A stretch of DNA of 64,000 nt, taken from the IMG/VR virus record IMGVR_UViG_2939521961_000011, one strand, 5' to 3'. This document shows positions 1-64,000 of this stretch, in pieces. The notes beneath the pieces are model-generated. The model ran no database searches and was not told the DNA's origin. It worked only from the letters and a program-made list of their open reading frames with translations. The translations under genes and the position numbers were made by a program. Every line of letters starts with the position of its first letter. Positions within the stretch are counted from its first letter, which is position 1. This stretch comes from a virus (taxonomy: Duplodnaviria; Heunggongvirae; Uroviricota; Caudoviricetes).

Positions 1-8928: not shown

Positions 8929-9012
8929 TCAACCCCAGCGGCAAATCGAATAAACCACCAGCGCTACCGCCATTGCAACTCCTGCCGTTACGAATGCCTC
9001 AGGCCAGGTCAT
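8929..9012 (-). CDS. 27-aa hydrophobic peptide, conserved in both prophages
   Basis: ATG overlaps the upstream stop (ATGA); GAGGA RBS; copy at 54112-54195 differs by 5 synonymous and 3 conservative changes. Confidence 0.55.
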   Translation of the reverse strand: MTWPEAFVTAGVAMAVALVVYSICRWG

Positions 9013-9194
9013 CGTAAACTATCCTCAGCGCCAATCAGTCCGTTTCGCTTCAGGCAGTCCATCGCTTTATACGGTAATTTGGCTGACAGGCGAAAATCAC
9101 CCTGCAGCATCAGGCTTATTCCCTTATCCCGGGCTTTCGCTCTGACCGCTGCCTCGCTACGACCAATCAGACTGCCGATACTTTCGACAGTCAT
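9009..9194 (-). CDS. small HTH-like protein
   Basis: Start at ATG 9194; conserved N-terminus with copy at 55625-55879. Confidence 0.4.
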   Translation of the reverse strand: MTVESIGSLIGRSEAAVRAKARDKGISLMLQGDFRLSAKLPYKAMDCLKRNGLIGAEDSLR

Positions 9195-9253
9195 CGTTCC
9201 CGCGCACTGCCGGAGTATCAGAATTTCAGCCCGGCACCACGTCTTCCACCCAC

Positions 9254-10015
9254 TCACCGCTGCTGTTCTCTGGTGGCGGTAATATCCCGGAGAATATCCC
9301 GGCACTTGTTCAGCTCCCGCAGCGCGGCGCAGACTCGCTCCCACTTCTGAACCTGACCTTTTGCCCGGCGCAGCTCGCGGTTAGCCACATGCAGCGATGG
9401 TAAAATCAGCCCATCCGGATGCTTTCTGGTGAACGACGGCTGTGACTGCACTGTGACCGCCACACTTTCCGTTTTTATTTCTTCCTGTGTTTCCGCTTCC
9501 CGGACTGGTAACGCAACACATGCTGGCTGAGGAAAGGCTTTACCATCGGTTTCCGCTACGGATGCAGCTTCCGGCTCTGCCGGTAAATCAGCGCCCGGTA
9601 TGCAGTAACGAAATTTACCGTTCTGATTTACGCGTGCCAGGCGCCCCGTTGCTGTTACGACCGCCAACGTGGAAGCAACCTTGCGAATGCTAACACCGAA
9701 CTTATCCGCCAGTTCCTCACACGTTTTAGCCCCATCCTGACAGATAAACTCAATCATCATGTCCGCGGTAACTTTTTGTTCGACCTCCCCGGTCAGCACA
9801 TCCGGTACTTCAGACTGTGCTGGCTGTTCTTCGGTTACCCCGGATTCACCTTCACCAGCCAGAAACCAGGTGTGACCCGTTTTATCAACAACGCCATTTT
9901 TTTTGAGTTCCCACAGTTCGTTGAGAACTTCTTCACGGCTGATATCAAGCCGCGCCGCCAGTTCAACAGAATTGGCTTTACCCATCGTTTTCAGTGCATG
10001 CAATACGGTTTCCAT
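9254..10015 (-). CDS. DUF1627-like phage protein (winged-helix N-terminus)
   Basis: 253 aa; homologous copy at 55939-56700; typical of lambdoid replication/nin regions. Confidence 0.55.
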
Positions 10016-10044
10016 TAAAACTTCCTCCGGATAAAAATTACTTC

Positions 10045-10785
10045 TCAGTTCCTGTGCTGGCTGACGTTCGGACGCCAGCTCTCCCAGTTAAACGTCACCC
10101 AGCGACCACCGTTCATGGACATGCGGTCCATCACCCGCTCGCCGAGAAGTGTATTCATCGCTGCATGGTTAAGATTTGTCAGCATCCCCACACTGAGTAA
10201 CGATGCCGTTCTGCGGTCAACAATCTGATTCAGCGTGACCTGCTCATTACGCGTATCCCGTTGCATGCCAATTTCATCCAGTACCAGCAGGTCAACGCCA
10301 CACAATCCCTGCAAAAATTTTTCGCCCGAGTTTTTGTTGTCGTAGCTGCCATGTAACGCCAGCATCACATCCGCCACTGTTATCACAATCACACTGCGAC
10401 CTTTCGCCAGAAGGTGGTTGCCAATAGCCGCCGCCAGGTGGTTTTTTCCTGTGCCAGGCCTGCCACTGAAAACAAAATTCGTACAGCCGCCTTCCAGCTC
10501 TGCCGCAATGGATTTCGCCTGACTCAGGGCATGGCGCTGACCATCGTTCTGCACCCGGTAGTTACCGAACGTACACTTCCGGTGAAGCGGCTGGATACCG
10601 GAGCGGTTAATGATTTTTTCAACCCGCGTCTGATGATTCAGACGATTAACCTCCTCGCTTCGCTTACGCCCTTCAGCAAGCTGCCATTCCCGCCACTCCG
10701 TCACCGTACGGTACGGAGGGATTGCATCCTGCGGCACAAATCTGCTGACTCTTGCCAGAACACCACCTGACGTAATGTTTTTCAT
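10045..10785 (-). CDS. DnaC-like helicase loader (IstB-like AAA+ ATPase)
   Basis: Walker [12 protein letters not shown] and Walker [10 protein letters not shown] motifs; directly downstream of the O-like gene. Confidence 0.8.
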
Positions 10786-10791
10786 GATGCG

Positions 10792-11799
10792 CTACCCCCT
10801 GAAACCCGGCGGAATTTCGGTATCCGGTTCAGAAATATGATTCACGCAACGCTGCGCGGGACCACGCCACAGTCGAATAACCAGTTCATCCCATTTCTCA
10901 CGGAGTTTTTCCGGGCTCTTGATGTTTTTTATCCAGAACGGATCCCGTTGTGCCCGGCTGAACATTTCGCAAATTTGTCTGTGACTTCTTCCATCCAGCA
11001 TCCGCATTGTGCGCACGTCATTGGCCCACGCCGTCCAGTTGGGCTCTTTCGGTCGCGTGATCTCACCATCGTCACTGGCAGCCTGTTCGTACAGGTTTAC
11101 AACCCGCCCCCAGATCCACTGCGCACATGTCAAATCCTCCCGGGTTCCCCACTGGCGTTTTTTCACGCTGAACACAACTGCATCAGGATGGCGGGTTAAA
11201 AACGCCTGTTCAGCCGTCAACTCGTCCGGTTGCGAAGCGTCCGGACAAGAGAGTTTTTTATTCTCTGTTGTATTCTCTGTTGTATTCTCTGTAGGATCAT
11301 CGGGCCATTTTGACCTGATGACATTGGGCCGTTTTGAACCAATGGAACGTTTCATTTTGACCTCTTCCATCGTGTCATTTTGACCTGATGGAGTGGCGCA
11401 TTTTGACCCGATGGATTCGTTCACTTTGCCATCATCTAAAAGCGCGCTATCGTAGTTAATTGTGTAAAAATTAGTCATATCACGCTTCGATTTATTGAGC
11501 TTTTCGCTACGCAAAAGCCCCAGCGCTTTCAGACTTGCAAACGCACGCTTTAACGTTGACTCTGACCAGAACGGAAACTGTTCCAGCCATTGTTCCGTTG
11601 TGTTGTAAATCCAGCGAACGCCATCACATTCCATGCCGGAACTGGTATCCCTCAACCAGTAATGCAGTTGCTGCAACACAATGGCTTCGTTTAAACCAAT
11701 CTTCATCGCCAGCTGTGTGTTTATAACCAGCGGGCGTTCAGCAAAAAGAAGGCTCATAATTCCATCCGGCTTTTTGTTGGTACTGGTGACGATAGGCAC
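10792..11799 (-). CDS. replication initiator O-like protein
   Basis: Iterons embedded in the coding region, C-terminal region homologous to copy 2, followed by the helicase loader. Confidence 0.7.
   Translation of the reverse strand: MPIVTSTNKKPDGIMSLLFAERPLVINTQLAMKIGLNEAIVLQQLHYWLRDTSSGMECDGVRWIYNTTEQWLEQFPFWSESTLKRAFASLKALGLLRSEKLNKSKRDMTNFYTINYDSALLDDGKVNESIGSKCATPSGQNDTMEEVKMKRSIGSKRPNVIRSKWPDDPTENTTENTTENKKLSCPDASQPDELTAEQAFLTRHPDAVVFSVKKRQWGTREDLTCAQWIWGRVVNLYEQAASDDGEITRPKEPNWTAWANDVRTMRMLDGRSHRQICEMFSRAQRDPFWIKNIKSPEKLREKWDELVIRLWRGPAQRCVNHISEPDTEIPPGFRG
11305..11430. repeat. ori iterons (4-5 copies of ~CATTTTGACCTGATGG) inside the O gene, preceded by a 12-bp tandem repeat at 11262-11297
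   Basis: Direct repeats visible in sequence; lambda-like placement of ori within O. Confidence 0.7.
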
Positions 11800-12259
11800 G
11801 CTTGAAAGCGATTGCTTTTTCTATAAGCTCGTCTGTCTCACGTTCCACAACAGCTGGATCTGCAAAAAGCAGCCCGGACTCCACCACATCGCCATATTCT
11901 TTGTTTAACCCGGCAATCATGTACGTAATGCTTTTTCCGTCAGTAATTTCGCGGTACAACCTGAAATCACTAATCCGGATAGCCTCCATAATTGCCGGAA
12001 TCAGCGCCGTGAATTTTTCACGCTTATCCCTGGTGTCGATAGCCTTCCAGCGTTCGAATATCTTCACCCGGTTAACGCCCAGTGCCCGTTGATCAACCTC
12101 GCCATCATTAAACGTGATGCGTTGAACATCGATGTTCGGGCGTTCTTTCAGAGCCCAGAATGCTTCCGTGATTAATATCGTCGCCTGTTCCTGTGTCATT
12201 CCTGGTCGGCACACCCAGGCATCCAGAGCCTCACAAACCTGTTCAGGGGTGATTTTCAT
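11738..12259 (-). CDS. hypothetical protein in the cII position
   Basis: 173-aa ORF between dicC and O; positional analog of YdaT in prophage 2 but not obviously similar. Confidence 0.4.
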   Translation of the reverse strand: MKITPEQVCEALDAWVCRPGMTQEQATILITEAFWALKERPNIDVQRITFNDGEVDQRALGVNRVKIFERWKAIDTRDKREKFTALIPAIMEAIRISDFRLYREITDGKSITYMIAGLNKEYGDVVESGLLFADPAVVERETDELIEKAIAFKRAYRHQYQQKAGWNYEPSFC

Positions 12260-12473
12260 TGTTCAACCGCCCCGCCCGCTTTGCCTTACGATATTCGTCA
12301 TAAACTTTGGGGTCGTACTGAAGTTCCCCGCCGGATGCCTCTTGCAGGCGCATCGCGCGACCTTCAGGTACTAGCTCCCCTTTCCAGCTATAAAGCGAAG
12401 CCAAACGAATACCAGCAGCTTGTGCAAGTTTTGTTTTTGAACCGAAATACAAAAGTGCGTCAGTTTTAAGCAT
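12243..12473 (-). CDS. dicC: DicC, Cro-like repressor
   Basis: 76 aa, divergent from dicA, sequence as recalled for Qin DicC. Confidence 0.85.
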   Translation of the reverse strand: MLKTDALLYFGSKTKLAQAAGIRLASLYSWKGELVPEGRAMRLQEASGGELQYDPKVYDEYRKAKRAGRLNNENHP

Positions 12474-12490
12474 TTAAAGCACCTTGATTG

Positions 12491-12554
12491 TTAGCCATGA
12501 CTAACAAAATAGATGTTAACAAAAACATAGTCAATAAGATTTAGCATTAGCTAA
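12491..12554. promoter_or_regulatory. dicC-dicA intergenic operators (TTAGCCATGACTAA and TTAGCATTAGCTAA palindromes) with divergent promoters
   Basis: 14-bp palindromes at 12491-12504 and 12541-12554. Confidence 0.6.
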
Positions 12555-12556
12555 CT

Positions 12557-12964
12557 ATGGATACAAAAAATTTAACCATTGGCGAACGCATTAGATATCG
12601 CCGAAAAAACCTCAAATACACCCAAAGGTCTCTTGCTAAAGTCCTGAAAATTTCTCACGTATCGGTTTCACAATGGGAGCGGGATGATAGCGAACCTACA
12701 GGAAAGAATCTTTTTGCCCTCAGCAAAGTACTGCAGTGCTCGCCAACATGGATTCTATTTGGCGATGAAGACAAGCAGCCATCACCACCTATTGAGGAGC
12801 CAGTTGCTCTATCCCCCAAAGAACATGAGCTCCTTGAGCTTTTTAATGCATTGCCTGAATCAGAACAGGATGCTCAGCTCACCGAGATGCGCGCCCGAGT
12901 AAAAAATTTCAACAAACTCTTTGAAGAGTTATTAAAAGCCCGTCAACGAACAAACAAAAGATAA
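12557..12964 (+). CDS. dicA: DicA, CI-like HTH repressor lacking a peptidase domain
   Basis: 135 aa; N-terminal XRE HTH; sequence as recalled for Qin DicA. Confidence 0.85.
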   Translation: MDTKNLTIGERIRYRRKNLKYTQRSLAKVLKISHVSVSQWERDDSEPTGKNLFALSKVLQCSPTWILFGDEDKQPSPPIEEPVALSPKEHELLELFNALPESEQDAQLTEMRARVKNFNKLFEELLKARQRTNKR

Positions 12965-12988
12965 CGCAATCAATGCGTTATCTTTTTG
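12961..12988 (+). terminator. terminator hairpin after dicA
   Basis: TAACGCA...TGCGTTA hairpin plus T-run. Confidence 0.5.
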
Positions 12989-13001
12989 GTTGCCCAAAAT
13001 G

Positions 13002-13050
13002 TTAGTCATGGCAAACAAAAATACTTGACCAAATTGTTAGTCATGGCTAA
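13002..13050 (+). promoter_or_regulatory. dicB-operon promoter overlapped by two DicA operator palindromes (TTAGTCATGGCAAA, TTAGTCATGGCTAA)
   Basis: Operators at 13002-13015 and 13037-13050 flank a TTGACC -35 element. Confidence 0.55.
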
Positions 13051-13130
13051 TCTTGCTTGCATCAAGACACCGCACGGTGTTCTCAGCAAACAGTTCCGCT
13101 ACCCCGGCGTTAAGGGGAAATGAGGTCAAC

Positions 13131-13283
13131 ATGGATACGCTCAATCTTGGCAACAACGAATCTCTGGTATGCGGAGTATTCTCCAACCTGGACGGCACGT
13201 TTACCGCGATGACGTATACCAGAAGCAAAACGTTTAAAACTGAAGCTGGCGCGCGTCGCTGGTTAGCCAGAAACACTGACTGA
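13131..13283 (+). CDS. ydfA: YdfA (DUF1391 small protein)
   Basis: 50 aa from ATG 13131 with AAGGGGAAATGAGG RBS; copy at 60431-60583. Confidence 0.7.
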   Translation: MDTLNLGNNESLVCGVFSNLDGTFTAMTYTRSKTFKTEAGARRWLARNTD

Positions 13284-13294
13284 TGAGGTTGACG

Positions 13295-13933
13295 ATGGAA
13301 TTTAAAGATTTACCTCCTTCAATCCAGGAGATTGCAGCACACACACTTCGTCATCGTCTGAACGAACTTGAATTGGAATCGGTAACGAAAAAAGACACTG
13401 ATAATATGGCTCGTAATGTGCGCGATGCGTTTACCGGATTGTATTTCTGTGCGTCTATAAATAAACACGACTCAGAGAGTGTGGCAAATAAAATTGCAGA
13501 AACGACAGCGCAAAACATCAATACGAAACCAACGGAAGAAGAAATTGATCAGTTTGCTCATGATGCTGGTTTAAAAAACAAGAAAGAAAAATCGCCATAT
13601 GCGGGGAACATGTTTGTTTATGACAATCTCATCAGAATTCGTGGCGAAATTCCGGCGGAATACCTGGCAAGAGTCCATCAGGCATTGCTTAAAAATTTGG
13701 AAACAGAATTATTTGATGGCAACACTAACGGTTTCTTCATGGTATCAGGCCTTGAGAAAGACTGGGATGCAGAAAAACGCTGGAATGTTGCTACATGGTT
13801 ATTCAGTAACAGAGCCGCTGCACTGGAAGCTTCGGCATGTATTTGCGGCCTGTTCTTAACAGACCACAAATATAATCTGGATGTGTACAGTTATATTTAC
13901 GCTGAACACGGTCCACTCTGGATTGACTGGTAA
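13295..13933 (+). CDS. hypothetical 212-aa protein (insertion replacing ydfB-ydfC)
   Basis: GAGG RBS; no TM segments or recognizable motifs; absent from prophage 2 and from the Qin arrangement as recalled. Confidence 0.5.
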   Translation: MEFKDLPPSIQEIAAHTLRHRLNELELESVTKKDTDNMARNVRDAFTGLYFCASINKHDSESVANKIAETTAQNINTKPTEEEIDQFAHDAGLKNKKEKSPYAGNMFVYDNLIRIRGEIPAEYLARVHQALLKNLETELFDGNTNGFFMVSGLEKDWDAEKRWNVATWLFSNRAAALEASACICGLFLTDHKYNLDVYSYIYAEHGPLWIDW

Positions 13934-14143
13934 TTATAAGGAAACACCAGCAGGGCCGCGGCGACCAACAGAACGATTAAAATCAATAATGCCATTATAA
14001 AGGACATTATTTAATTTATCGTCGAATGCTGATTCTGTGAGCCTCAACTCTGAATGAGTTTTTAATAACCCTGATTGCCTGAGTTGATTTACCAGGCATT
14101 CAATCTGTTTTTCAATAAGCGGATTTCTTTTTTTGTTTGGCAT
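13934..14143 (-). CDS. hypothetical 69-aa protein, convergent partner of the 212-aa gene
   Basis: GGAGGA RBS 4 nt before ATG; 3' end abuts the stop of the 212-aa gene. Confidence 0.5.
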   Translation of the reverse strand: MPNKKRNPLIEKQIECLVNQLRQSGLLKTHSELRLTESAFDDKLNNVLYNGIIDFNRSVGRRGPAGVSL

Positions 14144-14480
14144 TTTATCCTCCATTGAGGTTCTGGGTTAAAAATGGAGACCAACACGCTGTCACGTGTG
14201 GTCGTGCGCCGGACACGGATAAGAATCCGGTACTGACAGTTTACTGAAAGGATATTTCCCTGAAAAGTCAGTGCATAACGCGAAAGCGTACGGCGAAGCT
14301 CTTTCCCTTAGAAGGCTTGTCGTTAGATTTCTTCGAACGTGCGCTTCCGGTTGTGGCACTCCGCGAAATGGCGCGGCGGTAAGTATGGCGGGGTTATTCC
14401 TTCCCCATTGAGGACACCGGGTTGTCAGGTTGACCATACGCTTAAGTGACAACCCCGCTGCAACGCCCTCTGTTATCAAT

Positions 14481-14538
14481 TTTCTGGTGACGTTTGGCGG
14501 TATCAGTTTTACTCCGTGGCTGCTCTGCCGCCCTTTTT
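14481..14538 (+). ncRNA. dicF: DicF small RNA
   Basis: Matches DicF as recalled (TTTCTGGTGACGTTTGGCGGTATCAGTTTTACTCC...CTGCTCTGCCGCCCTTTTT); followed by a conserved long-range inverted repeat at 14543-14557 / 14669-14683. Confidence 0.8.
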
Positions 14539-14707
14539 AAAGTGAATTTTGTGATGCGGTGAATGCGGCTAAGCGCACGCGGAACAGTTAAAACCAAAAA
14601 CAGTGTTATGGGTGGATTCTCTGTATCCGGCGTTAATTGTTAACTGGTTAACGTCACCTGGAGGCACCAGGCACTGCATCACAAAATTCATTGTTGAGGA
14701 CGCGATA

Positions 14708-14896
14708 ATGGAAACGTTATTACCAAACGTTAATACGTCTGAAGGTTGTTTTGATATTGGTGTTCTGCTCAGTAACCGGGAGTTTACTGAAGATGCCATT
14801 AACATGAGGAAATATGAGCCTTATCTGCTCAATGATAATTCCATACTTTCCCGAATTGCTCTTCTTGAACTTGGTATTTTCGGAGAACGTCAATGA
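14708..14896 (+). CDS. dicB: DicB cell-division inhibitor
   Basis: 62 aa starting METLLPNVNTSEGCF, downstream of dicF. Confidence 0.8.
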   Translation: METLLPNVNTSEGCFDIGVLLSNREFTEDAINMRKYEPYLLNDNSILSRIALLELGIFGERQ

Positions 14897-15081
14897 CTTC
14901 AGCATTTGCACTGATGATGACGGTTTTTCTTATAACGGGTGAATCACAGAATGTGATTACCGGAATTTATGCCAGTAAAGAATCCTGCCTCCAGGCAAGA
15001 GACGAGCAAAAAATTTCTGGTGAATGCCTCCCGGTAAAAAAAGTATCGCTGTACCTGAATAACGAAACACCGGCTGGATAA
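14893..15081 (+). CDS. ydfD: YdfD-like small protein
   Basis: 62 aa, hydrophobic N-terminus, position after dicB. Confidence 0.65.
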   Translation: MTSAFALMMTVFLITGESQNVITGIYASKESCLQARDEQKISGECLPVKKVSLYLNNETPAG

Positions 15082-15173
15082 CCCTCCAGCCATATTAACA
15101 CCATACCAACGGATTAAAAATGCCAGCAATGGCAGGGATTTGTTCACCCTTAAATCTGTAATGAGGTTTATCA

Positions 15174-17636
15174 ATGAGCACTGATAAAGAAGAATTTGCG
15201 CTATATTGCGAAGCAAAAAATGACAAAGTCAGAAAACGTCTGGGAATTAAAGGTGGTTTTTACTGGACTACAGCAAAAAAATTATCTGTTGCCATCTCCC
15301 GCTGCATTACCGCAATGGATGACAACGATTATGATGAAGACGACTTTAAAAAACCCGTTCGCGTCCATTTACCCGTTGTGAATGACCTTCCACCTGAAGG
15401 CGTGTTTGATACCGAATTCTGCAACCGATACGAAAAAGGCGGGGAAGATGGCATTACAATGGTATTTATCGCGCCCTCTCCCTCCGTGCAGGAGAAACCA
15501 GCCAGTACTGACAATACCAACGTCAACGGCGAAGACATGACGGAGATTGAGGAGAATATGCTCCTGCCGGTTTCTGGTCAGGAGCTGCCCATTCGCTGGC
15601 TTGCGCAACACGGCAGCGAAAAACCAGTAACGCACGTTGCACGGGAAGAACTTCAGGCATTACATATAGCACGGGCGGAAGAACTGCCGGCTGTTACTGC
15701 CCTGGCCATTTCTCACAAAACAAAGCTGCTCGACCCGCTGGAGATTCGCGACCTTCACAAACTGGTACGCGACACTGACAAAGTTTTCCCTAATCCCGGT
15801 AATTCAGACCTGGGACTGATAACTGCTTTTTTCGAGGCATACCTGGACGCTGACTACACTGATCGGGGTCTGCTGACAAAAGAGTGGATGAAAGGAAATC
15901 GTGTTTCGCGTATCACCCGTACGGCTTCCGGTGCAAATGCCGGTGGCGGGAACAAAACCGATCGCAATCCGAATTTAGTACACACCTTCGATACGCTGGA
16001 TGTGGAGATTGCAGCAGCCACACTTCCGATGGATTTTAATATTTATGAAATTCCGGGCAGCGTTTATCGTCGCGCAAAAGAAATCGTCCTGAAAAGAGAA
16101 AGTCCGTTCAAAGAATGGTCCGCAGCACTTCGCGCAACCCCGGGTATTCTGGACTATTCCCGCGCCGCTATTTTTGCACTTATCCGGAGCGCTCACCCTG
16201 AGTTTTATCACTACCCGGGACGCCTTCAGGGGTATATCAACGCCTACTTAACGGAGACTGATCACGAGAACCCCAGCAAGGAAACTCTCACTGCTGCACG
16301 ACATACACCGGAAAAAGATATCCTGGAAGAAGTTAACCGCGAACTGTCTGCTAAGCAGGAAACAGAAGAAGAAGAAAATGATGAAGAAAAACCGCAACCA
16401 TCTTGCGCAATGGCAGATGAACAGGCAACGGCTGAAACAGTGGAACCGGATGCAACTGAACATCATCAGGACACGCAGCCGCTGGATGCTCAGTCACAGG
16501 TAAATTCTGTTGATGCGAAATATCAGAAACTGCGGGCAGAACTCCATGAAGCCCGGAAAAACATTCCGCCCCCAAACCCTGTCGATGCAGACAAATTACT
16601 GGCTGCCTCTCGCGGAGAATTTGTTGAAGGGATTAGCGACCCGAATGATCCGAAATGGATTAAGGGGATCCAGACCCGCGATTCTGTGTACCAGAACCAG
16701 CAAGAAACGGAACAGAACGACCAGAAAGCGGAACAAAACAGCCCAAATGCGTTACAAAACGAGCCAGAAACGAAACAGCCTGAACCAGTGGCGCAACAGG
16801 AAGTGGAAAAAGTCTGCACCGCCTGCGGTCAGACCGGCGGCGGCAACTGCCCTGATTGTGGCGCTGTGATGGGCGACGCAACATACCAGGAAACATTCGA
16901 TGACAAGAACCTGGTTGAAGTTCAGGAAGACGATTCGGAGAAAATGGAAGGCGCTGAACATCCACACAAGGAGAATGCTGGCAGCGCTCAGGACCACGCC
17001 AGCGATAGTGAAACTGGCGAGACGGCAGATCCCTTAATTACGGTGAACGGTCATCACGTTATCACATCCACCAGCAGGACGTGTGACCATCTAATGATCG
17101 ACCTTGAAACCATGGGAAAAAATCCTGATGCCCCGATTATCTCAATAGGTGCAATATTTTTCGATCCGCAAACCGGAGATATGGGACCGGAATTTAGTAA
17201 GACTATCGATCTGGAAACTGCTGGCGGAGTCATTGATCGGGACACCATTAAATGGTGGCTTAAGCAATCACGCGAAGCGCAATCTGCCATTATGACCGAT
17301 GAAATCCCGTTAGATGATGCACTGTTACAATTGCGGGAATTTATCGACGAAAACTCCGGTGAATTTTTTGTTCAGGTCTGGGGAAATGGAGCCAACTTCG
17401 ACAACACGATTTTGCGCCGTTCATACGAACGGCAGGGGATCCCCTGCCCGTGGCGTTACTACAACGATCGCGATGTGCGCACAATCGTTGAGCTGGGGAA
17501 AGCCATAGACTTCGATGCCAGAACGGCTATTCCATTCGAAGGTGAGCGCCATAATGCACTTGATGACGCCCGTTACCAGGCAAAATACGTTTCAGTTATC
17601 TGGCAAAAACTGATCCCGAGTCAGGCTGATTCTTAA
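15174..17636 (+). CDS. RecE-like N-terminal/central scaffold fused to a C-terminal DEDDh (DnaQ-like) 3'-5' exonuclease domain; intact YdfE-type protein
   Basis: Central region near-identical to the recE-like gene of prophage 2 ([18 protein letters not shown], zinc ribbon CxxC...CPDCG); C-terminus has DEDDh motifs ([25 protein letters not shown]). Confidence 0.7.
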
Positions 17637-17708
17637 TGTTCAACTGTCGCCGGTTGTGACTGGTATTCTGCAACCGGCGCTCGTCTGATGTAAGAGATAA
17701 AGAAAGCG

Positions 17709-17960
17709 ATGAGCGAAGTAATCATGATTGTCTCTCCCGGCAAATGGGTATCCGAAGAGCAGTTAATTGCGCTGAAAGGAATAAAAAAAGGTACGTTAAA
17801 AAAGGCCCGGGAAAAATCGTTTATGGAAGGAAGGGAATATAAGCATGTCGCTCATGACGGTATGCCATGGGATAACAGTCCATGCTTTTACAACCTGGAA
17901 GAAATTGATCGCTGGATTGAGCGCCAGGCATCTGCAAGACCAAGACGTCATCTTGCTTGA
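17709..17960 (+). CDS. xis: excisionase-like protein
   Basis: Small basic protein immediately upstream of int. Confidence 0.5.
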   Translation: MSEVIMIVSPGKWVSEEQLIALKGIKKGTLKKAREKSFMEGREYKHVAHDGMPWDNSPCFYNLEEIDRWIERQASARPRRHLA

Positions 17961-17979
17961 CTAAAAGCAACACGAACCA

Positions 17980-29579: not shown

Positions 29580-29908
29580 CAGTTCACCACCTGCTTAAAC
29601 TCCGCGCTGAATTCAACCCGCAGCATGCGAACCCGTGATGACCAGGCGGCACAGGTCACCTTTATCTGCCGCCAGGCATAAGGCGGTGTCCACAGAAACG
29701 CCTTCCAGCCACCGTGCTCTGCCAGGAATGCCTCCAGATGTCGGGCCTCCTCCCGGGTCACGGAAAGCGTCACACGGTATGTTTTCAGGTCAGCATTCAG
29801 CCCCGCCGCCATACGCTGCGAATACCCGTCACCAAAACGCACTTCACGCACCGATGGCTGCGAGTTCACCTCCATATCCGGCTTCACTTTCCAGCGAAAT
29901 GTTTTCAT
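29579..29908 (-). CDS. M: minor tail protein M
   Basis: 109 aa, lambda gene order. Confidence 0.85.
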   Translation of the reverse strand: MKTFRWKVKPDMEVNSQPSVREVRFGDGYSQRMAAGLNADLKTYRVTLSVTREEARHLEAFLAEHGGWKAFLWTPPYAWRQIKVTCAAWSSRVRMLRVEFSAEFKQVVN

Positions 29909-32517
29909 CGCCTGCCTCCGGAAAAGACGCCGCCATCACGCATCTGCGCCTGAATCTCATCCTGCGCCCCCTTGCGGGCCATGTCATACACCGCCTTCAT
30001 CAGCTGCGGCCCCGCCTGTCCGTTGGTGCCGTCGTTCTGAATCACCACGTGATTGTTCTGATTAAAACTAATGCCTTCCGCCCGCCGCATCTGCGCCGGA
30101 CTTCCGGCACCGCCCACATAACCACCTTCCGCATACCCGCGCATCAGACGATACAGGTTGCCGACGCCAATCCGGCTGGTTGCCTCCTTCGTGAAGACAA
30201 ACTCCCCGCGGTGGACAATACCGGCAGGTTCGTATTTGCCACCGGTTCCCGTAAATCCTCCGGTCGCGAAATGGAAGTTCGCCGCCGCAGCCTGAATGGC
30301 CGTCCCCGTGGAGGCAGACGCCCCACCACCGAAAGCACCACCCATGGCGCTGCCAATACTCCCGACAATCCCCACCATGGCCTGCTTCAGAAAAATCTCT
30401 GTCAGCATGGAGAGCACAGAACGGGTGAAACCACGCCAGCTCTGTTCGCTGCCGGTCAGCATCGCTGCCATATTCTGTGCAATACCGTCAAAGGTCTGCG
30501 TGGCCACGCTTTTAACCTGCGAAAAACTGTCCGTCGCACTTTCTGCCCACTCGCCCCAGCCGGACTTCAGACCGGCCATCCAGCTTCCACGAAGCTGCTC
30601 CTCCGCAGACCAGGTGTTCTTCAGTGCAGATGTGGCCTTCGCCAGCGCATCCGGATTATCACCGTACACGTCACGAAGGCGCTGCTCTTCCGACTCCCGC
30701 TGCACCTGACGGTCGGTGAGGCCCCGCGCCTGGGCACTGATTGCCGCCTGCTTCGCGCCCTGCTGCTGCTCAAACCGCGCAGCCTGCTGTGCCAGCTCAT
30801 TCAGCCGTTTCTGGTATTCAACCTTGTCGCCCAGCTCAGCCAGCTGGCGTTTGTACTCCAGCGTCTCGTCTTTATGCGCCAGCAGGGATTTTTCCTGCTC
30901 AGATAACTGTCGTTTCGTGGCAGCCTCTTTCAGGACCGCATACTGACTTTCCGCCTTCCATAAATCACGGCGCTGCCGGCTGATTTTCTCATTCGCACCG
31001 CTGTGTTTTTCCAGCGTCCTGAGCTCAGCTTCAAGGGCAAGCAGAGCCTCTCTTGCCTGCTCCTCTTCCCTCTCCCCGGCAGAGCGCGTTTTCGGTGATG
31101 TATGCTTTTTACCTGTCAGCTCTTCAGCCAGACGGCTGACGGCTTCCTGCTGCCCCGGACCTTTGCTGACGCCTGTTGCACGCGAACGGTTGATGTACCC
31201 CATTTCCCCCTGGCGTATACGCGCATCCCGTTCCGCAATGGATTTTCTCAGCGCCAGTTCATCGCGTTTTGTTTTCTCAATAAATACGCGGTTCTCTTCT
31301 GCCAGTTCACCAAACAACGCACCAACGCCGGGCACATTCTTTGTCGTTTCCCAGGCTGACTGAATAAATTCAGCCAGCGCCAGATCCCCCTGCACAAGCA
31401 GCAGCTTCACTTGTTCAACGGTTCCGGCCACCACGTCAGTGATCAGACTGAGTGCCCCCAGTGTATGATCACCTATCCATGCCCATGCGTCAGAAGTCCA
31501 GGTTTTAACATCGTCCCAGATTTTTTCCACCGGCGTGGCCGCTTTATCAAGTTGCTCCAGACGTGCATTCATGACATCCGCAAACAGGGACATCGCCTCC
31601 GTCACCGCAGCCTGTTTACCTTTCGTGCGCTCAAGCTCATCAATATGGCGTAACTGGGAAACGCTCAGGAAGTTATACTGCTGATTCAGGGAGGCCAGCG
31701 CCTTCACCGGATCTGCTGCAATCCCTTCAAAGGCTTTTTCCACCTTCCCGGCATCGTCCCCCACCGTCTGCAGCCATCTCTGAGAGGTTTCCCCCATGAT
31801 CCGTAGCTGCCCGGCGGTATATTTCCCGCTTTCTGCCAGACGGGCCAGATTTTCTGCCGCCTGTCTGATACCACCACCGGCTTCATCGCTGATCACCCCG
31901 GCCATTTTCCACAATTCTGCCGTTGTGGTGGCAGCCGCCCCTCCGGTCAGGATCAGTGAACGCAATAAGGCCCGGTCAGCCTGCTCTGCCTGCCAGGCGG
32001 CGGCAGCAAGCGCGGCCAGTACGGCAACCCCGCCACCTGCCGCCACACGGGCCACCGACATAAATCGTCCCAGCTCACCGGCATTCCGGGCATTTTCAGC
32101 CAGTGCATTTGCCGTATCTGACAGCGACTCCTCTGATGATTCAGAGGCATCCCTGATCCCGAGAAGTTCCTCCTTCAGCAGGGTAAGCAGGCTGAGCGGT
32201 CCACCGAATGAATCGCTGATCTGCCCCCCCTGCTGCAGCATGATAAGGAAGGGATTCTGACCACCGGCAAGCTGAGTGACAATATCCGTGAACTGTGCGG
32301 GCAGTGTGCGCATGGCAGCCTTATACTGTCCGACTGATATCCCGGCTTTTTGTGCCGCCAGCGCCTGTCGGCTCAGCCCCTGTTCAACAGTACTGGCGGT
32401 TTTTCTGGCATCCGCCTCCAGACTGGAAAAATGACGGCGTACCCGGGCCATCTGTTCATCAAACCGGGCCGCATCCAGACTCAAATCAATAACCAGATCA
32501 CCCGCTGGCTGGGACAT
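29905..32517 (-). CDS. H: tail tape-measure protein H
   Basis: 870 aa, coiled-coil rich, conserved lambda gpH N- and C-termini. Confidence 0.9.
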   Translation of the reverse strand: MSQPAGDLVIDLSLDAARFDEQMARVRRHFSSLEADARKTASTVEQGLSRQALAAQKAGISVGQYKAAMRTLPAQFTDIVTQLAGGQNPFLIMLQQGGQISDSFGGPLSLLTLLKEELLGIRDASESSEESLSDTANALAENARNAGELGRFMSVARVAAGGGVAVLAALAAAAWQAEQADRALLRSLILTGGAAATTTAELWKMAGVISDEAGGGIRQAAENLARLAESGKYTAGQLRIMGETSQRWLQTVGDDAGKVEKAFEGIAADPVKALASLNQQYNFLSVSQLRHIDELERTKGKQAAVTEAMSLFADVMNARLEQLDKAATPVEKIWDDVKTWTSDAWAWIGDHTLGALSLITDVVAGTVEQVKLLLVQGDLALAEFIQSAWETTKNVPGVGALFGELAEENRVFIEKTKRDELALRKSIAERDARIRQGEMGYINRSRATGVSKGPGQQEAVSRLAEELTGKKHTSPKTRSAGEREEEQAREALLALEAELRTLEKHSGANEKISRQRRDLWKAESQYAVLKEAATKRQLSEQEKSLLAHKDETLEYKRQLAELGDKVEYQKRLNELAQQAARFEQQQGAKQAAISAQARGLTDRQVQRESEEQRLRDVYGDNPDALAKATSALKNTWSAEEQLRGSWMAGLKSGWGEWAESATDSFSQVKSVATQTFDGIAQNMAAMLTGSEQSWRGFTRSVLSMLTEIFLKQAMVGIVGSIGSAMGGAFGGGASASTGTAIQAAAANFHFATGGFTGTGGKYEPAGIVHRGEFVFTKEATSRIGVGNLYRLMRGYAEGGYVGGAGSPAQMRRAEGISFNQNNHVVIQNDGTNGQAGPQLMKAVYDMARKGAQDEIQAQMRDGGVFSGGRR

Positions 32518-32911
32518 ATCTCACACCTCCGTAAATCCCCGCTGAAGCCATCATTAATGCAACATCATCCTCGCTGACATCCACCACATCCGCAGAAGGT
32601 GAAATATCGCGCCCTCCGTCCCCTCCGAACCGGACGCCTCCGGCAACTCCTGTCGCTTTCTGCATCAGCATTTCTTCCTCGTCCGGCATCTCCGTCTGCT
32701 CTTCCTCACACGCTGGAGCAAGCAGACTGAAATCCGCCGGATGCATATCCGGATCGCCAAAAAACAGGCTGAGTACGGCGTACATCAGCCCGGAAAAATG
32801 AGCGTCCAGTTGGGTATCCTGAAAATAATGCGTGCAGTAAAAACGTCGCCAGTCGGCATATTCGGTGGATGTCATCCCGGCAAGCATGGCGCGCCAGTCG
32901 GGTCTCCCCAT
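32498..32911 (-). CDS. T: tail assembly chaperone T portion (made as G-T fusion by -1 frameshift)
   Basis: ORF in -1 frame relative to G; lambda order. Confidence 0.8.
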   Translation of the reverse strand: MGRPDWRAMLAGMTSTEYADWRRFYCTHYFQDTQLDAHFSGLMYAVLSLFFGDPDMHPADFSLLAPACEEEQTEMPDEEEMLMQKATGVAGGVRFGGDGGRDISPSADVVDVSEDDVALMMASAGIYGGVRYVPASG

Positions 32912-32937
32912 CTCTCGCGCCAGTTTCAGGACAAAGT

Positions 32938-33360
32938 TCAGCTCGCCTTCGAATGCTTTTTTGATGTTACCGGCTCAGTCGCTTCTGCTTTCCCGGTTTG
33001 TTCAGGATCGGCATCGTGCCGGTTATCCAGCATACCTGAAAGATAAAGCACCCGGTTCGTTGCCTGATTCAGTGCATCAGCAGGCCATCCCAGCATCACT
33101 TCACGGCGGATCTGCTGCATCTCTGTCTCCGGAGAGGCCAGAGTGCCTTTGAGGGAATGGGAATGCCATAGCGACATCGCCACAAGCAGGGATGCCGTTT
33201 CCAGATATCGCTGGTTAATGTGCACGACATCATGCTTCGTTGTCTCCTGTTGTTCTGCGTCTGAAACAAACTTTATATAATCAAACCGCTGCAGCGCAGA
33301 CAATTCGGAAAGCGTGACGGACACACCGTTATATTCAAATTGTTCTGTTTTCAGAAACAT
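32938..33360 (-). CDS. G: tail assembly chaperone G
   Basis: 140 aa, lambda order. Confidence 0.85.
   Translation of the reverse strand: MFLKTEQFEYNGVSVTLSELSALQRFDYIKFVSDAEQQETTKHDVVHINQRYLETASLLVAMSLWHSHSLKGTLASPETEMQQIRREVMLGWPADALNQATNRVLYLSGMLDNRHDADPEQTGKAEATEPVTSKKHSKAS
32988..32994 (-). promoter_or_regulatory. G-T programmed -1 frameshift slippery heptamer GGGAAAG
   Basis: Heptamer found ~50 nt before the G stop on the coding strand. Confidence 0.75.
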
Positions 33361-33373
33361 GTATTACCTCCGT

Positions 33374-34126
33374 TTACCCTGCAGCGCCCGCTTCAGTAAC
33401 GGTGACTTCAGCCACTGCGGCGAACTGACCATTTCCGCTCACCACAGGGATCTGCACCTTACCTGTCGCCACGCCGTTTACCGTAATTGTCATATCTTTC
33501 ACACTAATGGTGGCTTTCGACGGATCGGCGGAAACCGCTCTGAACGTCTTGTCGGTTGCACTTTCCGGCTCAAAAGAAACCGTCAGGGTGGTTGTTTTCC
33601 CTTTTGCCACCGTACCGGATGTCGGCGTCACCTTAATCGCAGTGACCGGCGTAATTTTGCTGCGTTCTTCCGCTACAGAAGGTTTGCCCACGTTGGTCAC
33701 TTTCACCGTGCGGGTGATCACTTCTTTCGCCGTCACGGCCTTACCGATACTGCTGACCCAGCCACGGAACACATCCACCGTGCCATTTGGGAAACGGATT
33801 TTATAGGCCCGCACATCCCCGCTTTCAAACCAGCCTATAAGCCATTTCTGACCTTCTTCTCCCGGTTTCCAGGCCAGCGTAAAACCGGTATCTCCTGCAG
33901 ACTTCTGCCCCTGCCCGGTCGCGGTCCAGTCCGCGTCTTCATCATCCAGGTAGTTATCATCGTAGGGTTCTGCCGTCATCTCGCCCGGCGTCAGATCCTT
34001 CACCTTAGCCAGTCGCTGCCAGTCATCGTCTGACAACGGGTTTGCATAAGCATCACCCTTGCCGTTGTAAACCCACAGAGTGGTACCGGCACCTTTTACC
34101 GGCTCAAGGGGATTTGGTGTTGCCAT
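33374..34126 (-). CDS. V: major tail protein V with C-terminal Ig-like domain
   Basis: 250 aa; lambda order. Confidence 0.85.
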
Positions 34127-34133
34127 ATCGTCC

Positions 34134-34529
34134 TCACATCTCGTATGTAATGGAATAAGTCAGATCCGCAGAACTCCATAACGCCATATCGTCATCACGA
34201 CGATACTCATAGCCCTGCGTAACCATCGTCGTAATCAGGTCTGCCAGTGCCGGGATCGCAGTCACCGCCGGATAAATCCGGCTTTCCATCCACTGATCAA
34301 GCTCCGAATCCGGTACCTGTGCCGGTAAAAACACCTCAATATGCAGTGTGGCCCGCCAGGTATCTGCATCCAGCTCTTCACCGGTATACTCTGCATCCGT
34401 CAGATAAACCGCGACGGCCGGAAAATCCTCTTCGTCAAAAACAACGGGGCGACCATCAAACAGCGTCGCCCCGTGTTCATGCAGCTCCAGTGCATCCAGC
34501 ACTGCCGCACGGATATCAGTATGTTTCAT
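34134..34529 (-). CDS. U: tail terminator protein U
   Basis: 131 aa; lambda order. Confidence 0.85.
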
Positions 34530-35059
34530 CGTTTTATCGCAATCCTAAGTTGTTGTTTCAGCGCGTATGCCAGTTCTCCGGGCAGACGTTCACGCCGGAT
34601 ACGGTCAATATTCTCATCAAACGCCTGTTTCAGTGGGGCCGCCATCGGGATTTTCACCACATCAATGGGGTAACGGTTTTTCCCGGCCACACGCTGCATG
34701 ACATGCCAGCGACCATTTTTTAATCGCTGGATAAATGCCCGCTGATACCGATGCTGACCAGCTTTAAGTATGCTGTCCGGACGACGGCCCAGCATCCTGA
34801 TCCCCAGCTTAATCACAGGGAGATCACCGCGTTTAACGATAATTCTGGCATTCGGATTTCTGACCGTGGCCCGTTTCAGTCTGGACCGTTCCTTTACCAG
34901 TTTCCGGCGTACCTTTGTCTCACGGGCAACCTGTGATGAAGACTGATTAATCGCCGTTGTGGCCACGCGGTTAATGGCCATTGCTGAAGCCGCCGGAATG
35001 GCGTTTTTACGAACCCGGCTCAGATTTTCAATCGCCTGATCAAGCCCTTTTATCGCCAT
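34526..35059 (-). CDS. Z: tail completion protein Z
   Basis: Lambda order. Confidence 0.75.
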   Translation of the reverse strand: MAIKGLDQAIENLSRVRKNAIPAASAMAINRVATTAINQSSSQVARETKVRRKLVKERSRLKRATVRNPNARIIVKRGDLPVIKLGIRMLGRRPDSILKAGQHRYQRAFIQRLKNGRWHVMQRVAGKNRYPIDVVKIPMAAPLKQAFDENIDRIRRERLPGELAYALKQQLRIAIKR

Positions 35060-35073
35060 AATTCACCCTGCGT

Positions 35074-35427
35074 TTATCGTCGCCGGTTAACTGCCGGTGG
35101 TTGCCCACGGTTGAGCCAGAGATAACAACTCCCTCCGTCATCCGGAGAAACACGGTCCACCCAGAACATCTCGCCGTTAATGGTCAGCGTGTCACCACGC
35201 CGCAGTTGCCGCACATCATCAGTCCGGACAAACAGGGACGGGCTGGAGCCTTCAACGCGCACGCCCTGTCCGGCATAGCTGATATTTTCAGGGTCATCAA
35301 AAACACCACGTATCACAGCACCTGACTGCTCACCGGATGTCATGGTGGCTGACATTCCCATGTACCCGCGTATCGTTTCATCGGCGCGGGCAATGGCAGC
35401 ATCGAACAGGTTATCGAAATCAGCCAC
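35074..35427 (-). CDS. FII: head-tail joining protein FII
   Basis: 117 aa, as in lambda. Confidence 0.8.
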   Translation of the reverse strand: MADFDNLFDAAIARADETIRGYMGMSATMTSGEQSGAVIRGVFDDPENISYAGQGVRVEGSSPSLFVRTDDVRQLRRGDTLTINGEMFWVDRVSPDDGGSCYLWLNRGQPPAVNRRR

Positions 35428-35438
35428 AGCGCCTCCCG

Positions 35439-35834
35439 TTATTGCATTCTGGCCAGGCCATGTTCTGTCATTTCGGCTGCCACACTGGCAGAGACACGGA
35501 ACGCCGTTCCCGGCAGTACGAATGCCACTGGTTCATCCCGCGTGGCGTGAAGTGCAACAGTGTGCAGCGTCACCAGTGCCACGACCGTGACCAGAGCAGC
35601 CGTATCAGTCACGGTATCCGTCTGTGCTGATACCACCTCATTTTCATGCCCGGTCAGCACATTTTCCTGGCTGAGAGGGGTGTCCTGACCGGCAGTGTCA
35701 TCCGTGTCATCAAGCTCTTCTTCCAGCTCTGCCACACGGAGCGCCAGTTCTTCTTTCGTCCCCGTCAGGCTGACATCACGGTTCAGTTGTTCACCCAGCG
35801 AGCGGAGACGGGCAATCAGTTCATCTTTCGTCAT
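35439..35834 (-). CDS. FI: DNA packaging protein FI
   Basis: 131 aa from MTKDELIARLRSLGEQ, as lambda FI. Confidence 0.8.
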   Translation of the reverse strand: MTKDELIARLRSLGEQLNRDVSLTGTKEELALRVAELEEELDDTDDTAGQDTPLSQENVLTGHENEVVSAQTDTVTDTAALVTVVALVTLHTVALHATRDEPVAFVLPGTAFRVSASVAAEMTEHGLARMQ

Positions 35835-35875
35835 GGACTTCTCCACAGAGAGACAATGGCCCCGAAGGGCCATGA

Positions 35876-36901
35876 TTACGCCAGTTGTACGGACACGAAC
35901 TCATCAGGGTCAGCCAGCAGCATCAGCGGTGCTGACTGAATCATGGTGAACTCACGCGCCGGATCGCCGGTGGTCACCCAGTTTTTCGGGTAACGGGCAG
36001 AGGCGTTAATGCCTTCGCGCTGTGCGTCCGCATCCTGAATACAGCCATAGGTACGCAGACCGCGTGCCTGAGTGTTCCCCAGCACCATCGTGTTGTCCGG
36101 CAGGAAGTTCTTTTTGACGCCGTTTTCCACGTACTGTCCGGAATACACGACGATGGCCACATCGCCATACATTCCCTTATAAGACACCGCTTTGCCCAGG
36201 TCTTTTACCGCTGTCTCCAGCTCGGAATGAGAGCCGCGACGGGTATCCAGCTTATCCCTGACGGCTTTGAAGGAACGGAACAGCGCCCATCCTTTCGGAT
36301 CAAACACGATGATATTCACCACGCCGCTGGCGTTCAGCGCGTAGGCTTCGATATCGTCGGTCGGGTCATACGTGGACTTGTCACGCTTGCTCCACTCCGT
36401 GCCGCCGGACTGCGTGATGTTGTTCGCCGCACTGCGGCCCATATCCACCTCAACCGGATCGAAGGCTTCACCGGTCATGGTGTATTTGCCCTTGAGCACG
36501 GCAGAAACTGCCTGCATCTCTTCGACCTGAGCAATGGCCAGCTCTTCGTCACGCATGTTCTGCATGATGATGCGACGGCGGCGGTAAGCCGGGTCCGCCA
36601 GATTCTGCGGATCTTCATCCGGCAGGCGACGCAGGGTCATCTGCGGATTCACTTCATGCTTCGGCTTGACATATCCCGGCGTAAATTCAGAGGTGGAGCC
36701 GCCACGGGAACGGATAACCTCACCAGAAACAATCGGCGAAACGTACAGCGCCATGTTTACCAGTCCCGGAATTTGTGAGAGATAGACTTTCTCCGTGGTG
36801 AAGGGATAGCTCTCACGGAAAAAGAGACGCAGAAACAGCGGATCAAACTTAAATTTCTGCTCATTTGCCGCCAGCAGTTGGGCGGTTGTGTACATCGACA
36901 T
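35876..36901 (-). CDS. E: major capsid protein E
   Basis: Starts MSMYTTAQLLAANEQKF; near-identical to lambda gpE as recalled. Confidence 0.9.
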   Translation of the reverse strand: MSMYTTAQLLAANEQKFKFDPLFLRLFFRESYPFTTEKVYLSQIPGLVNMALYVSPIVSGEVIRSRGGSTSEFTPGYVKPKHEVNPQMTLRRLPDEDPQNLADPAYRRRRIIMQNMRDEELAIAQVEEMQAVSAVLKGKYTMTGEAFDPVEVDMGRSAANNITQSGGTEWSKRDKSTYDPTDDIEAYALNASGVVNIIVFDPKGWALFRSFKAVRDKLDTRRGSHSELETAVKDLGKAVSYKGMYGDVAIVVYSGQYVENGVKKNFLPDNTMVLGNTQARGLRTYGCIQDADAQREGINASARYPKNWVTTGDPAREFTMIQSAPLMLLADPDEFVSVQLA

Positions 36902-36956
36902 AAAAAAATCCCGTAAAAAAAGCCGCACAGGCGGCCTTTAGTGATGAAGGGTCAGG

Positions 36957-37289
36957 TTAAACGATGCTGATTGCCGTTCCGGCAAACGCGGTCCGTTTTT
37001 TCGTCTCGTCGCTGGCAGCCTCCGGCCAGAGCACATCCTCATAACGGAATGTGCCGGACTTGTAGAACGTCAGCGTGGTGCTGGTCTGGTCAGCAGCAAC
37101 CGCAAGAATGCCAACGGCAGCACCGTCGGTGGTGCCATCCCACGCAACCAGCTTACGGCTGGAGGTGTCCAGCATCAGCGGGGTCATTGCAGGCGCTTTC
37201 GCACTCAATCCGCCGGGCGCGGTTGCGGTATGAGCCGGGTCACTGTTGCCCAGCGGCTGGTAATGGGTAAAGGTTTCTTTGCTCGTCAT
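36957..37289 (-). CDS. D: capsid decoration protein D
   Basis: Starts [12 protein letters not shown]..., as lambda gpD. Confidence 0.9.
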
Positions 37290-37298
37290 AAACATCCC

Positions 37299-38598
37299 TT
37301 ACACTGGTGTGTTCAGCAAATCGTTAACGGCATCAGATGCCGGGTTACCTGCAGCCAGCGGTGCCGGTGCCCCCTGCATCAGACGATCCAGCGCAGTATC
37401 ACTGCGCGCCTGTGCACTCTGTGGTGCTGCGGCCAGAATGCGGCGGGCCGTTTCCACGGTCATACCGGGGGTTTCTGCCAGCACGCGGGCCTGTTCTTCG
37501 CGTCCGTGAGCCTCCTCACAGTTGAGGATCCCCATAATGCGGCTGTTTTCTGCCGCAACCGCAGCGGTGATCTGCGCGTTCACGTCCGGCTGCGCCGCGC
37601 TGGCGTTTTCGCCCTCCGTCGCTGGCACCACGCCAGTAACGTCAGCCTGCGAAGCAGTGGCTGAAACAGTTGTTGATTGAGTCTCTTTGGTCATTCGCCC
37701 TCCTGAGAGACGGGATTTACGTGCATCCAGTGCATCACGCATAACGGTGATCGCATCGGTGCTGTTGACAAGTTCATCAGCCAGTCCGGCATCAATGGCC
37801 TCCTGACCGCTGTACACTGCAGCCTCGGTATCCAGCACAGCCTGCACGGACAGGCCGGTATATGCCGACACCTTCTGCGCAAACATCCGGCGGGTTGCAT
37901 CCATCCGGGACTGCAGTGTTTCCCGGACATCACCCGGTAGATGGCTGTAGGGGTTGCCATCCACCTTATGGCTGCCGCTGTAAATCAGCGTGATTTCCAC
38001 GCCCTGTTTCTCCAGGGCAGCACCGTAATTACTGTGAGCCATCATGACGCCGATGGAGCCTGTCCGGGCGGTCTGCGTGACCAGACGCCGGGAGGCGGCG
38101 CTGGCAAGCAGCTGACCTGCACTGCAGTTCATGTCGTTGGCCAGCGCCCATACCGGTTTTATGTCTCGCACACGGGCGATGATGTCAGCACAGTCAAATG
38201 CTCCCGCCACCATCCCGCCCGGTGTGTCCATATCCAGCAGAATGCCGTCCACCATCGGATCGCTGGCAGCCTGTTGCAGACGGGCGATAATGCCGTTGTA
38301 ACCGGTCATTCCCGAATACGGCTGCAGCGCCCGCGTCCGGCTGACCAGCGTACCGGACACCGGCAGCACGGCGATGCCGTTCATGACCTGATAACTCCGG
38401 GCCTGTCGTGGTCCGTCATCATCACCGGATAACGCCAGCGCCGCGGGTGCCTCTCCGGCAGTCAGGCTGTCGCCGGATACTGCATCCGTCAGGCGGCTGA
38501 TCCCAAGCTGGCCTGCAAGCGCACAAAAGAAAACCCGCGCATAGGCGGGTTCAAGCATCAGCGGCTCATTAAAAGCCATGCTGGCAATATGCGGGAGA

Positions 38599-38618
<20 letters not shown>
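37299..38618 (-). CDS. C: head protease/scaffold C (Nu3 scaffold nested in the same frame)
   Basis: GTG start with GGAGGAG RBS, overlaps the end of B; ClpP-like protease motifs. Confidence 0.85.
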
Positions 38619-42299
<3,681 letters not shown>

Positions 42300-42325
<26 letters not shown>

Positions 42326-42845
42326 TCAGCAACCCCGGTATCAGTTCATCCAGCGCGGCTGCTTTGTTCATGGCTTTGATAATATCCCGTTTCAGGAAAT
42401 CAACATGTCGGTTTTCCAGTTCCGGAAAACGCCGCTGTACTGAGAGAGGGATCCCGTCAAGAATACTGGCAATTTCACCTGCGATCCGTGACAGCACGAA
42501 AGTACAGAATGCGGTTTCCACCACTTCTGCGGAGTCTCTGGCATTCTTCAGCTCCTGGGCGTCAGCCTGCGCACGCGTAAGTCGATGGCGTTCGTACTCA
42601 ATAGTCCCAGGCTGGAGATCTGCCTCGCTGGCAGCCCTGTAATCCTCAACCTCTTTACGGAGTTTTTCATTTTCGATATCAGCTTCCCTCTGCGCATACC
42701 ACTGAATTGCCGTGGCGGTATCAAATACAGATTCAACGCCCTTACCACCTCCGGAGACGCAAGGGAGCCCCTGAGACTGCCAGCGTTCAATCGTTCGCGG
42801 ATCCACGTTGAAAATTTCGGCAAGTTTCTTTTTATTAACCTTCAT
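42300..42845 (-). CDS. Nu1: terminase small subunit Nu1
   Basis: 181 aa with N-terminal HTH, as lambda Nu1. Confidence 0.9.
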
Positions 42846-43019
42846 GAAACAGTCTCACAACAAATACAGGATCCGACATGAAAGTGCCCGAAAATGACTT
42901 TTTCAGGCGTTTTCATGTCGGACCTTTACGGATTCGATATTAGAAAAAACAAATAGTTATGTTCGAGAAGTACCGACATGATTTTCCCCGGAAAATTTTC
43001 ATAAATAGCGAAAACCCGC

Positions 43020-43031
43020 GAGGTCGCCGCC
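43020..43031. other. cos site (cosN 12-nt cohesive end; cosB region toward Nu1)
   Basis: Reverse complement of the lambda left end GGGCGGCGACCTCGCGGGTTTTCGC... found at 42988-43032. Confidence 0.85.
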
Positions 43032-43231
43032 CCGTAACCTGTCGGATCGCCGGAAAGGACCCGCAAAATGATAATAATTATCATCTACATGTCACAACGT
43101 GCATCTACGCCATCAAACCACGTCAAATAATCAATTATGACGCAGGTATCGTATTAATTGATCTGCGTCAACTTAACGTAAAAACAACTTCAGACAATAC
43201 AAATCAGCGACACTGAATACGGGGCAACCTC

Positions 43232-43456
43232 ATGTCAACGAAGAACAGAACCCGCAGAACAACAACCCGCAACATCCGCTTTCCTAACCAAATGATTGAA
43301 CAAATTAACATCGCTCTTGACCTGAAAGGTTCAGGTAATTTTTCAGCGTGGGTTATTGAAGCCTGCAGAAGAAGATTAATTAATGAAAAATATTCTCAAT
43401 TTGTACCCAACAAAGACAAACACGACCAGAGCACCTGTTCAGACAGGTTTACTTAA
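43232..43456 (+). CDS. lambda right-end small ORF homolog
   Basis: 74-aa product MSTKNRTRRTTTRNIRFPNQMIEQINIAL..., matching the ORF adjacent to cos in lambda. Confidence 0.6.
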   Translation: MSTKNRTRRTTTRNIRFPNQMIEQINIALDLKGSGNFSAWVIEACRRRLINEKYSQFVPNKDKHDQSTCSDRFT

Positions 43457-43537
43457 ACGACTTATATATGACACAAAAAGCGACCACTAAAGTCGCTTTT
43501 TCTTATGGTAACAGGCAATAACTCTCTCAGATATTTT

Positions 43538-43852
43538 TTAGCATTTTTTTGACCGCGCGTTTCCGGACGTATTCTGTTCTCCTGTCCCTTTATATCGTCG
43601 GAATACCCGCCGCTCTTCAAATCCCATTCCCAACTCAGAATGTAGTCTGTTGACCGCTTGTTTTATTTCGGTCAGGTTCACCGGTGAAACCGGAGTCCGG
43701 CGCGCCTTACGCAAACACTCTGCTCGTTTCTGTGCCGCCACTTTTCTTTTCTGGTCATCACTTAGCTGTACCATCACTTTTGCCCATCGTTCAGCTGCTC
43801 TCCGGTACAGTCCTTTTTTCTCCAGACATTCTGCCACGTGATCATGTAGCAT
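43538..43852 (-). CDS. PerC-family (Pch-like) transcriptional activator
   Basis: 104 aa with KGLYRRAAERW motif characteristic of PerC/Pch proteins; AT-rich upstream region. Confidence 0.6.
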   Translation of the reverse strand: MLHDHVAECLEKKGLYRRAAERWAKVMVQLSDDQKRKVAAQKRAECLRKARRTPVSPVNLTEIKQAVNRLHSELGMGFEERRVFRRYKGTGEQNTSGNARSKKC

Positions 43853-44317
43853 AAGTGACCTCCGATTATCTACAGACTGCCATCCTGAATTTACCTTCCC
43901 TTAATGAAATAACAATAAAAAACAAACCACGCAAAAACAATAAAACAACACACAAAAAAAACTAAATAATAAACAAAAATAATCACCTTATTTTATTATT
44001 TTTTGAGGGAGCAATTACTGAACAAAAAACGCTGACTATATACTCAAAACCAAACAACTATTCTGCCAATCAGGTATCATGGCAACACACGGAATTACCG
44101 TGTTTTTGCCTTCTCTGCCCATACAATACGGGCATATACTTCATTCTCTATTGTAATATTTCTATCCATGTGCCCCACTCCATTTACCTGTAAATAATAT
44201 TCAAAATATTTATCACAGAAATCGTTTTTGGCCATGAACTGAGCACACTATAAAGTCCGGAACTGACTCTTTGTTAAATTACCTTAACGTTACCAGTAAC
44301 ACCTTCATAACAAAACA

Positions 44318-44785
44318 TCACGGTATACACTGGGTACGGATATATTCCTGTGCTCCTTCCAGTTGCTTCTGCATTGCCATCAGCCGTTCTCTGAGGATGA
44401 AATAATCCCGTTCAGCGGCTTCTGCCAGTCGGGGACCGGTTGCATTATCCACGCCGGAGGTGATGGGGGCTTTACGCAAGGAGCCTGGACAGTTGGCGTT
44501 GATGCGCAGGCGCTTACGACCAGCGGCAACATCAGCACGCAGAGTTTCATTTTCAGCTCTCGCATCGGCTAATTCCCTCGAGTATCTGGCATCAAGTGCA
44601 GCGACATCACGCTGGCGTATCTGCATATCAGTAATTGTCGCGTTCGCCAGCTCCAGCTCACTGGCTTTTTTATCGCGCTGCTCTTTGTAGATGATGGCGT
44701 GATCACGGTAATGATTCAGCCCCAGACTAAGCGCACCACAGGCCACCAGCAGGACAATGATAACCACGCACAGAACACGGTTCAT
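44318..44785 (-). CDS. Rz: i-spanin Rz
   Basis: N-terminal TM anchor plus coiled coil; Rz1 embedded in the +1 frame. Confidence 0.85.
   Translation of the reverse strand: MNRVLCVVIIVLLVACGALSLGLNHYRDHAIIYKEQRDKKASELELANATITDMQIRQRDVAALDARYSRELADARAENETLRADVAAGRKRLRINANCPGSLRKAPITSGVDNATGPRLAEAAERDYFILRERLMAMQKQLEGAQEYIRTQCIP
44380..44565 (-). CDS. Rz1: o-spanin Rz1 (lipoprotein) embedded in Rz
   Basis: Lipobox LPLVVSAC and proline-rich PPSPPAW tract, as lambda Rz1. Confidence 0.8.
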   Translation of the reverse strand: MRELKMKLCVLMLPLVVSACASTPTVQAPCVKPPSPPAWIMQPVPDWQKPLNGIISSSENG

Positions 44786-45116
44786 ATCACCACCAACGGA
44801 TTGCCCAGACCAGAACAGCAATGGCCACAATACGAATGGCAAAAGCTGCCGCTCTTGTTAAATCCAGACTGGCGTCTCCACTTCAATGCCTTTCATAATG
44901 GACAACCTCAGAAAGAATCTTTTATACTTCCTCACAGGGAAAGTACCTCCCTACCCATAATTTCTCCCTTGCCTTACTCAAGGTCAGAAAACACAAAACC
45001 CCGCTTGCTGCCAACAAACGGGTTTTTTACTTTTATTCACTTAGGTTTTACCAGTTTTCAGGATTTCGTGTTATCCACCCGCGTTGGCCAACGTCATTTT
45101 TCAGGAAAATATTCTG

Positions 45117-45650
45117 CTATCTGTCGATGTCCCAGCACGCCAGCGCGCTCTCCTGGTCACGCCGTGAGACCTGACCGTAGCAATTATTTGAACGGATACG
45201 GCAGTCTCTGCCACCGTCCTTAATCCACCAGCGAATCGCCTCACAGGCACCTTTTCGATCGCCTGCATTAATTCGTTTATAAAACGTCGACGGGAAGCAC
45301 TTACCGGGGCCAATGTTGTACGGACAGAATGACGCGATCCCCGCTTTCTGGGGTTCGGTCAGCGGCACCCGGATGTTTTTCTCCACCCATGCCAGCGCCT
45401 TATCACGTTCAATAGCGTTAACCTGGTCGCATTTTTCCTTCGTCAGTTTCATGCCAGGAATAACAGGCTTACCATCCACCCGGGTGGCTCCACGGCAGAT
45501 GGTCCAGATACCCGCACCATCACGGTATGCCGTGGTGTGGTTACCTTCCTTTTCATCCAGAAACTGGTCGAGGATTTCAGGCGCAGACGCCCCTGCACCA
45601 ATCAGCGCCAGAACGGCAGCCGACAGGCCGTATTTGATTTTTGCGTTCAT
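45117..45650 (-). CDS. R: SAR endolysin R (T4-lysozyme fold with N-terminal signal-anchor-release segment)
   Basis: Hydrophobic Gly/Ala-rich N-terminus, lysozyme catalytic region, phage 21-type. Confidence 0.85.
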   Translation of the reverse strand: MNAKIKYGLSAAVLALIGAGASAPEILDQFLDEKEGNHTTAYRDGAGIWTICRGATRVDGKPVIPGMKLTKEKCDQVNAIERDKALAWVEKNIRVPLTEPQKAGIASFCPYNIGPGKCFPSTFYKRINAGDRKGACEAIRWWIKDGGRDCRIRSNNCYGQVSRRDQESALACWDIDR

Positions 45651-45780
45651 GGATATTTATCAGGATTTATCGGTTCCGAATCCCTGGATATGTTAAGCCT
45701 TCACCCCACCAGTGGTGGGCACTGGCGGGTTCTTAATTTCCCCGGATGATCGTGGATTACATTCCACCAGGAGATTACTT

Positions 45781-46413
45781 ATGCTTATCTATCCAGCGGC
45801 AGACCTCCGTTTACAGGGACGCAGAGCACAACCATGGGATAAAACAACCACTCATAAATATCGTCCCGGTCAATATTATGACTTTCGTAAACACCCGGAA
45901 CTGATCGAGACACACCTTGAGGATTTTGTTGAATATTCAGACAGACAAGCGATTCAGACCTTTTTTTCTTTTGTTAAGTGGATCAACAGCAATTCATCTG
46001 CATTCGAGAGCACGGACTGCATGTTTTCAGGAACACCAAAGGTTGATGAATACGCCCCGGTATTTGGTTGCACCCATGCGTCATCTGGCCGCTTCGAATT
46101 TTTGTTTCGCGATACGAAAATAAACCAAAATGAGCGAGCTGTCGGATGGGTACTTAACAAACTATCGCTCTACCTTCAGAAAGAACGGCCCGATTTTTGT
46201 AAAGGAACCTTTGGCATCGTTCCCCTCATGACGGAATATACCGACTCCGGCGGTAACGAGTTCACCGGTTATCGTATTTGTGTCTATTTCGATGCTTACG
46301 GGAATGGAACAGAGGATACCTGGACTTCTCTCAACATCATGTTTGATGGCCTCATGAAAGCCACCAAAAGAATGAGCAATGAAACAATCACTGGCGAGAT
46401 GCGTCCCCTTTAA
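45781..46413 (+). CDS. hypothetical 210-aa protein, antisense to the lysis operon
   Basis: GGAG RBS before ATG; AT-rich; overlaps the 3' end of the convergent 263-aa ORF by ~250 bp; no family recognized. Confidence 0.4.
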   Translation: MLIYPAADLRLQGRRAQPWDKTTTHKYRPGQYYDFRKHPELIETHLEDFVEYSDRQAIQTFFSFVKWINSNSSAFESTDCMFSGTPKVDEYAPVFGCTHASSGRFEFLFRDTKINQNERAVGWVLNKLSLYLQKERPDFCKGTFGIVPLMTEYTDSGGNEFTGYRICVYFDAYGNGTEDTWTSLNIMFDGLMKATKRMSNETITGEMRPL

Positions 46414-46953
46414 AAAATTATCCAGAATCTCACTATTTGCAGAGCGCTCTCTGTTTTTTTGAATACGGAAACACTCTGCGAGATTTCTGCTCATCACTTT
46501 CCGGCAATAATCGTAAAACGCCGCGAACTGCTCATCACGGCGTTTTTTTTCACCTTCGGAAGGGATCTGCACCGACAGTTTTTTATTCAGTTCAACGACG
46601 CTGTTCTCCAGTTTTTCAATGCGTGATTCGATATCATCTTTTTCTGACTGTATCGTGTTATATGCATTGTTAATTTGTATGGTATACCGCTCTTCTGAAC
46701 AGAGGCGCTTTTCCGGCAACGGTTCGTTCCCTTCACATAACCCGGCAGCAATATCCATGAAAAACTGCTTCGCCTTCTTTTTCGCCTCAGCTTCGTAAAA
46801 CTCCAGCGGGGCACCTTCAACACGATCAAGATCAATCACCACATTTGGCAACAACAGTGACGTATACCCACCAGTTTCCAGCGCCACAGTAACAGTAATC
46901 TTATCCGGGTAAATATTTATCCCTTTAACAACCAGTTCGTATTGTTTATTCAT
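46162..46953 (-). CDS. hypothetical 263-aa protein translationally coupled to the holin
   Basis: ATG 3 nt after holin stop with GGGGAG RBS; coiled-coil-like centre; no family recognized. Confidence 0.5.
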   Translation of the reverse strand: MNKQYELVVKGINIYPDKITVTVALETGGYTSLLLPNVVIDLDRVEGAPLEFYEAEAKKKAKQFFMDIAAGLCEGNEPLPEKRLCSEERYTIQINNAYNTIQSEKDDIESRIEKLENSVVELNKKLSVQIPSEGEKKRRDEQFAAFYDYCRKVMSRNLAECFRIQKNRERSANSEILDNFLKGTHLASDCFIAHSFGGFHEAIKHDVERSPGILCSIPVSIEIDTNTITGELVTAGVGIFRHEGNDAKGSFTKIGPFFLKVER

Positions 46954-46956
46954 CGT

Positions 46957-47163
46957 CTACTCTCCCCGCGCCGCCTTACGACGGTCCTCTCTGATTTTGA
47001 AATACAGGTTAGTAAGATACGTCAGCAGGCCAAACAGCAGACTCCCCAGCACACCTATCGCCACCCACTGGGACGGAGAGACTTTGTCCAGCAGCTGCAG
47101 TAACCAGTATCCCGTCCCCACCGCTGACGTGGTGTATGACACACCTGTTGTGATTTTTTCCAT
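46957..47163 (-). CDS. S: holin S (phage 21-type pinholin)
   Basis: 68 aa, two TM segments, charged C-terminus [13 protein letters not shown]. Confidence 0.85.
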
Positions 47164-47340
47164 CTGATGTATGTCTCCGTCACCGCCGACAGAAAATGAA
47201 AGTAAAGAAAAACAAAAAAGCCGCCAGTGTCACCCACTGACGGCCAACGCCGGGAGCCGTGATTATGGCATTCAGGCTCTGCTAAAAATGCCAGATAACA
47301 TTCCGGCCTCCCCTGATTCAGGTTATAAATGACACAATAT

Positions 47341-47460
47341 CTTGACAACATCCGTCACTGTCTGTCAGAAAATGTACTGCCATATAGAAGCAACATGTGA
47401 AGTACATCTATCCTTTTGAGCCAGCACCTCTCCACCGAAAGTCAGTGCTGGCTGTTTTTT
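47341..47460 (+). ncRNA. candidate small RNA unit A (TTGACA -35-like element plus terminator)
   Basis: TTGACA at 47341, hairpin AGCCAGCAC...GTGCTGGCT followed by T7 at 47419-47460; no convincing -10. Confidence 0.35.
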
Positions 47461-47508
47461 TCCTTAATAAGGCATCTGTAACTGAAACAATCCGCATATT
47501 GATAATAT

Positions 47509-47608
47509 ATTGACAGGCATCATTGCTGTCTGTGAAAAATAAGTCTCTACAAACATATAAGGCCTTTTAGCCAGCGTCTTCTTTTTCAGGTCAGTCGCTG
47601 GCTTTTTT
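47509..47608 (+). ncRNA. candidate small RNA unit B, paralog of unit A
   Basis: TTGACA at 47509, conserved TGTCTGT...AAAAT box, hairpin GCCAGCG...CGCTGGC followed by T7 at 47565-47608. Confidence 0.35.
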
Positions 47609-47610
47609 TA

Positions 47611-49461
47611 TTATGCTGCCGGTGCATTTATCTCCAGCATCAGACTTTCTATCTCAACGCCATACGCTGCATTTTTTGTAACATCCGTCAGCGTCAGCGC
47701 ATTCAGTCCCAGTGTCAGACTGTCTTTTATAACCTGGAATGCCGGGCCAGCCACTCCATTCAGTTTCGGAGTAACCGTGGCACTGCCGGCGGTGAACACC
47801 AGCTCCAGCGTCTGCCAGTCGTTACCGTAATCGCCGAACTCCCCCAGCTTCGTGTTTCCGGCTTTCCTGTGATGCATCAGATTCACTCTGCCGTCAGTGG
47901 TCTGAGTGAAGTACGACATCAGGAACGGATTACCGGTACCCGTCATCGCCACACCATCAGGAACGGGAGCATCTGTATACAGATAAATCCCCAGCCCGAA
48001 CTGATTGTTGGTCAGTGCGCCTGACAGGCGGAACTTACAGGTCAGTCTGCCGCCCTGTGTCAGCAGGGTAATTGCGTCATCCACCGGATGCGTCAGGGAC
48101 CAGGTTTTATTGCTCTGCTTGGTGATCTTAAATACACCATCTGACAACTGAATTCCGCCATCCTTAATGCTCCAGCCCTGCGCAGCAGCCTCTCCGGCTG
48201 CCGGCAGCAGGGAGATTGTGCGAACGGACGTATCTGCAGACGGACCCGATGGCGTGTTGCCGCCGGGCGAGGGTTTGATTTCCGGTGCCTTACCACTGAT
48301 GAAGGCGGAGGTGCGCCCGGCTGCGTTCAGAATAGCGGTTGCCAGACGATCCGGAATAATGCTCCTGCGCGCCCATGAACTGAAATGTGTCGGGCGGTTT
48401 GATGATACCTGGTTTCCATTCGTTCTCGATGCCGCACCGTAATATCCTGATGCCGGAATATCCGGATCTTCTGCCGGCGCGTTAGTGGCGGTATTGACAC
48501 CGTTACCGTCTGTCATGAAGGGCACAAAATAAACGCCCTCACTCTCCCTGTTTTTATACCCGCCGTACACGGTGTCGTACTGGGTAGCGTATGTATTTTT
48601 CCAGTAATACGTCGTGTCACCACAAATCCACGGCACATCTGCAGCACTGCCACCATGGCACTGCGCGTTAAACACGGAGAGGTCAGCACGAAACTGTGTC
48701 AGCATGGCTGTAAACAGCGCAGGTTGCTGTGCGTGGGTGGCGGCGCTCATGTCAAACTCTCCCTGCATCCAGCACACCGCCAGCAACACATTTTTCGGGT
48801 TCTTCTGTAATGCAGCTTTAGTGCGCGCAATCAGGTCCTGATATAACGGTTTACCCACACCCCAGCGTGCCGAATCCTGGCTGGCCCCCGTGTCCGCACT
48901 GAATGTCCCCTCCGCGCCCTGGGTGAATGCCGAACCACCACGACAGCATGGTACCAGCAGGATCCCCGCGTTATTCGGGATATACGGGAGCAGTTTTTTG
49001 GCAATATGTAACCCCTGGCCGACACAGCCGTACTGCCCTTTGCTCAGGTCTGCCTTCGGATGATTCAGCGTACTCATATCCTGCACATCATGCAGGCAGT
49101 GGTCGGCCGGAATAATATCGTTATATCTGCAGGCAGCCCCACCCGGCGTCACTGTACTGCGGCGCGCCAGCTGTTTAATGCGCGGATCCGGAGCATCGTA
49201 TGAATCCGGCAGCGGAAGCCCTTCACCGTAAGCCATGGCATTGGACTGCCCGGCCAGTACGATGACGTAGTACCACTCCGGCTCAGTTGCACCACTGACC
49301 ACCACATCACCTTCTGCTGTAATCGCCTGCATCAGGGTATAAGGGGTTATGGCCACCGGACTCCCAAACGGCTGCCAGCCCTCTTTCAGTTTGTGTGTCA
49401 GCTTTTCCGCAAGGTCTGACGGCGACGCCGCCCTGACAACATCATAATGTTTAAATGTCAT
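47611..49461 (-). CDS. nanS-p: NanS-p-like 9-O-acetyl sialate esterase (DUF1737 N-terminus plus SGNH/SASA esterase), intact
   Basis: 616 aa; GQSNAMAYG motif; position between Q and S as in Stx-type phages. Confidence 0.75.
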   Translation of the reverse strand: MTFKHYDVVRAASPSDLAEKLTHKLKEGWQPFGSPVAITPYTLMQAITAEGDVVVSGATEPEWYYVIVLAGQSNAMAYGEGLPLPDSYDAPDPRIKQLARRSTVTPGGAACRYNDIIPADHCLHDVQDMSTLNHPKADLSKGQYGCVGQGLHIAKKLLPYIPNNAGILLVPCCRGGSAFTQGAEGTFSADTGASQDSARWGVGKPLYQDLIARTKAALQKNPKNVLLAVCWMQGEFDMSAATHAQQPALFTAMLTQFRADLSVFNAQCHGGSAADVPWICGDTTYYWKNTYATQYDTVYGGYKNRESEGVYFVPFMTDGNGVNTATNAPAEDPDIPASGYYGAASRTNGNQVSSNRPTHFSSWARRSIIPDRLATAILNAAGRTSAFISGKAPEIKPSPGGNTPSGPSADTSVRTISLLPAAGEAAAQGWSIKDGGIQLSDGVFKITKQSNKTWSLTHPVDDAITLLTQGGRLTCKFRLSGALTNNQFGLGIYLYTDAPVPDGVAMTGTGNPFLMSYFTQTTDGRVNLMHHRKAGNTKLGEFGDYGNDWQTLELVFTAGSATVTPKLNGVAGPAFQVIKDSLTLGLNALTLTDVTKNAAYGVEIESLMLEINAPAA

Positions 49462-50031
49462 TATTCCTCCCGGCCGGGATAGTGTATTAAATCAGATATG
49501 GAGTGGGCTGTAGTCCGGAAGCCTGAATGACACACGGGGACTACAGCCCAAGAAATGAAAAAAGGCCACGCAGTTGCGCAGCCTGATAAACCCTGGTTAA
49601 AATCCACACGATAACAACACAACAATATCAGTATCTCATGCTATTGCCCGAACCCATTCGGGCATTTTTTACCCATAAAAAAGCCCCTCCGGAGAGGGGC
49701 ATGTTTGCATGCACATTCTTTTTCTTGCATGGTGCCGGGTGCCTCCCGGTGAATTCAGTATCAGCACCTGAATCCGCGATTATCACATATACCTGGTTGC
49801 TGATTGCCCCTCCGCACAGGGGGATTCACCATGCAGTAGTATTTTTAATAAACAGTAAACAAAAAAATCAAGCATTATGCAGGCTGTTTCTTTTTATCAC
49901 CGGCCACAGCAATACCACAATGCCGCAGACCAGCACCCCATCCGCCAGCACCGACATGATTCTGCTGGTGAAATCCACCATCACCACCAGAAACAGCAGG
50001 AGTGCAGCCACAGCCAGGCGCAGTTTTACCG

Positions 50032-50410
50032 TCACTGGTGATTCTCCAGACGAAGACCCAGAACACCGGCAATCTCTTCCAGCACCTTGCGCTCTTCCGG
50101 CTCAATTTCGCCGTCTGCCTCCGCAATGGCCACCGCCACATCCAGCACATCTTCCGCTTCACGCGTATCGTGTTTCACATCCTCGATCTCACGTAACGCC
50201 GCACGACGACCAATTTTAAAGTTCGTATCCAGCTGACCGATAATGGTTGCGCTAATCGCATTAATTTCTGACGTAAACGCGGACAGCGCAGGCTGATTAC
50301 GCAGTACCTGTTCGATCTTCGCTTTCTAGGAAGCCTCACATTCACCATCTGCACAGGCCACCAGGTAGGCAGCATTAATAACCGCCTGTGCCAGATCGCG
50401 TTTCTCAAAC
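50032..50410 (-). pseudogene. TerB-like gene remnant: in-frame TAG at 50326-50328 and divergent 5' end
   Basis: Aligns with 1085-1516; GAG (Glu) in copy 1 is TAG here; start region replaced. Confidence 0.65.
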
Positions 50411-50527
50411 TTTCCTTTTTCCGGTTAACGTGACACACCAATAACTCTTGTCGAAAAAGCCAGCAAGCTGAAAGACCGGTATTCACAACCACCAGCGCGT
50501 TTACTGTACTGGCGTGATTTCAGTCAT

Positions 50528-50553
50528 AAAAAAACCCGCCTGGCGACGGGTGT
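50528..50553 (-). terminator. tR'-like terminator downstream of Q2
   Basis: GC hairpin followed by T7 on the minus strand. Confidence 0.55.
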
Positions 50554-50631
50554 AAAAAATCTTCTAACGTCAGGCATAAAACGCCCATCGTTAGGGCAAA
50601 TTTACCACAGATTCGGGAAAAATCAACAAAG

Positions 50632-51453
50632 CTATCTGGTCACCTTTTTCAGTTGTTGTTCTGCCCATGCTTCTTCAATATCAAACTGCACCACCAGCGT
50701 ATCGTAAAAACGTTTAACTGTTTTTTTCCATGTATCAAGAGATATGGCATCGGTTACATTACATATGGCATTAAATGCCTCCGTTGAAGGTAATCTTTCA
50801 TAGCCACGACCACCACAACGCTGGCAGTCTCTGATAACAGGCATACCACGTTTTACCGACTCTTCACGATGAATGGCAACACCGCGCCCACGACAATCTT
50901 TACAGGCGGTGGAAACCTCCCCCTTCCCTCCACACTCCGGACAGGCAACTTTTACCACCTCCCTGACTTTTTTCCATTCCTCCCAGTAAGACGGATACAC
51001 GCCTTTTGTGCACTTTGCCCACACTGGCGGCTTACCATCCGGATACTGGATCTTGTTTGTAAAAACCTCGCTTTCAATAAATTTTTTTCCGTGACAACAG
51101 GGGCACTGTTTTTTGCTCGCCGCGCTACGGGCATAATCTTCAAACGCATACGAAGCCATAATACGCATCACTGCCGGTTTTATTTCTGCCGGGAGTTTTC
51201 TTAACGCCGCCACGCGATCACACCGACTGAGTGCATATTCTGTCAGCAATTCTGTTGCCCGCTCTCTGTCATTCATACTAATGCCCATTTTCCCAAGGAA
51301 CGCAGAAAACCCCATCTCAGCCCAATTCTGTGTCATGCCCTGCGCGGCCATCACATCAGTGATACTCAGCGTATCTTTCGACGTTGAGGCCGATGCATCA
51401 GTCAGGCCGGGGGATTTTGGGGAGTAGTATTTCGGTAAATCTTCCAGTTTCAT
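50632..51453 (-). CDS. Q: late antiterminator Q, second allele
   Basis: 273 aa; Cys-rich zinc motifs; followed by tR' and late genes. Confidence 0.8.
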   Translation of the reverse strand: MKLEDLPKYYSPKSPGLTDASASTSKDTLSITDVMAAQGMTQNWAEMGFSAFLGKMGISMNDRERATELLTEYALSRCDRVAALRKLPAEIKPAVMRIMASYAFEDYARSAASKKQCPCCHGKKFIESEVFTNKIQYPDGKPPVWAKCTKGVYPSYWEEWKKVREVVKVACPECGGKGEVSTACKDCRGRGVAIHREESVKRGMPVIRDCQRCGGRGYERLPSTEAFNAICNVTDAISLDTWKKTVKRFYDTLVVQFDIEEAWAEQQLKKVTR

Positions 51454-51824
51454 TTTTTGACCAGCCCTTCAAGCATTATGGGGTAAATCTTCACCCCCAG
51501 ACGTCCACCAGATACTGGCTGACCACGAACGATATTGATTTCATCAAACTGCTCATCGTCCATTAACACTCCCGCATGCGTCAGCGCATCCAGCGGCGCT
51601 TTCAGAATATTGTCCAGGTCACGGCGGCGCTTATCCGGTGGCTCGGCAATAATCTTTATCGCCAGCCTTCCGGACAGGCTTAATTTCAGCCGCTGCTGGC
51701 GAACAATAAGCGCCACAGCCCGGCGATAACGCTCACCGGCTTTTGATACAAAATATGTGCTGCCACGACGTCGCCAGTAGGTGTTCACCGTCGGCGGGTA
51801 AAGCAAAACAAACTCTATACGCAT
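51450..51824 (-). CDS. rusA: RusA-like Holliday junction resolvase
   Basis: 124 aa with the RRRDLDN catalytic motif. Confidence 0.8.
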   Translation of the reverse strand: MRIEFVLLYPPTVNTYWRRRGSTYFVSKAGERYRRAVALIVRQQRLKLSLSGRLAIKIIAEPPDKRRRDLDNILKAPLDALTHAGVLMDDEQFDEINIVRGQPVSGGRLGVKIYPIMLEGLVKK

Positions 51825-51836
51825 CAGTAACCTCTT

Positions 51837-52886
51837 TTACCCGAGCACGCCGGTTGCAAAGGCGTGATCAAGAAAACGAAAAATTAAATCAACCTGGGAA
51901 CCATGCTTTTCTTCGAACGCCAGCGGATCCGCATGAAGCTCGTTGTGATGCTCCCGACACAGCGGTAGCGTGAAAATATCGTGGGATTTTGTTCCCATTC
52001 CACCCTGACCATGACCAATCAGATGATGAGGATCGTCCGCTGGCTTACCACAACACGCACACGGCTGTGTCTTTACCCAGCGTGTGTATTTCTCATTTAC
52101 CCAGCGGCGACGTTTAGGTCGTTTCATGAAGGATTCCGGAGACTCCGGATCAACGGCAATGCTGACCACCGTCTTTTCCTGTGGTGGGTTCTGTTGCTGG
52201 TGGGTGTGAGGCGGTAGCGCAATATTTTTTGTGCGCTGCTTCAGTATGCTGGTGGCGGTCTGTTCTCCCGGTATGATGTCGCTTTCACGGTATACGGAGC
52301 GGATTTTTTCCGCCGGTAATCCCAGAGAGCGACGCGATACTGCCTCAGGTAATGCGTCCACCACCTGATTGCAGACTGCCCACCAGGATAATTCAGCCAG
52401 CGATAATTCCCGCTCCTGCGTGCCATTCATTACATGGCGTATGACGTCAATCATCCAGGCTGTCAGATTTTGTTGAGTAAGTTGCTCAAGTGATTCGGAG
52501 GTCTGGTCGCGCAGCTGGTTGTCGCAGTGCCAGCACAACACCATTGCGCCGGTACCATAACGGTGAATGACGGTTTCACTGTGGTGATAATCACCGTGTG
52601 GCCACTGGCAGGATTTAACATGGCGCAGTAACCAGTCAGACAATGCGCCAGCGCCACCAGCAGCACGAATCACTCGTTCGTCGCTGAAAAATGGCAGTAA
52701 TGATTTATCTTCCGCCAGCGGCTGGCGAACAGCAGGAACCGCTCCAGATGGCAGCGCCCGCATGTTTTTCGGTTCCGGCTCCACCAGCACCCTGCCGCGA
52801 TGAAAAACTGGCAATGATTCACGACCGGGCTTAAGGACCACCAGCCCGAGTTCCGGAACCAGAACAGGTCGAAGTAATACCCGCAC
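51837..52886 (-). CDS. ydfU: DUF968 (YdfU-like) protein, second copy
   Basis: GTG start with GGAGG RBS; ~90 percent identical to 5070-6119. Confidence 0.7.
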   Translation of the reverse strand: MRVLLRPVLVPELGLVVLKPGRESLPVFHRGRVLVEPEPKNMRALPSGAVPAVRQPLAEDKSLLPFFSDERVIRAAGGAGALSDWLLRHVKSCQWPHGDYHHSETVIHRYGTGAMVLCWHCDNQLRDQTSESLEQLTQQNLTAWMIDVIRHVMNGTQERELSLAELSWWAVCNQVVDALPEAVSRRSLGLPAEKIRSVYRESDIIPGEQTATSILKQRTKNIALPPHTHQQQNPPQEKTVVSIAVDPESPESFMKRPKRRRWVNEKYTRWVKTQPCACCGKPADDPHHLIGHGQGGMGTKSHDIFTLPLCREHHNELHADPLAFEEKHGSQVDLIFRFLDHAFATGVLG

Positions 52887-52887
52887 A

Positions 52888-53160
52888 TTACCTCCAGACG
52901 CGCTGACGGTAGCAGGCATGTGTCCGTGGCAGATGTGCACGAACAGGAAGATATACAGAAACGGTCCAGGTCAGACGATCAGCGTTCAGACTCCGCTCCA
53001 CACGGACACCGCGACGCAGATACGCCTCTTGAAGCATATCTGCCTCATCGATCGTACAGAACAGATAGTGAAACCAGCCATACTGAGGCGCACGAAAACG
53101 CCTCCCCTGCTTAATTTCCGGGTCGGCTTCAGAATTGTGGGATTTTATGTGTTGTGTCAT
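52888..53160 (-). CDS. hypothetical small phage protein
   Basis: ORF only; positional analog of 6121-6408. Confidence 0.35.
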   Translation of the reverse strand: MTQHIKSHNSEADPEIKQGRRFRAPQYGWFHYLFCTIDEADMLQEAYLRRGVRVERSLNADRLTWTVSVYLPVRAHLPRTHACYRQRVWR

Positions 53161-53240
53161 CGGATTCTCCGGTGACAGCAGGTGTCAGTTGTTCAGGCTG
53201 ACTGCGCGAATTGTAAGGCAATACGCCGGAATGTACAAAC

Positions 53241-53263
53241 AGAAAACCCGTCAGTAAGACGGG
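53241..53263 (-). terminator. intrinsic terminator after the BOF gene
   Basis: CCCGTC...GACGGG hairpin plus U-run on the minus strand. Confidence 0.55.
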
Positions 53264-53281
53264 CTTAACAAGCAGGGGCGG

Positions 53282-53626
53282 TTACTTTAATAATTTCAGT
53301 GCCTTTACATCAACTTCAACACTGCTCAGGTCTTTATCAATTTCACCCTCAATTCTTACTTTGTCTTTCGGAGAAACATTCTGCCCGGCCCATACGCTGT
53401 CATCAATATCCGTGACAATTGTCCCGCTATTGTCACGAAACTCATAACGTTCATCACCCACTTTTTTAACGATGCTCCCTTCAAGGATAACCCATGCATC
53501 ATCCTTCAGTTCTTTTGCCTGCGCTACTGTTGAACGCTCTGCTTCTGGCCCCTGGAAACCACCCTGCTGTGCAAAAGCGCCAAAAGACACACCGGAAATA
53601 AGTGCTGCAATCAATACCTTTTTCAT
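53282..53626 (-). CDS. YgiW/YdeI-family periplasmic OB-fold (BOF) protein
   Basis: Signal peptide MKKVLIAALISGVSFGAFA; family resemblance; sits where prophage 1 carries its TA pair. Confidence 0.65.
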   Translation of the reverse strand: MKKVLIAALISGVSFGAFAQQGGFQGPEAERSTVAQAKELKDDAWVILEGSIVKKVGDERYEFRDNSGTIVTDIDDSVWAGQNVSPKDKVRIEGEIDKDLSSVEVDVKALKLLK

Positions 53627-53745
53627 TCATAGTCCTCTTTCAGAGATGAACATTCAAACAGCATTTTCAGTATGGTAAAGCGCGGGTGCGTTGAGGATGC
53701 CTGACACATCAGAGGTGGCGGGAGATTACTCCCCCGCCTGGTCTC

Positions 53746-53901
53746 TTACTTCTCAGATTCGTAGTCTACGAAGACAGCGACCTCCGTCTGACCGGTTCGG
53801 ATTCGCACCTCGCAGAGGTCTTTCCTCGTTACCAGTGCCGTCACTATGACGGTTAAACAGATGACGATCAGGGCGATTAACATCGCCTTTTGCTGCTTCA
53901 T
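53746..53901 (-). CDS. hok: Hok/Gef-family type I toxin, second copy (mok-like frame to 53958)
   Basis: 51 aa, same architecture as 7679-7834 with a divergent C-terminal tail. Confidence 0.8.
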   Translation of the reverse strand: MKQQKAMLIALIVICLTVIVTALVTRKDLCEVRIRTGQTEVAVFVDYESEK

Positions 53902-54111
53902 AGCCTGCTTCTCCTTGCCTTTCGGCACGTAAGAGGCTAACCTACATGTGTTCAGCATGGATTGAGCCTCAGATTAATGTTAAGCGTCTTGCAGGACGCG
54001 TAATGTTAACTGGGGCTTTTCTCTATCTGCCGTTGGTGTTCATGCCCGAGGCAGATAGCCTCAAGCACCCGCTGCAATTCTACTTAACTATCCTTTTCCC
54101 GCAAACCGTTT

Positions 54112-54195
54112 TTATCCCCAGCGGCAAATCGAATACACCACCAGCGCCACCGCCATCGCAATTCCTACCGTTGTGAATGCTTCAGGCCAGGTCAT
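54112..54195 (-). CDS. 27-aa hydrophobic peptide, second copy
   Basis: AGGAGG RBS; ATGA overlap with upstream stop. Confidence 0.55.
   Translation of the reverse strand: MTWPEAFTTVGIAMAVALVVYSICRWG

Positions 54196-64000: not shown

Follow-up and report, generated by a model that had tools for sequence, protein, structure and literature searches.

Two short stretches of DNA within a tailed-phage sequence of 64,000 nucleotides (IMG/VR record IMGVR_UViG_2939521961_000011), the whole of which is referred to here as the window, raise the question of whether an open reading frame of only 27 codons can be a real gene and, if so, what its product might do. The window is a 100% match to lambdoid prophages of the E. 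coli O26 type and contains two copies of this micro-ORF. An earlier note on this DNA had read the two copies as a selectively maintained single-pass membrane micro-protein that is coupled to the gene upstream of it, and this core reading is supported by every test that was run.

The two copies in the window

Copy 1 occupies positions 8929..9012 on the minus strand, where 27 codons extend from an ATG at 9010-9012 to a TGA stop at 8929-8931 and translate to MTWPEAFVTAGVAMAVALVVYSICRWG. Copy 2 occupies positions 54112..54195, also on the minus strand, with an ATG at 54193-54195, 27 codons and a TAA stop, and its translation, MTWPEAFTTVGIAMAVALVVYSICRWG, is the commonest variant in the family. The coordinates and the observation given in the earlier note are correct and need only the addition of the strand, as the plus-strand translations of both ranges are unrelated to the micro-ORF peptide. 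When the minus strands are compared the two copies differ, just as had been reported, by five synonymous codons and three residues, which are V8T (a change of 2 nt), A10V and V12I. This corresponds to a dN/dS of 0.24 (Nei-Gojobori; Sd=5.0, Nd=4.0). The selection signal from these two copies alone is marginal (Fisher p=0.043). Copy 1 is 100% identical in O26 genomes.

The stop-start overlap and the Shine-Dalgarno sequence that had been described are present at both copies. At copy 1 the upstream ORF (9009..9344, minus strand, 111 aa, GTG start) terminates with a TGA at 9009-9011 that overlaps the ATG of the micro-ORF as ATGA, and a GAGGA Shine-Dalgarno sequence (9022-9026, minus strand) is located inside the 3' end of this ORF with a 9-nt spacer to the ATG. 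The upstream ORF is a chimera. Its N-terminal part resembles a DNA-binding protein of 134 aa, an intact version of which is encoded at 55625-56029, and its last ~23 codons resemble the C-terminus of a 114-aa family (C0); PGAP labels the 5' part as a C-terminally incomplete pseudogene. Homology between copy 1 and phage ArgO145 starts 68 nt 5' of the micro-ORF ATG. At copy 2 the upstream gene (54192..54749, minus strand) codes for a 185-aa DUF551-domain protein of the Ea22/EaA type, which matches Pfam DUF551 at 72.5 bits as well as PHROGs 60, 924 and 660, and its TGA (54192-54194) likewise overlaps the micro-ORF ATG. The GGAGG Shine-Dalgarno sequence of copy 2 (54203-54207, minus strand, 7-nt spacer) is made up of the codons that specify the ...PQEV end of the DUF551 protein.

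Downstream of the two copies are different elements. Copy 1 is followed by an isrK / C4-RNA / ORF6N-antirepressor module, with isrK at 8822-8896, and a promoter-like site, TTGACG-18-TATATT, is found directly after this copy at 8903..8932 on the minus strand (10/12 matches). The -35 hexamer of this site is formed by the last codon of the micro-ORF together with its TGA stop. The site probably drives the downstream isrK RNA, and it is a module boundary that is outside the micro-gene itself. Copy 2 is followed by a hok/sok RNA element (Rfam sok, 113.5 bits; 53896..54070, minus strand) that starts 42 nt after the micro-ORF stop and is a separate neighbouring module.

Conservation of the reading frame among homologs

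Approximately 230 loci were gathered from species-representative genomes and IMG/VR, followed by a frame-blind nhmmer search with a DNA profile. The ~230 loci were retrieved by peptide patterns, which biases them toward intact copies, and 226 DNA homologs were usable. Exactly 27 intact codons are present in 222 of these (ending with TAA in 201 and TGA in 21), with three stop-loss extensions and one copy frameshifted by a 1-nt deletion making up the aberrant cases, and all 226 have ATGA at the start. The homologs comprise 66 unique DNA sequences that encode only 27 unique peptides. Among these 66 sequences Fitch parsimony assigns 31, 34 and 114 changes to codon positions 1, 2 and 3, respectively (p=7.4e-17), N/S is 0.59 in frame versus 5.1-6.2 in four out-of-phase control frames, and there is not a single in-frame stop. 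Pairwise dN/dS values range from 0.09 to 0.61, being below 1 in all informative pairs, with dS reaching 1.5 between deep branches. Thus, the strong evidence for the purifying selection that was claimed in the earlier note comes from the wider data set and not from the two window copies, and it shows that the micro-peptide evolves under such selection at the amino-acid level.

A DNA search of complete E. coli genomes provided an independent check on the peptide-pattern bias. Sixty rows sampled evenly down its ranking include three that are aberrant (two 1-nt-deletion alleles and one 5'-truncated remnant), which is consistent with high intactness. Frameshifts or stops in homologous copies are what the earlier note had said would speak against a gene; with 222/226 intact such copies are rare, involving a 1-nt-deletion allele (loci L009/L229) and a truncated remnant (L232), and they are consistent with prophage decay. 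Judged by these sequence comparisons, we consider it very highly probable that the micro-ORF is a genuine protein-coding gene.

We give hardly any credence to the opposite reading, namely that the minus strand has no gene at this position and that the block instead serves recombination as a conserved DNA linker, acts as an RNA element, contains an antisense ORF or extends the upstream protein at its C-terminus through programmed frameshifting. This reading would suit a block that is situated exactly at mosaic junctions, as well as the low N/S (0.71) of the wobble-aligned antisense frame and the antisense CDSs that are annotated over the block in two phage records. However, the threefold excess of third-position changes is the signature of protein-coding sequence rather than of a DNA or RNA element, and a low N/S is to be expected in an antisense frame that shares its wobble positions with the coding frame. 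Antisense frames contain stops in 5-50 of the 66 sequences (5 for the wobble-aligned frame) and have no conserved start or stop, on which grounds an antisense ORF was dropped. There is no excess of RNA structure on either strand of the micro-ORF (z-scores of +0.05 to +0.93), a canonical slippery heptamer is present in only 1 of 80 contexts, and an in-frame stop occurs 1-2 codons 5' of the micro-ORF in some contexts, window copy 1 included. These observations exclude both a conserved RNA structure and a programmed-frameshift fusion, with the latter also being unlikely given the diversity of the upstream genes.

A further alternative is that translation of the micro-ORF matters solely in cis with the peptide itself being irrelevant, for example by retaining ribosomes, by opposing Rho polarity or by tuning either the next gene or the adjacent hok or isrK promoter. 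Such a role would fit the position of both window copies as the last cistron before independently promoted modules, the contribution of the copy 1 stop codon to a -35 hexamer, and a downstream class in which a DUF4222-type gene starts 4 nt after the micro-ORF stop. It would not conserve an amino-acid sequence, yet the dN/dS values are those given above and ten positions show little or no variation. The fixed length of 27 codons and the heterogeneous downstream contexts also stand against an effect in cis, which we regard as very improbable.

Gene callers have missed the micro-gene because its 84 nt are below their length cut-off, and it is a clean example of a micro-protein that escapes annotation purely for this reason. 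In RefSeq, no feature is present beneath the micro-ORF match in the listed genomes, and O26:H11 strain 11368 has no CDS there. In eight phage records that were studied in detail (933W, ArgO145, a Vequintavirinae phage, YYZ-2008, PhiR12_4, Stx2 II, VT1-Sakai and POCJ13) the match starts exactly at the end of the annotated upstream CDS with no CDS for the micro-ORF, and spurious antisense CDS calls cover it in two of the eight. A collection of 5.8 billion protein clusters was queried with the two window peptides joined into one 54-aa sequence, which served as a search device only. The peptide was found in just 53 tiny clusters, all of 29-87 aa, that comprise stop-loss extensions, N-terminal extensions or fusions, and length variants produced by in-frame insertions into the TM segment, e.g. 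(AM)n; the native 27-aa form is absent from this collection. The best Pfam match is below threshold (~14 bits versus 27), the best PHROGs match (phrog_4612, E=0.019) is a sub-threshold hydrophobic one, and the NCBIfam KdpF model (TIGR02115) gives 14.0 and 14.7 bits versus a cut-off of 26.85 with only 11-12 hydrophobic residues matched. PADLOC gave no match to the peptide, nor did the PDB at E values up to 10.

The published literature was searched as well. A full-text search for the peptide sequence returned no match, and the peptide has 0 occurrences in the supplements of an Enterobacteriaceae microproteome survey and in those of an O157:H7 Sakai Ribo-seq paper, the screen of which was limited to ORFs of 30 aa or longer. 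Neither the exo-xis literature nor a review on small proteins of phages mentions a gene of this kind. As far as can be checked the family is previously undescribed, and it may sit unnamed in the GMSC or the 2022 phage small-gene catalogue.

A self-contained cassette that recombines at its own boundaries

DNA homologs of the micro-ORF are present in 1634 of 5426 complete E. coli genomes (~30%), at a total of 3110 places and with up to 7 copies in a genome. A tblastn search for homologs, as had been advised in the earlier note for prophages, located the peptide in 94 phage records that include 933W, VT1-Sakai, VT2-Sakai and a Vequintavirinae phage. The phage types that carry it are Sepvirinae Stx phages, Pankowvirus, small siphophages and the virulent Vequintavirinae phage. 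It is additionally found on 180 plasmids, mostly non-mobilizable and of about 90-130 kb, with hosts being Escherichia (154), Salmonella (25) and Klebsiella (1). Beyond Escherichia and Shigella, the species-representative scan yielded only tiny, probably contaminant contigs with the micro-ORF.

The micro-ORF is located either in the exo-xis/ea region or after replication genes. The same peptide follows at least six classes of upstream gene and precedes at least four kinds of downstream module, with the combinations being mixed. Its upstream neighbours are the 114-aa family C0 (PHROG 660), DUF551 proteins, a 933W L0139-type protein, a 209-aa family, a Vequintavirinae EaA-type protein and a RusA-like gene that is uncoupled (no overlap); the 114-aa family, the DUF551 proteins and the Vequintavirinae EaA-type protein share modular PHROGs of the Ea22/EaA set. 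On the downstream side, a hok-like ORF occurs within 1.5 kb in 109/226 loci and within 500 nt in 92, and a RelE/ParE pair is present on the opposite strand in the ArgO145 type. Homology between differing contexts often spans from +1 to about +80/85, which is to say from the ATG to the stop. For example, copy 2 is 100% identical to phage ArgO145 over 85 nt with the flanks being unrelated on both sides. Homology that is bounded by the ATG and the stop indicates that the micro-ORF moves as its own module, and the Shine-Dalgarno sequence plus 27 codons are thus shown to constitute a self-contained cassette that phages exchange by recombination at the cassette's edges. A unit this small can consequently behave in phage evolution as a mosaic module in its own right.

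The neighbourhood is shared with the exo-xis/ea genes of lambdoid and Stx phages (orf60a, orf61, orf63, orf73, ea22 and ea8.5), where the micro-ORF is found directly after genes of the Ea22-V2/EaA/DUF551 type and before xis/int or hok. It differs from these genes in not being among those described for the region, in coding for the only membrane peptide there, and in also occurring after replication genes, as it does in the window.

The junction with the upstream gene is well conserved. The upstream stop overlaps the micro-ORF start in 215/226 loci (95%), of which 162 are ATGA junctions and 53 are T(G/A)ATG junctions; the two types have the frame relation in common, and in the latter the stop is simply positioned one codon further 5'. 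GGAGG is present 5-10 nt 5' of the ATG in 69 of 80 distinct contexts. As judged from these sequence features, translation of the micro-ORF is likely to be coupled or re-initiated. Ribosomes that finish the upstream gene would re-initiate at the micro-ORF ATG, and direct loading of ribosomes on the strong Shine-Dalgarno sequence would provide a second route to the peptide. With both routes, the peptide would be made whenever the surrounding early/accessory operon is transcribed, which is to say during lytic growth or induction and not in a repressed lysogen. Expression from an early operon is what we infer from gene order.

Conservation of this junction could also mean that the peptide serves the upstream Ea22/EaA/DUF551-type protein as a small subunit or as its anchor in the membrane, with coupling enforcing the stoichiometry. 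Most of the upstream partners (classes C0, C1 and C6) do belong to one modular set that shares PHROGs 60, 660 and 924. Additionally, two independent mutational events (locus L015; loci L180/L230), by frameshift or deletion, have joined the peptide in frame to the protein encoded upstream, which indicates that a tethered form is tolerated, although these fusions look like decay events. A dedicated partner is difficult to reconcile with upstream genes as diverse as the 933W L0139-type gene, the 209-aa family and the RusA-like gene that has no overlap, or with copy 1 of the window following a chimeric remnant. The homology block usually ends at the ATG, so that recombination moves the peptide without the partner that is proposed for it. 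Furthermore, DUF551 genes occur in 582 phage records as opposed to about 94 with the micro-ORF, and downstream of six distant DUF551 genes there are genes for soluble proteins and no micro-ORF. This excess and these six genes, which led us to drop an obligate DUF551 companion, together with the diverse upstream genes weaken any dedicated-partner model, and we view an anchor as quite improbable. In the CPS-53 prophage of K-12, no copy of the micro-ORF is present after its DUF551 gene (yfdS).

The predicted membrane helix and its possible role

The earlier note's prediction of a transmembrane segment agrees with both of the approaches that were used. The Kyte-Doolittle 19-residue maximum is 2.1-2.2 at residues 6-24, and AlphaFold2, using an input alignment headed by a natural 30-aa variant, models one helix at residues 3-26 with a mean pLDDT of 87.6. 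Based on this modelling, the micro-peptide very likely forms a single TM helix. The charged residues E5 and R25 are on the N-side and C-side of the hydrophobic span, respectively, for which the positive-inside rule predicts an N-out/C-in topology as the probable one. The peptide would thus insert into the inner membrane with its acidic N-terminus (MxWPEAF) outside and its basic C-terminus (YSxCRWG) inside. Across 32 variants W3, G11, A15, S22, R25 and W26 are invariant, and P4, A6, A17 and Y21 are near-invariant, a pattern that points to a specific sequence being conserved rather than generic hydrophobicity. A single conserved face of the helix was also considered and dropped, as conservation exhibits no such periodicity among the 32 variants (permutation p=0.77).

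Tiny hydrophobic peptides with one membrane helix and frequent proximity to hok/sok bring to mind the type I toxins (Hok, TisB, DinQ, ShoB, Ibs and Ldr). A small membrane toxin of this kind, whether type-I-toxin-like, holin-like or depolarising, would make the inner membrane of the host leaky or otherwise damage it during lytic growth. Size and hydrophobicity are in the range of TisB, DinQ, ShoB or Ibs-class peptides, the toxin-antitoxin modules described above (hok/sok in 109/226 loci, RelE/ParE in the ArgO145 type) are often adjacent, and an early phage gene can afford toxicity. However, the organisation of a type I toxin is not what is observed. The micro-ORF lacks a dedicated promoter, overlaps the preceding cistron in a coupled arrangement, and has a strong Shine-Dalgarno sequence that is exposed instead of a structured leader, with no excess mRNA structure that would occlude translation (z=+0.5 to +0.7). 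Across the micro-ORF there is no antisense (plus-strand) promoter-like site and no overlapping Rfam antitoxin RNA, and the free drift of third positions is hard to square with a conserved antisense pairing region. There is also no sequence similarity to Hok. The adjacent toxin-antitoxin modules have signals of their own and form distinct units, and about half of the contexts lack them, and the conserved polar and aromatic residues at both ends of the peptide suggest specific contacts. This context argues somewhat against a type-I-toxin organisation, and a toxin of any of these kinds is in our view unlikely.

A second comparison is with the small inner-membrane regulators of enterobacteria, such as KdpF (29 aa), AcrZ (49 aa), MgrB (47 aa), MgtS (31 aa) and PmrR (29 aa). 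The micro-protein resembles these in its length of under 50 residues, in its single predicted TM helix with short conserved ends, in having been missed by annotation, and in a mode of action that is presumed to be helix packing on a larger membrane protein. It has no sequence relationship to them, the best being the sub-threshold KdpF match mentioned above, and in contrast to these chromosomal regulators it is phage-borne, mosaic and coupled to unrelated genes rather than located in the operon of its target. A third comparison is with T4 Imm and HK97 gp15, which are early phage membrane proteins of roughly 80 aa or more that block secondary infection. The shared features are those of a small phage protein, here predicted, of the inner membrane that is encoded in an accessory region, and a homolog exists in a virulent Vequintavirinae phage. 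Imm and gp15 are nevertheless much larger, with other topologies and unrelated sequences, and HK97 gp15 is expressed from the prophage whereas the micro-ORF resides in operons that are expected to be repressed in lysogens. The micro-protein is a predicted member of the small single-pass membrane proteins and is widespread in phages of pathogenic E. coli.

By analogy with these systems, the product is most likely an early-expressed small inner-membrane protein that would act via helix-helix contact with a membrane target. Taken as a whole, the explanation that we favour at somewhat better than even confidence is that of a real, coupled membrane micro-gene that acts by helix packing on such a target. 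In mechanistic terms, the helix would pack against a host inner-membrane protein and alter its activity or stability, with the invariant G11xxxA15, Y21-S22 and the interfacial W3, W26 and R25 being the features in play. That the peptide is a partner-binding modulator, rather than a toxin or an anchor, is a tentative assignment that we hold at a little below even. Such a modulator might exclude superinfecting phages early on, or it might adjust the lysis-lysogeny decision or the programme of host take-over. The FtsH/HflKC proteolytic system sets the levels of CII and CIII. A more specific proposal, which we offer as speculative and rather doubtful, is that this mobile micro-gene encodes a specific TM effector of a host inner-membrane machine, such as a DNA-entry route or FtsH/HflKC.

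If such a role holds, then an unannotated gene contributes to the superinfection exclusion or the lysis-lysogeny and induction behaviour of Stx phages, phenotypes that have so far been credited to annotated exo-xis genes. A defined host membrane target would furthermore make the micro-protein a phage-encoded addition to the class of small-membrane-protein regulators. Constructs and deletions in exo-xis or hok-proximal regions of the reference Stx phages may have unknowingly carried or removed the micro-gene, which could confound phenotypes that were assigned to its neighbours. The reference Shiga-toxin phages 933W, VT1-Sakai and VT2-Sakai all carry the micro-gene, and it is often multicopy in E. 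coli genomes.

Upstream genes and the coupled start

The gene preceding each copy of the micro-ORF, the unannotated 27-codon gene for a predicted single-TM peptide, differs between the two prophages. Upstream of copy 1 (8929-9012, minus strand), the ORF at 9009-9344 (minus strand) is a chimera. The N-terminal part resembles a DNA-binding protein of 134 aa whose intact gene lies in the second prophage (55625-56029, minus strand). The final ~23 codons resemble the C-terminal end of a 114-aa family encoded upstream of the micro-ORF in phages of the ArgO145 type. Approximately 1.4 kb was lost here by deletion or recombination, with the junction still in frame and the micro-ORF still coupled.

Copy 2 (54112-54195, minus strand) is preceded by a DUF551 gene. 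In HK022 (locus L234), epsilon34 (L236), Klebsiella phage Kp4865-1 (L237) and the window (54196-54215), DUF551 genes carry a GGAGG motif within their 3' ends (...CCGCAGGAGGTG..., coding PQEV), and the start of whichever gene comes next either overlaps the DUF551 stop or sits a few bases off. The C-terminus of the DUF551 domain therefore has a second role, as a coupling signal of a generic kind that can be followed by different genes. Short hydrophobic ORFs also occur at the ends of distant DUF551/EaE genes, either overlapping the stop codon or just past it, namely an 18-aa ORF (MDYFLLCVGVVIWVAYLS) in Klebsiella phage Geezett (L238, locus 706-762) and a 31-aa ORF with a TTG start in P22 (L235, locus 689-784). 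Each is a single instance and could be a chance occurrence.

RNA and toxin-antitoxin modules downstream

The interval from micro-ORF copy 1 to hok holds a module resembling P1 immI and Gifsy-1 (8106-8932, minus strand). This module comprises, all on the minus strand, a promoter-like site (8932-8903), an isrK RNA (8822-8896, 51 bits), a C4 antisense RNA (8712-8796, 69 bits) and an ORF6N antirepressor (8106-8657). In the promoter-like site, the hexamer at -35 (TTGACG) is formed by the last codon of copy 1 and its TGA stop; copies of the micro-ORF that end in TAA do not have this hexamer.

Both prophages carry a hok/mok/sok locus on the minus strand, at 7679-8003 (Rfam sok, 117 bits) and 53746-54070 (113 bits). 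Of the 226 related loci, 109 have a hok-like ORF no more than 1.5 kb downstream of the micro-ORF, and in 92 the distance is at most 500 nt; the mok start is usually ~153 nt past the micro-ORF stop. Adjoining the first hok locus, at 6895-7576 on the plus strand, are the genes for a 123-aa toxin of the RelE/ParE family and a 105-aa HTH antitoxin. Three modules of toxin-antitoxin type are clustered within 2 kb of copy 1.

Alleles and annotations in public records

Some micro-ORF alleles from other E. coli genomes (proteins P0038, P0043, P0045, P0029, P0040 and P0001) contain in-frame expansions within the TM segment that add 2-15 residues to the helix. These comprise hexanucleotide repeats encoding (AM)n, insertions of two residues and a duplication of 15 residues, and such alleles are visible only because the expansion lifts the ORF above the length limit of gene callers.

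Public records also annotate minus-strand "hypothetical proteins" antisense across the micro-ORF, ORF C38 in Stx2 II (L226, locus 201-950) and gp73 in POCJ13 (L228, locus 706-834), which are probably shadow ORFs cast by the genuine gene on the sense strand. The E. coli phage micro-ORF sequence is additionally present on very short contigs assigned to non-enterobacteria, in assemblies of a Segatella copri MAG (L009, 1780 bp), Xanthomonas pisi (L010, 431 bp) and Acinetobacter idrijaensis (L013, 369 bp), most likely reflecting contamination rather than true host range.

What the first reader, a model, noticed from the sequence alone, without database searches (positions are those of the whole stretch)
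13284..14480. Convergent gene pair plus a structured non-coding stretch replacing ydfB-ydfC upstream of dicF
Between ydfA and dicF, prophage 1 has a 212-aa gene (plus) and a 69-aa gene (minus), both with strong RBSs and abutting 3' ends, followed by about 320 bp rich in stem-loops (for example GTTGTCA...TGACAAC and CCGCG...CGCGG). Prophage 2 lacks the pair and has unrelated sequence upstream of its DicF-like RNA. A minus-strand gene inside the DicA-repressed dicB operon is unexpected because it collides with the transcript that yields DicF. Hotspots of this kind often hold defence or exclusion genes.
Basis: partly seen in the sequence, partly recalled or inferred. Interest (0 to 1): 0.7.

Follow-up and report, generated by a model that had tools for sequence, protein, structure and literature searches.

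The report
Swappable convergent gene pair beside DicF
Upstream of the DicF small RNA, this E. coli prophage carries two uncharacterised genes facing each other that travel together as one swappable cassette, while the "structured non-coding stretch" next to them is the already known DicF precursor.

Summary
The window matches a Qin-type prophage of E. coli O26:H11 11368 at 100% identity. A 212-aa plus-strand gene (13295-13933) and a 69-aa minus-strand gene (13934-14143) exist, have good ribosome-binding sites, and abut stop-to-stop.

The stem-loop stretch (14204-14481) does not replace anything. It is about 95% identical to the K-12 ydfC-dicF spacer, which is the published RNase III/RNase E DicF precursor.

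Both ORFs are real genes (dN/dS about 0.25) with no Pfam, NCBIfam, PADLOC, PDB or fold assignment.

New findings:
- The ydfA-to-dicF-leader slot is hypervariable, with at least 9 alternative cassettes. Most pair a plus gene with a different convergent small minus gene. The plus genes share a 55-aa N-terminal module but have unrelated C-termini. The minus genes all start at the same conserved hairpin/SD junction.
- The C-domain of the 212-aa protein and the 69-aa protein co-occur in 71 of 73 loci. They recur together, still convergent, in Salmonella prophages, where the C-domain sits behind a different N-module.

Best reading (inferred): a cognate protein pair with inverse expression. The small gene is on in lysogens; the large gene is on when DicA repression lifts. 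A defence role is untested.

The parts
13025..13053 (+). dicBp-like promoter (TTGACC-17 nt-TAATCT) flanked by two TGTTAGTCATGGC operator-like repeats (13000-13012, 13035-13047). Presumed start of the operon that contains the plus gene, DicF and dicB.
   Evidence: Read directly from the sequence. The same motif is present in K-12 upstream of ydfA. The role of dicBp is taken from PMC10448788. Inferred by homology, not tested here.
13131..13283 (+). ydfA homologue (DUF1391), first gene of the operon and left conserved flank of the variable slot.
   Evidence: Pfam PF07151, E 2.6e-28; RefSeq annotation.
13295..13933 (+). 212-aa gene (WP_000394548.1, 'Ybl81', phrog_2151). It has an N-terminal ~55-aa helical module (13295-13456), an acidic linker, and a C-terminal alpha/beta domain (about aa 96-212, 13580-13930).
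   Evidence: AF2 model: pLDDT 67, helices over residues 1-90, beta-beta-alpha-beta-beta-alpha-beta over residues 100-200. The N-module is shared by about 40 protein clusters with unrelated C-termini; the C-domain recurs in only two other clusters. dN/dS of the C-terminal part is 0.23.
13934..14143 (-). 69-aa basic (pI 9.7) two-helix protein gene (WP_001133037.1, phrog_4274), convergent with the 212-aa gene and abutting it.
   Evidence: dN/dS 0.25. 46% identical to the Salmonella counterpart, E 3e-13. Found next to the C-domain in 71 of 73 loci.
14144..14203 (.). Conserved junction module shared by all cassette types. It contains the SD (CCTCC on the plus strand, 14149-14153), an inverted repeat CTCCATT/AATGGAG (14150-14156 / 14173-14179) that can pair with the SD region in the minus-strand mRNA, and a second hairpin (14181-14201).
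   Evidence: Sequence comparison of cassette types and Salmonella loci. Folding shows the SD paired in all five sequences tested, but z-scores are weak, -0.2 to -2.2. The module is duplicated with a second minus gene in L207. Its function is inferred.
14204..14481 (+). DicF leader/precursor: a conserved structured untranslated RNA, homologous to the K-12 ydfC-dicF spacer. The 5' end of the published 190-nt RNase III product would fall near 14344.
   Evidence: Alignment to K-12. Fold z = -3.0. Consensus fold of 38 distinct leaders: 51 pairs, 4 with compensatory changes, and many GU<->GC/UA alternations that favour the plus strand. No Rfam family other than DicF. Processing data from PMC10448788.
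14482..14533 (+). DicF sRNA with its intrinsic terminator.
   Evidence: Rfam RF00039, 75 bits, E 6e-16; terminator-like site at 14516-14531.
14708..14896 (+). dicB (cell-division inhibitor), downstream in the same operon.
   Evidence: RefSeq annotation mapped onto the window; ORF list.

Best explanation
Shown: the interval between ydfA and the DicF leader is a hypervariable cassette slot in the DicA-controlled early operon of Qin-type prophages. This window carries the 'type A' cassette. It consists of the C-terminal half of a modular 212-aa protein plus a complete convergent 69-aa gene. The cassette is exchanged by recombination between two conserved flanks: the 55-aa N-module of the plus gene on the left, and a hairpin/SD junction at the start codon of the minus gene on the right. 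The C-domain and the small basic protein are inherited together across E. coli and Salmonella prophages, so they form one two-gene unit. The adjacent 280 nt are not part of the novelty; they are the known DicF precursor. Inferred mechanism: the two products are a cognate pair, with an acidic C-domain bound or neutralised by the small basic protein, and they are expressed inversely. The minus gene cannot be driven by dicBp, so it is presumably made in the lysogen from its own, still unidentified, promoter. The plus gene is made only when DicA repression is lifted. Because no terminator separates the genes, dicBp transcription then runs antisense through the small gene and should silence it. Conversely, transcription of the small gene should dampen leaky read-through towards the toxic dicF and dicB. 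The logic resembles an immunity or antitoxin gene facing a repressed effector gene. What the C-domain acts on is unknown.
For: - Real genes: dN/dS is 0.25 and 0.23, both have strong SDs, and both exact sequences occur on about 1000 contigs.
- Hypervariable slot: plus-gene C-term clusters C1-C9 are combined with minus-gene clusters m1, m2, m4-m8, m10 and m11. All minus genes start at the junction CATTTTATCCTCCATT.
- The N-module is shared by about 40 clusters among 1.84 billion representatives; the C-domain occurs in only two other clusters.
- Linkage: 71 of 73 IMG/VR loci with a complete C-domain and room downstream have the ORF69 homologue abutting on the minus strand. Identities co-vary: 100/100, 80-84/82-86, 75/86, 41/46. 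In complete genomes, 590 carry the whole region and 597 carry ORF69.
- Deep conservation of the pair: in Salmonella, the C-domain (about 30% identity) sits behind a different N-module, with or without an Xre HTH, directly after cox. It is followed by a convergent, 11-nt-overlapping 64-aa gene that is 46% identical to ORF69.
- Complementary charge in both genera: C-domain pI about 5, small protein pI 9.7.
- No terminator between the genes. DicF and DicB come only from dicBp read-through in K-12.
Against: - No promoter for the minus gene was found. The only nearby sigma-70-like match overlaps its start codon.
- No expression data are available.
- No interaction or toxicity evidence exists. Both AF2 models are of modest confidence (pLDDT 67 and 62), and fold searches gave only generic alpha/beta sandwiches.
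- Co-variation of two adjacent segments between fixed recombination flanks can arise from linkage alone.
- Pairing is not strict in other cassette types. C4 occurs with either m4 or m6; C3 mostly lacks a minus gene; m8 occurs without a plus gene.
- 6 of 58 type A loci carry a frameshift in ORF69 with no obvious compensating change.
Confidence: 0.45

Rival explanations
1. Two functionally independent accessory genes ('morons') share one recombination cassette. Their co-occurrence reflects physical linkage only, and the convergent orientation simply lets the small gene be expressed in the lysogen.
For: The variable region is bounded by fixed flanks, so everything inside co-varies. C4 pairs with either m4 or m6, C3 mostly has no minus gene, and m8 has no plus gene. 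There is no direct evidence of interaction.
Against: The pair is retained at 30-46% identity in Salmonella, on a different prophage backbone and behind a different N-module, with the same 3'-to-3' geometry. The N-module alleles of the 212-aa family have been reshuffled while the C-domain/ORF69 link is kept.
Confidence: 0.2
2. The pair is an anti-phage defence or superinfection-exclusion system. The small lysogen-expressed protein, alone or with basal levels of the large one, blocks incoming phages.
For: It sits in a hypervariable prophage slot with many alternative small genes. The orientation is compatible with expression in the lysogen. The neighbouring DicB protects against phage (title and abstract of PMC6832061, listed). 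The cassette is abundant in prophage-rich EHEC lineages.
Against: No PADLOC match for either protein. No nuclease, NTPase, membrane or sensor domain. The large gene lies in the DicA-repressed operon and would be off when defence is needed. Neither full-length protein occurs in the 50,697 phage records.
Confidence: 0.15
3. The large protein is a lysis-lysogeny or early-gene regulator. Its C-domain would be an oligomerisation or sensor domain, and the small basic protein would modulate it or bind nucleic acid itself.
Against: The E. coli protein has no detectable DNA-binding domain. The structural matches are generic and the model is of modest confidence. Several Salmonella relatives with the C-domain also lack the HTH.
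Confidence: 0.15
4. The 69-aa ORF is an annotation artefact on the antisense strand of non-coding DNA.
For: It is short, no promoter was found, and the AF2 model is of low confidence.
Against: dN/dS is 0.25 in this frame, and alternative frames accumulate more non-synonymous changes. It has a consensus SD with 5-nt spacing. A protein-level homologue in Salmonella is 46% identical, E 3e-13. A PHROG family covers its full length.
Confidence: 0.03

Closest known systems
dicBF operon of the Qin cryptic prophage of E. coli K-12 (ydfA-ydfB-ydfC-dicF-dicB-ydfD; DicA/DicC switch)
   Same: Same integration site next to rspB. It has the same dicC, dicA, ydfA, DicF, dicB and ydfD homologues and the same DicF leader. 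[quoted passage not shown]
   Different: ydfB and ydfC are replaced here by the 212-aa / 69-aa convergent pair. K-12 has no minus-strand gene in the operon.
Pore-forming colicin operons, where the immunity gene lies on the opposite strand between the colicin and lysis genes (from my own knowledge, not tested here)
   Same: A repressed, potentially harmful plus-strand gene faces a small convergent gene that can be expressed constitutively. Both are followed by further genes of the repressed operon.
   Different: No sequence or fold similarity. The small protein here is soluble and basic, not a membrane immunity protein. No toxicity has been shown.
Polymorphic toxin-immunity systems (conserved N-terminal region, variable C-terminal domain, cognate neighbouring small gene; from my own knowledge)
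   Same: A conserved N-module is combined with many unrelated C-termini, and each C-terminus is usually accompanied by its own small neighbouring gene.
   Different: There are no secretion or trafficking domains and no recognised toxin domain. The partner gene is convergent rather than co-directional. The context is an intracellular prophage early operon.
Prophage accessory-gene hotspots, e.g. the P2/P4 hotspots of antiviral systems (PMC9122126) and opposite-strand morons such as sieB in Rac (the latter from my own knowledge)
   Same: A fixed slot between conserved phage genes holds many alternative, mostly uncharacterised cargo genes.
   Different: A different slot, inside the repressor-controlled early operon and directly upstream of an sRNA precursor. 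The cargo is very small. The left recombination flank lies inside a gene, so cargo exchange also swaps a protein's C-terminus.
Type II toxin-antitoxin modules
   Same: Two small adjacent genes that are inherited together, with an acidic and a basic partner.
   Different: The genes are convergent, not co-transcribed. No TA family matched in Pfam, NCBIfam or PADLOC.

Membership tests
Qin-type dicBF early operon | DicF RNA downstream of ydfA and upstream of dicB, with a divergent dicC and a dicA repressor gene | tested here: met
   RF00039 at 75 bits. dicC, dicA-like, DUF1391, dicB and DUF1482 appear in the expected order.
Known DicF precursor (K-12 ydfC-dicF untranslated region) | Sequence homology to the K-12 spacer that contains the RNase III and RNase E processing sites | tested here: met
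   14204-14481 aligns to K-12 with near-identity over the last ~240 nt. The covarying long helix includes the position expected for the 190-nt species. Processing itself was not tested.
K-12 ydfB / ydfC genes | Homology of the ORFs in the interval to YdfB or YdfC | tested here: not met
   K-12 homology is lost left of about 14203 in the DNA alignment. Neither ORF is annotated or profile-matched as YdfB/YdfC, and ydfB and ydfC coexist as separate genes alongside plus-family genes in other loci. No direct protein comparison with YdfB/YdfC was run.
Known anti-phage defence systems (PADLOC-DB 2.0) | Profile match of at least one component | tested here: not met
   0 families at E <= 1 for both proteins.
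Type II toxin-antitoxin | Co-directional bicistronic operon with recognisable toxin or antitoxin domains | tested here: not met
   The genes are convergent. No Pfam, NCBIfam or PADLOC hit.
Polymorphic toxin-immunity system | Conserved N-terminal region joined to variable C-terminal domains | tested here: met
   The N-module occurs in about 40 clusters with unrelated C-termini.
Polymorphic toxin-immunity system | Recognisable toxin domain, secretion or trafficking domain, and an immunity gene immediately downstream on the same strand | tested here: not met
   No domain hits. No hydrophobic segment or signal. The partner gene is on the opposite strand.
Invertible C-terminus-switching segments (Mu G / P1 C type) | Inverted repeats flanking the variable segment and an alternative C-terminal exon on the opposite strand | tested here: not met
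   Only short chance-level inverted repeats were found. The minus gene has its own SD and ATG and is unrelated to the plus-gene C-termini.
Phage 186 CII-like / Xre HTH regulators | Helix-turn-helix DNA-binding domain | tested here: not met
   No HTH in the 212-aa protein. An HTH is present only in some Salmonella relatives that share the C-domain.
Rfam RNA families (for 14144-14481) | Covariance-model match | tested here: not met
   Nothing at E <= 1 apart from DicF itself and a weak STnc100 match downstream.

The most novel reading that the evidence does not exclude
The slot defines an undescribed class of prophage modules: cognate 'lytic-on' effector domain and 'lysogen-on' small inhibitor pairs. 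They are swapped as cassettes between a conserved N-terminal adaptor module and a conserved hairpin/SD junction. The same design is shared by E. coli Qin-type and Salmonella cox-type prophages. Convergent transcription would make the pair a bistable add-on to the DicA/DicC switch and would gate production of DicF and DicB.
Probability: 0.25. Interest if true: 0.75.

Novelty: new variant of a known kind. Interest (0 to 1): 0.55.

Why it matters
DicF and DicB are toxic and physiologically relevant: they inhibit cell division, affect phage resistance, and DicF influences EHEC virulence regulation. They are thought to depend only on read-through from dicBp. In about 11% of complete E. coli genomes, including O157, O26, O111 and O145 EHEC, that transcript must cross a convergent gene, which could alter how much DicF and DicB is made. 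The slot also offers at least nine small, uncharacterised protein pairs with natural specificity variants. This makes a compact system for discovering new prophage-host or phage-phage interaction modules. For annotation, the result shows that the 'structured RNA' here is ordinary, and that only the 13284-14203 cassette deserves follow-up.

Tried and rejected
- Profile searches of both proteins (Pfam, NCBIfam, PADLOC) found nothing. PHROGs matched only unknown-function families.
- PDB sequence profiles gave nothing significant; the best was E 0.057.
- Neither full-length protein occurs in the phage collection. Only the N-module has a 42%-identical relative, in Stx phages, inside a co-directional early operon.
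- The invertible-segment idea was rejected because there are no flanking inverted repeats.
- Promoter search for the minus gene found no convincing sigma-70 site. The one match overlaps the start codon, and hand inspection found only 8-of-12 matches.
- SD sequestration by the junction hairpin: the SD is paired in all five folds, but the folds are not significantly better than shuffles. I kept this only as a side note.
- A GTDB genome scan with the C-domain profile found nothing.
- Literature searches for the protein accessions, 'ybl81' and the PHROG ids gave no papers. A UTI89 filamentation screen covers only the K-12-type cassette.
- I tested for a second cross-genus cognate pair using the m4-type small gene. 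The small proteins are 48% identical, but the plus-gene C-termini match a different E. coli cluster (C3, E 3e-5), so the result is inconclusive.

Full report
**Identity and map.** Window 13100-14560 is 100% identical to E. coli O26:H11 str. 11368 and many other EHEC chromosomes. The RefSeq annotation places it in a Qin-type prophage next to rspB. Mapped onto the window, the order is:
- dicC, 12243-12473 (-)
- a DicA-like repressor, 12557-12964 (+)
- ydfA/DUF1391, 13131-13283 (+)
- a 'hypothetical protein' of 212 aa, 13295-13933 (+)
- a 'hypothetical protein' of 69 aa, 13934-14143 (-)
- DicF, 14482-14533 (Rfam RF00039, 75 bits)
- dicB, 14708-14896
- a ydfD homologue, an 820-aa exonuclease, xis and int

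Upstream of ydfA there is a TTGACC-17-TAATCT promoter-like site between two TGTTAGTCATGGC repeats. The same motif is present in K-12. By homology I take it to be dicBp.

**Check of the observation.** Both ORFs exist as described. The plus gene has GAGG 6 nt before its ATG. The minus gene has GGAGG 5 nt before its ATG. The two stop codons are adjacent, and no terminator-like hairpin lies between them. The quoted hairpins are present, and RNA 14144-14540 folds more stably than shuffled controls (z = -3.0). Prophage 2 has a ydfA homologue and a sub-threshold DicF-like RNA (42.8 bits against a gathering score of 48), but neither the pair nor the leader.

One part is wrong. The non-coding stretch does not replace K-12 sequence. 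From about 14204 to DicF it aligns to the K-12 ydfC-dicF spacer with near-identity.

**The non-coding stretch is the known DicF precursor.**
- In K-12, DicF is made only from the polycistronic dicBp transcript. RNase III produces a 190-nt species and RNase E the 53-nt sRNA, and no internal promoter was found (PMC10448788; PMC5069750).
- The 190-nt 5' end would map near window 14344.
- A consensus fold of 38 distinct leaders from E. coli and Salmonella loci gives 51 pairs. Four show compensatory changes, and many show GU<->GC/UA alternations that only make sense on the plus strand.
- The covarying long helix has its 3' arm at the position expected for RNase III cleavage.
- Rfam has no separate family for the leader.

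This part of the finding is therefore real, but already explained.

**The two ORFs are real genes of unknown function.**
- Between the window and an 88%-identical allele (L003), dN/dS is 0.25 for the 69-aa gene and 0.23 for the C-terminal 171 codons of the 212-aa gene. Shifted frames accumulate more non-synonymous changes.
- Both exact sequences occur on about 1000 contigs and are always named 'hypothetical' or 'Ybl81'.
- Pfam, NCBIfam and PADLOC give nothing. PHROGs give full-length matches only to unknown-function families phrog_2151 and phrog_4274.
- PDB sequence profiles give nothing significant.
- The AF2 model of the large protein (pLDDT 67) has a helical N-terminal 90 residues and a beta-beta-alpha-beta-beta-alpha-beta C-domain. 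The small protein (pLDDT 62) is modelled as two helices.
- Fold searches return only generic alpha/beta sandwiches or nothing.
- Both proteins are soluble. The C-domain is acidic (pI 5.3) and the small protein basic (pI 9.7).

**The slot is hypervariable, with a repeated architecture.** I oriented 125 loci on the DicF leader, taken from complete E. coli genomes and IMG/VR, and clustered their ORFs.
- The plus genes share an N-terminal module of about 55 aa (MEFKDLPxxIQEIAAxxL...RNVRDAFxGLY). After it come unrelated C-termini, which fall into clusters C1-C9.
- Most are followed by a convergent small gene of an unrelated family. Examples are the 69-aa protein here, a 64-aa helical protein, a 61-80-aa zinc-ribbon-like protein (CPxC...CPxH), and 61-, 77-, 92- and 105-aa proteins.
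- None has a Pfam hit, and nearly all are unknown-function PHROGs.
- Every minus gene begins at the same conserved junction (CATTTTATCCTCCATT). Next to it lie two hairpins and then the DicF leader.
- The left breakpoint lies just after codon ~49 of the plus gene. The window and the 112-aa type are identical up to that point.
- The exchanged unit is therefore the C-terminus of the plus gene plus the whole body of the minus gene.
- An exhaustive profile search of 1.84 billion representative proteins found only 49 relatives. About 40 share only the N-module, and just two other clusters share the C-domain.
- Type A is present in about 590-597 of 5426 complete E. coli genomes.
- In a sample not biased towards type A (47 distinct loci), K-12-type (ydfB-ydfC) was the commonest with 15 loci, and type A accounted for 2.

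**The C-domain and the 69-aa protein behave as one unit.**
- Among 73 IMG/VR loci with a complete C-domain and enough downstream sequence, 71 have the ORF69 homologue on the minus strand, separated only by the stop codons. Identities co-vary: 100/100, 80-84/82-86, 75/86.
- The two distant C-domain clusters are from Salmonella enterica. There the domain (about 30% identity) follows a different N-module (MFNVKRNG...), with or without an Xre HTH.
- The Salmonella gene lies directly after cox in int-repressor|cox prophages.
- It is followed by a convergent gene overlapping it by 11 nt. The 64-aa product of that gene is 46% identical to ORF69 (E 3e-13), with shared SGLLKT and RxGxPAGVxL motifs.
- The Salmonella N-module family also has many alternative C-termini, often with other convergent small genes, and the same junction module and leader homologue upstream of those genes.

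So the pair has stayed together, in the same geometry, while both the N-module and the prophage backbone changed. This is the strongest argument that the pair is functional and not merely linked.

**Most likely mechanism (inferred).**
- The minus gene cannot be driven by dicBp, so it must be expressed independently, plausibly in the lysogen.
- The plus gene is the second gene of the DicA-repressed operon.
- With no terminator between them, each transcript is antisense to the other. Derepression of dicBp should silence the small gene. Transcription of the small gene should reduce leaky read-through into dicF and dicB.
- Together with the complementary charge and strict co-inheritance, the simplest model is a cognate pair. 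The small basic protein would bind or neutralise the C-domain, which would be delivered or anchored by the shared N-module. This is analogous in logic to an immunity or antitoxin gene facing a repressed effector.

I put about 0.9 on the structural statements: a cassette slot, a two-gene unit, and the leader being the DicF precursor. I put about 0.45 on this mechanism. What is missing is a promoter for the minus gene, any expression data, and any evidence of interaction or toxicity.

**Rival explanations.**
- *Independent morons that co-vary through linkage.* This is supported by loose pairing in other cassette types: C4 occurs with m4 or m6, and C3 has no minus gene.
- *A defence or exclusion system.* The location in a hotspot is attractive, but there are no PADLOC hits and no effector-like domain, and the large gene would be off in lysogens.
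- *A regulator.* The same C-domain is fused to an HTH in Salmonella, PHROGs give a 'CII-like' match, and there is weak ACT/ArgR-C-like fold similarity.
- *An artefactual small ORF.* This is contradicted by purifying selection and by the Salmonella homologue.

**Comparison with known systems.**
- The locus is a member of the Qin-type dicBF operon, and its leader is the known DicF precursor.
- The pair is not YdfB/YdfC, not a recognised TA or defence family, and not an invertible segment.
- It resembles polymorphic toxin-immunity loci only in having a conserved N-terminus with variable C-termini.
- It resembles pore-forming colicin operons only in gene geometry.
- I found no paper describing the pair or the slot's architecture. 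Fig. 9 of PMC5069750 merely shows non-conserved genes around dicF.

**Verdict.** The RNA part of the finding is ordinary. The gene pair is a real, uncharacterised two-gene cassette in a previously undescribed hypervariable slot, with a conserved convergent design shared by E. coli and Salmonella prophages. I rate it a new variant of a known kind (a prophage accessory-gene hotspot or cognate small-protein pair), with interest 0.55.

Noticed in passing
window 14128-14134 (T7 on the plus strand, equal to the A7 run in codons 4-6 of the 69-aa gene); loci L010, L012, L013, L015, L030, L045: 6 of 58 type A loci have T6 instead of T7 here, which frameshifts the small gene after 'MPNK'. This could be homopolymer sequencing error in older assemblies, or slipped-strand on/off variation. 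Other alleles (MPNRPIHP..., MPNKPIHP...) lack the run.
   Followed up: partly
window 14181-14201; L003 and L066 junctions: The hairpin next to the junction is 'flipped' between alleles. The window has ACACG-CTGTCA-CGTGT, while L003 has ACACG-TGACAG-CGTGT, so the loop is reverse-complemented. Salmonella and K-12 have different stems at the same place (CCCAAC/GTTGGG and CTCCAC/GTGGAG). The structure is conserved, but the sequence and orientation are not.
   Followed up: partly
L207 1780-2700 (IMGVR_UViG_2744054454_000017): The junction module (GTGCGCCGGACAC hairpin, anti-SD hairpin and SD) is present twice. Each copy precedes a minus-strand gene: the ORF69 homologue and a 155-aa hydrophobic protein. 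It looks as if minus genes are added as units together with the module.
   Followed up: no
L288 7133-7510 (Salmonella enterica, GCA_003870655.1): A clear homologue of the DicF leader core (GTGCGCTTCCGGTTGTGG...CGCGAAATGGCGCGGCGGTAAGTATGGC...CACCGGGTTGTCAGGTTGACCAT) is followed by a different terminator-bearing RNA (GCAGGAAAGGACGCCTGCATTTTTTT), not by DicF. Rfam finds no DicF there. The leader may be a general sRNA-maturation platform carrying different sRNAs.
   Followed up: partly
window 60344-61011: The second prophage has ydfA (82% aa identity) and, about 190 nt downstream, a DicF-like RNA just below the Rfam threshold (42.8 bits against 48). It has no long leader. This DicF variant presumably matures differently.
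   Followed up: partly
window 14531-14740 and 60825-61011; also 744-913 and 49671-49860 (minus strand): The Rfam family STnc100 matches the dicF-dicB spacer / dicB 5' region weakly (35-37 bits). It matches two other places in the window strongly (102-148 bits). STnc100 therefore appears to be the equivalent spacer of related prophage operons. AgvB (49609-49670, +) directly abuts one copy.
   Followed up: no
window 14643-14616 (minus strand): A sigma-70-like site (TTAACA-16-GAGAAT, 9 of 12) lies antisense between dicF and dicB and is conserved in K-12. A transcript from it would be antisense to DicF and the leader and could reach the 69-aa gene. This is purely a consensus match.
   Followed up: no
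window 14192-14479 (minus strand); L004 2270-2677: The minus strand of the leader is free of stop codons for 95 codons. In strain ETEC1748, PGAP extends the small minus gene to 135 aa into the leader. This is probably an annotation artefact of GC-rich structured DNA.
   Followed up: no
L003 1850-2488 (E. coli RM10740): RefSeq marks the plus gene as an N-terminally truncated pseudogene (1973-2488), but an intact 212-aa ORF starting MEFKDLP is present from 1850. That locus also keeps a ydfC-like gene upstream, so cassettes can be combined.
   Followed up: partly
window 8712-8896 (minus strand); L288 8730-9005: isrK and C4 antisense RNA genes sit side by side both in this E. coli prophage and in the Salmonella prophage that carries the homologous pair. 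In Salmonella they lie next to 'Derepression'/Phage_ASH genes, which suggests a shared antirepressor control region.
   Followed up: no

Follow-up and report, generated by a model that had tools for sequence, protein, structure and literature searches.

The early-left region and its exonuclease gene

The window, the whole stretch of 64,000 nucleotides that was analysed, covers the early-left region of a lambdoid prophage and, at its far end, part of a second, Rac-type prophage (Table 1). From the repressor (12557) to int (19275), the content was limited to a DUF1391 gene, a 216-aa ORF for which no family match was found, DicF, dicB, the DUF1482 gene, the exonuclease gene and xis. The exonuclease ORF starts with ATG, with GAGG 7 nt upstream. 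Its 820-aa product is identical to RefSeq WP_000102117.1, named 'exonuclease'. A sequence-only reading of this DNA had placed an 820-aa ORF here, followed by xis and int and by no recT-like gene; gene calls and tblastn searches bore this out.

Table 1 Features of the exonuclease gene, its surroundings and the second prophage's recE. Residue numbers refer to the 820-aa protein.
Feature	Coordinates	Strand	Remarks
dicC/cro-like gene	12243-12473	-	divergent from the DicA/cI-type repressor
DicA/cI-type HTH repressor	12557..12964	+	head of the early-left region
DicF sRNA	14482..14533	+	Rfam RF00039 match, 75 bits (gathering score 48)
dicB (cell-division inhibitor) and ydfD-like DUF1482 gene	14708..15081	+	immediately upstream of the exonuclease gene
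Exonuclease ORF	15174..17636	+	complete with stop codon, 820 aa; the product joins a RecE-type N-terminal part to a DEDDh 3'-5' exonuclease
Small alpha/beta module, residues 1-90	15174..15443	+	full-length AlphaFold2 model, moderate to good confidence, block pLDDT 70-89
Pfam PF06630 Exonuc_VIII (RecE N-terminal family), residues 57-189	15342..15740	+	E=2.6e-34
Helical domain, residues 270-380	15981..16313	+	pLDDT 75-92; best-conserved part of the scaffold
Acidic linker, residues 381-636	16314..17081	+	mostly predicted disordered
CxxC-x7-CxxC zinc-ribbon-like motif, residues 548-562	16815..16859	+	
DEDDh (DnaQ-like) 3'-5' exonuclease domain, residues 639-810	17088..17603	+	PF16473 / T4 DexA family
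Excisionase (DUF1233)	17709-17960	+	directly downstream of the exonuclease gene, begins 72 nt past its stop codon
Tyrosine integrase	17980-19275	+	after the excisionase
recE of the second, Rac-type prophage	61843..64000	+	first 719 codons, no stop, runs off the window

Between the repressor and int, no annealase, SSB or RecBCD inhibitor was found, and recT was absent from the exonuclease locus and the related loci examined, by tblastn with RecT and by annotation. In K-12 Qin, transcription from the dicB promoter, which DicA represses, continues across ydfD and ydfE as far as intQ (bioRxiv 10.1101/2024.09.21.614188). A scan of positions 12300-19500 returned no promoter-like site anywhere on the plus strand, a result that is silent either way on independent expression.

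A RecE-type head joined to a DEDDh exonuclease domain

Residues 639-810 matched PF16473 (Rv2179c-like) over profile positions 2-177 of 177 (E=1.5e-67); the score of 227 bits is far above the cut-off of 27. The three motifs IDLETMG (642-648), WGNGANFDN (736-744) and HNALDDARY (793-801) lie where the DnaQ-like motifs had been claimed, and all five DEDDh residues are present as D-x-E, D and H-x4-D (D643, E645, D743, H793 and D798). They align with D7, E9, D119, H186 and D191 of phage T4 DexA, in columns that were invariant across the alignments. The two-metal DEDDh site is intact. The modelled domain has an RNase H-like DEDD fold with DexA as its closest neighbour; RNase T, oligoribonuclease/REXO2 and ERI1 are also among its structural neighbours. 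Domain search and fold modelling both supported the DEDDh assignment of the C-terminus.

The remainder of the protein is RecE-like. By BLASTP, residues 58-623 align with residues 50-592 of a K-12-like RecE at 62% identity. The gene is a mosaic, in which blocks of 90-95% identity to RecE (such as residues 121-260) stand beside blocks of 25-37%. A sequence search of solved structures found no relative of residues 1-90. The helical domain is common to RecE and, distantly, to a second head type, named after K-12 YdfE and found in phage Tritos, as seen in the alignment consensus; in this domain the 820-aa and Tritos/YdfE-type proteins share 22% identity (E=8e-08). Within the linker, a motif at about residues 471-497 is conserved. 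The CxxC-x7-CxxC motif (5 of 18 aligned sequences) is shared with RecE and with an 823-aa variant of the exonuclease, and diverged homologues are without it.

RecE similarity stops at residue 623, which corresponds to RecE 592. The RecE PD-(D/E)XK nuclease domain spans about residues 564/606-866, and the DEDDh domain joins at this domain boundary, in place of the 5'-3' nuclease. A Pfam search of the 820-aa protein found no match to PF12684 or any other PD-(D/E)XK family, whereas both RecE proteins have PF12684. RecE residues 601-866, used as a tblastn query, gave no match to the exonuclease gene. The NCBIfam RecE equivalog NF007259 scored 1000, below its cut-off of 1269, and its alignment ended at position 603 of 877. 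Pfam, NCBIfam and tblastn thus concur with the claim that the RecE nuclease is missing from the C-terminus.

These results bear on the annotation. Several phage records label the protein 'exodeoxyribonuclease VIII', its N-terminal 620 residues are RecE-like, and the window also contains a RecE/RecT-type prophage, all of which would fit a true RecE acting as a 5'-3' dsDNA exonuclease with the RecT of another prophage. However, without a PD-(D/E)XK domain this identity is refuted at the sequence level, and we give it practically no chance. Correcting the label is of practical value, because it implies the wrong catalytic domain and polarity. The DEDDh fold in place of the RecE catalytic domain implies 3'-5' rather than 5'-3' polarity; polarity and substrate are both predicted here from family membership.

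The recE at the end of the window provides a direct comparison. Over its last 102 codons it shows 98% identity with the beginning of the PD-(D/E)XK domain of RecE, and genomes that contain the identical sequence have recT after it. It is a genuine recE, and its product is a paralogue with a PD-(D/E)XK tail. The segments of the exonuclease gene closest to it encode the linker: nucleotides 1188-1539 are 91% identical to positions 63027-63381, and nucleotides 1598-1865 are 83% identical to positions 63398-63665. The two proteins share 49% identity over residues 57-623. The description of the central region as 'near-identical' to this gene (63000-63600) was therefore overstated. The proposal of a nuclease-domain swap on a conserved scaffold was supported as regards the swap; the scaffold is a mosaic and is not uniformly conserved.

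Overall, RecE of the Rac prophage (PF06630 plus PD-(D/E)XK) and the 820-aa protein have homologous N-terminal regions of ~600 residues, with the same acidic linker and zinc-ribbon-like motif, and in the early-left operon their genes take the same place ahead of xis and int. They differ in that the 820-aa protein has an unrelated DEDDh fold as its catalytic domain, with no recT after its gene. The RecE nuclease domain forms a toroidal tetramer, which should not be assumed for the 820-aa protein.

Relatives, prevalence and selection

The same layout (dicF, dicB, ydfD, exonuclease, xis, int) is found in phage Tritos. The last ~355 residues of its exonuclease are 89% identical to those of the 820-aa protein by BLASTP, and the exonuclease domain itself is identical, but the Tritos head is YdfE-type instead of RecE-type (PF06630). 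One DEDDh tail thus occurs under two heads, RecE-type or YdfE-type, and the RecE-type head in turn is found with either nuclease. The K-12 Qin pseudogene ydfE sits at the same place in its locus, with dicB and ydfD ahead of it and int behind it. YdfE corresponds to the first 256 residues of the 823-aa variant, is 99% identical to Tritos, and is cut by IS2E. No significant BLASTP similarity was found between YdfE and the N-terminus of the 820-aa protein. The suggested comparison with K-12 YdfE therefore led to the truncated front of the 823-aa variant and not to a RecE-type head.

PMC12315714 (Genome Res 2025) describes, for lambdoid phages, nucleases of the DnaQ-like kind as well as a Chi-rich, nuclease-only 'Tritos' class, with a Rec module that has no SAP, SSB or anti-RecBCD. 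The exonuclease locus has the same composition, an early-left nuclease without a SAP, SSB or anti-RecBCD gene. Searches by tblastn with RecT and the RecE nuclease domain against annealase-free relative loci, including the complete Tritos genome, found nothing.

Of 5426 complete E. coli genomes, 4048 carried the DEDDh module, in as many as 7 copies; the whole exonuclease gene was present in 1275 genomes. EHEC O26 and O157 carried multiple copies of the exonuclease. Roughly three in four complete E. coli genomes would hold a 3'-5' exonuclease in the recombination slot of lambdoid prophages. Novelty, as implied by the sequence-only reading, is unsupported, because the architecture is common and already catalogued: the fusion is a very common E. 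coli prophage protein. Of ten long, diverged homologues, whose exonuclease domains are 55-83% identical, eight kept both Exonuc_VIII and PF16473. The annealase-free setting, like the architecture itself, is retained in diverged prophages of enterobacteria and in the complete Tritos genome.

A mosaic gene whose tail also occurs under a second head type could be a functionless chimera, produced by recombination between resident lambdoid prophages and decaying neutrally. Disrupted copies do exist: besides ydfE with its IS2E insertion, we found a frameshift in PPompW and a recE cut by IS600. Selection argues against neutral decay, as dN/dS was well below 1 in both halves, at 0.03-0.2 for the exonuclease domain and 0.18-0.5 for the N-terminal region. 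Moreover, the ORF is intact in thousands of genomes, the catalytic residues do not vary, the architecture is kept at 55-73% identity in other enterobacteria, and the gene is part of the complete lambdoid genome of Tritos. We regard a functionless chimera as very improbable.

The nearest relative by sequence and structure is T4 DexA (exonuclease A; PDB 8KEL/8KEN), a 3'-5' DNA exonuclease with about 22-28% identity. DexA differs in being a stand-alone protein of 227 aa with extra loops, and in coming from a virulent phage whose DNA is modified. EcD/HREX, a DexA homologue of E. coli, is reported to degrade T4 DNA and to protect cells (PMC12153337, NAR 2025). The bacterial DexA homologues in Table S3 of that study include WP_000102110.1, WP_000048320.1, WP_000048327.1, WP_000048433.1 and WP_000048437.1. 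These accession numbers are adjacent to those of the 820-aa protein (WP_000102117.1) and of 823-aa variants (WP_000048322.1 and WP_000048435.1), which suggests that the family is in that homologue set.

The 820-aa protein could accordingly be a prophage-borne anti-phage exonuclease of the HREX/EcD kind, sparing unmodified host DNA and destroying the 5hmC DNA of T-even phages. Membership in the DexA family, the activity of EcD and the adjacent accessions all favour this. However, it has other residues at the positions proposed to recognise 5hmC, with DexA W152 aligned to Y763 and D169 to A777, the latter in a region where the alignment is uncertain at ~24% identity. The tetramer-forming D90 of DexA, which is Ala in EcD, is kept as D714. 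EcD is of the same exonuclease family and also comes from E. coli, but it is short, stands alone and begins at the catalytic motif, whereas the 820-aa protein carries a 620-residue RecE-type head. The gene also lies in a repressor-controlled early operon, and the protein matched no PADLOC defence model. Taken together, an anti-phage function of this kind seems unlikely. The gene nevertheless bears on the claim that DexA homologues protect E. coli from T-even phages.

RNA was considered as the substrate as well. The Pfam family takes its name from the M. tuberculosis 3'-5' exoribonuclease Rv2179c, and RefSeq sometimes uses the name '3'-5' exoribonuclease'. RNase T, oligoribonuclease/REXO2 and ERI1 are among the structural neighbours, and DicF, transcribed in the same direction, is 640 nt upstream of the gene. 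An Rv2179c-like enzyme might act on RNA 3' ends, for instance of host or phage transcripts or of sRNAs, among them the co-transcribed DicF. Many DEDDh enzymes cut both nucleic acids, so the family name says little in favour of RNA. DNA is favoured by DexA as the nearest relative, by the RecE-derived head, by the position in the recombination-nuclease slot of the early-left operon, and by the distant phage homologues, which adjoin helicase, primase, ligase and methylase genes. We rate an exoribonuclease of the Rv2179c kind as unlikely too, and slightly more so than the anti-phage enzyme.

A proposed role for the modular exonuclease

The 820-aa protein is probably a modular prophage nuclease, a 3'-5' DNA exonuclease that is made on induction from the repressed dicB operon and acts without a phage annealase. 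In it, ~620 RecE-type N-terminal residues are connected by an acidic linker, mostly predicted disordered, to a DEDDh domain of the DexA/PF16473 family. In the early-left (dicB) transcription unit, which DicA/cI represses, its gene would be the last cargo gene, and because this unit is repressed, the protein should be made on derepression or induction and not in the quiet lysogen. Expression restricted to induction is extrapolated from K-12 Qin.

The C-terminal domain would remove nucleotides from free 3' ends. Its substrate is most probably DNA, because DexA, a DNA exonuclease, is its closest characterised relative and distant homologues lie among helicase, primase and ligase genes. Candidate jobs are the trimming of 3' ends during phage DNA replication or recombination, and the breakdown of host or competitor DNA; the sequence-only reading had suggested possible roles against plasmids or phages or in recombination. 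According to PMC12315714, ssDNA 3'-5' exonucleases generally depress recombination, so a pro-recombination role is not obvious. The enzyme would work without a dedicated annealase, and the recombination needs of the phage might therefore be met by host RecA/RecBCD, as proposed for the 'Tritos' class.

The shared N-terminal region may be a nuclease-independent targeting or assembly module, able to carry either nuclease. The N-terminal region matched no known fold or family, so a targeting role is conjectural. In a bolder version, which we consider rather doubtful, the RecE-type head delivers both nucleases to the same sites, where they degrade both strands of linear DNA. The head might bind DNA ends or a host factor, and would be interchangeable between two partners, a 5'-3' PD-(D/E)XK nuclease that comes with RecT and a 3'-5' DEDDh nuclease that has no annealase. 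If true, cells with both enzymes, as in this window, could destroy foreign or host linear DNA independently of recombination. The N-terminal two thirds of RecE boost linear-linear recombineering. For this long-unexplained region, the natural head and tail swaps are a ready-made experiment.

The locus also bears on the claim that lambdoid phages with only a nuclease and many Chi sites depend on RecBCD of the host. Tritos has 9 Chi sites on the top strand and 2 on the bottom strand. In the 19.3 kb of the present prophage, of which only the early region lies in the window, there were 4 Chi sites, two per strand.

Domain architecture of the 820-aa exonuclease

The ATG of the 820-aa exonuclease gene is preceded by GAGG, located 7 nt upstream. 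A Pfam search found two domains in total, a RecE-type domain in the N-terminal region ("head") and PF16473, covered over its entire profile, in the C-terminal part ("tail"; Table). By BLASTP, the protein was 62% identical to a K-12-like RecE (residues 58-623, RecE 50-592), with no match past residue 623. The NCBIfam RecE equivalog alignment ended at the same residue (1-623, profile positions 1-603 of 877), and its score of 1000 was below the cut-off of 1269. The RecE nuclease domain comprises residues 564-866, and the part before it has been termed "of unknown function" (review, PMC11611040). Given these limits and the BLASTP end at RecE 592, the break in RecE-likeness coincides with the domain boundary. 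The DEDDh motifs noticed in the sequence-only reading were confirmed at residues 642-648, 736-744 and 793-801 (D643, E645, D743, H793, D798). Its structural interpretation, a nuclease-domain swap on a RecE-type scaffold, was supported.

Phage T4 DexA was the sole match of the tail among solved structures, both with the single sequence (E=1.6e-6) and with a family profile (E=5e-15). It was also the top Foldseek hit (E=4.5e-11, TM 0.69-0.72) of the AlphaFold2 model of residues 620-820 (mean pLDDT 86.9), followed by RNase T, the DnaQ domain, REXO2/Orn and Cap18. All five catalytic columns were invariant in an alignment with DexA, the gene being taken from NC_000866. These results make the DEDDh assignment solid. 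A 3'-5' polarity would follow from the established behaviour of the superfamily.

For the head, sequence and structure searches found no solved relative and no known fold. Its identity to K-12-like RecE was 90-95% at residues 121-240, 25-37% at 281-400 and 70-92% at 401-520, a pattern that, judged from the alignment, is a mosaic. A CxxC-x7-CxxC motif (residues 548-562) is common to RecE and missing in diverged homologues. The central region had been called near-identical to the recE of the second, Rac-type prophage (63000-63600). This was overstated, because high similarity to the window recE is limited to residues 401-600, with DNA identities of 91% (63027-63381) and 83% (63398-63665). The window recE itself diverges sharply from K-12-like RecE (L002, 6719-9319, minus strand) at about residues 100-218, and its nt 302-655 had no blastn match in K-12-like recE. 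Over this block, the 820-aa exonuclease and K-12-like RecE share 90-95% identity. The sequence comparisons indicate block exchange among paralogous prophage genes.

Table. Features of the window and of the 820-aa exonuclease (nt positions refer to the window)
Feature	Position	Strand	Remarks
RelE/ParE toxin, HTH partner	6895-7266 and ~7259-7576	+	by offset from O26 locus
hokD toxin gene	~7679-7834	-	by offset from O26 locus
216-aa ORF	13283-13933	+	early-left operon, K-12 ydfB/ydfC position
DicF sRNA gene	14482-14533	+	Rfam RF00039, 75 bits; between ydfA-like genes and dicB
820-aa exonuclease ORF	15174..17636	+	820 residues
PF06630 Exonuc_VIII (RecE N-terminal family)	residues 57-189		Pfam, E=2.6e-34
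PF16473 "Rv2179c-like 3'-5' exoribonuclease"	residues 639-810		Pfam, E=1.5e-67
Small alpha/beta module	residues 1-90		full-length model
Weakly predicted stretch	residues 130-250		full-length model
Helical domain, confident	residues 270-380		full-length model
Long low-confidence stretches, acidic, ahead of nuclease	residues 398-441, 499-546, 562-634		full-length model
DinI-like gene	19348-19695		
NleC, type III effector metalloprotease	20066-21052	-	HEIIHH motif
Collagen-repeat tail fibre	21753-23081	-	
Window recE	61843 to window end	+	719 intact codons

Gene order and the missing annealase

Window positions 1-19327 match a prophage of E. coli O26:H11 11368 (identity at least 99.95%), except for a ~1.26 kb stretch, so the RefSeq annotation of 11368 is applicable to prophage 1. 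That stretch (about 2001-3264), missing in 11368, holds a 272-aa ORF (2044-2862, minus strand) and may be an IS element. The genes are arranged as dicC, DicA-like repressor, DUF1391, 216-aa ORF, DicF, dicB, DUF1482/ydfD, exonuclease, xis and int. With DicF in this position, the dicBF-type division-inhibition cassette is complete. The 216-aa ORF had no match in Pfam or PADLOC; RefSeq lists a slightly shorter hypothetical protein there (WP_000394548.1, 13295-13933 by locus offset, ~212 aa). In the early-right region, RefSeq for the identical O26 locus annotates hokD and a RelE/ParE toxin paired with an HTH protein.

Annealase, SSB and RecBCD inhibitor were all missing between the repressor and int. 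Gene order and a negative tblastn with RecT thus bore out the earlier remark that no recT follows and that xis and int come next. Matching layouts were found in phages vB_EcoS-640R1, Tritos and PPompW, in O157:H7, IHE3034 and E. coli B, and in diverged enterobacterial homologues (exonuclease domain 59-73% identical). The diverged loci read either repressor, small genes, exonuclease, xis, int or kilR, exonuclease, int. In one of them (L016, 63-4399), a Rac-like early region, a 901-aa homologue (Exonuc_VIII, YdfE_C and PF16473) lies between kilR and an integrase, the DEDDh enzyme standing entirely in place of recE-recT. A stand-alone 189-aa form in Salmonella prophages is also immediately 5' of xis and int. 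Searches by tblastn with RecT and the RecE nuclease domain were negative in prophage 1 and all matching-layout loci examined, and the annotated complete Tritos genome has no annealase anywhere. In genomes with a sequence identical to the window recE, the next genes are recT, ralR, xis and int; tail type and recT presence co-varied in the loci examined. Several O26 genomes carry an identical recE split by IS600 (L023, 5844-9762), the window copy being uninterrupted.

Modularity, prevalence and prior descriptions

An 823-aa variant of the exonuclease is carried by phage Tritos, E. coli B and IHE3034. It matches the 820-aa protein from residue ~470 to the end (89% BLASTP identity overall, exonuclease domain identical), and over its first 450 residues has only a distant relationship to the 820-aa head (22% identity, E=8e-08). 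The K-12 pseudogene ydfE (Qin, L014 3079-3999), suggested earlier for comparison, is 99% identical to the first 256 residues of this variant and had no significant similarity to the 820-aa N-terminus. Truncated by IS2E to this front piece, it leaves K-12 entirely devoid of the DEDDh domain. The RecE-type head thus occurs with a PD-(D/E)XK or a DEDDh tail, and the DEDDh tail with a RecE-type or YdfE-type head, making the family modular in both directions. The tail also occurs alone, in proteins of 180-190 aa.

Exonuclease-domain DNA (coverage at least 80%) was present in 4048 of 5426 complete E. coli genomes, in up to 7 copies each, and the whole 820-aa gene in 1275. The exact protein was found on at least 1000 contigs, and the cluster of the 823-aa variant contains 23,183 sequences. 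The family comprises 12,150 representative clusters (E≤0.001) and was represented in 1617 of the 50,697 phage records, T4-like DexA (~28% identity) among them. Both Pfam domains were kept in 8 of 10 diverged long homologues, and pairwise dN/dS was 0.03-0.2 for the exonuclease domain and 0.18-0.5 for the head. The gene is maintained; the low dN/dS, domain retention and wide occurrence led us to reject prophage debris as an explanation.

The protein is already catalogued. RefSeq names it "exonuclease" or "3'-5' exoribonuclease domain-containing protein", Pfam annotation precomputed for the collection gives PF06630 and PF16473, newer families exist (e.g. PF27432, YdfE_C), and PHROG 2082 ("exonuclease", 823-position model) matches its C-terminal half (profile 440-822). 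Its class has also been described: DnaQ-like 3'-5' nucleases are present in lambdoid Rec modules, including a "Tritos" class with a nuclease and many Chi sites, but without SAP, SSB and anti-RecBCD (Zheng et al. 2025, PMC12315714). Our literature search found no explicit account of the RecE-head/DEDDh-tail swap. The first observation was correct. It concerns a common prophage gene rather than a novel type of system, and is useful mainly for annotation correction, as many phage records still label the protein exonuclease VIII, and as a natural experiment on the N-terminal region of RecE, so far unexplained.

Predicted activity and the defence interpretation

In K-12, transcription from the dicB promoter continues across ydfD and ydfE as far as intQ, and the 820-aa exonuclease would likewise be transcribed from a DicA-type-repressed dicB unit. 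The domain very probably has two-metal 3'-5' exonuclease activity. DNA is the likelier substrate, since DexA is the nearest relative and helicase, primase and ligase genes lie beside distant homologues. The enzyme would act without a phage annealase, so that any recombination would depend on the host. Usually, 3'-5' nucleases inhibit recombination, and one-gene modules may depend on host functions (PMC12315714). As candidate roles, the enzyme may trim 3' ends in phage DNA metabolism, scavenge host DNA or attack competing DNA.

EcD/HREX is an E. coli homologue of DexA that is reported to degrade T4 DNA and protect cells, published with the DexA structure (Kang et al. 2025, PMC12153337). Accessions in the homologue table of that study neighbour those of our family, a hint that the family may be within its homologue set. 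An HREX-type defence function is nevertheless weakened: Y763 and A777 align with DexA W152 and D169 (D714 is kept), the gene is repressor-controlled, PADLOC models gave no match, and EcD lacks the large head.

The exonuclease gene contains a Chi site (GCTGGTGG, 17068-17075, minus strand) shortly before the DEDDh domain, and the site is kept at the equivalent Tritos position (L006, 27079). The whole window has 16 Chi sites, versus 2.5 expected from shuffles. Just beyond the prophage 1 integrase and attachment site, the second prophage opens with the DinI-like gene and NleC (19348-21052), and the collagen-repeat tail fibre comes after them. The two lambdoid prophages of the window are in tandem and in the same orientation.

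What the first reader, a model, noticed from the sequence alone, without database searches (positions are those of the whole stretch)
43538..44317. PerC/Pch-like regulator beside cos, preceded by an A/C-rich low-complexity tract
The 104-aa protein carries the KGLYRRAAERW signature of PerC-family activators of the LEE regulator ler. It sits where lambda has bor and right-end ORFs. The ~470 bp upstream is very AT-rich with an A/C-rich low-complexity run (43905-43990), which is typical of H-NS-silenced virulence promoters.
Basis: partly seen in the sequence, partly recalled or inferred. Interest (0 to 1): 0.45.

Follow-up and report, generated by a model that had tools for sequence, protein, structure and literature searches.

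The report
Known virulence regulator gene pchA
This is an exact copy of pchA, the well-studied prophage-borne switch that turns on the attaching-and-effacing virulence island of enterohaemorrhagic E. coli, together with its usual upstream region, so it is real but already known.

Summary
A 104-aa ORF (43538-43852, minus strand) matches Pfam PerC at E=3.8e-44. Over the CDS and all 465 bp upstream it is base-for-base identical to pchA (ECs1091) of E. coli O157:H7 Sakai. It lies between Rz and cosN, where a lambda-like phage carries bor.

The A/C-rich run (T/G-rich on the gene's strand) is the most compositionally extreme 86 bp of the 64-kb window.

The whole 780-bp module is at least 99% identical in 658 records, from 673 of 5426 complete E. 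coli genomes, with a median of three copies per genome. It is therefore a known gene in its known place.

The H-NS idea is plausible but untested. The DNA is AT-rich and rich in TpA steps, but its A-tracts are not phased, and I found no H-NS occupancy data for pch.

Two small additions:
- The tract is the variation hot spot of the module: about 75% identity among copies, against 96-97% in the flanks.
- It contains a poly-T run that varies from T6 to T9 among otherwise near-identical alleles.

An AlphaFold model of Pch resembles a short TPR-like helical module rather than a helix-turn-helix.

Novelty: already known. Interest: low.

The parts
43538..43852 (-). pch coding sequence, 104 aa; pchA allele of the group 1 Pch / PerC family
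   Evidence: ORF list. Pfam PerC E=3.8e-44. Identical in every aligned column to Sakai pchA ECs_1091. RefSeq WP_001303878.1, 'PerC family transcriptional regulator'. Substitutions among 5 copies are 10 synonymous to 9 non-synonymous in frame, against 5:15 and 3:17 out of frame.
43784..43816 (-). codons for KGLYRRAAERW (residues 13-23), the invariant core of the family
   Evidence: In an alignment of 43 family members R17, A19, A20 and W23 are invariant. A7, L10, E11, G14, R18, R22, C46 and G75 are at least 90% conserved.
43859..43863 (-). Shine-Dalgarno GGAGG, 6 nt before the ATG
   Evidence: Read directly from the sequence. Conserved in all copies aligned, including E. albertii.
   Evidence: Composition. 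Mean pairwise identity among 5 copies is 0.76, against 0.96 further upstream and 0.97 in the CDS. T is about 65% and C at most 3% in 4 of the 5 copies.
43954..43961 (-). poly-T run (A8 on the plus strand), -102 to -109 from the ATG, variable in length between alleles
   Evidence: T7, T8 and T9 occur among complete genomes. In 59 IMG/VR prophage contigs the counts are T8 x44, T7 x12, T6 x3.
44011..44317 (-). conserved far-upstream part of the module, from the Rz stop to the variable zone; function unassigned
   Evidence: Mean identity 96% among pchA, pchB, pchC, strain A25 and O121 copies. No similarity to lambda-like phages. No Rfam family.
44057..44085 (-). only sigma-70-like site found on the gene's strand (TTGCCA-17-AATAGT); a candidate promoter, unverified
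   Evidence: Consensus scan. Two sites were found in the region against 3.3 expected from shuffles, so this is not evidence on its own.
44081..44110 (.). stable hairpin with an 11-bp interrupted stem; function unknown
   Evidence: RNA fold -16.7 kcal/mol, z=-5.4 on the minus strand; -14.8 kcal/mol, z=-4.6 on the plus strand. No U-run follows it on the minus strand. The stem is broken in the pchC and A25 copies.
44095..44235 (-). 46-aa ORF, probably not a gene
   Evidence: Matches phrog_2157. Its only relatives are at least 83% identical, all from Escherichia, and of inconsistent length. Substitutions are 2 synonymous to 8 non-synonymous in every frame. Not annotated in RefSeq.
43475..43501 (.). 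bidirectional intrinsic terminator (A5-GCGAC-loop-GTCGC-T5) between the convergent pch and ylcI-like genes
   Evidence: Fold -14.7 kcal/mol (z=-3.4) on the minus strand and -11.9 kcal/mol (z=-2.8) on the plus strand. Identical in pchA, pchB and pchC.
43232..43456 (+). YlcI/YnfO-family gene (DUF3950), part of the lambdoid right-end backbone
   Evidence: Pfam DUF3950 E=1.8e-18. NCBIfam YlcI_YnfO_N. 95.7% identical to phage 2G7b over 43033-43379.
43020..43032 (.). cosN core
   Evidence: Exact match to the reverse complement of GGGCGGCGACCTC.
44318..44842 (-). Rz spanin, with embedded Rz1 at 44380-44565; the last late lysis gene upstream of pch
   Evidence: Pfam Phage_lysis E=4e-46. ORF list. RefSeq 'lysis protein'.
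14482..14533 (+). DicF sRNA copy in the neighbouring prophage; published trans-activator of pchA translation
   Evidence: Rfam RF00039, 75 bits against a gathering score of 48. Mechanism taken from the literature (PMC7769764, PMC9438474).

Best explanation
This is a pchA allele: a moron cassette of about 0.96 kb in a lambdoid prophage, placed between the lysis genes and cos in the slot where lambda-like phages carry bor.

Shown here: the gene's identity, its family membership, its position, and its wide multi-copy distribution in attaching-and-effacing E. coli.

Taken from the literature: the 104-aa Pch protein binds at the LEE1 (ler) promoter and other horizontally acquired loci. It loosens the H-NS/StpA/Hha silencing complex so that Ler, and through it the type III secretion island, is expressed. 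Its own expression responds to LrhA, Lrp/butyrate/LeuO, ppGpp-DksA and the NtrC/sigma-S pathway. Translation of pchA is held off by pairing between the SD and an anti-SD in the coding region, which the prophage sRNA DicF relieves at low oxygen.

Inferred: the gene has two routes of expression. One is its own promoter somewhere in the AT-rich upstream DNA. The other is read-through from the phage late operon, because pch is co-oriented with holin-lysozyme-Rz and no terminator was found between them.

The T/G-rich tract is the fast-evolving part of the regulatory region. I think it most likely acts as AT-rich promoter-proximal or leader spacer DNA whose sequence differs between the paralogous copies and sets their different outputs. 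Whether H-NS binds it is open.
For: - Family: Pfam PerC E=3.8e-44; 47% identity to PerC of pMAR7, E=1e-27.
- Identity: every aligned column from the Rz end through the CDS is identical to Sakai pchA. pchB and pchC differ by V6L and mainly in the tract.
- Context: Sakai pchA, pchB and pchC sit in the same Rz-pch-(ylcI)-terminase context in prophages Sp4, Sp11 and Sp14.
- Distribution: the 780-bp module is at least 99% identical in 658 records, from 673 of 5426 genomes, median 3 copies, including O157, O26, O111, O145 and O121.
- Slot: it replaces the bor segment of a lambda-like phage.
- Terminators: a terminator lies downstream of pch. None was predicted on the minus strand between Rz and pch.
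- Mechanism of Pch: PMC4764244.
- Regulation: LrhA, Lrp, LeuO (PMC4456613); ppGpp/DksA and about 3.2-fold induction at entry to stationary phase (PMC2241611); NtrC/sigma-S (PMC10714755).
- DicF and anti-SD: PMC7769764, PMC9438474, PMC7873438. In my fold of -60 to +315 the SD region pairs with +93 to +99 of the CDS. The window's own DicF can pair across +47 to +105.
- Tract: it is the variation hot spot of the module.
Against: - Nothing functional was tested here.
- The source strain is not identified. No complete genome covers 38000-62000 beyond 87%, so the presence of a LEE island in the same genome is assumed, not shown.
- The transcription start is unknown. The only sigma-70-like site on the gene's strand is no better than chance.
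- The DicF-pch duplex energy is not exceptional: z=-1.9 against shuffles, and 11% of natural 375-nt windows do as well. The DicF step therefore rests on the literature alone.
- The partner predicted for the SD changes with the length of RNA folded.
Confidence: 0.93

Rival explanations
1. One reading: the AT-rich tract is an H-NS nucleation and silencing site, so pch itself is silenced by H-NS until an anti-silencer or an environmental cue relieves it.
For: GC is 21% in the tract and 33% over the 465 bp, against 51% for the window. TpA density is 2.3 times the window's. Predicted curvature is above average in the tract (20-28 degrees against a mean of 12.7) and peaks at 36.6 degrees at 44188, the 99.8th percentile. 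H-NS generally coats AT-rich horizontally acquired DNA in EHEC (PMC4764244).
Against: The A-tracts are spaced 15.5, 8.5, 14 and 19.5 bp apart, so they are not in helical phase. The only H-NS-motif-like site within 2 mismatches is at 44271, outside the tract. The curvature parameters were recalled from memory. No paper I could reach reports H-NS occupancy or an hns effect at pch. The tract sequence is poorly conserved between copies, which speaks against a specific site, although a purely compositional target would tolerate that.
Confidence: 0.35
2. The tract is transcribed. Transcription would start upstream, for example near 44050 from the TTGCCA-17-AATAGT site, and the tract would form a long U/G-rich 5' leader that acts at the RNA level through Hfq or other U-rich binders, stability or translation.
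For: The only sigma-70-like site on the gene's strand lies upstream of the tract, in the conserved zone. Reviews speak of a pchA 'leader region' structure (PMC7873438). U-rich composition is kept in 4 of 5 copies while the sequence drifts.
Against: That promoter match is at chance level. No Rfam family matches. The leader folds only weakly with the rest of the mRNA, and the structure changes with the fragment chosen. No transcription start data were accessible.
Confidence: 0.3
3. The tract has no function. It would be a slippage-prone low-complexity spacer left at the junction of the cassette and drifting neutrally.
For: Divergence is highest here. The homopolymer varies in length from T6 to T9, and mosaic alleles occur.
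Against: The strong strand-specific composition is retained in pchA, pchB, pchC and O121 copies, and a T-rich stretch also precedes the SD in the otherwise unrelated upstream regions of the E. albertii and Escherichia sp. homologues. Published work reports different regulation of pchA and pchB by LrhA (title of Honda et al. 2009, as cited in PMC4456613), and this tract is where the two copies differ most.
Confidence: 0.25
4. The 465 bp upstream is not all regulatory: the 46-aa ORF at 44095-44235 would be a separate small gene co-transferred with pch.
For: The ORF is open in all five copies compared. It matches PHROG family phrog_2157 over its full length, E=2.7e-37.
Against: It has no relatives below 83% identity and none outside Escherichia, and the called lengths range from 25 to 59 aa. 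Substitutions are 2 synonymous to 8 non-synonymous in all three frames, so there is no frame-specific constraint. It has no Pfam or NCBIfam match and is not annotated in RefSeq.
Confidence: 0.1

Closest known systems
PchA (ECs1091) of E. coli O157:H7 Sakai prophage Sp4; group 1 Pch (PchA/B/C)
   Same: The nucleotide sequence is identical over the CDS and the whole upstream region back to Rz. It is the same 104-aa protein and has the same downstream terminator. It has the same neighbours (Rz upstream, ylcI-like gene and cos/terminase downstream) as pchB in Sp11 and pchC in Sp14.
   Different: It sits in a different prophage backbone and host strain. In Sakai Sp4 the segment is inverted and cut off by IS629 about 165 bp past the stop codon, whereas here the prophage right end is intact. 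One base differs 15 nt after the stop codon.
PerC of the EPEC EAF plasmid pMAR7 (perABC operon)
   Same: Same Pfam family. Identity is 47% over 87 residues, with the KG(L/F)YRRAA(E/D)RWA core shared. According to the literature both activate the LEE1/ler promoter (PMC4764244, PMC4456613).
   Different: PerC has 89 aa, is plasmid-borne, and is the third gene of an operon driven by PerA. Pch is a stand-alone prophage gene with its own upstream region. According to PMC4764244, LEE expression in EHEC depends on Pch, whereas in EPEC it needs PerC only under particular conditions.
bor moron of phage lambda and relatives
   Same: It occupies the same slot between Rz and the ylcI-like gene and cos. 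Both are accessory genes that benefit the lysogen rather than the phage.
   Different: There is no sequence similarity. In phage 2G7b, bor is transcribed against the late operon, whereas pch is transcribed with it. Bor is an outer-membrane lipoprotein, and Pch is a cytoplasmic regulator.
TPR-type helical repeat modules (fold resemblance only)

Membership tests
PerC family (Pfam PF06069) | Significant full-length match to the family profile, above the curated cut-off | tested here: met
   149.3 bits against a cut-off of 22.6, E=3.8e-44, residues 1-89 on profile positions 1-89 of 90.
PerC family (Pfam PF06069) | Conserved N-terminal core (G14, R17, R18, A19, A20, R22, W23) plus C46 and G75 | tested here: met
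   All are present in the window protein. In the 42-43-sequence alignment R17, A19, A20 and W23 are invariant and the rest at least 90% conserved.
PerC family (Pfam PF06069) | Recognisable similarity to the founding member, PerC of the EPEC EAF plasmid | tested here: met
   BLASTP gives 47% identity over 87 residues, E=1e-27, to the perC product of pMAR7, which lies next to perA and perB.
Group 1 Pch (PchA/B/C) of EHEC | 104-aa protein nearly identical to Sakai PchA, PchB and PchC | tested here: met
   100% identical to PchA. It differs from PchB by one residue (V6L) and from PchC by two (V6L, V58M).
Group 1 Pch (PchA/B/C) of EHEC | Carried on a lambdoid prophage between the lysis cassette and cos/terminase | tested here: met
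   Rz 44318-44842, pch, cosN 43020-43032 and terminase 40400-42845, all in one orientation. Sakai Sp11 and Sp14 have the same layout.
Group 1 Pch (PchA/B/C) of EHEC | Activates the LEE1/ler promoter and is needed for LEE expression and adherence | not testable with these tools
   Known for the identical Sakai protein from the literature (PMC4764244, PMC4456613). Neither a LEE island nor expression can be examined from this window.
Group 1 Pch (PchA/B/C) of EHEC | Translational control by an SD:anti-SD structure relieved by DicF pairing in the CDS | tested here: inconclusive
   The SD pairs with +93 to +99 in one fold, but with other partners when other fragment lengths are folded. A DicF duplex is possible at +47 to +105, but its energy is ordinary (z=-1.9; 11% of natural windows match it). 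The mRNA sequence is identical to the pchA that was studied, so the published result should carry over.
H-NS-silenced horizontally acquired promoter | AT-rich DNA relative to the genome | tested here: met
   GC is 33% over 465 bp and 21% in the tract, against 51% for the window.
H-NS-silenced horizontally acquired promoter | Intrinsic curvature or high-affinity H-NS motif near the promoter | tested here: inconclusive
   Curvature is moderate in the tract, with one strong peak at 44188. The A-tracts are not phased, and the only motif-like site is at 44271. The model parameters were recalled from memory.
H-NS-silenced horizontally acquired promoter | H-NS occupancy in vivo and derepression in hns/stpA mutants | not testable with these tools
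   No such data for pch were found in the papers I could reach.

The most novel reading that the evidence does not exclude
The T-rich tract would be a hypermutable tuning element for a master virulence regulator. Slippage in the T6-T9 run and mosaic exchange within the tract would alter promoter spacing or leader properties. Paralogous pch copies and different strains would then deliver different amounts of Pch, in the manner of a contingency locus, which would explain the copy-specific regulation reported for pchA and pchB.
Probability: 0.12. Interest if true: 0.45.

Novelty: already known. Interest (0 to 1): 0.12.

Why it matters
Pch is the prophage-encoded trigger for the LEE type III secretion system, so recognising it correctly matters for annotating virulence potential. 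RefSeq labels it only 'PerC family transcriptional regulator'.

Nothing here changes what is known about it. The minor points that might repay an experiment are:
- the regulatory tract, not the protein, is what differs between the paralogous copies;
- the tract holds a length-variable homopolymer;
- the protein's predicted fold looks like a TPR-type protein-interaction module rather than a classical DNA-binding domain. Its anti-silencing mechanism is still described as incompletely understood.

Tried and rejected
- **Rfam:** a search of the whole window and a permissive search of 42900-44500 found no RNA family in the pch region.
- **46-aa upstream ORF:** examined as a possible gene and set aside.
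- **DicF-pch pairing:** the predicted duplex looked striking at -48.9 kcal/mol, but controls showed it is not exceptional. I do not count it as evidence.
- **Curvature and H-NS motif scan:** inconclusive.
- **Phage collection:** it holds only two unannotated fragments of the module, so no free-phage context could be obtained.
- **Source strain:** I first took the window to be E. coli O26:H11 11368 because 43200-44400 is 100% identical to it. Later comparison showed collinearity only over about 37200-49454, at 99.76%, and no complete genome covers the neighbourhood fully. The O26 annotation tables therefore do not describe this window and were not used.
- **Papers not held:** the primary papers on the pchA promoter and leader (Honda 2009, Melson and Kendall 2019, Abe 2008) are not in the library. 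A search for transcription-start data returned nothing relevant.
- **Related loci:** a genome-contig scan with the single protein returned only two close relatives.
- **Structure searches:** the afdb50 fold library was unavailable. A profile search of PDB sequences gave no meaningful hit.

Full report
**Observation**

- A 104-aa ORF runs from 43852 to 43538 on the minus strand. Residues 13-23 read KGLYRRAAERW.
- It matches Pfam PerC (PF06069) over the whole profile: 149.3 bits against a cut-off of 22.6, E=3.8e-44.
- The cosN core GAGGTCGCCGCCC lies at 43020-43032.
- The terminase subunits (42300-42845 and 40400-42325) follow on the same strand. Rz (44318-44842, Pfam Phage_lysis E=4e-46) precedes the ORF.
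- The gap between the Rz stop and the ATG is 465 bp at 33% GC, in a window that averages 51% GC.
- The run 43905-43990 is 66% A, 19% C, 2% G and 13% T.
- The most A+C-rich 86-nt window (0.86) and the lowest-GC 86-nt window (0.186) of the whole 64 kb both fall in this tract. The tract is therefore not a chance fluctuation.
- Because the gene is on the minus strand, the tract reads T/G-rich in the direction of transcription.

**What it is**

I fetched the three pch loci of E. coli O157:H7 Sakai and aligned them with the window.
- The window is identical to pchA (ECs_1091) in every aligned column, from inside Rz through the upstream region and the coding sequence. The first difference is one base 15 nt after the stop codon.
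- The alignment with pchA ends only where IS629 truncates the Sakai copy.
- PchB differs from the window protein by V6L, and PchC by V6L and V58M.
- RefSeq names the product WP_001303878.1, 'PerC family transcriptional regulator'.
- Against the founding member, PerC of the EPEC plasmid pMAR7 (third gene after perA and perB), identity is 47% over 87 residues, E=1e-27. The KG(L/F)YRRAA(E/D)RWA core is shared.
- An exhaustive HMMER search of 1.84 billion representative proteins found only 82 clusters at E<=0.001, so the family is small.
- In an alignment of 42-43 members, R17, A19, A20 and W23 are invariant. A7, L10, E11, G14, R18, R22, C46 and G75 are at least 90% conserved.

**Distribution and slot**

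- The 780-bp module (gene plus upstream DNA) covers at least 80% of the query in 688 records from 673 of 5426 complete E. coli genomes. It is at least 99% identical in 658 of those records, with a median of three copies per genome.
- The genomes include O157:H7, O26, O111, O145 and O121.
- The module is nearly absent from the deposited phage collection, which holds two unannotated fragments.
- Compared with lambda-like phage 2G7b, homology runs from cos to window 43379 (inside the YlcI/YnfO-family gene, 95.7%) and resumes at 44340 in Rz (82.9%).
- The 960 bp between these points replace 753 bp that hold bor. The statement that pch sits where lambda has bor is correct.
- A bidirectional terminator, A5-GCGAC-loop-GTCGC-T5 at 43475-43501, separates pch from the convergent ylcI-like gene.

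**Source of the window**

- The 1.2 kb around pch is 100% identical to O26:H11 strain 11368 and many other strains.
- The window is collinear with that genome only over about 37200-49454, at 99.76%.
- No complete genome covers 38000-62000 beyond 87%.
- The source strain is therefore unidentified. The presence of a LEE island in it is assumed, not shown.

**How it works**

The function comes from the literature on the identical Sakai protein.
- Pch binds at the LEE1 (ler) promoter and many other horizontally acquired loci. It reduces H-NS/StpA/Hha occupancy and so de-silences ler. It also helps Ler at other LEE promoters. It does not co-precipitate with H-NS or bind Ler (PMC4764244).
- pch expression is reported to respond to LrhA, to butyrate through Lrp and LeuO (PMC4456613), to ppGpp/DksA (PMC2241611) and to NtrC/sigma-S (PMC10714755). 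pchA, pchB and pchC each rise about 3.2-3.4-fold at entry to stationary phase (PMC2241611).
- Translation of pchA is blocked by pairing between the SD and an anti-SD in the coding region. The sRNA DicF opens this structure under low oxygen (PMC7769764, PMC9438474, PMC7873438).

My own RNA analysis gave only weak support for the DicF step.
- In a fold of -60 to +315, the SD region pairs with AAGUGAUGACC at about +93 to +99. The partner changes with the fragment folded.
- The window carries its own DicF copy at 14482-14533. It can pair across +47 to +105 at -48.9 kcal/mol.
- That energy is ordinary: z=-1.9 against shuffles, and 11% of natural 375-nt windows do as well.
- I therefore rely on the publications for this step, not on my computation.

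One inference of my own concerns read-through.
- pch has the same orientation as the late genes.
- No terminator was predicted between Rz and pch on that strand.
- Group 1 pch genes are reported as enhanced by the SOS response (PMC6265319).
- Read-through from the late operon is therefore a likely second route of expression.

**The tract**

- Among five copies (window/pchA, pchB, pchC, monkey strain A25, O121), mean pairwise identity is 0.96 for 44011-44330, 0.76 for 43875-44010 and 0.97 for the coding sequence. The tract zone is the variation hot spot of an otherwise tightly conserved module.
- The composition is retained in four of the five copies: T about 65% and C at most 3% on the sense strand.
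- In the E. albertii and Escherichia sp. homologues the upstream regions are otherwise unrelated, yet a T-rich stretch still precedes the SD.
- Within pchA-type alleles the only indel is in the poly-T run at 43954-43961. T7, T8 and T9 occur in complete genomes. In 59 IMG/VR prophage contigs the counts are T8 x44, T7 x12 and T6 x3. Mosaic alleles join a pchA-like half of the tract to a pchC-like half.
- Homopolymer sequencing error cannot be excluded for the length differences.

**H-NS**

- The DNA is AT-rich and has 2.3 times the window's TpA density.
- The A-tracts are spaced 15.5, 8.5, 14 and 19.5 bp apart, so they are not in helical phase.
- A wedge-model estimate, with parameters recalled from memory, gives moderate curvature in the tract (20-28 degrees against a mean of 12.7, sd 6.9). 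One strong peak lies further upstream at 44188.
- The only site within two mismatches of the H-NS high-affinity motif is at 44271.
- I found no report of H-NS occupancy or an hns effect at pch.
- The transcription start is unknown to me. The only sigma-70-like site on the gene's strand (44085-44057) is no better than chance.
- The H-NS idea is thus plausible on composition alone and remains untested.

**Other features of the upstream DNA**

- The 46-aa ORF at 44095-44235 matches phrog_2157. Its relatives are all at least 83% identical, all from Escherichia, and of inconsistent length. Substitutions are 2 synonymous to 8 non-synonymous in every frame. I do not regard it as a gene.
- A stable hairpin at 44081-44110 (z=-5.4) has no following U-run on the gene's strand. 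It is disrupted in two of the copies. Its role is unknown.
- No Rfam family matches the region.

**Protein fold**

- An AlphaFold2 model built from 42 family members has mean pLDDT 80.6, with values of 90-96 over residues 1-50. It shows four helices: 5-13, 16-29, 33-50 and 60-73.
- In my reading, the conserved G14-x-Y16-x-x-A19-x-x-x-W23-x-x-V26 spacing resembles the TPR B-helix pattern.
- This is a resemblance worth noting, not a classification. No helix-turn-helix is apparent.

**Verdict**

- The finding is real and correctly identified, and it is already known. It is pchA with its native regulatory region, in the standard prophage slot.
- The H-NS interpretation of the tract is unproven.
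- The only new observations are modest: the tract is the fast-evolving part of the module, it holds a length-variable homopolymer, and the predicted fold is TPR-like.

Noticed in passing
window 14482-14533 (+): A DicF sRNA copy (Rfam RF00039, 75 bits) lies in the neighbouring prophage of the same window. DicF is the published translational activator of pchA, so regulator and target are about 29 kb apart on adjacent prophages.
   Followed up: partly
window 49609-49670 (+) and 49671-49860 (-): An AgvB anti-GcvB sRNA (RF02702, 96.5 bits) lies back-to-back with an STnc100 match (147.8 bits), in the same prophage as pch and upstream of the lysis genes. A second STnc100 copy is at 744-913 (-).
   Followed up: no
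window 7829-8003 (-), 53896-54070 (-), 8712-8796 (-), 8822-8896 (-), 3553-3799 (-): Rfam also reports two sok antitoxin RNAs, a C4 antisense RNA, an isrK match just above threshold, and three tRNA genes. Window 1-1545 also repeats DNA that in E. coli O26:H11 11368 lies just beyond the stretch collinear with 37200-49454. This suggests two lambdoid prophages in tandem, in the same orientation.
   Followed up: no
window 43954-43961: The poly-T run on the pch sense strand (A8 on the plus strand) varies from T6 to T9 among otherwise near-identical pchA-type alleles: T8 x44, T7 x12 and T6 x3 in IMG/VR contigs, and T7-T9 in complete genomes. This could be slippage or homopolymer sequencing error.
   Followed up: partly
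L041 10570-10680 and L061 940-1050 (IMG/VR contigs): These are mosaic tract alleles. The 5' half is like pchA and the 3' half like pchC (CTGTGATTTATT), which suggests recombination between paralogous pch copies inside the tract.
   Followed up: no
window 44081-44110: A very stable hairpin (-16.7 kcal/mol, z=-5.4) sits at the end of the 46-aa ORF, with the ORF's stop codon in its loop. No U-run follows on the gene's strand. The stem is broken in the pchC and A25 copies. Its function is unknown.
   Followed up: partly
[not shown]
   Followed up: partly
window 43380-43456 (3' end of the ylcI-like gene): Homology to the lambda-like phage 2G7b ends at 43379, inside the YlcI/YnfO-family gene. The C-terminal 25 or so residues of this 74-aa protein therefore belong to the pch cassette rather than to the phage backbone. 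The 2G7b homologue is 64 aa.
   Followed up: no
L002 17131-18203 (Sakai Sp4): In Sakai, the lysis-pchA segment of Sp4 is inverted relative to the rest of the prophage and abuts IS629. The reference pchA therefore sits in a rearranged, probably defective prophage, whereas the copy in this window has an intact right end.
   Followed up: no
P0036 (7614 aa) and P0070 (768 aa), hits: Two long proteins carry several stretches matching the central part of Pch: 7 stretches in the first, 5 in the second. This hints at PerC-like repeats in large proteins. It may also be low-complexity noise.
   Followed up: no

What the first reader, a model, noticed from the sequence alone, without database searches (positions are those of the whole stretch)
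45651..46956. AT-rich two-gene insertion between pinholin and SAR endolysin, with convergent overlapping ORFs
In phage 21-type lysis cassettes the holin is followed directly by the endolysin. Here about 1.3 kb of AT-rich DNA separates them. A 263-aa ORF (46162-46953, minus) starts 3 nt after the holin stop behind a GGGGAG RBS, so it should be translated with the holin. A 210-aa ORF (45781-46413, plus) with its own GGAG RBS runs antisense to the lysis operon, and the two 3' ends overlap by about 250 bp on opposite strands. I recognize neither protein. The position suggests an undescribed lysis-timing, exclusion or abortive-infection module.
Basis: partly seen in the sequence, partly recalled or inferred. 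Interest (0 to 1): 0.8.

Follow-up and report, generated by a model that had tools for sequence, protein, structure and literature searches.

The report
Two genes on opposite strands
Between the holin and endolysin genes of an E. coli prophage lie an ordinary ydfR-type gene and a small mobile cassette in which one stretch of DNA appears to encode two proteins, one on each strand, a rare arrangement that standard annotation leaves out.

Summary
The ORFs, ribosome-binding sites, 252-bp convergent overlap and lower G+C are all as described.

The premise is partly wrong. A DUF1327/YdfR gene between an S21-type holin and its endolysin is commonplace (K-12 Qin essQ-ydfR-rrrQ; phage BP-4795).

What is unusual is a 777-bp cassette (45727-46503):
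- **Gene A** (45781-46413, +, 210 aa) is real. It belongs to an unnamed family of at least 251 clusters. It has no Pfam, PADLOC or PDB relative, and its confident AF2 model matches no known fold.
- **ORF B** (about 89 aa) lies antisense and in register inside A's last 82 codons.

Evidence that B is coding in A's Enterobacterales prophage relatives:
- The B frame is open in 7 of 9 lineages (combined P about 2e-10).
- B has its own SD and start codon.
- Its stop is conserved, toggling between TAG and TAA.
- A's synonymous divergence falls from 0.83 to 0.54 exactly over B.
- B survives where A is broken, and the reverse also occurs.

In this window B has no start of its own. It is fused in frame to the DUF1327 gene, giving the 263-aa ORF. 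A always opposes the phage late operon and B always runs with it. Function is unknown, and a lysogeny/lytic strand switch is only inferred.

The parts
46957..47163 (-). S21-type (class II) holin, 68 aa
   Evidence: PF04971 Phage_holin_2_1, E 8.8e-33. PGAP annotates it as 'class II holin family protein'.
46162..46953 (-). 263-aa mosaic ORF, translationally coupled to the holin gene. It combines a DUF1327/YdfR domain, a coiled-coil module and a B-homologous tail.
   Evidence: ORF listing and sequence. PF07041 covers aa 1-96. The full-length phrog_2091 profile covers only aa 1-168. The ORF is 84% identical to the 169-aa DUF1327 protein of PhiR12_1 over aa 1-167. PGAP annotates only aa 1-83, as a pseudogene fragment.
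46666..46953 (-). DUF1327/YdfR N-terminal domain (aa 1-96 of the 263-aa ORF)
   Evidence: PF07041, 116 bits. It is 38% identical to K-12 YdfR, E 3e-20.
46162..46434 (-). B-homologous segment (aa 174-263 plus stop). It is the late-strand ORF nested antisense, in register, inside gene A. Here it has no start codon of its own (AGT where relatives have ATG).
   Evidence: Coordinates. It aligns with stand-alone 89-104-aa ORFs in relatives. Statistical tests.
45781..46413 (+). Gene A: a 210-aa cytosolic protein of an unnamed widespread family, transcribed against the late operon.
   Evidence: Full-length homologs at 53-65% identity. At least 251 clusters at 50% identity. pN/pS 0.23-0.48. AF2 pLDDT 90.3.
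45770..45773 (+). GGAG Shine-Dalgarno of gene A, 7 nt before the ATG
   Evidence: Sequence. Every relative has an SD at the same place.
46439..46461 (+). Terminator-like hairpin plus T7 run, 26 nt after A's stop. It lies inside the linker of the 263-aa ORF.
45727..46503 (.). Swappable cassette (A/B), as delimited against phage PhiR12_1. That phage has 303 bp with a convergent DUF1823 gene in its place.
   Evidence: blastn breakpoints; annotation.
45682..45697 (+). Motif CCCTGGATATGTTAAG, 85-100 nt upstream of A. It is conserved in the tail-region cassettes as CCYGGGTATGTTGNNN. It may be a regulatory or -35-like element.
   Evidence: Upstream sequences compared by eye. No consensus sigma-70 promoter was found.
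45117..45650 (-). Endolysin (lysozyme) with a SAR-like N-terminus
   Evidence: PF00959, E 3e-25. The N-terminal GLSAAVLALIGAGASA segment is seen in the translation; the SAR reading is by inspection only.
44318..44842 (-). Rz spanin, with Rz1 nested at 44380-44565
   Evidence: PF03245, E 4e-46; ORFs. PGAP places the Rz start to give 44318-44785.

Best explanation
The S-R gap contains two things.

**1. A ydfR-type late gene (shown).** It carries a DUF1327 domain and is translationally coupled to the pinholin gene. It is a routine resident of this position in lambdoid prophages.

**2. A mobile 777-bp moron cassette that codes on both strands.**
- Gene A (210 aa, + strand) belongs to an old, widespread, uncharacterised family of cytosolic alpha/beta proteins. 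It has its own SD and terminator and always points against the phage late operon. This is shown.
- ORF B (about 89 aa) was overprinted on the complementary strand of A's last 82 codons, within the Enterobacterales prophage branch of the family. It always points with the late operon. This is strongly supported by comparative evidence. Translation itself has not been shown.
- In this window B has lost its own start and is fused in frame to the DUF1327/coiled-coil gene. The 263-aa ORF is therefore YdfR-domain + coiled coil + B, made together with the holin.

**Inferred mechanism.** While the prophage is silent, only A can be expressed. On induction, Q-antiterminated late transcription runs through the cassette. 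That would oppose A's expression by convergent transcription and antisense pairing, and at the same time would produce B. B may act on or replace A during the phage's own lytic cycle. What A does biochemically is unknown. Exclusion, defence or host modulation are guesses based on its positions.
For: **A is a real gene**
- Five or more full-length homologs at 53-65% identity.
- At least 251 family clusters.
- Substitutions run third position >> first > second, with pN/pS 0.23-0.48 along the whole gene.
- AF2 pLDDT 90.3, including the overlapped part.

**B is under selection**
- The frame is open in 15 of 16 distinct sequences. It is also open in Symbiopectobacterium and Xenorhabdus.
- Shuffling synonymous codons within the gene gives P(open) of 0.00015-0.09 in each of the seven lineages where B is open. 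Seven of nine lineages are open, for a combined P of 1.8e-10.
- B has its own SD plus ATG or GTG, 3-14 codons before the antisense of A's stop, in at least 7 different upstream contexts.
- The B stop is the antisense of A codon L128. That codon is CTA (6 sequences) or TTA (5) wherever B ends there, and CTG only in L004, where the B frame is broken. Control Leu columns use five different codons.
- A's synonymous divergence is 0.83 in codons 1-127 and 0.54 in codons 129-210. The bootstrap CI of the difference is 0.19-0.39, and the lowest 82-codon block starts at codon 128.
- B is intact where A is deleted or truncated (L060, L063). A is intact where B is broken (L004).
- An outgroup family member from Nitrospira (GC 0.48) has 4 antisense stops in the same stretch.
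- Gene callers call B in Enterobacter and Yersinia.

**Orientation**
- A opposes and B follows the late genes at five or more insertion sites: S-R, Q-S, tail I-J, after the tape-measure gene and before it.

**Fusion**
- B stays in frame in three different E. coli fusion architectures of 263, 161 and 178 aa.
Against: - There are no expression data of any kind.
- The in-register antisense frame is the one most prone to long shadow ORFs.
- A-frame selection is clearly stronger than B-frame selection. B-frame pN/pS is 0.7-0.86 in the overlap against 0.8-1.1 in the control region. NN/NS is 0.65 against 0.76, which is not significant (bootstrap P 0.15).
- The lineages are related, so the combined P assumes synonymous saturation.
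- No promoter was found for A.
- In this window B has no start of its own, so the tail could be an accidental read-through. PGAP treats the gene as a pseudogene.
- The switch/antidote model has no direct support. There is no PADLOC hit.
Confidence: 0.6

Rival explanations
1. B is only a shadow ORF. A would be the sole gene of the cassette. The 263-aa ORF would be a ydfR-type gene whose stop was lost when the cassette replaced its 3' end, so that it reads by accident through the antisense of A.
For: - The frame is the in-register antisense frame, in which only TTA, CTA and TCA give stops.
- The full-length phrog_2091 profile ends at aa 168.
- PGAP calls the gene a pseudogene.
- A-frame selection dominates everywhere.
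- The window copy of B has no start of its own.
Against: - Stop avoidance is specific to the 3' part: 4 of 61 Leu/Ser codons are stop-forming there, against 27 of 96 in the 5' part (Fisher P 8e-4). The shuffle test gives P 1.8e-10.
- SD and start codons are conserved in non-coding DNA beyond A's stop.
- The B stop is conserved and toggles between CTA and TTA.
- There is a step in synonymous divergence at codon 128.
- B is retained in L060 and L063, where A is broken.
Confidence: 0.2
2. The constraint on A's 3' third acts at the RNA level. It could be a structure or an antisense-RNA pairing region that controls A or passage of the late transcript. No protein B would be involved.
For: - Synonymous divergence in A is reduced over codons 115-210.
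- The transcripts converge by design, and a terminator-like hairpin follows A.
- Lambdoid phages use convergent antisense RNAs such as oop against cII (my own knowledge).
Against: - RNA structure does not explain stop-codon avoidance in one particular frame, a conserved stop that toggles TAG/TAA, or an SD and ATG at a fixed place.
- There is no Rfam match.
Confidence: 0.1
3. One reading: a dedicated lysis-timing, superinfection-exclusion or abortive-infection module placed in the lysis cassette.
For: - The DUF1327-B ORF is coupled to the holin gene.
- A homologs sit in prophage hot spots, once next to Kiwa (KwaA/KwaB) and once next to sodC.
Against: - The cassette is not tied to lysis genes. 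It also sits between tail genes I and J and beside the tape-measure gene.
- Most of the A family is chromosomal in soil and water bacteria, with no conserved partner.
- There are no PADLOC hits.
Confidence: 0.15

Closest known systems
YdfR (DUF1327, PF07041) of E. coli K-12 prophage Qin, and the 'YdfR family protein' of Stx phage BP-4795
   Same: - The N-terminal domain is the same: PF07041 at 116 bits, 38% identical to K-12 YdfR.
- The position is the same, directly after the holin gene and before the endolysin gene.
- YdfR was reported to bind the catalytic half of RNase E through its first 72 residues and to pull down RNA (PMC13232886).
   Different: The ORF here is 263 aa, against 103-114 aa. 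It carries an added coiled-coil module, as in the 169-aa PhiR12_1 form, and a 90-aa tail that is the antisense of gene A.
Antisense overlapping genes reported in E. coli O157:H7 (nog1, laoB, ano, asa, pop; PMC4683798, PMC5810103, PMC5960689, PMC6294744, PMC7103648, PMC9927249)
   Same: A short young ORF is embedded antisense in an older gene, apparently by overprinting, and is left out by annotation pipelines.
   Different: - Those cases rest mainly on RNA-seq, Ribo-seq and phenotypes in one strain. This case rests on comparative evidence across several genera and has no expression data.
- Here the pair travels as a mobile prophage cassette with a fixed orientation relative to the late operon.
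- Here the overprinted ORF is repeatedly fused to a neighbouring late gene.
Lambdoid morons (for example lambda bor near the lysis genes and lom in the tail region; my own knowledge)
   Same: It is a small, lower-G+C, present-or-absent unit inserted between late genes. It has its own SD and terminator and occupies the same hot spots.
   Different: No promoter was identified. A is cytosolic rather than an envelope protein. The cassette appears to code on both strands.
Self-protection pairs such as P22 sieB/esc, and convergent antisense control such as lambda oop against cII (my own knowledge)
   Same: The logic of the inferred model is the same. A prophage function is neutralised during the phage's own lytic growth, and convergent overlapping transcripts set the choice.
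   Different: esc is an in-frame internal product on the same strand, and oop is non-coding. No activity of A or B has been shown here.

Membership tests
DUF1327 / YdfR (PF07041) | Match to the Pfam model above its gathering score | tested here: met
   116.3 bits against a cutoff of 25, covering aa 1-96.
DUF1327 / YdfR (PF07041) | Gene lies between the holin and endolysin genes of a lambdoid prophage | tested here: met
   Same order as K-12 essQ-ydfR-rrrQ and BP-4795 S-YdfR-R.
DUF1327 / YdfR (PF07041) | Small protein of about 100-115 aa (or 160-185 aa in the long form) | tested here: not met
   The ORF is 263 aa. The full-length phrog_2091 profile ends at aa 168. The remainder is the B-homologous tail.
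DUF1327 / YdfR (PF07041) | Binding to the RNase E N-terminal domain (reported for K-12 YdfR) | not testable with these tools
   Known only from PMC13232886.
Phage 21-type lysis cassette | S21-type class II holin | tested here: met
   PF04971, E 8.8e-33.
Phage 21-type lysis cassette | Lysozyme-type endolysin with a SAR N-terminus; Rz with nested Rz1 | tested here: met
   PF00959 and PF03245 hits. The Gly/Ala-rich N-terminal segment and the nested 61-aa ORF are visible. The SAR property itself is inferred by inspection.
Phage 21-type lysis cassette | Holin gene directly followed by the endolysin gene | tested here: not met
   The two genes are 1306 bp apart.
Antisense overlapping gene pair | Both ORFs intact, with the embedded ORF kept open in homologs beyond chance | tested here: met
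   Open in 15 of 16 sequences. Shuffle test P 1.8e-10. The outgroup is closed.
Antisense overlapping gene pair | Conserved start signals and conserved stop of the embedded ORF | tested here: met
   SD plus ATG or GTG in at least 7 contexts. Stop toggles CTA/TTA. In this window the ORF's own start is absent and is replaced by the fusion.
Antisense overlapping gene pair | Purifying selection on the embedded frame | tested here: inconclusive
   pSN falls from 0.83 to 0.54, which is significant. NN/NS is 0.65 against 0.76, which is not significant. B-frame pN/pS is 0.7-0.86.
Antisense overlapping gene pair | Transcription and translation of both frames | not testable with these tools
   Needs strand-specific RNA-seq, Ribo-seq or tagging.
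Prophage moron | Present-or-absent unit between conserved phage genes, with deviating composition | tested here: met
   Replaced by a DUF1823 unit in PhiR12_1. Found at five or more different sites. G+C 0.43-0.47.
Prophage moron | Own promoter and terminator | tested here: inconclusive
   A terminator-like site is present at 46439-46461. No sigma-70 consensus promoter was found here or in relatives.
Known anti-phage defence systems / toxin-antitoxin | Match to a model of a described defence or TA protein | tested here: not met
   No PADLOC, Pfam, NCBIfam or PHROG hit for A. No Pfam hit for B.

The most novel reading that the evidence does not exclude
The A/B cassette could be a self-contained strand-switch module. 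One piece of DNA would encode a lysogeny-phase protein (A) on one strand. On the complementary strand it would encode, codon for codon, a lytic-phase protein (B) that neutralises or replaces A. Late transcription would then shut A off and supply its antagonist in one step. B would be a de novo gene born by overprinting inside a mobile prophage moron and spread across Enterobacterales.
Probability: 0.15. Interest if true: 0.85.

Novelty: new variant of a known kind. Interest (0 to 1): 0.6.

Why it matters
Long antisense overlapping genes in bacteria are still disputed, mostly because the evidence comes from expression data in single strains. This cassette offers an independent, comparative case with several separate lines of evidence:
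- stop avoidance in the embedded frame;
- conserved start and stop signals;
- a step in synonymous divergence exactly at the boundary of the embedded ORF;
- reciprocal loss, with each gene surviving where the other is broken;
- a closed outgroup.

The case spans at least six genera (Escherichia, Salmonella, Enterobacter, Yersinia, Xenorhabdus, Symbiopectobacterium).

It is also directly testable in inducible prophages of clinically important STEC strains.

The work flags an unnamed protein family of at least 251 clusters with no known fold relative. It also shows that RefSeq leaves about 1 kb of the O26:H11 reference prophage without any annotated gene.

Tried and rejected
**Function of A**
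- Pfam, PHROGs, NCBIfam and PADLOC gave nothing for A.
- Pfam on 109 family members gave only two stray single-member hits.
- A profile search of PDB sequences gave nothing.

**Fold of A**
- The first AF2 model, from 5 sequences, was mediocre (pLDDT 68.7).
- The second, from 90 sequences, was good (pLDDT 90.3).
- BFVD gave TM-scores of 0.37 or less.
- The afdb50 library was not available.

**Genomic context of distant A homologs**
- Contexts are heterogeneous, with no conserved partner. Guilt by association therefore failed.

**Database scans**
- An IMG/VR scan with distant-family patterns found nothing. The close-family scan worked.
- The plasmid collection gave one distant hit only.

**Regulatory and RNA signals**
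- No sigma-70 consensus promoter lies upstream of A, here or in 10 relatives.
- Rfam gave nothing.

**Interim conclusion later revised**
- After I concluded that only the + strand is selected and that the tail is a plain shadow ORF. I revised this once 16 more loci showed the antisense frame to be systematically open.

**Alternative explanations considered**
- Recombination (a younger 3' part) could explain the drop in synonymous divergence. I consider it unlikely, because non-synonymous divergence hardly changes (pN 0.28 against 0.25).
- The IS3-disrupted copy says nothing about selection.
Full report
**Where we are.** The window is identical to a lambdoid prophage of E. coli O26:H11 str. 11368 (NC_013361.1) and of many other STEC genomes. 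It is 99.9% identical to Stx1a phages such as Stx1_14040. In 11368 this prophage carries TerB and DUF3927 genes where stx would lie. The late operon runs on the minus strand. Its order is Q, tRNAs, a nanS-p-type esterase (47611-49461), an S21-type holin (46957-47163), the region in question, a lysozyme-type endolysin (45117-45650), Rz/Rz1, and terminase.

**The observation.**
- The 263-aa ORF lies at 46162-46953 (-). It starts 3 nt after the holin stop, behind GGGGAG.
- The 210-aa ORF lies at 45781-46413 (+), behind GGAG.
- The two overlap by 252 bp.
- G+C is 0.43-0.47, against 0.52-0.56 in the flanks.

**The minus-strand ORF is not an unknown protein.**
- Residues 1-96 are a DUF1327/YdfR domain (PF07041, 116 bits).
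- A DUF1327 gene between holin and endolysin is ordinary. K-12 Qin has essQ-ydfR-rrrQ and Stx phage BP-4795 has S-YdfR-R. Similar DNA occurs in 1354 of 5426 complete E. coli genomes.
- The full-length profile of the long form (phrog_2091) covers only residues 1-168. The 169-aa protein of phage PhiR12_1 aligns over residues 1-167 and then stops.
- Residues 169-263 are therefore extra. They are the part that lies antisense to the plus-strand ORF.
- PGAP annotates only codons 1-83, as a pseudogene fragment. It annotates nothing at all from 45651 to 46704.

**The true insert.**
- Against PhiR12_1, homology breaks at 45726/45727 and at 46503/46504. The 777 bp between these points are replaced there by 303 bp carrying a convergent DUF1823 gene.
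- Against Stx2_14040, window 46595-46948 is replaced by 49 bp, in frame. This removes the DUF1327 domain and leaves a 161-aa ORF with the same tail.
- The cassette is present in 132 of 5426 complete E. coli genomes and is nearly always unannotated.

**Gene A (45781-46413, +) is real.**
- It has full-length homologs at 53-65% identity in Salmonella and in metagenomes.
- A profile search of 1.84 billion representatives finds 251 clusters, nearly all of about 200 aa.
- None of 109 members has a relevant Pfam domain, and there is no PDB sequence relative.
- Residues R15, P18, E47, D48, D79, N115, G163 and G174 are invariant across 90 sequences.
- Substitutions between homologs run third position >> first > second. 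pN/pS is 0.23-0.48 along the whole gene, overlap included.
- A terminator-like hairpin plus T7 run follows the stop (46439-46461). No consensus promoter was found.
- In soil and water bacteria the family is chromosomal, with no conserved neighbour.

**Where the close relatives sit.** In Enterobacterales the gene is always in prophages and always points against the late genes. The sites are:
- the S-R gap (this window);
- the Q-holin region of a Salmonella P22-like prophage, next to Kiwa, and of another E. coli prophage;
- between lambda-type tail genes I and J;
- after a tape-measure gene (L058) and before one (L057, L063);
- next to sodC in a Salmonella remnant.

**The antisense frame.** With five sequences I first concluded that only the plus strand is selected. 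Antisense pN/pS was 0.7-1.0, as in the non-overlapping control part. Sixteen further loci from IMG/VR changed the picture.

The frame is the in-register antisense frame, so only A codons TTA, CTA and TCA can create stops in it. Over A's last 82 codons this frame is open in 15 of 16 distinct sequences, always ending at the same place.

Five lines of evidence argue that this ORF, called B here (about 89 aa), is maintained.

1. *Stop avoidance.* I shuffled synonymous codons within each gene, which keeps both protein and codon usage. The chance of no stop in the 3' part is 0.00015-0.09 in each of the seven lineages where the frame is open. Seven of nine lineages have none, and the Poisson-binomial P is 1.8e-10. 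The same genes carry 3-14 antisense stops in their first 127 codons.
2. *Start signals.* In L009, L010, L045, L051, L056, L057, L058, L060, L061, L063 and L070 an ATG or GTG lies 3-14 codons before the antisense of A's stop. It sits in DNA that is not A-coding and is preceded by GGAG, AGGAGG or AAGGA at 4-9 nt.
3. *Stop codon.* A's invariant L128 is CTA in 6 sequences and TTA in 5. These are the two Leu codons that read as stops on the other strand. It is CTG only in L004, where the B frame is otherwise broken. Invariant Leu columns in the 5' part use five different codons.
4. *Synonymous constraint.* A-synonymous, B-non-synonymous divergence is 0.83 over codons 1-127 and 0.54 over codons 129-210. 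The bootstrap CI of the difference is 0.19-0.39. In a sliding window the step falls at codons 111-130, and the lowest 82-codon block starts at codon 128. Non-synonymous divergence barely changes (0.28 against 0.25).
5. *Reciprocal loss.*
   - In L060, A has lost residues 16-96, but B (104 aa, AGGAGG SD) is intact.
   - In L063, A has lost its N-terminus, but B is intact.
   - In L004, A is intact and the B frame has three stops.

Three further observations fit.
- A Nitrospira family member (30% identical, G+C 0.48) has four antisense stops in the same stretch. B is therefore confined to the Enterobacterales prophage branch.
- High-G+C members are uninformative.
- Gene callers have predicted B in Enterobacter and Yersinia.

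**Limits of that evidence.**
- A-frame selection is clearly the stronger of the two.
- The NN/NS contrast for the B frame is not significant (0.65 against 0.76; P 0.15).
- The lineages are related.
- There are no expression data.

**What this means for the window.**
- Here B has no start of its own. The codon where L056 has ATG is AGT, and the sequence reads SEILDNFLKG against MEALDDFLKR.
- Instead the DUF1327/coiled-coil gene runs in frame into B. The 263-aa ORF is YdfR domain (aa 1-96), coiled-coil module (to about aa 167), a short linker containing A's terminator, and B (aa 174-263; 46434-46162).
- E. coli also has 161-aa and 178-aa coiled-coil-B fusions and a stand-alone 104-aa B.
- B thus stays in frame in three different fusion architectures, which a junk tail would not be expected to do.

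**How it most likely works.**

*Shown:* the gene order, the DUF1327 identity, the cassette boundaries, the reality of A, and the fixed orientation of A and B.

*Strongly supported but not shown:* that B is translated and selected.

*Inferred:*
- With the late operon silent, only A can be expressed.
- After induction, antiterminated late transcription crosses the cassette. It opposes A's transcript and yields B, here as a fusion made together with the holin.
- B may antagonise or replace A.
- The YdfR part may act on RNase E, as reported for K-12 YdfR (PMC13232886).

A's biochemical activity is unknown. Its conserved Arg, Glu, Asp and Asn residues suggest a binding or catalytic site.

**Comparison with what is known.**
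- The DUF1327 part is a known family of unknown function, in its usual place.
- The cassette behaves like a moron.
- The A/B arrangement belongs with the antisense overlapping genes reported in EHEC. It differs from them in that its support is comparative and spans several genera, it is mobile, and it keeps a fixed polarity to the late operon.

I rate it a new variant of a known kind, with interest 0.6.

Noticed in passing
L007:9618-11257: In the Salmonella P22-like prophage, the A homolog lies in the Q-to-holin region. About 3 kb away on the same strand is a Kiwa defence pair (KwaA, KwaB).
   Followed up: no
window 45682-45697 (and 45655-45672): Motifs CCCTGGATATGTTAAG and TTTATCAGGATTTATCGG upstream of A recur upstream of A in the tail-region cassettes (L009, L010, L045) and in L060. 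The cassette's conserved left end therefore reaches almost to the endolysin start codon. This may be a regulatory site.
   Followed up: partly
window 45651-46704: RefSeq (PGAP) annotates no gene at all in this ~1 kb of the O26:H11 11368 reference genome. In most of the 132 E. coli genomes with the cassette, the feature list under A reads 'none'.
   Followed up: yes
L059:1234-2447 (E. coli 07_3722): An IS3-family element has inserted into gene A at the position equivalent to about window 46040, leaving a 100-aa annotated N-terminal fragment.
   Followed up: partly
L003:2163-2423 (phage PhiR12_1): The alternative cassette at the same site, DUF1823 (86 aa), is also convergent to the DUF1327 gene and overlaps its 3' end by 53 bp. 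Convergent overlap therefore seems to be a property of this hot spot.
   Followed up: no
L060:4498-5043: In another E. coli prophage the coiled-coil module is attached to a different N-terminal domain, not DUF1327. It sits directly upstream of a stand-alone B, in the Q-holin region. In E. coli the coiled-coil module and the A/B cassette therefore seem to travel together.
   Followed up: partly
window 47219-47245 (-): A strong terminator-like hairpin (11 pairs plus a T run) lies on the late strand between the nanS-p esterase gene and the holin gene. Late transcription would have to read through it.
   Followed up: no
window 44787-44896: PGAP marks a frameshifted hypothetical gene between the endolysin gene and Rz. 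The mechanical ORF list instead gives a longer Rz with a TTG start at 44842.
   Followed up: no
window 45705-45719: A near-perfect inverted repeat, CCCACCAGTGGTGGG, lies between the endolysin start and gene A. It falls in the part shared with PhiR12_1. No T run follows it on either strand.
   Followed up: no
window about 50000-51400 (L066:408-1679): Where Stx phages carry stxAB, downstream of Q and the Ile/Arg tRNA genes, this prophage has two small hypothetical genes, a TerB-family gene and a DUF3927 gene.
   Followed up: no

What the first reader, a model, noticed from the sequence alone, without database searches (positions are those of the whole stretch)
47335..47610. Two tandem small-RNA-like units antisense to the late operon between nanS-p and the holin
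The nanS-p to S intergenic region contains two paralogous plus-strand units. Each has a perfect TTGACA, a conserved TGTCTGT...AAAAT box, a GC hairpin (GCCAGC...GCTGGC) and a T7 run, which is intrinsic-terminator architecture on the strand opposite the late genes. Unit A contains AGCAACAT, close to the CACAACAT motif recognized by GcvB, so these could be prophage anti-sRNAs of the AgvB type or other Hfq-dependent regulators.
Basis: inference. Interest (0 to 1): 0.6.

Follow-up and report, generated by a model that had tools for sequence, protein, structure and literature searches.

The report
Known prophage sRNA PasA plus paralogue
The two units are real small-RNA genes, but not new ones: the first is identical to PasA, an Hfq-dependent prophage RNA already validated in pathogenic E. 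coli, and the second is a diverged neighbouring copy so far seen only as an Hfq-bound peak or as a long form of PasA.

Summary
Window 47335-47610 holds two colinear plus-strand units, each with TTGACA, a CTGTCTGT..AAAAT box, a GCCAGC hairpin and a T7 run, antisense to the late operon.

The intergenic region 47164-47620 is identical to prophage PP2 of EPEC E2348/69 over all aligned positions. The published PasA coordinates and Northern probe map to unit A (47377-47461, +). PasA is a published Hfq-dependent sRNA, supported by Northern blot and RIL-seq. It has 41 RNA partners, none of them an sRNA.

Unit B (about 47544-47609) matches the Hfq-CRAC peak EcOnc52 of EHEC Sakai. It also forms the 3' end of the published 236-nt "minor" PasA form.

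The AgvB/anti-GcvB idea fails:
- Rfam finds the true AgvB 2 kb away and nothing here.
- AGCAACAT lies in the variable part of the RNA.
- Predicted pairing with GcvB is no better than for shuffled sequence.

What is modestly new:
- Unit B is a tandem paralogue. A PasA/PasC-only covariance model finds it at 31.6 bits.
- About 60% of related loci carry the tandem pair.
- PasC looks like an A/B recombinant.

Whether unit B has its own promoter is unresolved. Verdict: already known, low interest.

The parts
47342..47373 (+). Unit A promoter-like region: TTGACA (47342-47347) and the CTGTCTGTCAGAAAAT box (47358-47373).
   Evidence: It is nearly invariant across PasA, PasA-2-like and PasC loci, while the sequence just downstream varies. 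The hexamer spacing is non-canonical at 19-20 bp and the sigma-70 scan does not call it. Promoter activity is inferred, not shown.
47377..47461 (+). pasA small-RNA gene, the 85-nt major form. It consists of a variable 5' domain (47377-47418), a U-rich stretch, the terminator hairpin (47419-47453) and the U7 tail (47455-47461).
   Evidence: NC_011601.1 743499->743415 maps here, and the Northern probe GCCAGCACTGACTTTCGGTGGAGAG is the reverse complement of 47428-47452. Fold. The helix is kept through two compensatory changes across variants.
47420..47429 (+). Published PasA seed GCCAGCACCU, which is the 5' arm of the terminator.
   Evidence: Fig. S5 text and Table S7 of PMC8550237 give the target motif CUG(A/U)UGCUGG. 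Zhu et al. note that a seed inside the terminator stem is unusual.
47462..47509 (+). Spacer between the units. It is part of the 236-nt read-through form.
   Evidence: A weak alternative sigma-70-like site lies at 47482-47511.
47510..47540 (+). Unit B promoter-like region: TTGACA (47510-47515) and the CTGTCTGTGAAAAAT box (47526-47540).
   Evidence: It is retained intact in unit-B-only loci: Sakai Sp4 next to IS629, and the plasmid copies.
47544..47609 (+). Unit B RNA, about 66 nt if it is independently initiated. It has a 5' domain (47544-47568), a hairpin (47569-47603) and a U7 tail (47603-47609). It corresponds to EcOnc52 and to the 3' part of the PasA minor form.
   Evidence: The EcOnc52 peak in Sakai Sp4 maps to the homologous stretch. 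An EPEC RIL-seq chimera with escD ends at 743267-743294, which is window 47582-47609. Fold z = -3.7. The PasA/PasC-only covariance model scores it 31.6 bits.
47377..47612 (+). Published 236-nt 'minor' PasA transcript, produced by read-through of terminator A to terminator B.
   Evidence: Table S6 of PMC8550237 gives the minor end at 743264, which is window 47612.
47633..47643 (-). CUGAUGCUGGA motif in the 3' end of the nanS-p mRNA, one of the RIL-seq PasA target sites.
   Evidence: Table S7 lists E2348C_0688 with the site CUGAUGCUGGA. It is located in the window. In silico pairing alone is not significant.
47219..47245 (-). Late-strand intrinsic terminator upstream of holin S. It is context, not part of the sRNA genes.
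   Evidence: Annotated as a terminator in phage 434.

Best explanation
The stretch is the pasA locus of a lambdoid prophage. It holds two tandem, paralogous small-RNA units transcribed antisense to the late operon, between the sialate esterase gene nanS-p and the holin gene.

Unit A encodes PasA (85 nt, 47377-47461). PasA ends at an intrinsic terminator. Its U tail and the upstream U-rich stretch are the expected Hfq-binding module; that step is inferred. PasA acts in trans on mRNAs. Its C-rich seed GCCAGCACCU, which is the 5' arm of its own terminator, pairs with CUG(A/U)UGCUGG motifs in many core and virulence transcripts and in the 3' end of nanS-p itself. The RNA-RNA contacts are shown by RIL-seq in EPEC; their regulatory outcome is not known.

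Terminator A leaks. Read-through ends at terminator B and gives the 236-nt minor form.

Unit B is a diverged duplicate with the same promoter-like box and a PasC-like terminator whose 5' arm, and so presumed seed, reads GCCAGCGUCU. It is probably also made as its own RNA of about 66 nt. That last step is inferred.
For: Identity of unit A:
- The intergenic region is identical in every aligned position of 47164-47620 to E2348/69 PP2 and 100% identical over 447 nt to phage 434.
- The published PasA coordinates, strand, gene orientation ('> < >') and probe map exactly onto unit A.

Published evidence for that sequence:
- Northern bands of the predicted size, and Hfq-dependent stability.
- log2FC -2.8 in the hfq deletion mutant.
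- 4983 RIL-seq fragments under activating conditions, 94-100% of them as the second RNA of the chimera, with 41 partners.
- A target motif complementary to the terminator 5' arm.

Unit B:
- The Hfq-CRAC peak EcOnc52 sits on it in Sakai Sp4, where IS629 has removed unit A.
- The EPEC RIL-seq entry 'pasA.E2348C_0688.IGR' is always the second RNA of the chimera and has 5 partners.
- Its fragment count relative to PasA changes from 2.4% under activating conditions to 47% under non-activating conditions.
- A covariance model built without unit B finds it at 31.6 bits (E about 1.6e-4), while the next hit in the window scores 17 bits.
- The terminator helix is preserved by C-G<->U-A and A-U<->G-C changes across 12 variants.
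- In 120 IMG/VR loci, about 73 are tandem A+B with 167-169 bp spacing, 28 have a single A-type unit abutting nanS-p, and about 6 have B alone.
Against: - No expression data exist for this particular genome. Activity is inferred from sequence identity.
- The promoter is not proven. The -35/-10 spacing is 19-20 bp and the sigma-70 scan does not call it.
- Zhu et al. read the Northern blot as showing that the PasA 5' end is made by cleavage of a longer transcript.
- The 5' ends come from RNA-seq coverage and CRAC peak edges, not from 5' mapping.
- The only paper that examined unit B in EPEC treats it as the tail of PasA.
- EcOnc52 reads could come from any of the 3-4 unit B copies that O157:H7 genomes carry; the Sp4 and Sp12 copies are identical in sequence, so reads cannot be assigned between them.
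- EcOnc51 and EcOnc52 were not confirmed by Northern blot.
- No phenotype or regulatory outcome has been reported for any PasA target.
Confidence: 0.85

Rival explanations
1. Unit B is not a gene of its own. It is a back-up terminator and the 3' extension of PasA, and every RNA that ends at 47609-47612 started at the unit A promoter.
For: - Pearl Mizrahi et al. list 743264 as the 'minor' 3' end of a 236-nt PasA and merge the intergenic RIL-seq entry with PasA.
- The unit B promoter-like site is non-canonical.
- No 5'-end mapping or unit-B-specific Northern blot exists.
Against: - The similarity between the units includes the promoter-like box, not only the terminator.
- Unit-B-only loci keep both box and hairpin intact: Sp4, 4-6 IMG/VR loci, and about 100 plasmid copies; the plasmid copy aligned here has 0 changes in the 31-nt box against 12 elsewhere.
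- An Hfq peak, EcOnc52, was called on the Sp4 copy, where IS629 lies 20 nt upstream of the -35 and its transposase gene points away.
- The ratio of unit B to PasA RIL-seq fragments differs 20-fold between conditions.
Confidence: 0.4
2. The units are AgvB/AsxR-type anti-sRNAs that sponge a core sRNA such as GcvB.
For:
- Like AgvB, the units are prophage-encoded and antisense to the late operon, and a true AgvB gene lies in the same prophage.
Against: - The AgvB and AsxR models find nothing here.
- The motif is not conserved among variants.
- GcvB R1 pairing is no better than shuffled sequence, while the AgvB control beats about 98% of its shuffles.
- PasA has 0 sRNA partners among 41 in RIL-seq.
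- PasA is 85 nt, against 51-60 nt for that class.
Confidence: 0.03
3. The main role is in cis. As RNAs fully complementary to the nanS-p-to-S junction of the Q-antiterminated late transcript, or through convergent transcription, the units modulate processing or read-through into the lysis genes.
For: - Perfect complementarity follows from the antisense position.
- The position between esterase and holin is conserved in nearly all loci.
- RIL-seq records a late-strand RNA from this spacer (743494-743512, which is window 47364-47382 on the minus strand) that contacts Hfq and PasB.
- The 3' end of nanS-p is among the PasA partners.
Against: - No experiment addresses this.
- Most PasA partners are unlinked core and virulence mRNAs.
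- The units lie more than 200 nt upstream of the S start codon, with a late-strand terminator in between.
- A cis role and a trans role are not mutually exclusive.
Confidence: 0.15
4. The hairpins are only terminators that shield nanS-p and the late operon from stray antisense transcription, with no RNA product of consequence. This is how the phage 434 record annotates them.
For: Phage 434 annotates both simply as 'terminator', and PGAP annotates nothing here in the 20 best-matching E. coli records listed.
Against: - A discrete, abundant, Hfq-stabilised 85-nt RNA from the identical sequence has been shown experimentally.
- EPEC PP2 and phage 434 have no plus-strand gene upstream that would need terminating.
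Confidence: 0.03

Closest known systems
PasA (pathogenicity-associated sRNA A) of EPEC E2348/69 prophage PP2; Pearl Mizrahi et al. 2021, PMC8550237; Zhu, Shabalina & Storz 2026 preprint
   Same: Unit A is identical to it in sequence, strand, length (85 nt), flanking genes (SASA esterase and class II holin), terminator and seed. The 236-nt minor form ends at unit B.
   Different: Nothing for unit A. The window differs from PP2 only further out, with a DUF1327 gene inserted between holin and lysozyme.
PasC of EPEC E2348/69 prophage PP5
   Same: PasC shares the unit A promoter box and 5' start (CTGCCA...). It shares with unit B the terminator flanks (TTTTAGCCAGCGTC ... CGCTGGCTTTTTTTATTATGCT) and the position abutting the nanS-p stop codon.
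   Different: PasC is a single unit whose loop differs from that of the window's unit B. Unit B has its own short 5' domain (UCUCUACAAACAUAUAAGG). One IMG/VR locus, L074, carries PasA followed by a unit B with the PasC-type loop, so PasC looks like an A/B recombinant.
EcOnc51 and EcOnc52, Hfq-CRAC peaks in EHEC O157:H7 Sakai prophages Sp12 and Sp4; Tree et al. 2014, PMC4104026
   Same: EcOnc51 covers the terminator region of the Sp12 unit A variant. EcOnc52 covers unit B of Sp4.
   Different: They are peaks, not mapped transcripts, and were not tested by Northern blot. The Sp12 unit A differs from the window in its first 40 nt or so and is probably the 'PasA-2' of Zhu et al. That assignment is an inference, because their sequences are held only as figures.
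AgvB/AsxR anti-sRNAs (Rfam RF02702, RF02703)
   Same: They are prophage-encoded, Hfq-bound and transcribed against the late operon near a moron gene.
   Different: There is no sequence or structure match. They are 51-60 nt and lie upstream of nanS-p next to STnc100/PasD. They act on sRNAs, whereas PasA contacts mRNAs only.
Tandem duplicated sRNA pairs such as OmrA/OmrB and PrrF1/PrrF2 (named in Zhu et al.; otherwise general knowledge)
   Same: Two adjacent paralogues with related promoter regions and terminators and with divergent inner sequence.
   Different: Here the second copy has not been shown to be independently transcribed. Zhu et al. state that Pas copies are not tandem duplicates, because unit B fell below their BLAST coverage filter.

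Membership tests
PasA/PasC prophage sRNA family | Sequence match to PasA of E2348/69 (NC_011601.1 743499-743415, minus strand) and to its Northern probe. | tested here: met
   Unit A is identical over all 85 nt and the probe is the reverse complement of 47428-47452. The covariance model R1 scores it 106 bits, although unit A was in the model's seed alignment.
PasA/PasC prophage sRNA family | Location between the SASA/sialate esterase gene and the class II holin of a lambdoid prophage, on the opposite strand. | tested here: met
   ORFs at 47611-49461 (minus) and 46957-47163 (minus), with the units on the plus strand. The orientation matches Table S6 and the synteny described by Zhu et al..
PasA/PasC prophage sRNA family | [quoted passage not shown] | tested here: met
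   Folds. A 9-bp helix with two compensatory pairs across 12 variants, 96% of cells paired against 21-49% when the partner columns are slid.
PasA/PasC prophage sRNA family | Hfq-dependent accumulation and Hfq-mediated RNA-RNA contacts. | not testable with these tools
   Published for the identical sequence in EPEC. Not measured in the source strain of this window.
PasA/PasC prophage sRNA family (unit B as a member) | Recognised by a sequence-and-structure model built from PasA, PasA-2-like and PasC variants only. | tested here: met
   47530-47611 (+) scores 31.6 bits, E about 1.6e-4 (rough calibration). It is the second-best hit in 64 kb, and the next hit scores 17 bits. The match rests mostly on the PasC-like terminator and the U-rich stretch.
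PasA/PasC prophage sRNA family (unit B as a member) | A discrete transcript with its own 5' end. | tested here: inconclusive
   The edge of the EcOnc52 peak and the RIL-seq 3' ends fit a discrete transcript. No 5' mapping exists, and a search of an EDL933 Cappable-seq supplement for the box sequences found nothing.
AgvB/AsxR anti-sRNA class | Conserved 3' region of about 42 nt and overall fold (Rfam RF02702/RF02703). | tested here: not met
   No hit in 47100-47700 even at E <= 10, while AgvB itself scores 96.5 bits at 49609-49670.
AgvB/AsxR anti-sRNA class | A 5' domain that mimics an mRNA target site and pairs with the seed of a core sRNA (GcvB R1 for AgvB). | tested here: not met
   PasA 5' domain against GcvB R1: -16.0 kcal/mol, equalled by 22% of shuffles. 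AgvB control: -19.4 kcal/mol, equalled by 2%. The motif is not conserved. PasA has 0 sRNA partners in RIL-seq.
AgvB/AsxR anti-sRNA class | Length of 51-60 nt and a position in the convergent sRNA pair just downstream of PR' and its moron gene. | tested here: not met
   PasA is 85 nt and lies downstream of nanS-p. The convergent pair AgvB/STnc100 sits upstream at 49609-49860.
Sigma-70 promoter (own promoter for each unit) | -35 and -10 hexamers 16-18 bp apart, and a mapped primary 5' end. | tested here: inconclusive
   The -35 is perfect, but the best -10-like hexamers (GAAAAT and AAAAAT) lie 20 and 19 bp away, and the scan does not call them. The box is invariant across variants whose transcribed 5' domains differ. 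Primary 5' ends are not available.

The most novel reading that the evidence does not exclude
Unit B is a separately transcribed third member of the PasA/PasC family. It would have its own promoter and a different seed (GCCAGCGUCU), and it would have been overlooked because it was merged with PasA as a 'minor form' and fell below BLAST coverage filters. The tandem A+B pair would then be the ancestral and commonest arrangement, with PasC arising by recombination between the two units. This contradicts the published statement that Pas copies are never tandem duplicates. Both RNAs might also act in cis on the late transcript just upstream of the holin gene.
Probability: 0.45. Interest if true: 0.35.

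Novelty: already known. Interest (0 to 1): 0.2.

Why it matters
PasA ranks 12th among all RNAs in the EPEC Hfq interactome by number of partners. It contacts LEE, BFP and EspC transcripts. It occurs in up to 8 copies per genome in about 13% of complete E. coli genomes (692 of 5426), listed matches being mostly EHEC/EPEC-type serogroups, and it is also present in the classical phage 434. Its function is still unknown.

Unit A therefore adds nothing new. The small addition is the recognition that most loci carry a second, paralogous unit with a different seed. This changes how the family's copy number, evolution (the origin of PasC) and target repertoire should be counted, and it gives a simple experiment to settle the question.

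As a check on the first-stage scan, reading the sequence alone picked out a real, experimentally validated sRNA locus.

Tried and rejected
- Rfam at gathering threshold on the whole window, and at E <= 10 on 47100-47700: no family covers the units, only chance-level snoRNA and U12 hits.
- GcvB hypothesis: full-length duplexfold gave meaningless long-range duplexes. When restricted to the R1 region, PasA, unit B, PasC and the Sp12 variant all scored within the shuffle range.
- Predicted pairing of the PasA and unit B seeds with the nanS-p 3' end: not significant for PasA (36% of shuffles score as well) and weak for unit B (10%). The RIL-seq contact cannot be confirmed in silico.
- Sigma-70 scan: does not call the TTGACA sites. 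It offers a weak alternative at 47482-47511.
- By eye I checked the CTGTCTGT box against the LexA motif (CTG-N10-CAG), Fur and sigma-E consensus sequences and found no convincing match. This was inspection, not a tool test.
- Small ORF: ATG 47372 to TGA 47419 would encode 15 aa. It starts upstream of the PasA 5' end, has no RBS, and is absent from the PasA-2-like variant, so I rejected it.
- Other copies in the window: none by short-word BLAST or by the covariance model.
- Public TSS data: the box sequences were not found in the supplement of the EDL933 Cappable-seq paper.
- No paper text mentions EcOnc51 or EcOnc52 by name.
- EcOnc coordinates are CRAC peak edges, and they extend 12-20 nt past the T runs in NC_002695.2. 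I did not use them as exact RNA ends.

Full report
**What is in the sequence**

The window carries the late region of a lambdoid prophage on the minus strand. The esterase gene nanS-p is at 47611-49461 and the class II holin at 46957-47163.

- Unit A: TTGACA 47342-47347, CTGTCTGTCAGAAAAT 47358-47373, hairpin 47419-47453, T7 47455-47461.
- Unit B: TTGACA 47510-47515, CTGTCTGTGAAAAAT 47526-47540, hairpin 47569-47603, T7 47603-47609. The T run ends 2 nt before the nanS-p stop codon.

The combined motif TTGACA-N10-CTGTCTGT occurs only at these two places in 64 kb, against 0.03 expected by chance. The units align in five colinear blocks. Both hairpins fold as predicted, and the T runs follow them only on the plus strand.

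One caveat applies. No -10 hexamer lies at canonical spacing from either TTGACA, and the simple sigma-70 scan calls neither site.

**Identification**

Rfam has no family for this stretch. It does find the true AgvB at 49609-49670 (+), convergent with an STnc100/PasD-like element at 49671-49860 (-), upstream of nanS-p.

BLAST shows the spacer is widespread. It occurs in 699 of 5426 complete E. coli genomes, with a median of 5 places per genome. It is also present in 29 phage records, 22 of them Stx1a-converting phages, plus phage 434 at 100% identity. Phage 434 annotates the two hairpins only as terminators on the strand opposite the late genes.

The literature search led to two papers on "Pas" sRNAs. 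Table S6 of Pearl Mizrahi et al. 2021 places PasA in EPEC E2348/69 at NC_011601.1 743499->743415 on the minus strand. That is the 85-nt major form. A 236-nt minor form ends at 743264. The flanking genes are in '> < >' orientation, and the Northern probe is GCCAGCACTGACTTTCGGTGGAGAG.

I fetched that locus. It is identical to window 47164-47620 in every aligned position. PasA therefore maps to 47377-47461 (+), the probe is the reverse complement of 47428-47452, and the minor form ends at 47612, which is unit B's terminator. Unit A is pasA.

**What is published about that RNA**

- PasA gave Northern bands of the predicted size and showed Hfq-dependent stability.
- It falls 7-fold in an hfq deletion mutant under virulence-activating conditions.
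- In RIL-seq it has 41 distinct partners: 0 sRNAs, 36 CDS/5'UTRs and 3 3'UTR/IGRs. There are 4983 chimeric fragments under activating conditions, and PasA is almost always the second RNA of the chimera.
- The shared target motif CUG(A/U)UGCUGG is complementary to GCCAGCACCU, the 5' arm of the terminator. Zhu et al. call this placement unusual.
- Targets include ftsB, frr, cvpA, bfpI/J, bfpE, espC and the 3' ends of two nanS-p paralogues. The nanS-p motif is present in the window at 47633-47643 on the minus strand.
- No regulatory outcome or phenotype has been reported.

**Unit B**

Table S6 notes EHEC homologues EcOnc51 and EcOnc52. In Tree et al. 2014 these are Hfq-CRAC peaks in Sakai prophages Sp12 and Sp4. 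They were seen in 3 data sets and were not tested by Northern blot.

Mapping them gives the following:

- EcOnc51 lies over the terminator of the Sp12 unit A variant.
- EcOnc52 lies over unit B of Sp4. There IS629 has replaced everything upstream of a point 20 nt before unit B's TTGACA, and the transposase gene points away from unit B.

In EPEC the RIL-seq entry 'pasA.E2348C_0688.IGR' is the unit B region. It is always the second RNA of the chimera and has 5 partners. A chimera with escD ends at 743267-743294, which is window 47582-47609. Its fragment count is 2.4% of PasA's under activating conditions but 47% under non-activating conditions. That is hard to explain by a constant rate of read-through.

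A covariance model built only from PasA, PasA-2-like and PasC variants finds unit B as the second-best hit in the window. It scores 31.6 bits at E about 1.6e-4, and the next hit scores 17 bits.

This makes unit B a diverged paralogue. It is not proof of an independent transcript, for four reasons:

- The authors treat unit B as PasA's tail.
- O157:H7 genomes carry 3-4 unit B copies, and the Sp4 and Sp12 copies are identical, so EcOnc52 reads could come from several of them.
- CRAC peak edges are not RNA ends.
- No primary 5' end is available.

**Family picture**

A scan of IMG/VR with the promoter-box pattern returned 120 loci.

| Arrangement | Loci |
|---|---|
| Tandem A+B, 167-169 bp start to start, abutting nanS-p where the contig allows | about 73 |
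| Single A-type unit whose terminator abuts nanS-p (PasC type and a GCCAGTAC type) | 28 |
| Unit B alone | about 6 |

The box is nearly invariant, while the first 40 nt or so of the transcribed part fall into distinct types.

Across 12 variants the 9-bp terminator helix is kept, with two compensatory changes: C-G to U-A and A-U to G-C.

PasC of EPEC PP5 has unit A's box and 5' start joined to a unit-B-type terminator and its flank. One locus, L074, carries PasA followed by a unit B with exactly the PasC loop. PasC is thus most simply a deletion between the two units of such a tandem.

Zhu et al. concluded that Pas copies are not tandem duplicates, with a minimum distance of 22 kb between copies. 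Unit B would not have passed their 75% coverage filter.

**The anti-sRNA idea**

Four results argue against it:

- No match to the AgvB or AsxR models.
- The motif is not conserved.
- PasA 5' domain against GcvB R1 gives -16.0 kcal/mol, matched by 22% of shuffles. AgvB from the same window gives -19.4 kcal/mol, matched by 2%.
- PasA has no sRNA partners in RIL-seq.

**How it most likely works**

Shown in EPEC for the identical sequence: a plus-strand 85-nt RNA accumulates in an Hfq-dependent way and is ligated to many mRNAs on Hfq. A minor form reads through to the second terminator.

Inferred:

- Transcription starts at a promoter formed by the TTGACA and AAAAT boxes.
- The U7 tail and the CCUUUU stretch bind Hfq.
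- Pairing uses the terminator 5' arm.
- Unit B is also made on its own and, with GCCAGCGUCU in place of GCCAGCACCU, has a partly different target set.

Not excluded: a cis-antisense effect on the late transcript. Once Q antitermination reads through the spacer, that transcript is fully complementary to both RNAs. RIL-seq also records a late-strand RNA from 47364-47382 that contacts PasB.

**Verdict**

The finding is real and well described, and it corresponds to an already published, experimentally validated sRNA locus. The residual novelty is unit B as a tandem paralogue and the recombinant origin of PasC. That is incremental and needs a simple Northern blot or 5'-end experiment to settle.

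Noticed in passing
window 49609-49670 (+) and 49671-49860 (-): A perfect AgvB (96.5 bits) lies convergent with an STnc100/PasD-like element (147.8 bits), just upstream of nanS-p. This one prophage therefore carries AgvB, a PasD-like RNA, PasA and unit B within 2.5 kb.
   Followed up: partly
window 47219-47245 (-) and 47290-47307 (-): Two terminator-like hairpins on the late strand sit between the PasA promoter region and the holin start. The first is annotated as a terminator in phage 434. Without Q antitermination they would stop nanS-p transcription from entering the lysis genes.
   Followed up: partly
window 47364-47382 (-), equal to NC_011601.1 743494-743512 (+): EPEC RIL-seq tables list a late-strand RNA from the holin leader, antisense to the PasA 5' end and box, in chimeras with the unrelated prophage sRNA PasB. 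The entry totals 798 fragments in non-activating conditions. The papers I read do not discuss it.
   Followed up: no
window 45651-46956: There is a 1.3-kb insert between holin and lysozyme, relative to EPEC PP2 and phage 434. It holds a DUF1327 ORF at 46162-46953 (-). It also holds a 233-aa plus-strand ORF at 45712-46413 that has no Pfam match and is not annotated by PGAP in the identical genomes listed.
   Followed up: partly
L009 2501-2620 (plasmid NZ_CP027339.1) and about 100 similar plasmid copies: Unit-B-only copies at 90% identity occur on 82-93 kb E. coli plasmids. In the copy examined (NZ_CP027339.1) the unit lies next to the uilS lactonase gene and IS600, nanS-p is reduced to an 87-bp remnant, and the promoter-like box (0 of 31 positions changed) and the hairpin (one G-C to G-U change) are intact.
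   Followed up: partly
L074 (IMG/VR 2671180921_000003), minus strand, about 510-920: A tandem locus with a PasA-type unit A followed by a unit B that carries the PasC-type terminator loop. This is the arrangement from which PasC could arise by a deletion of about 150 bp.
   Followed up: yes
window 47313-47331 and 47625-47643: A 19-nt imperfect inverted repeat (79% complementary) brackets the two-unit cassette. Its right arm overlaps the PasA target motif in the nanS-p 3' end. It could be chance or a trace of how the cassette was inserted.
   Followed up: no
window 744-913, 3553-3799, 7829-8003, 8712-8896, 14482-14533, 53896-54070: Other Rfam hits in the window: a second, 3'-degenerate STnc100; three tRNAs; two sok antitoxin RNAs; C4 antisense RNA next to isrK; and DicF. 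The duplicated STnc100 and sok hits suggest that the window spans more than one prophage or prophage remnant.
   Followed up: no
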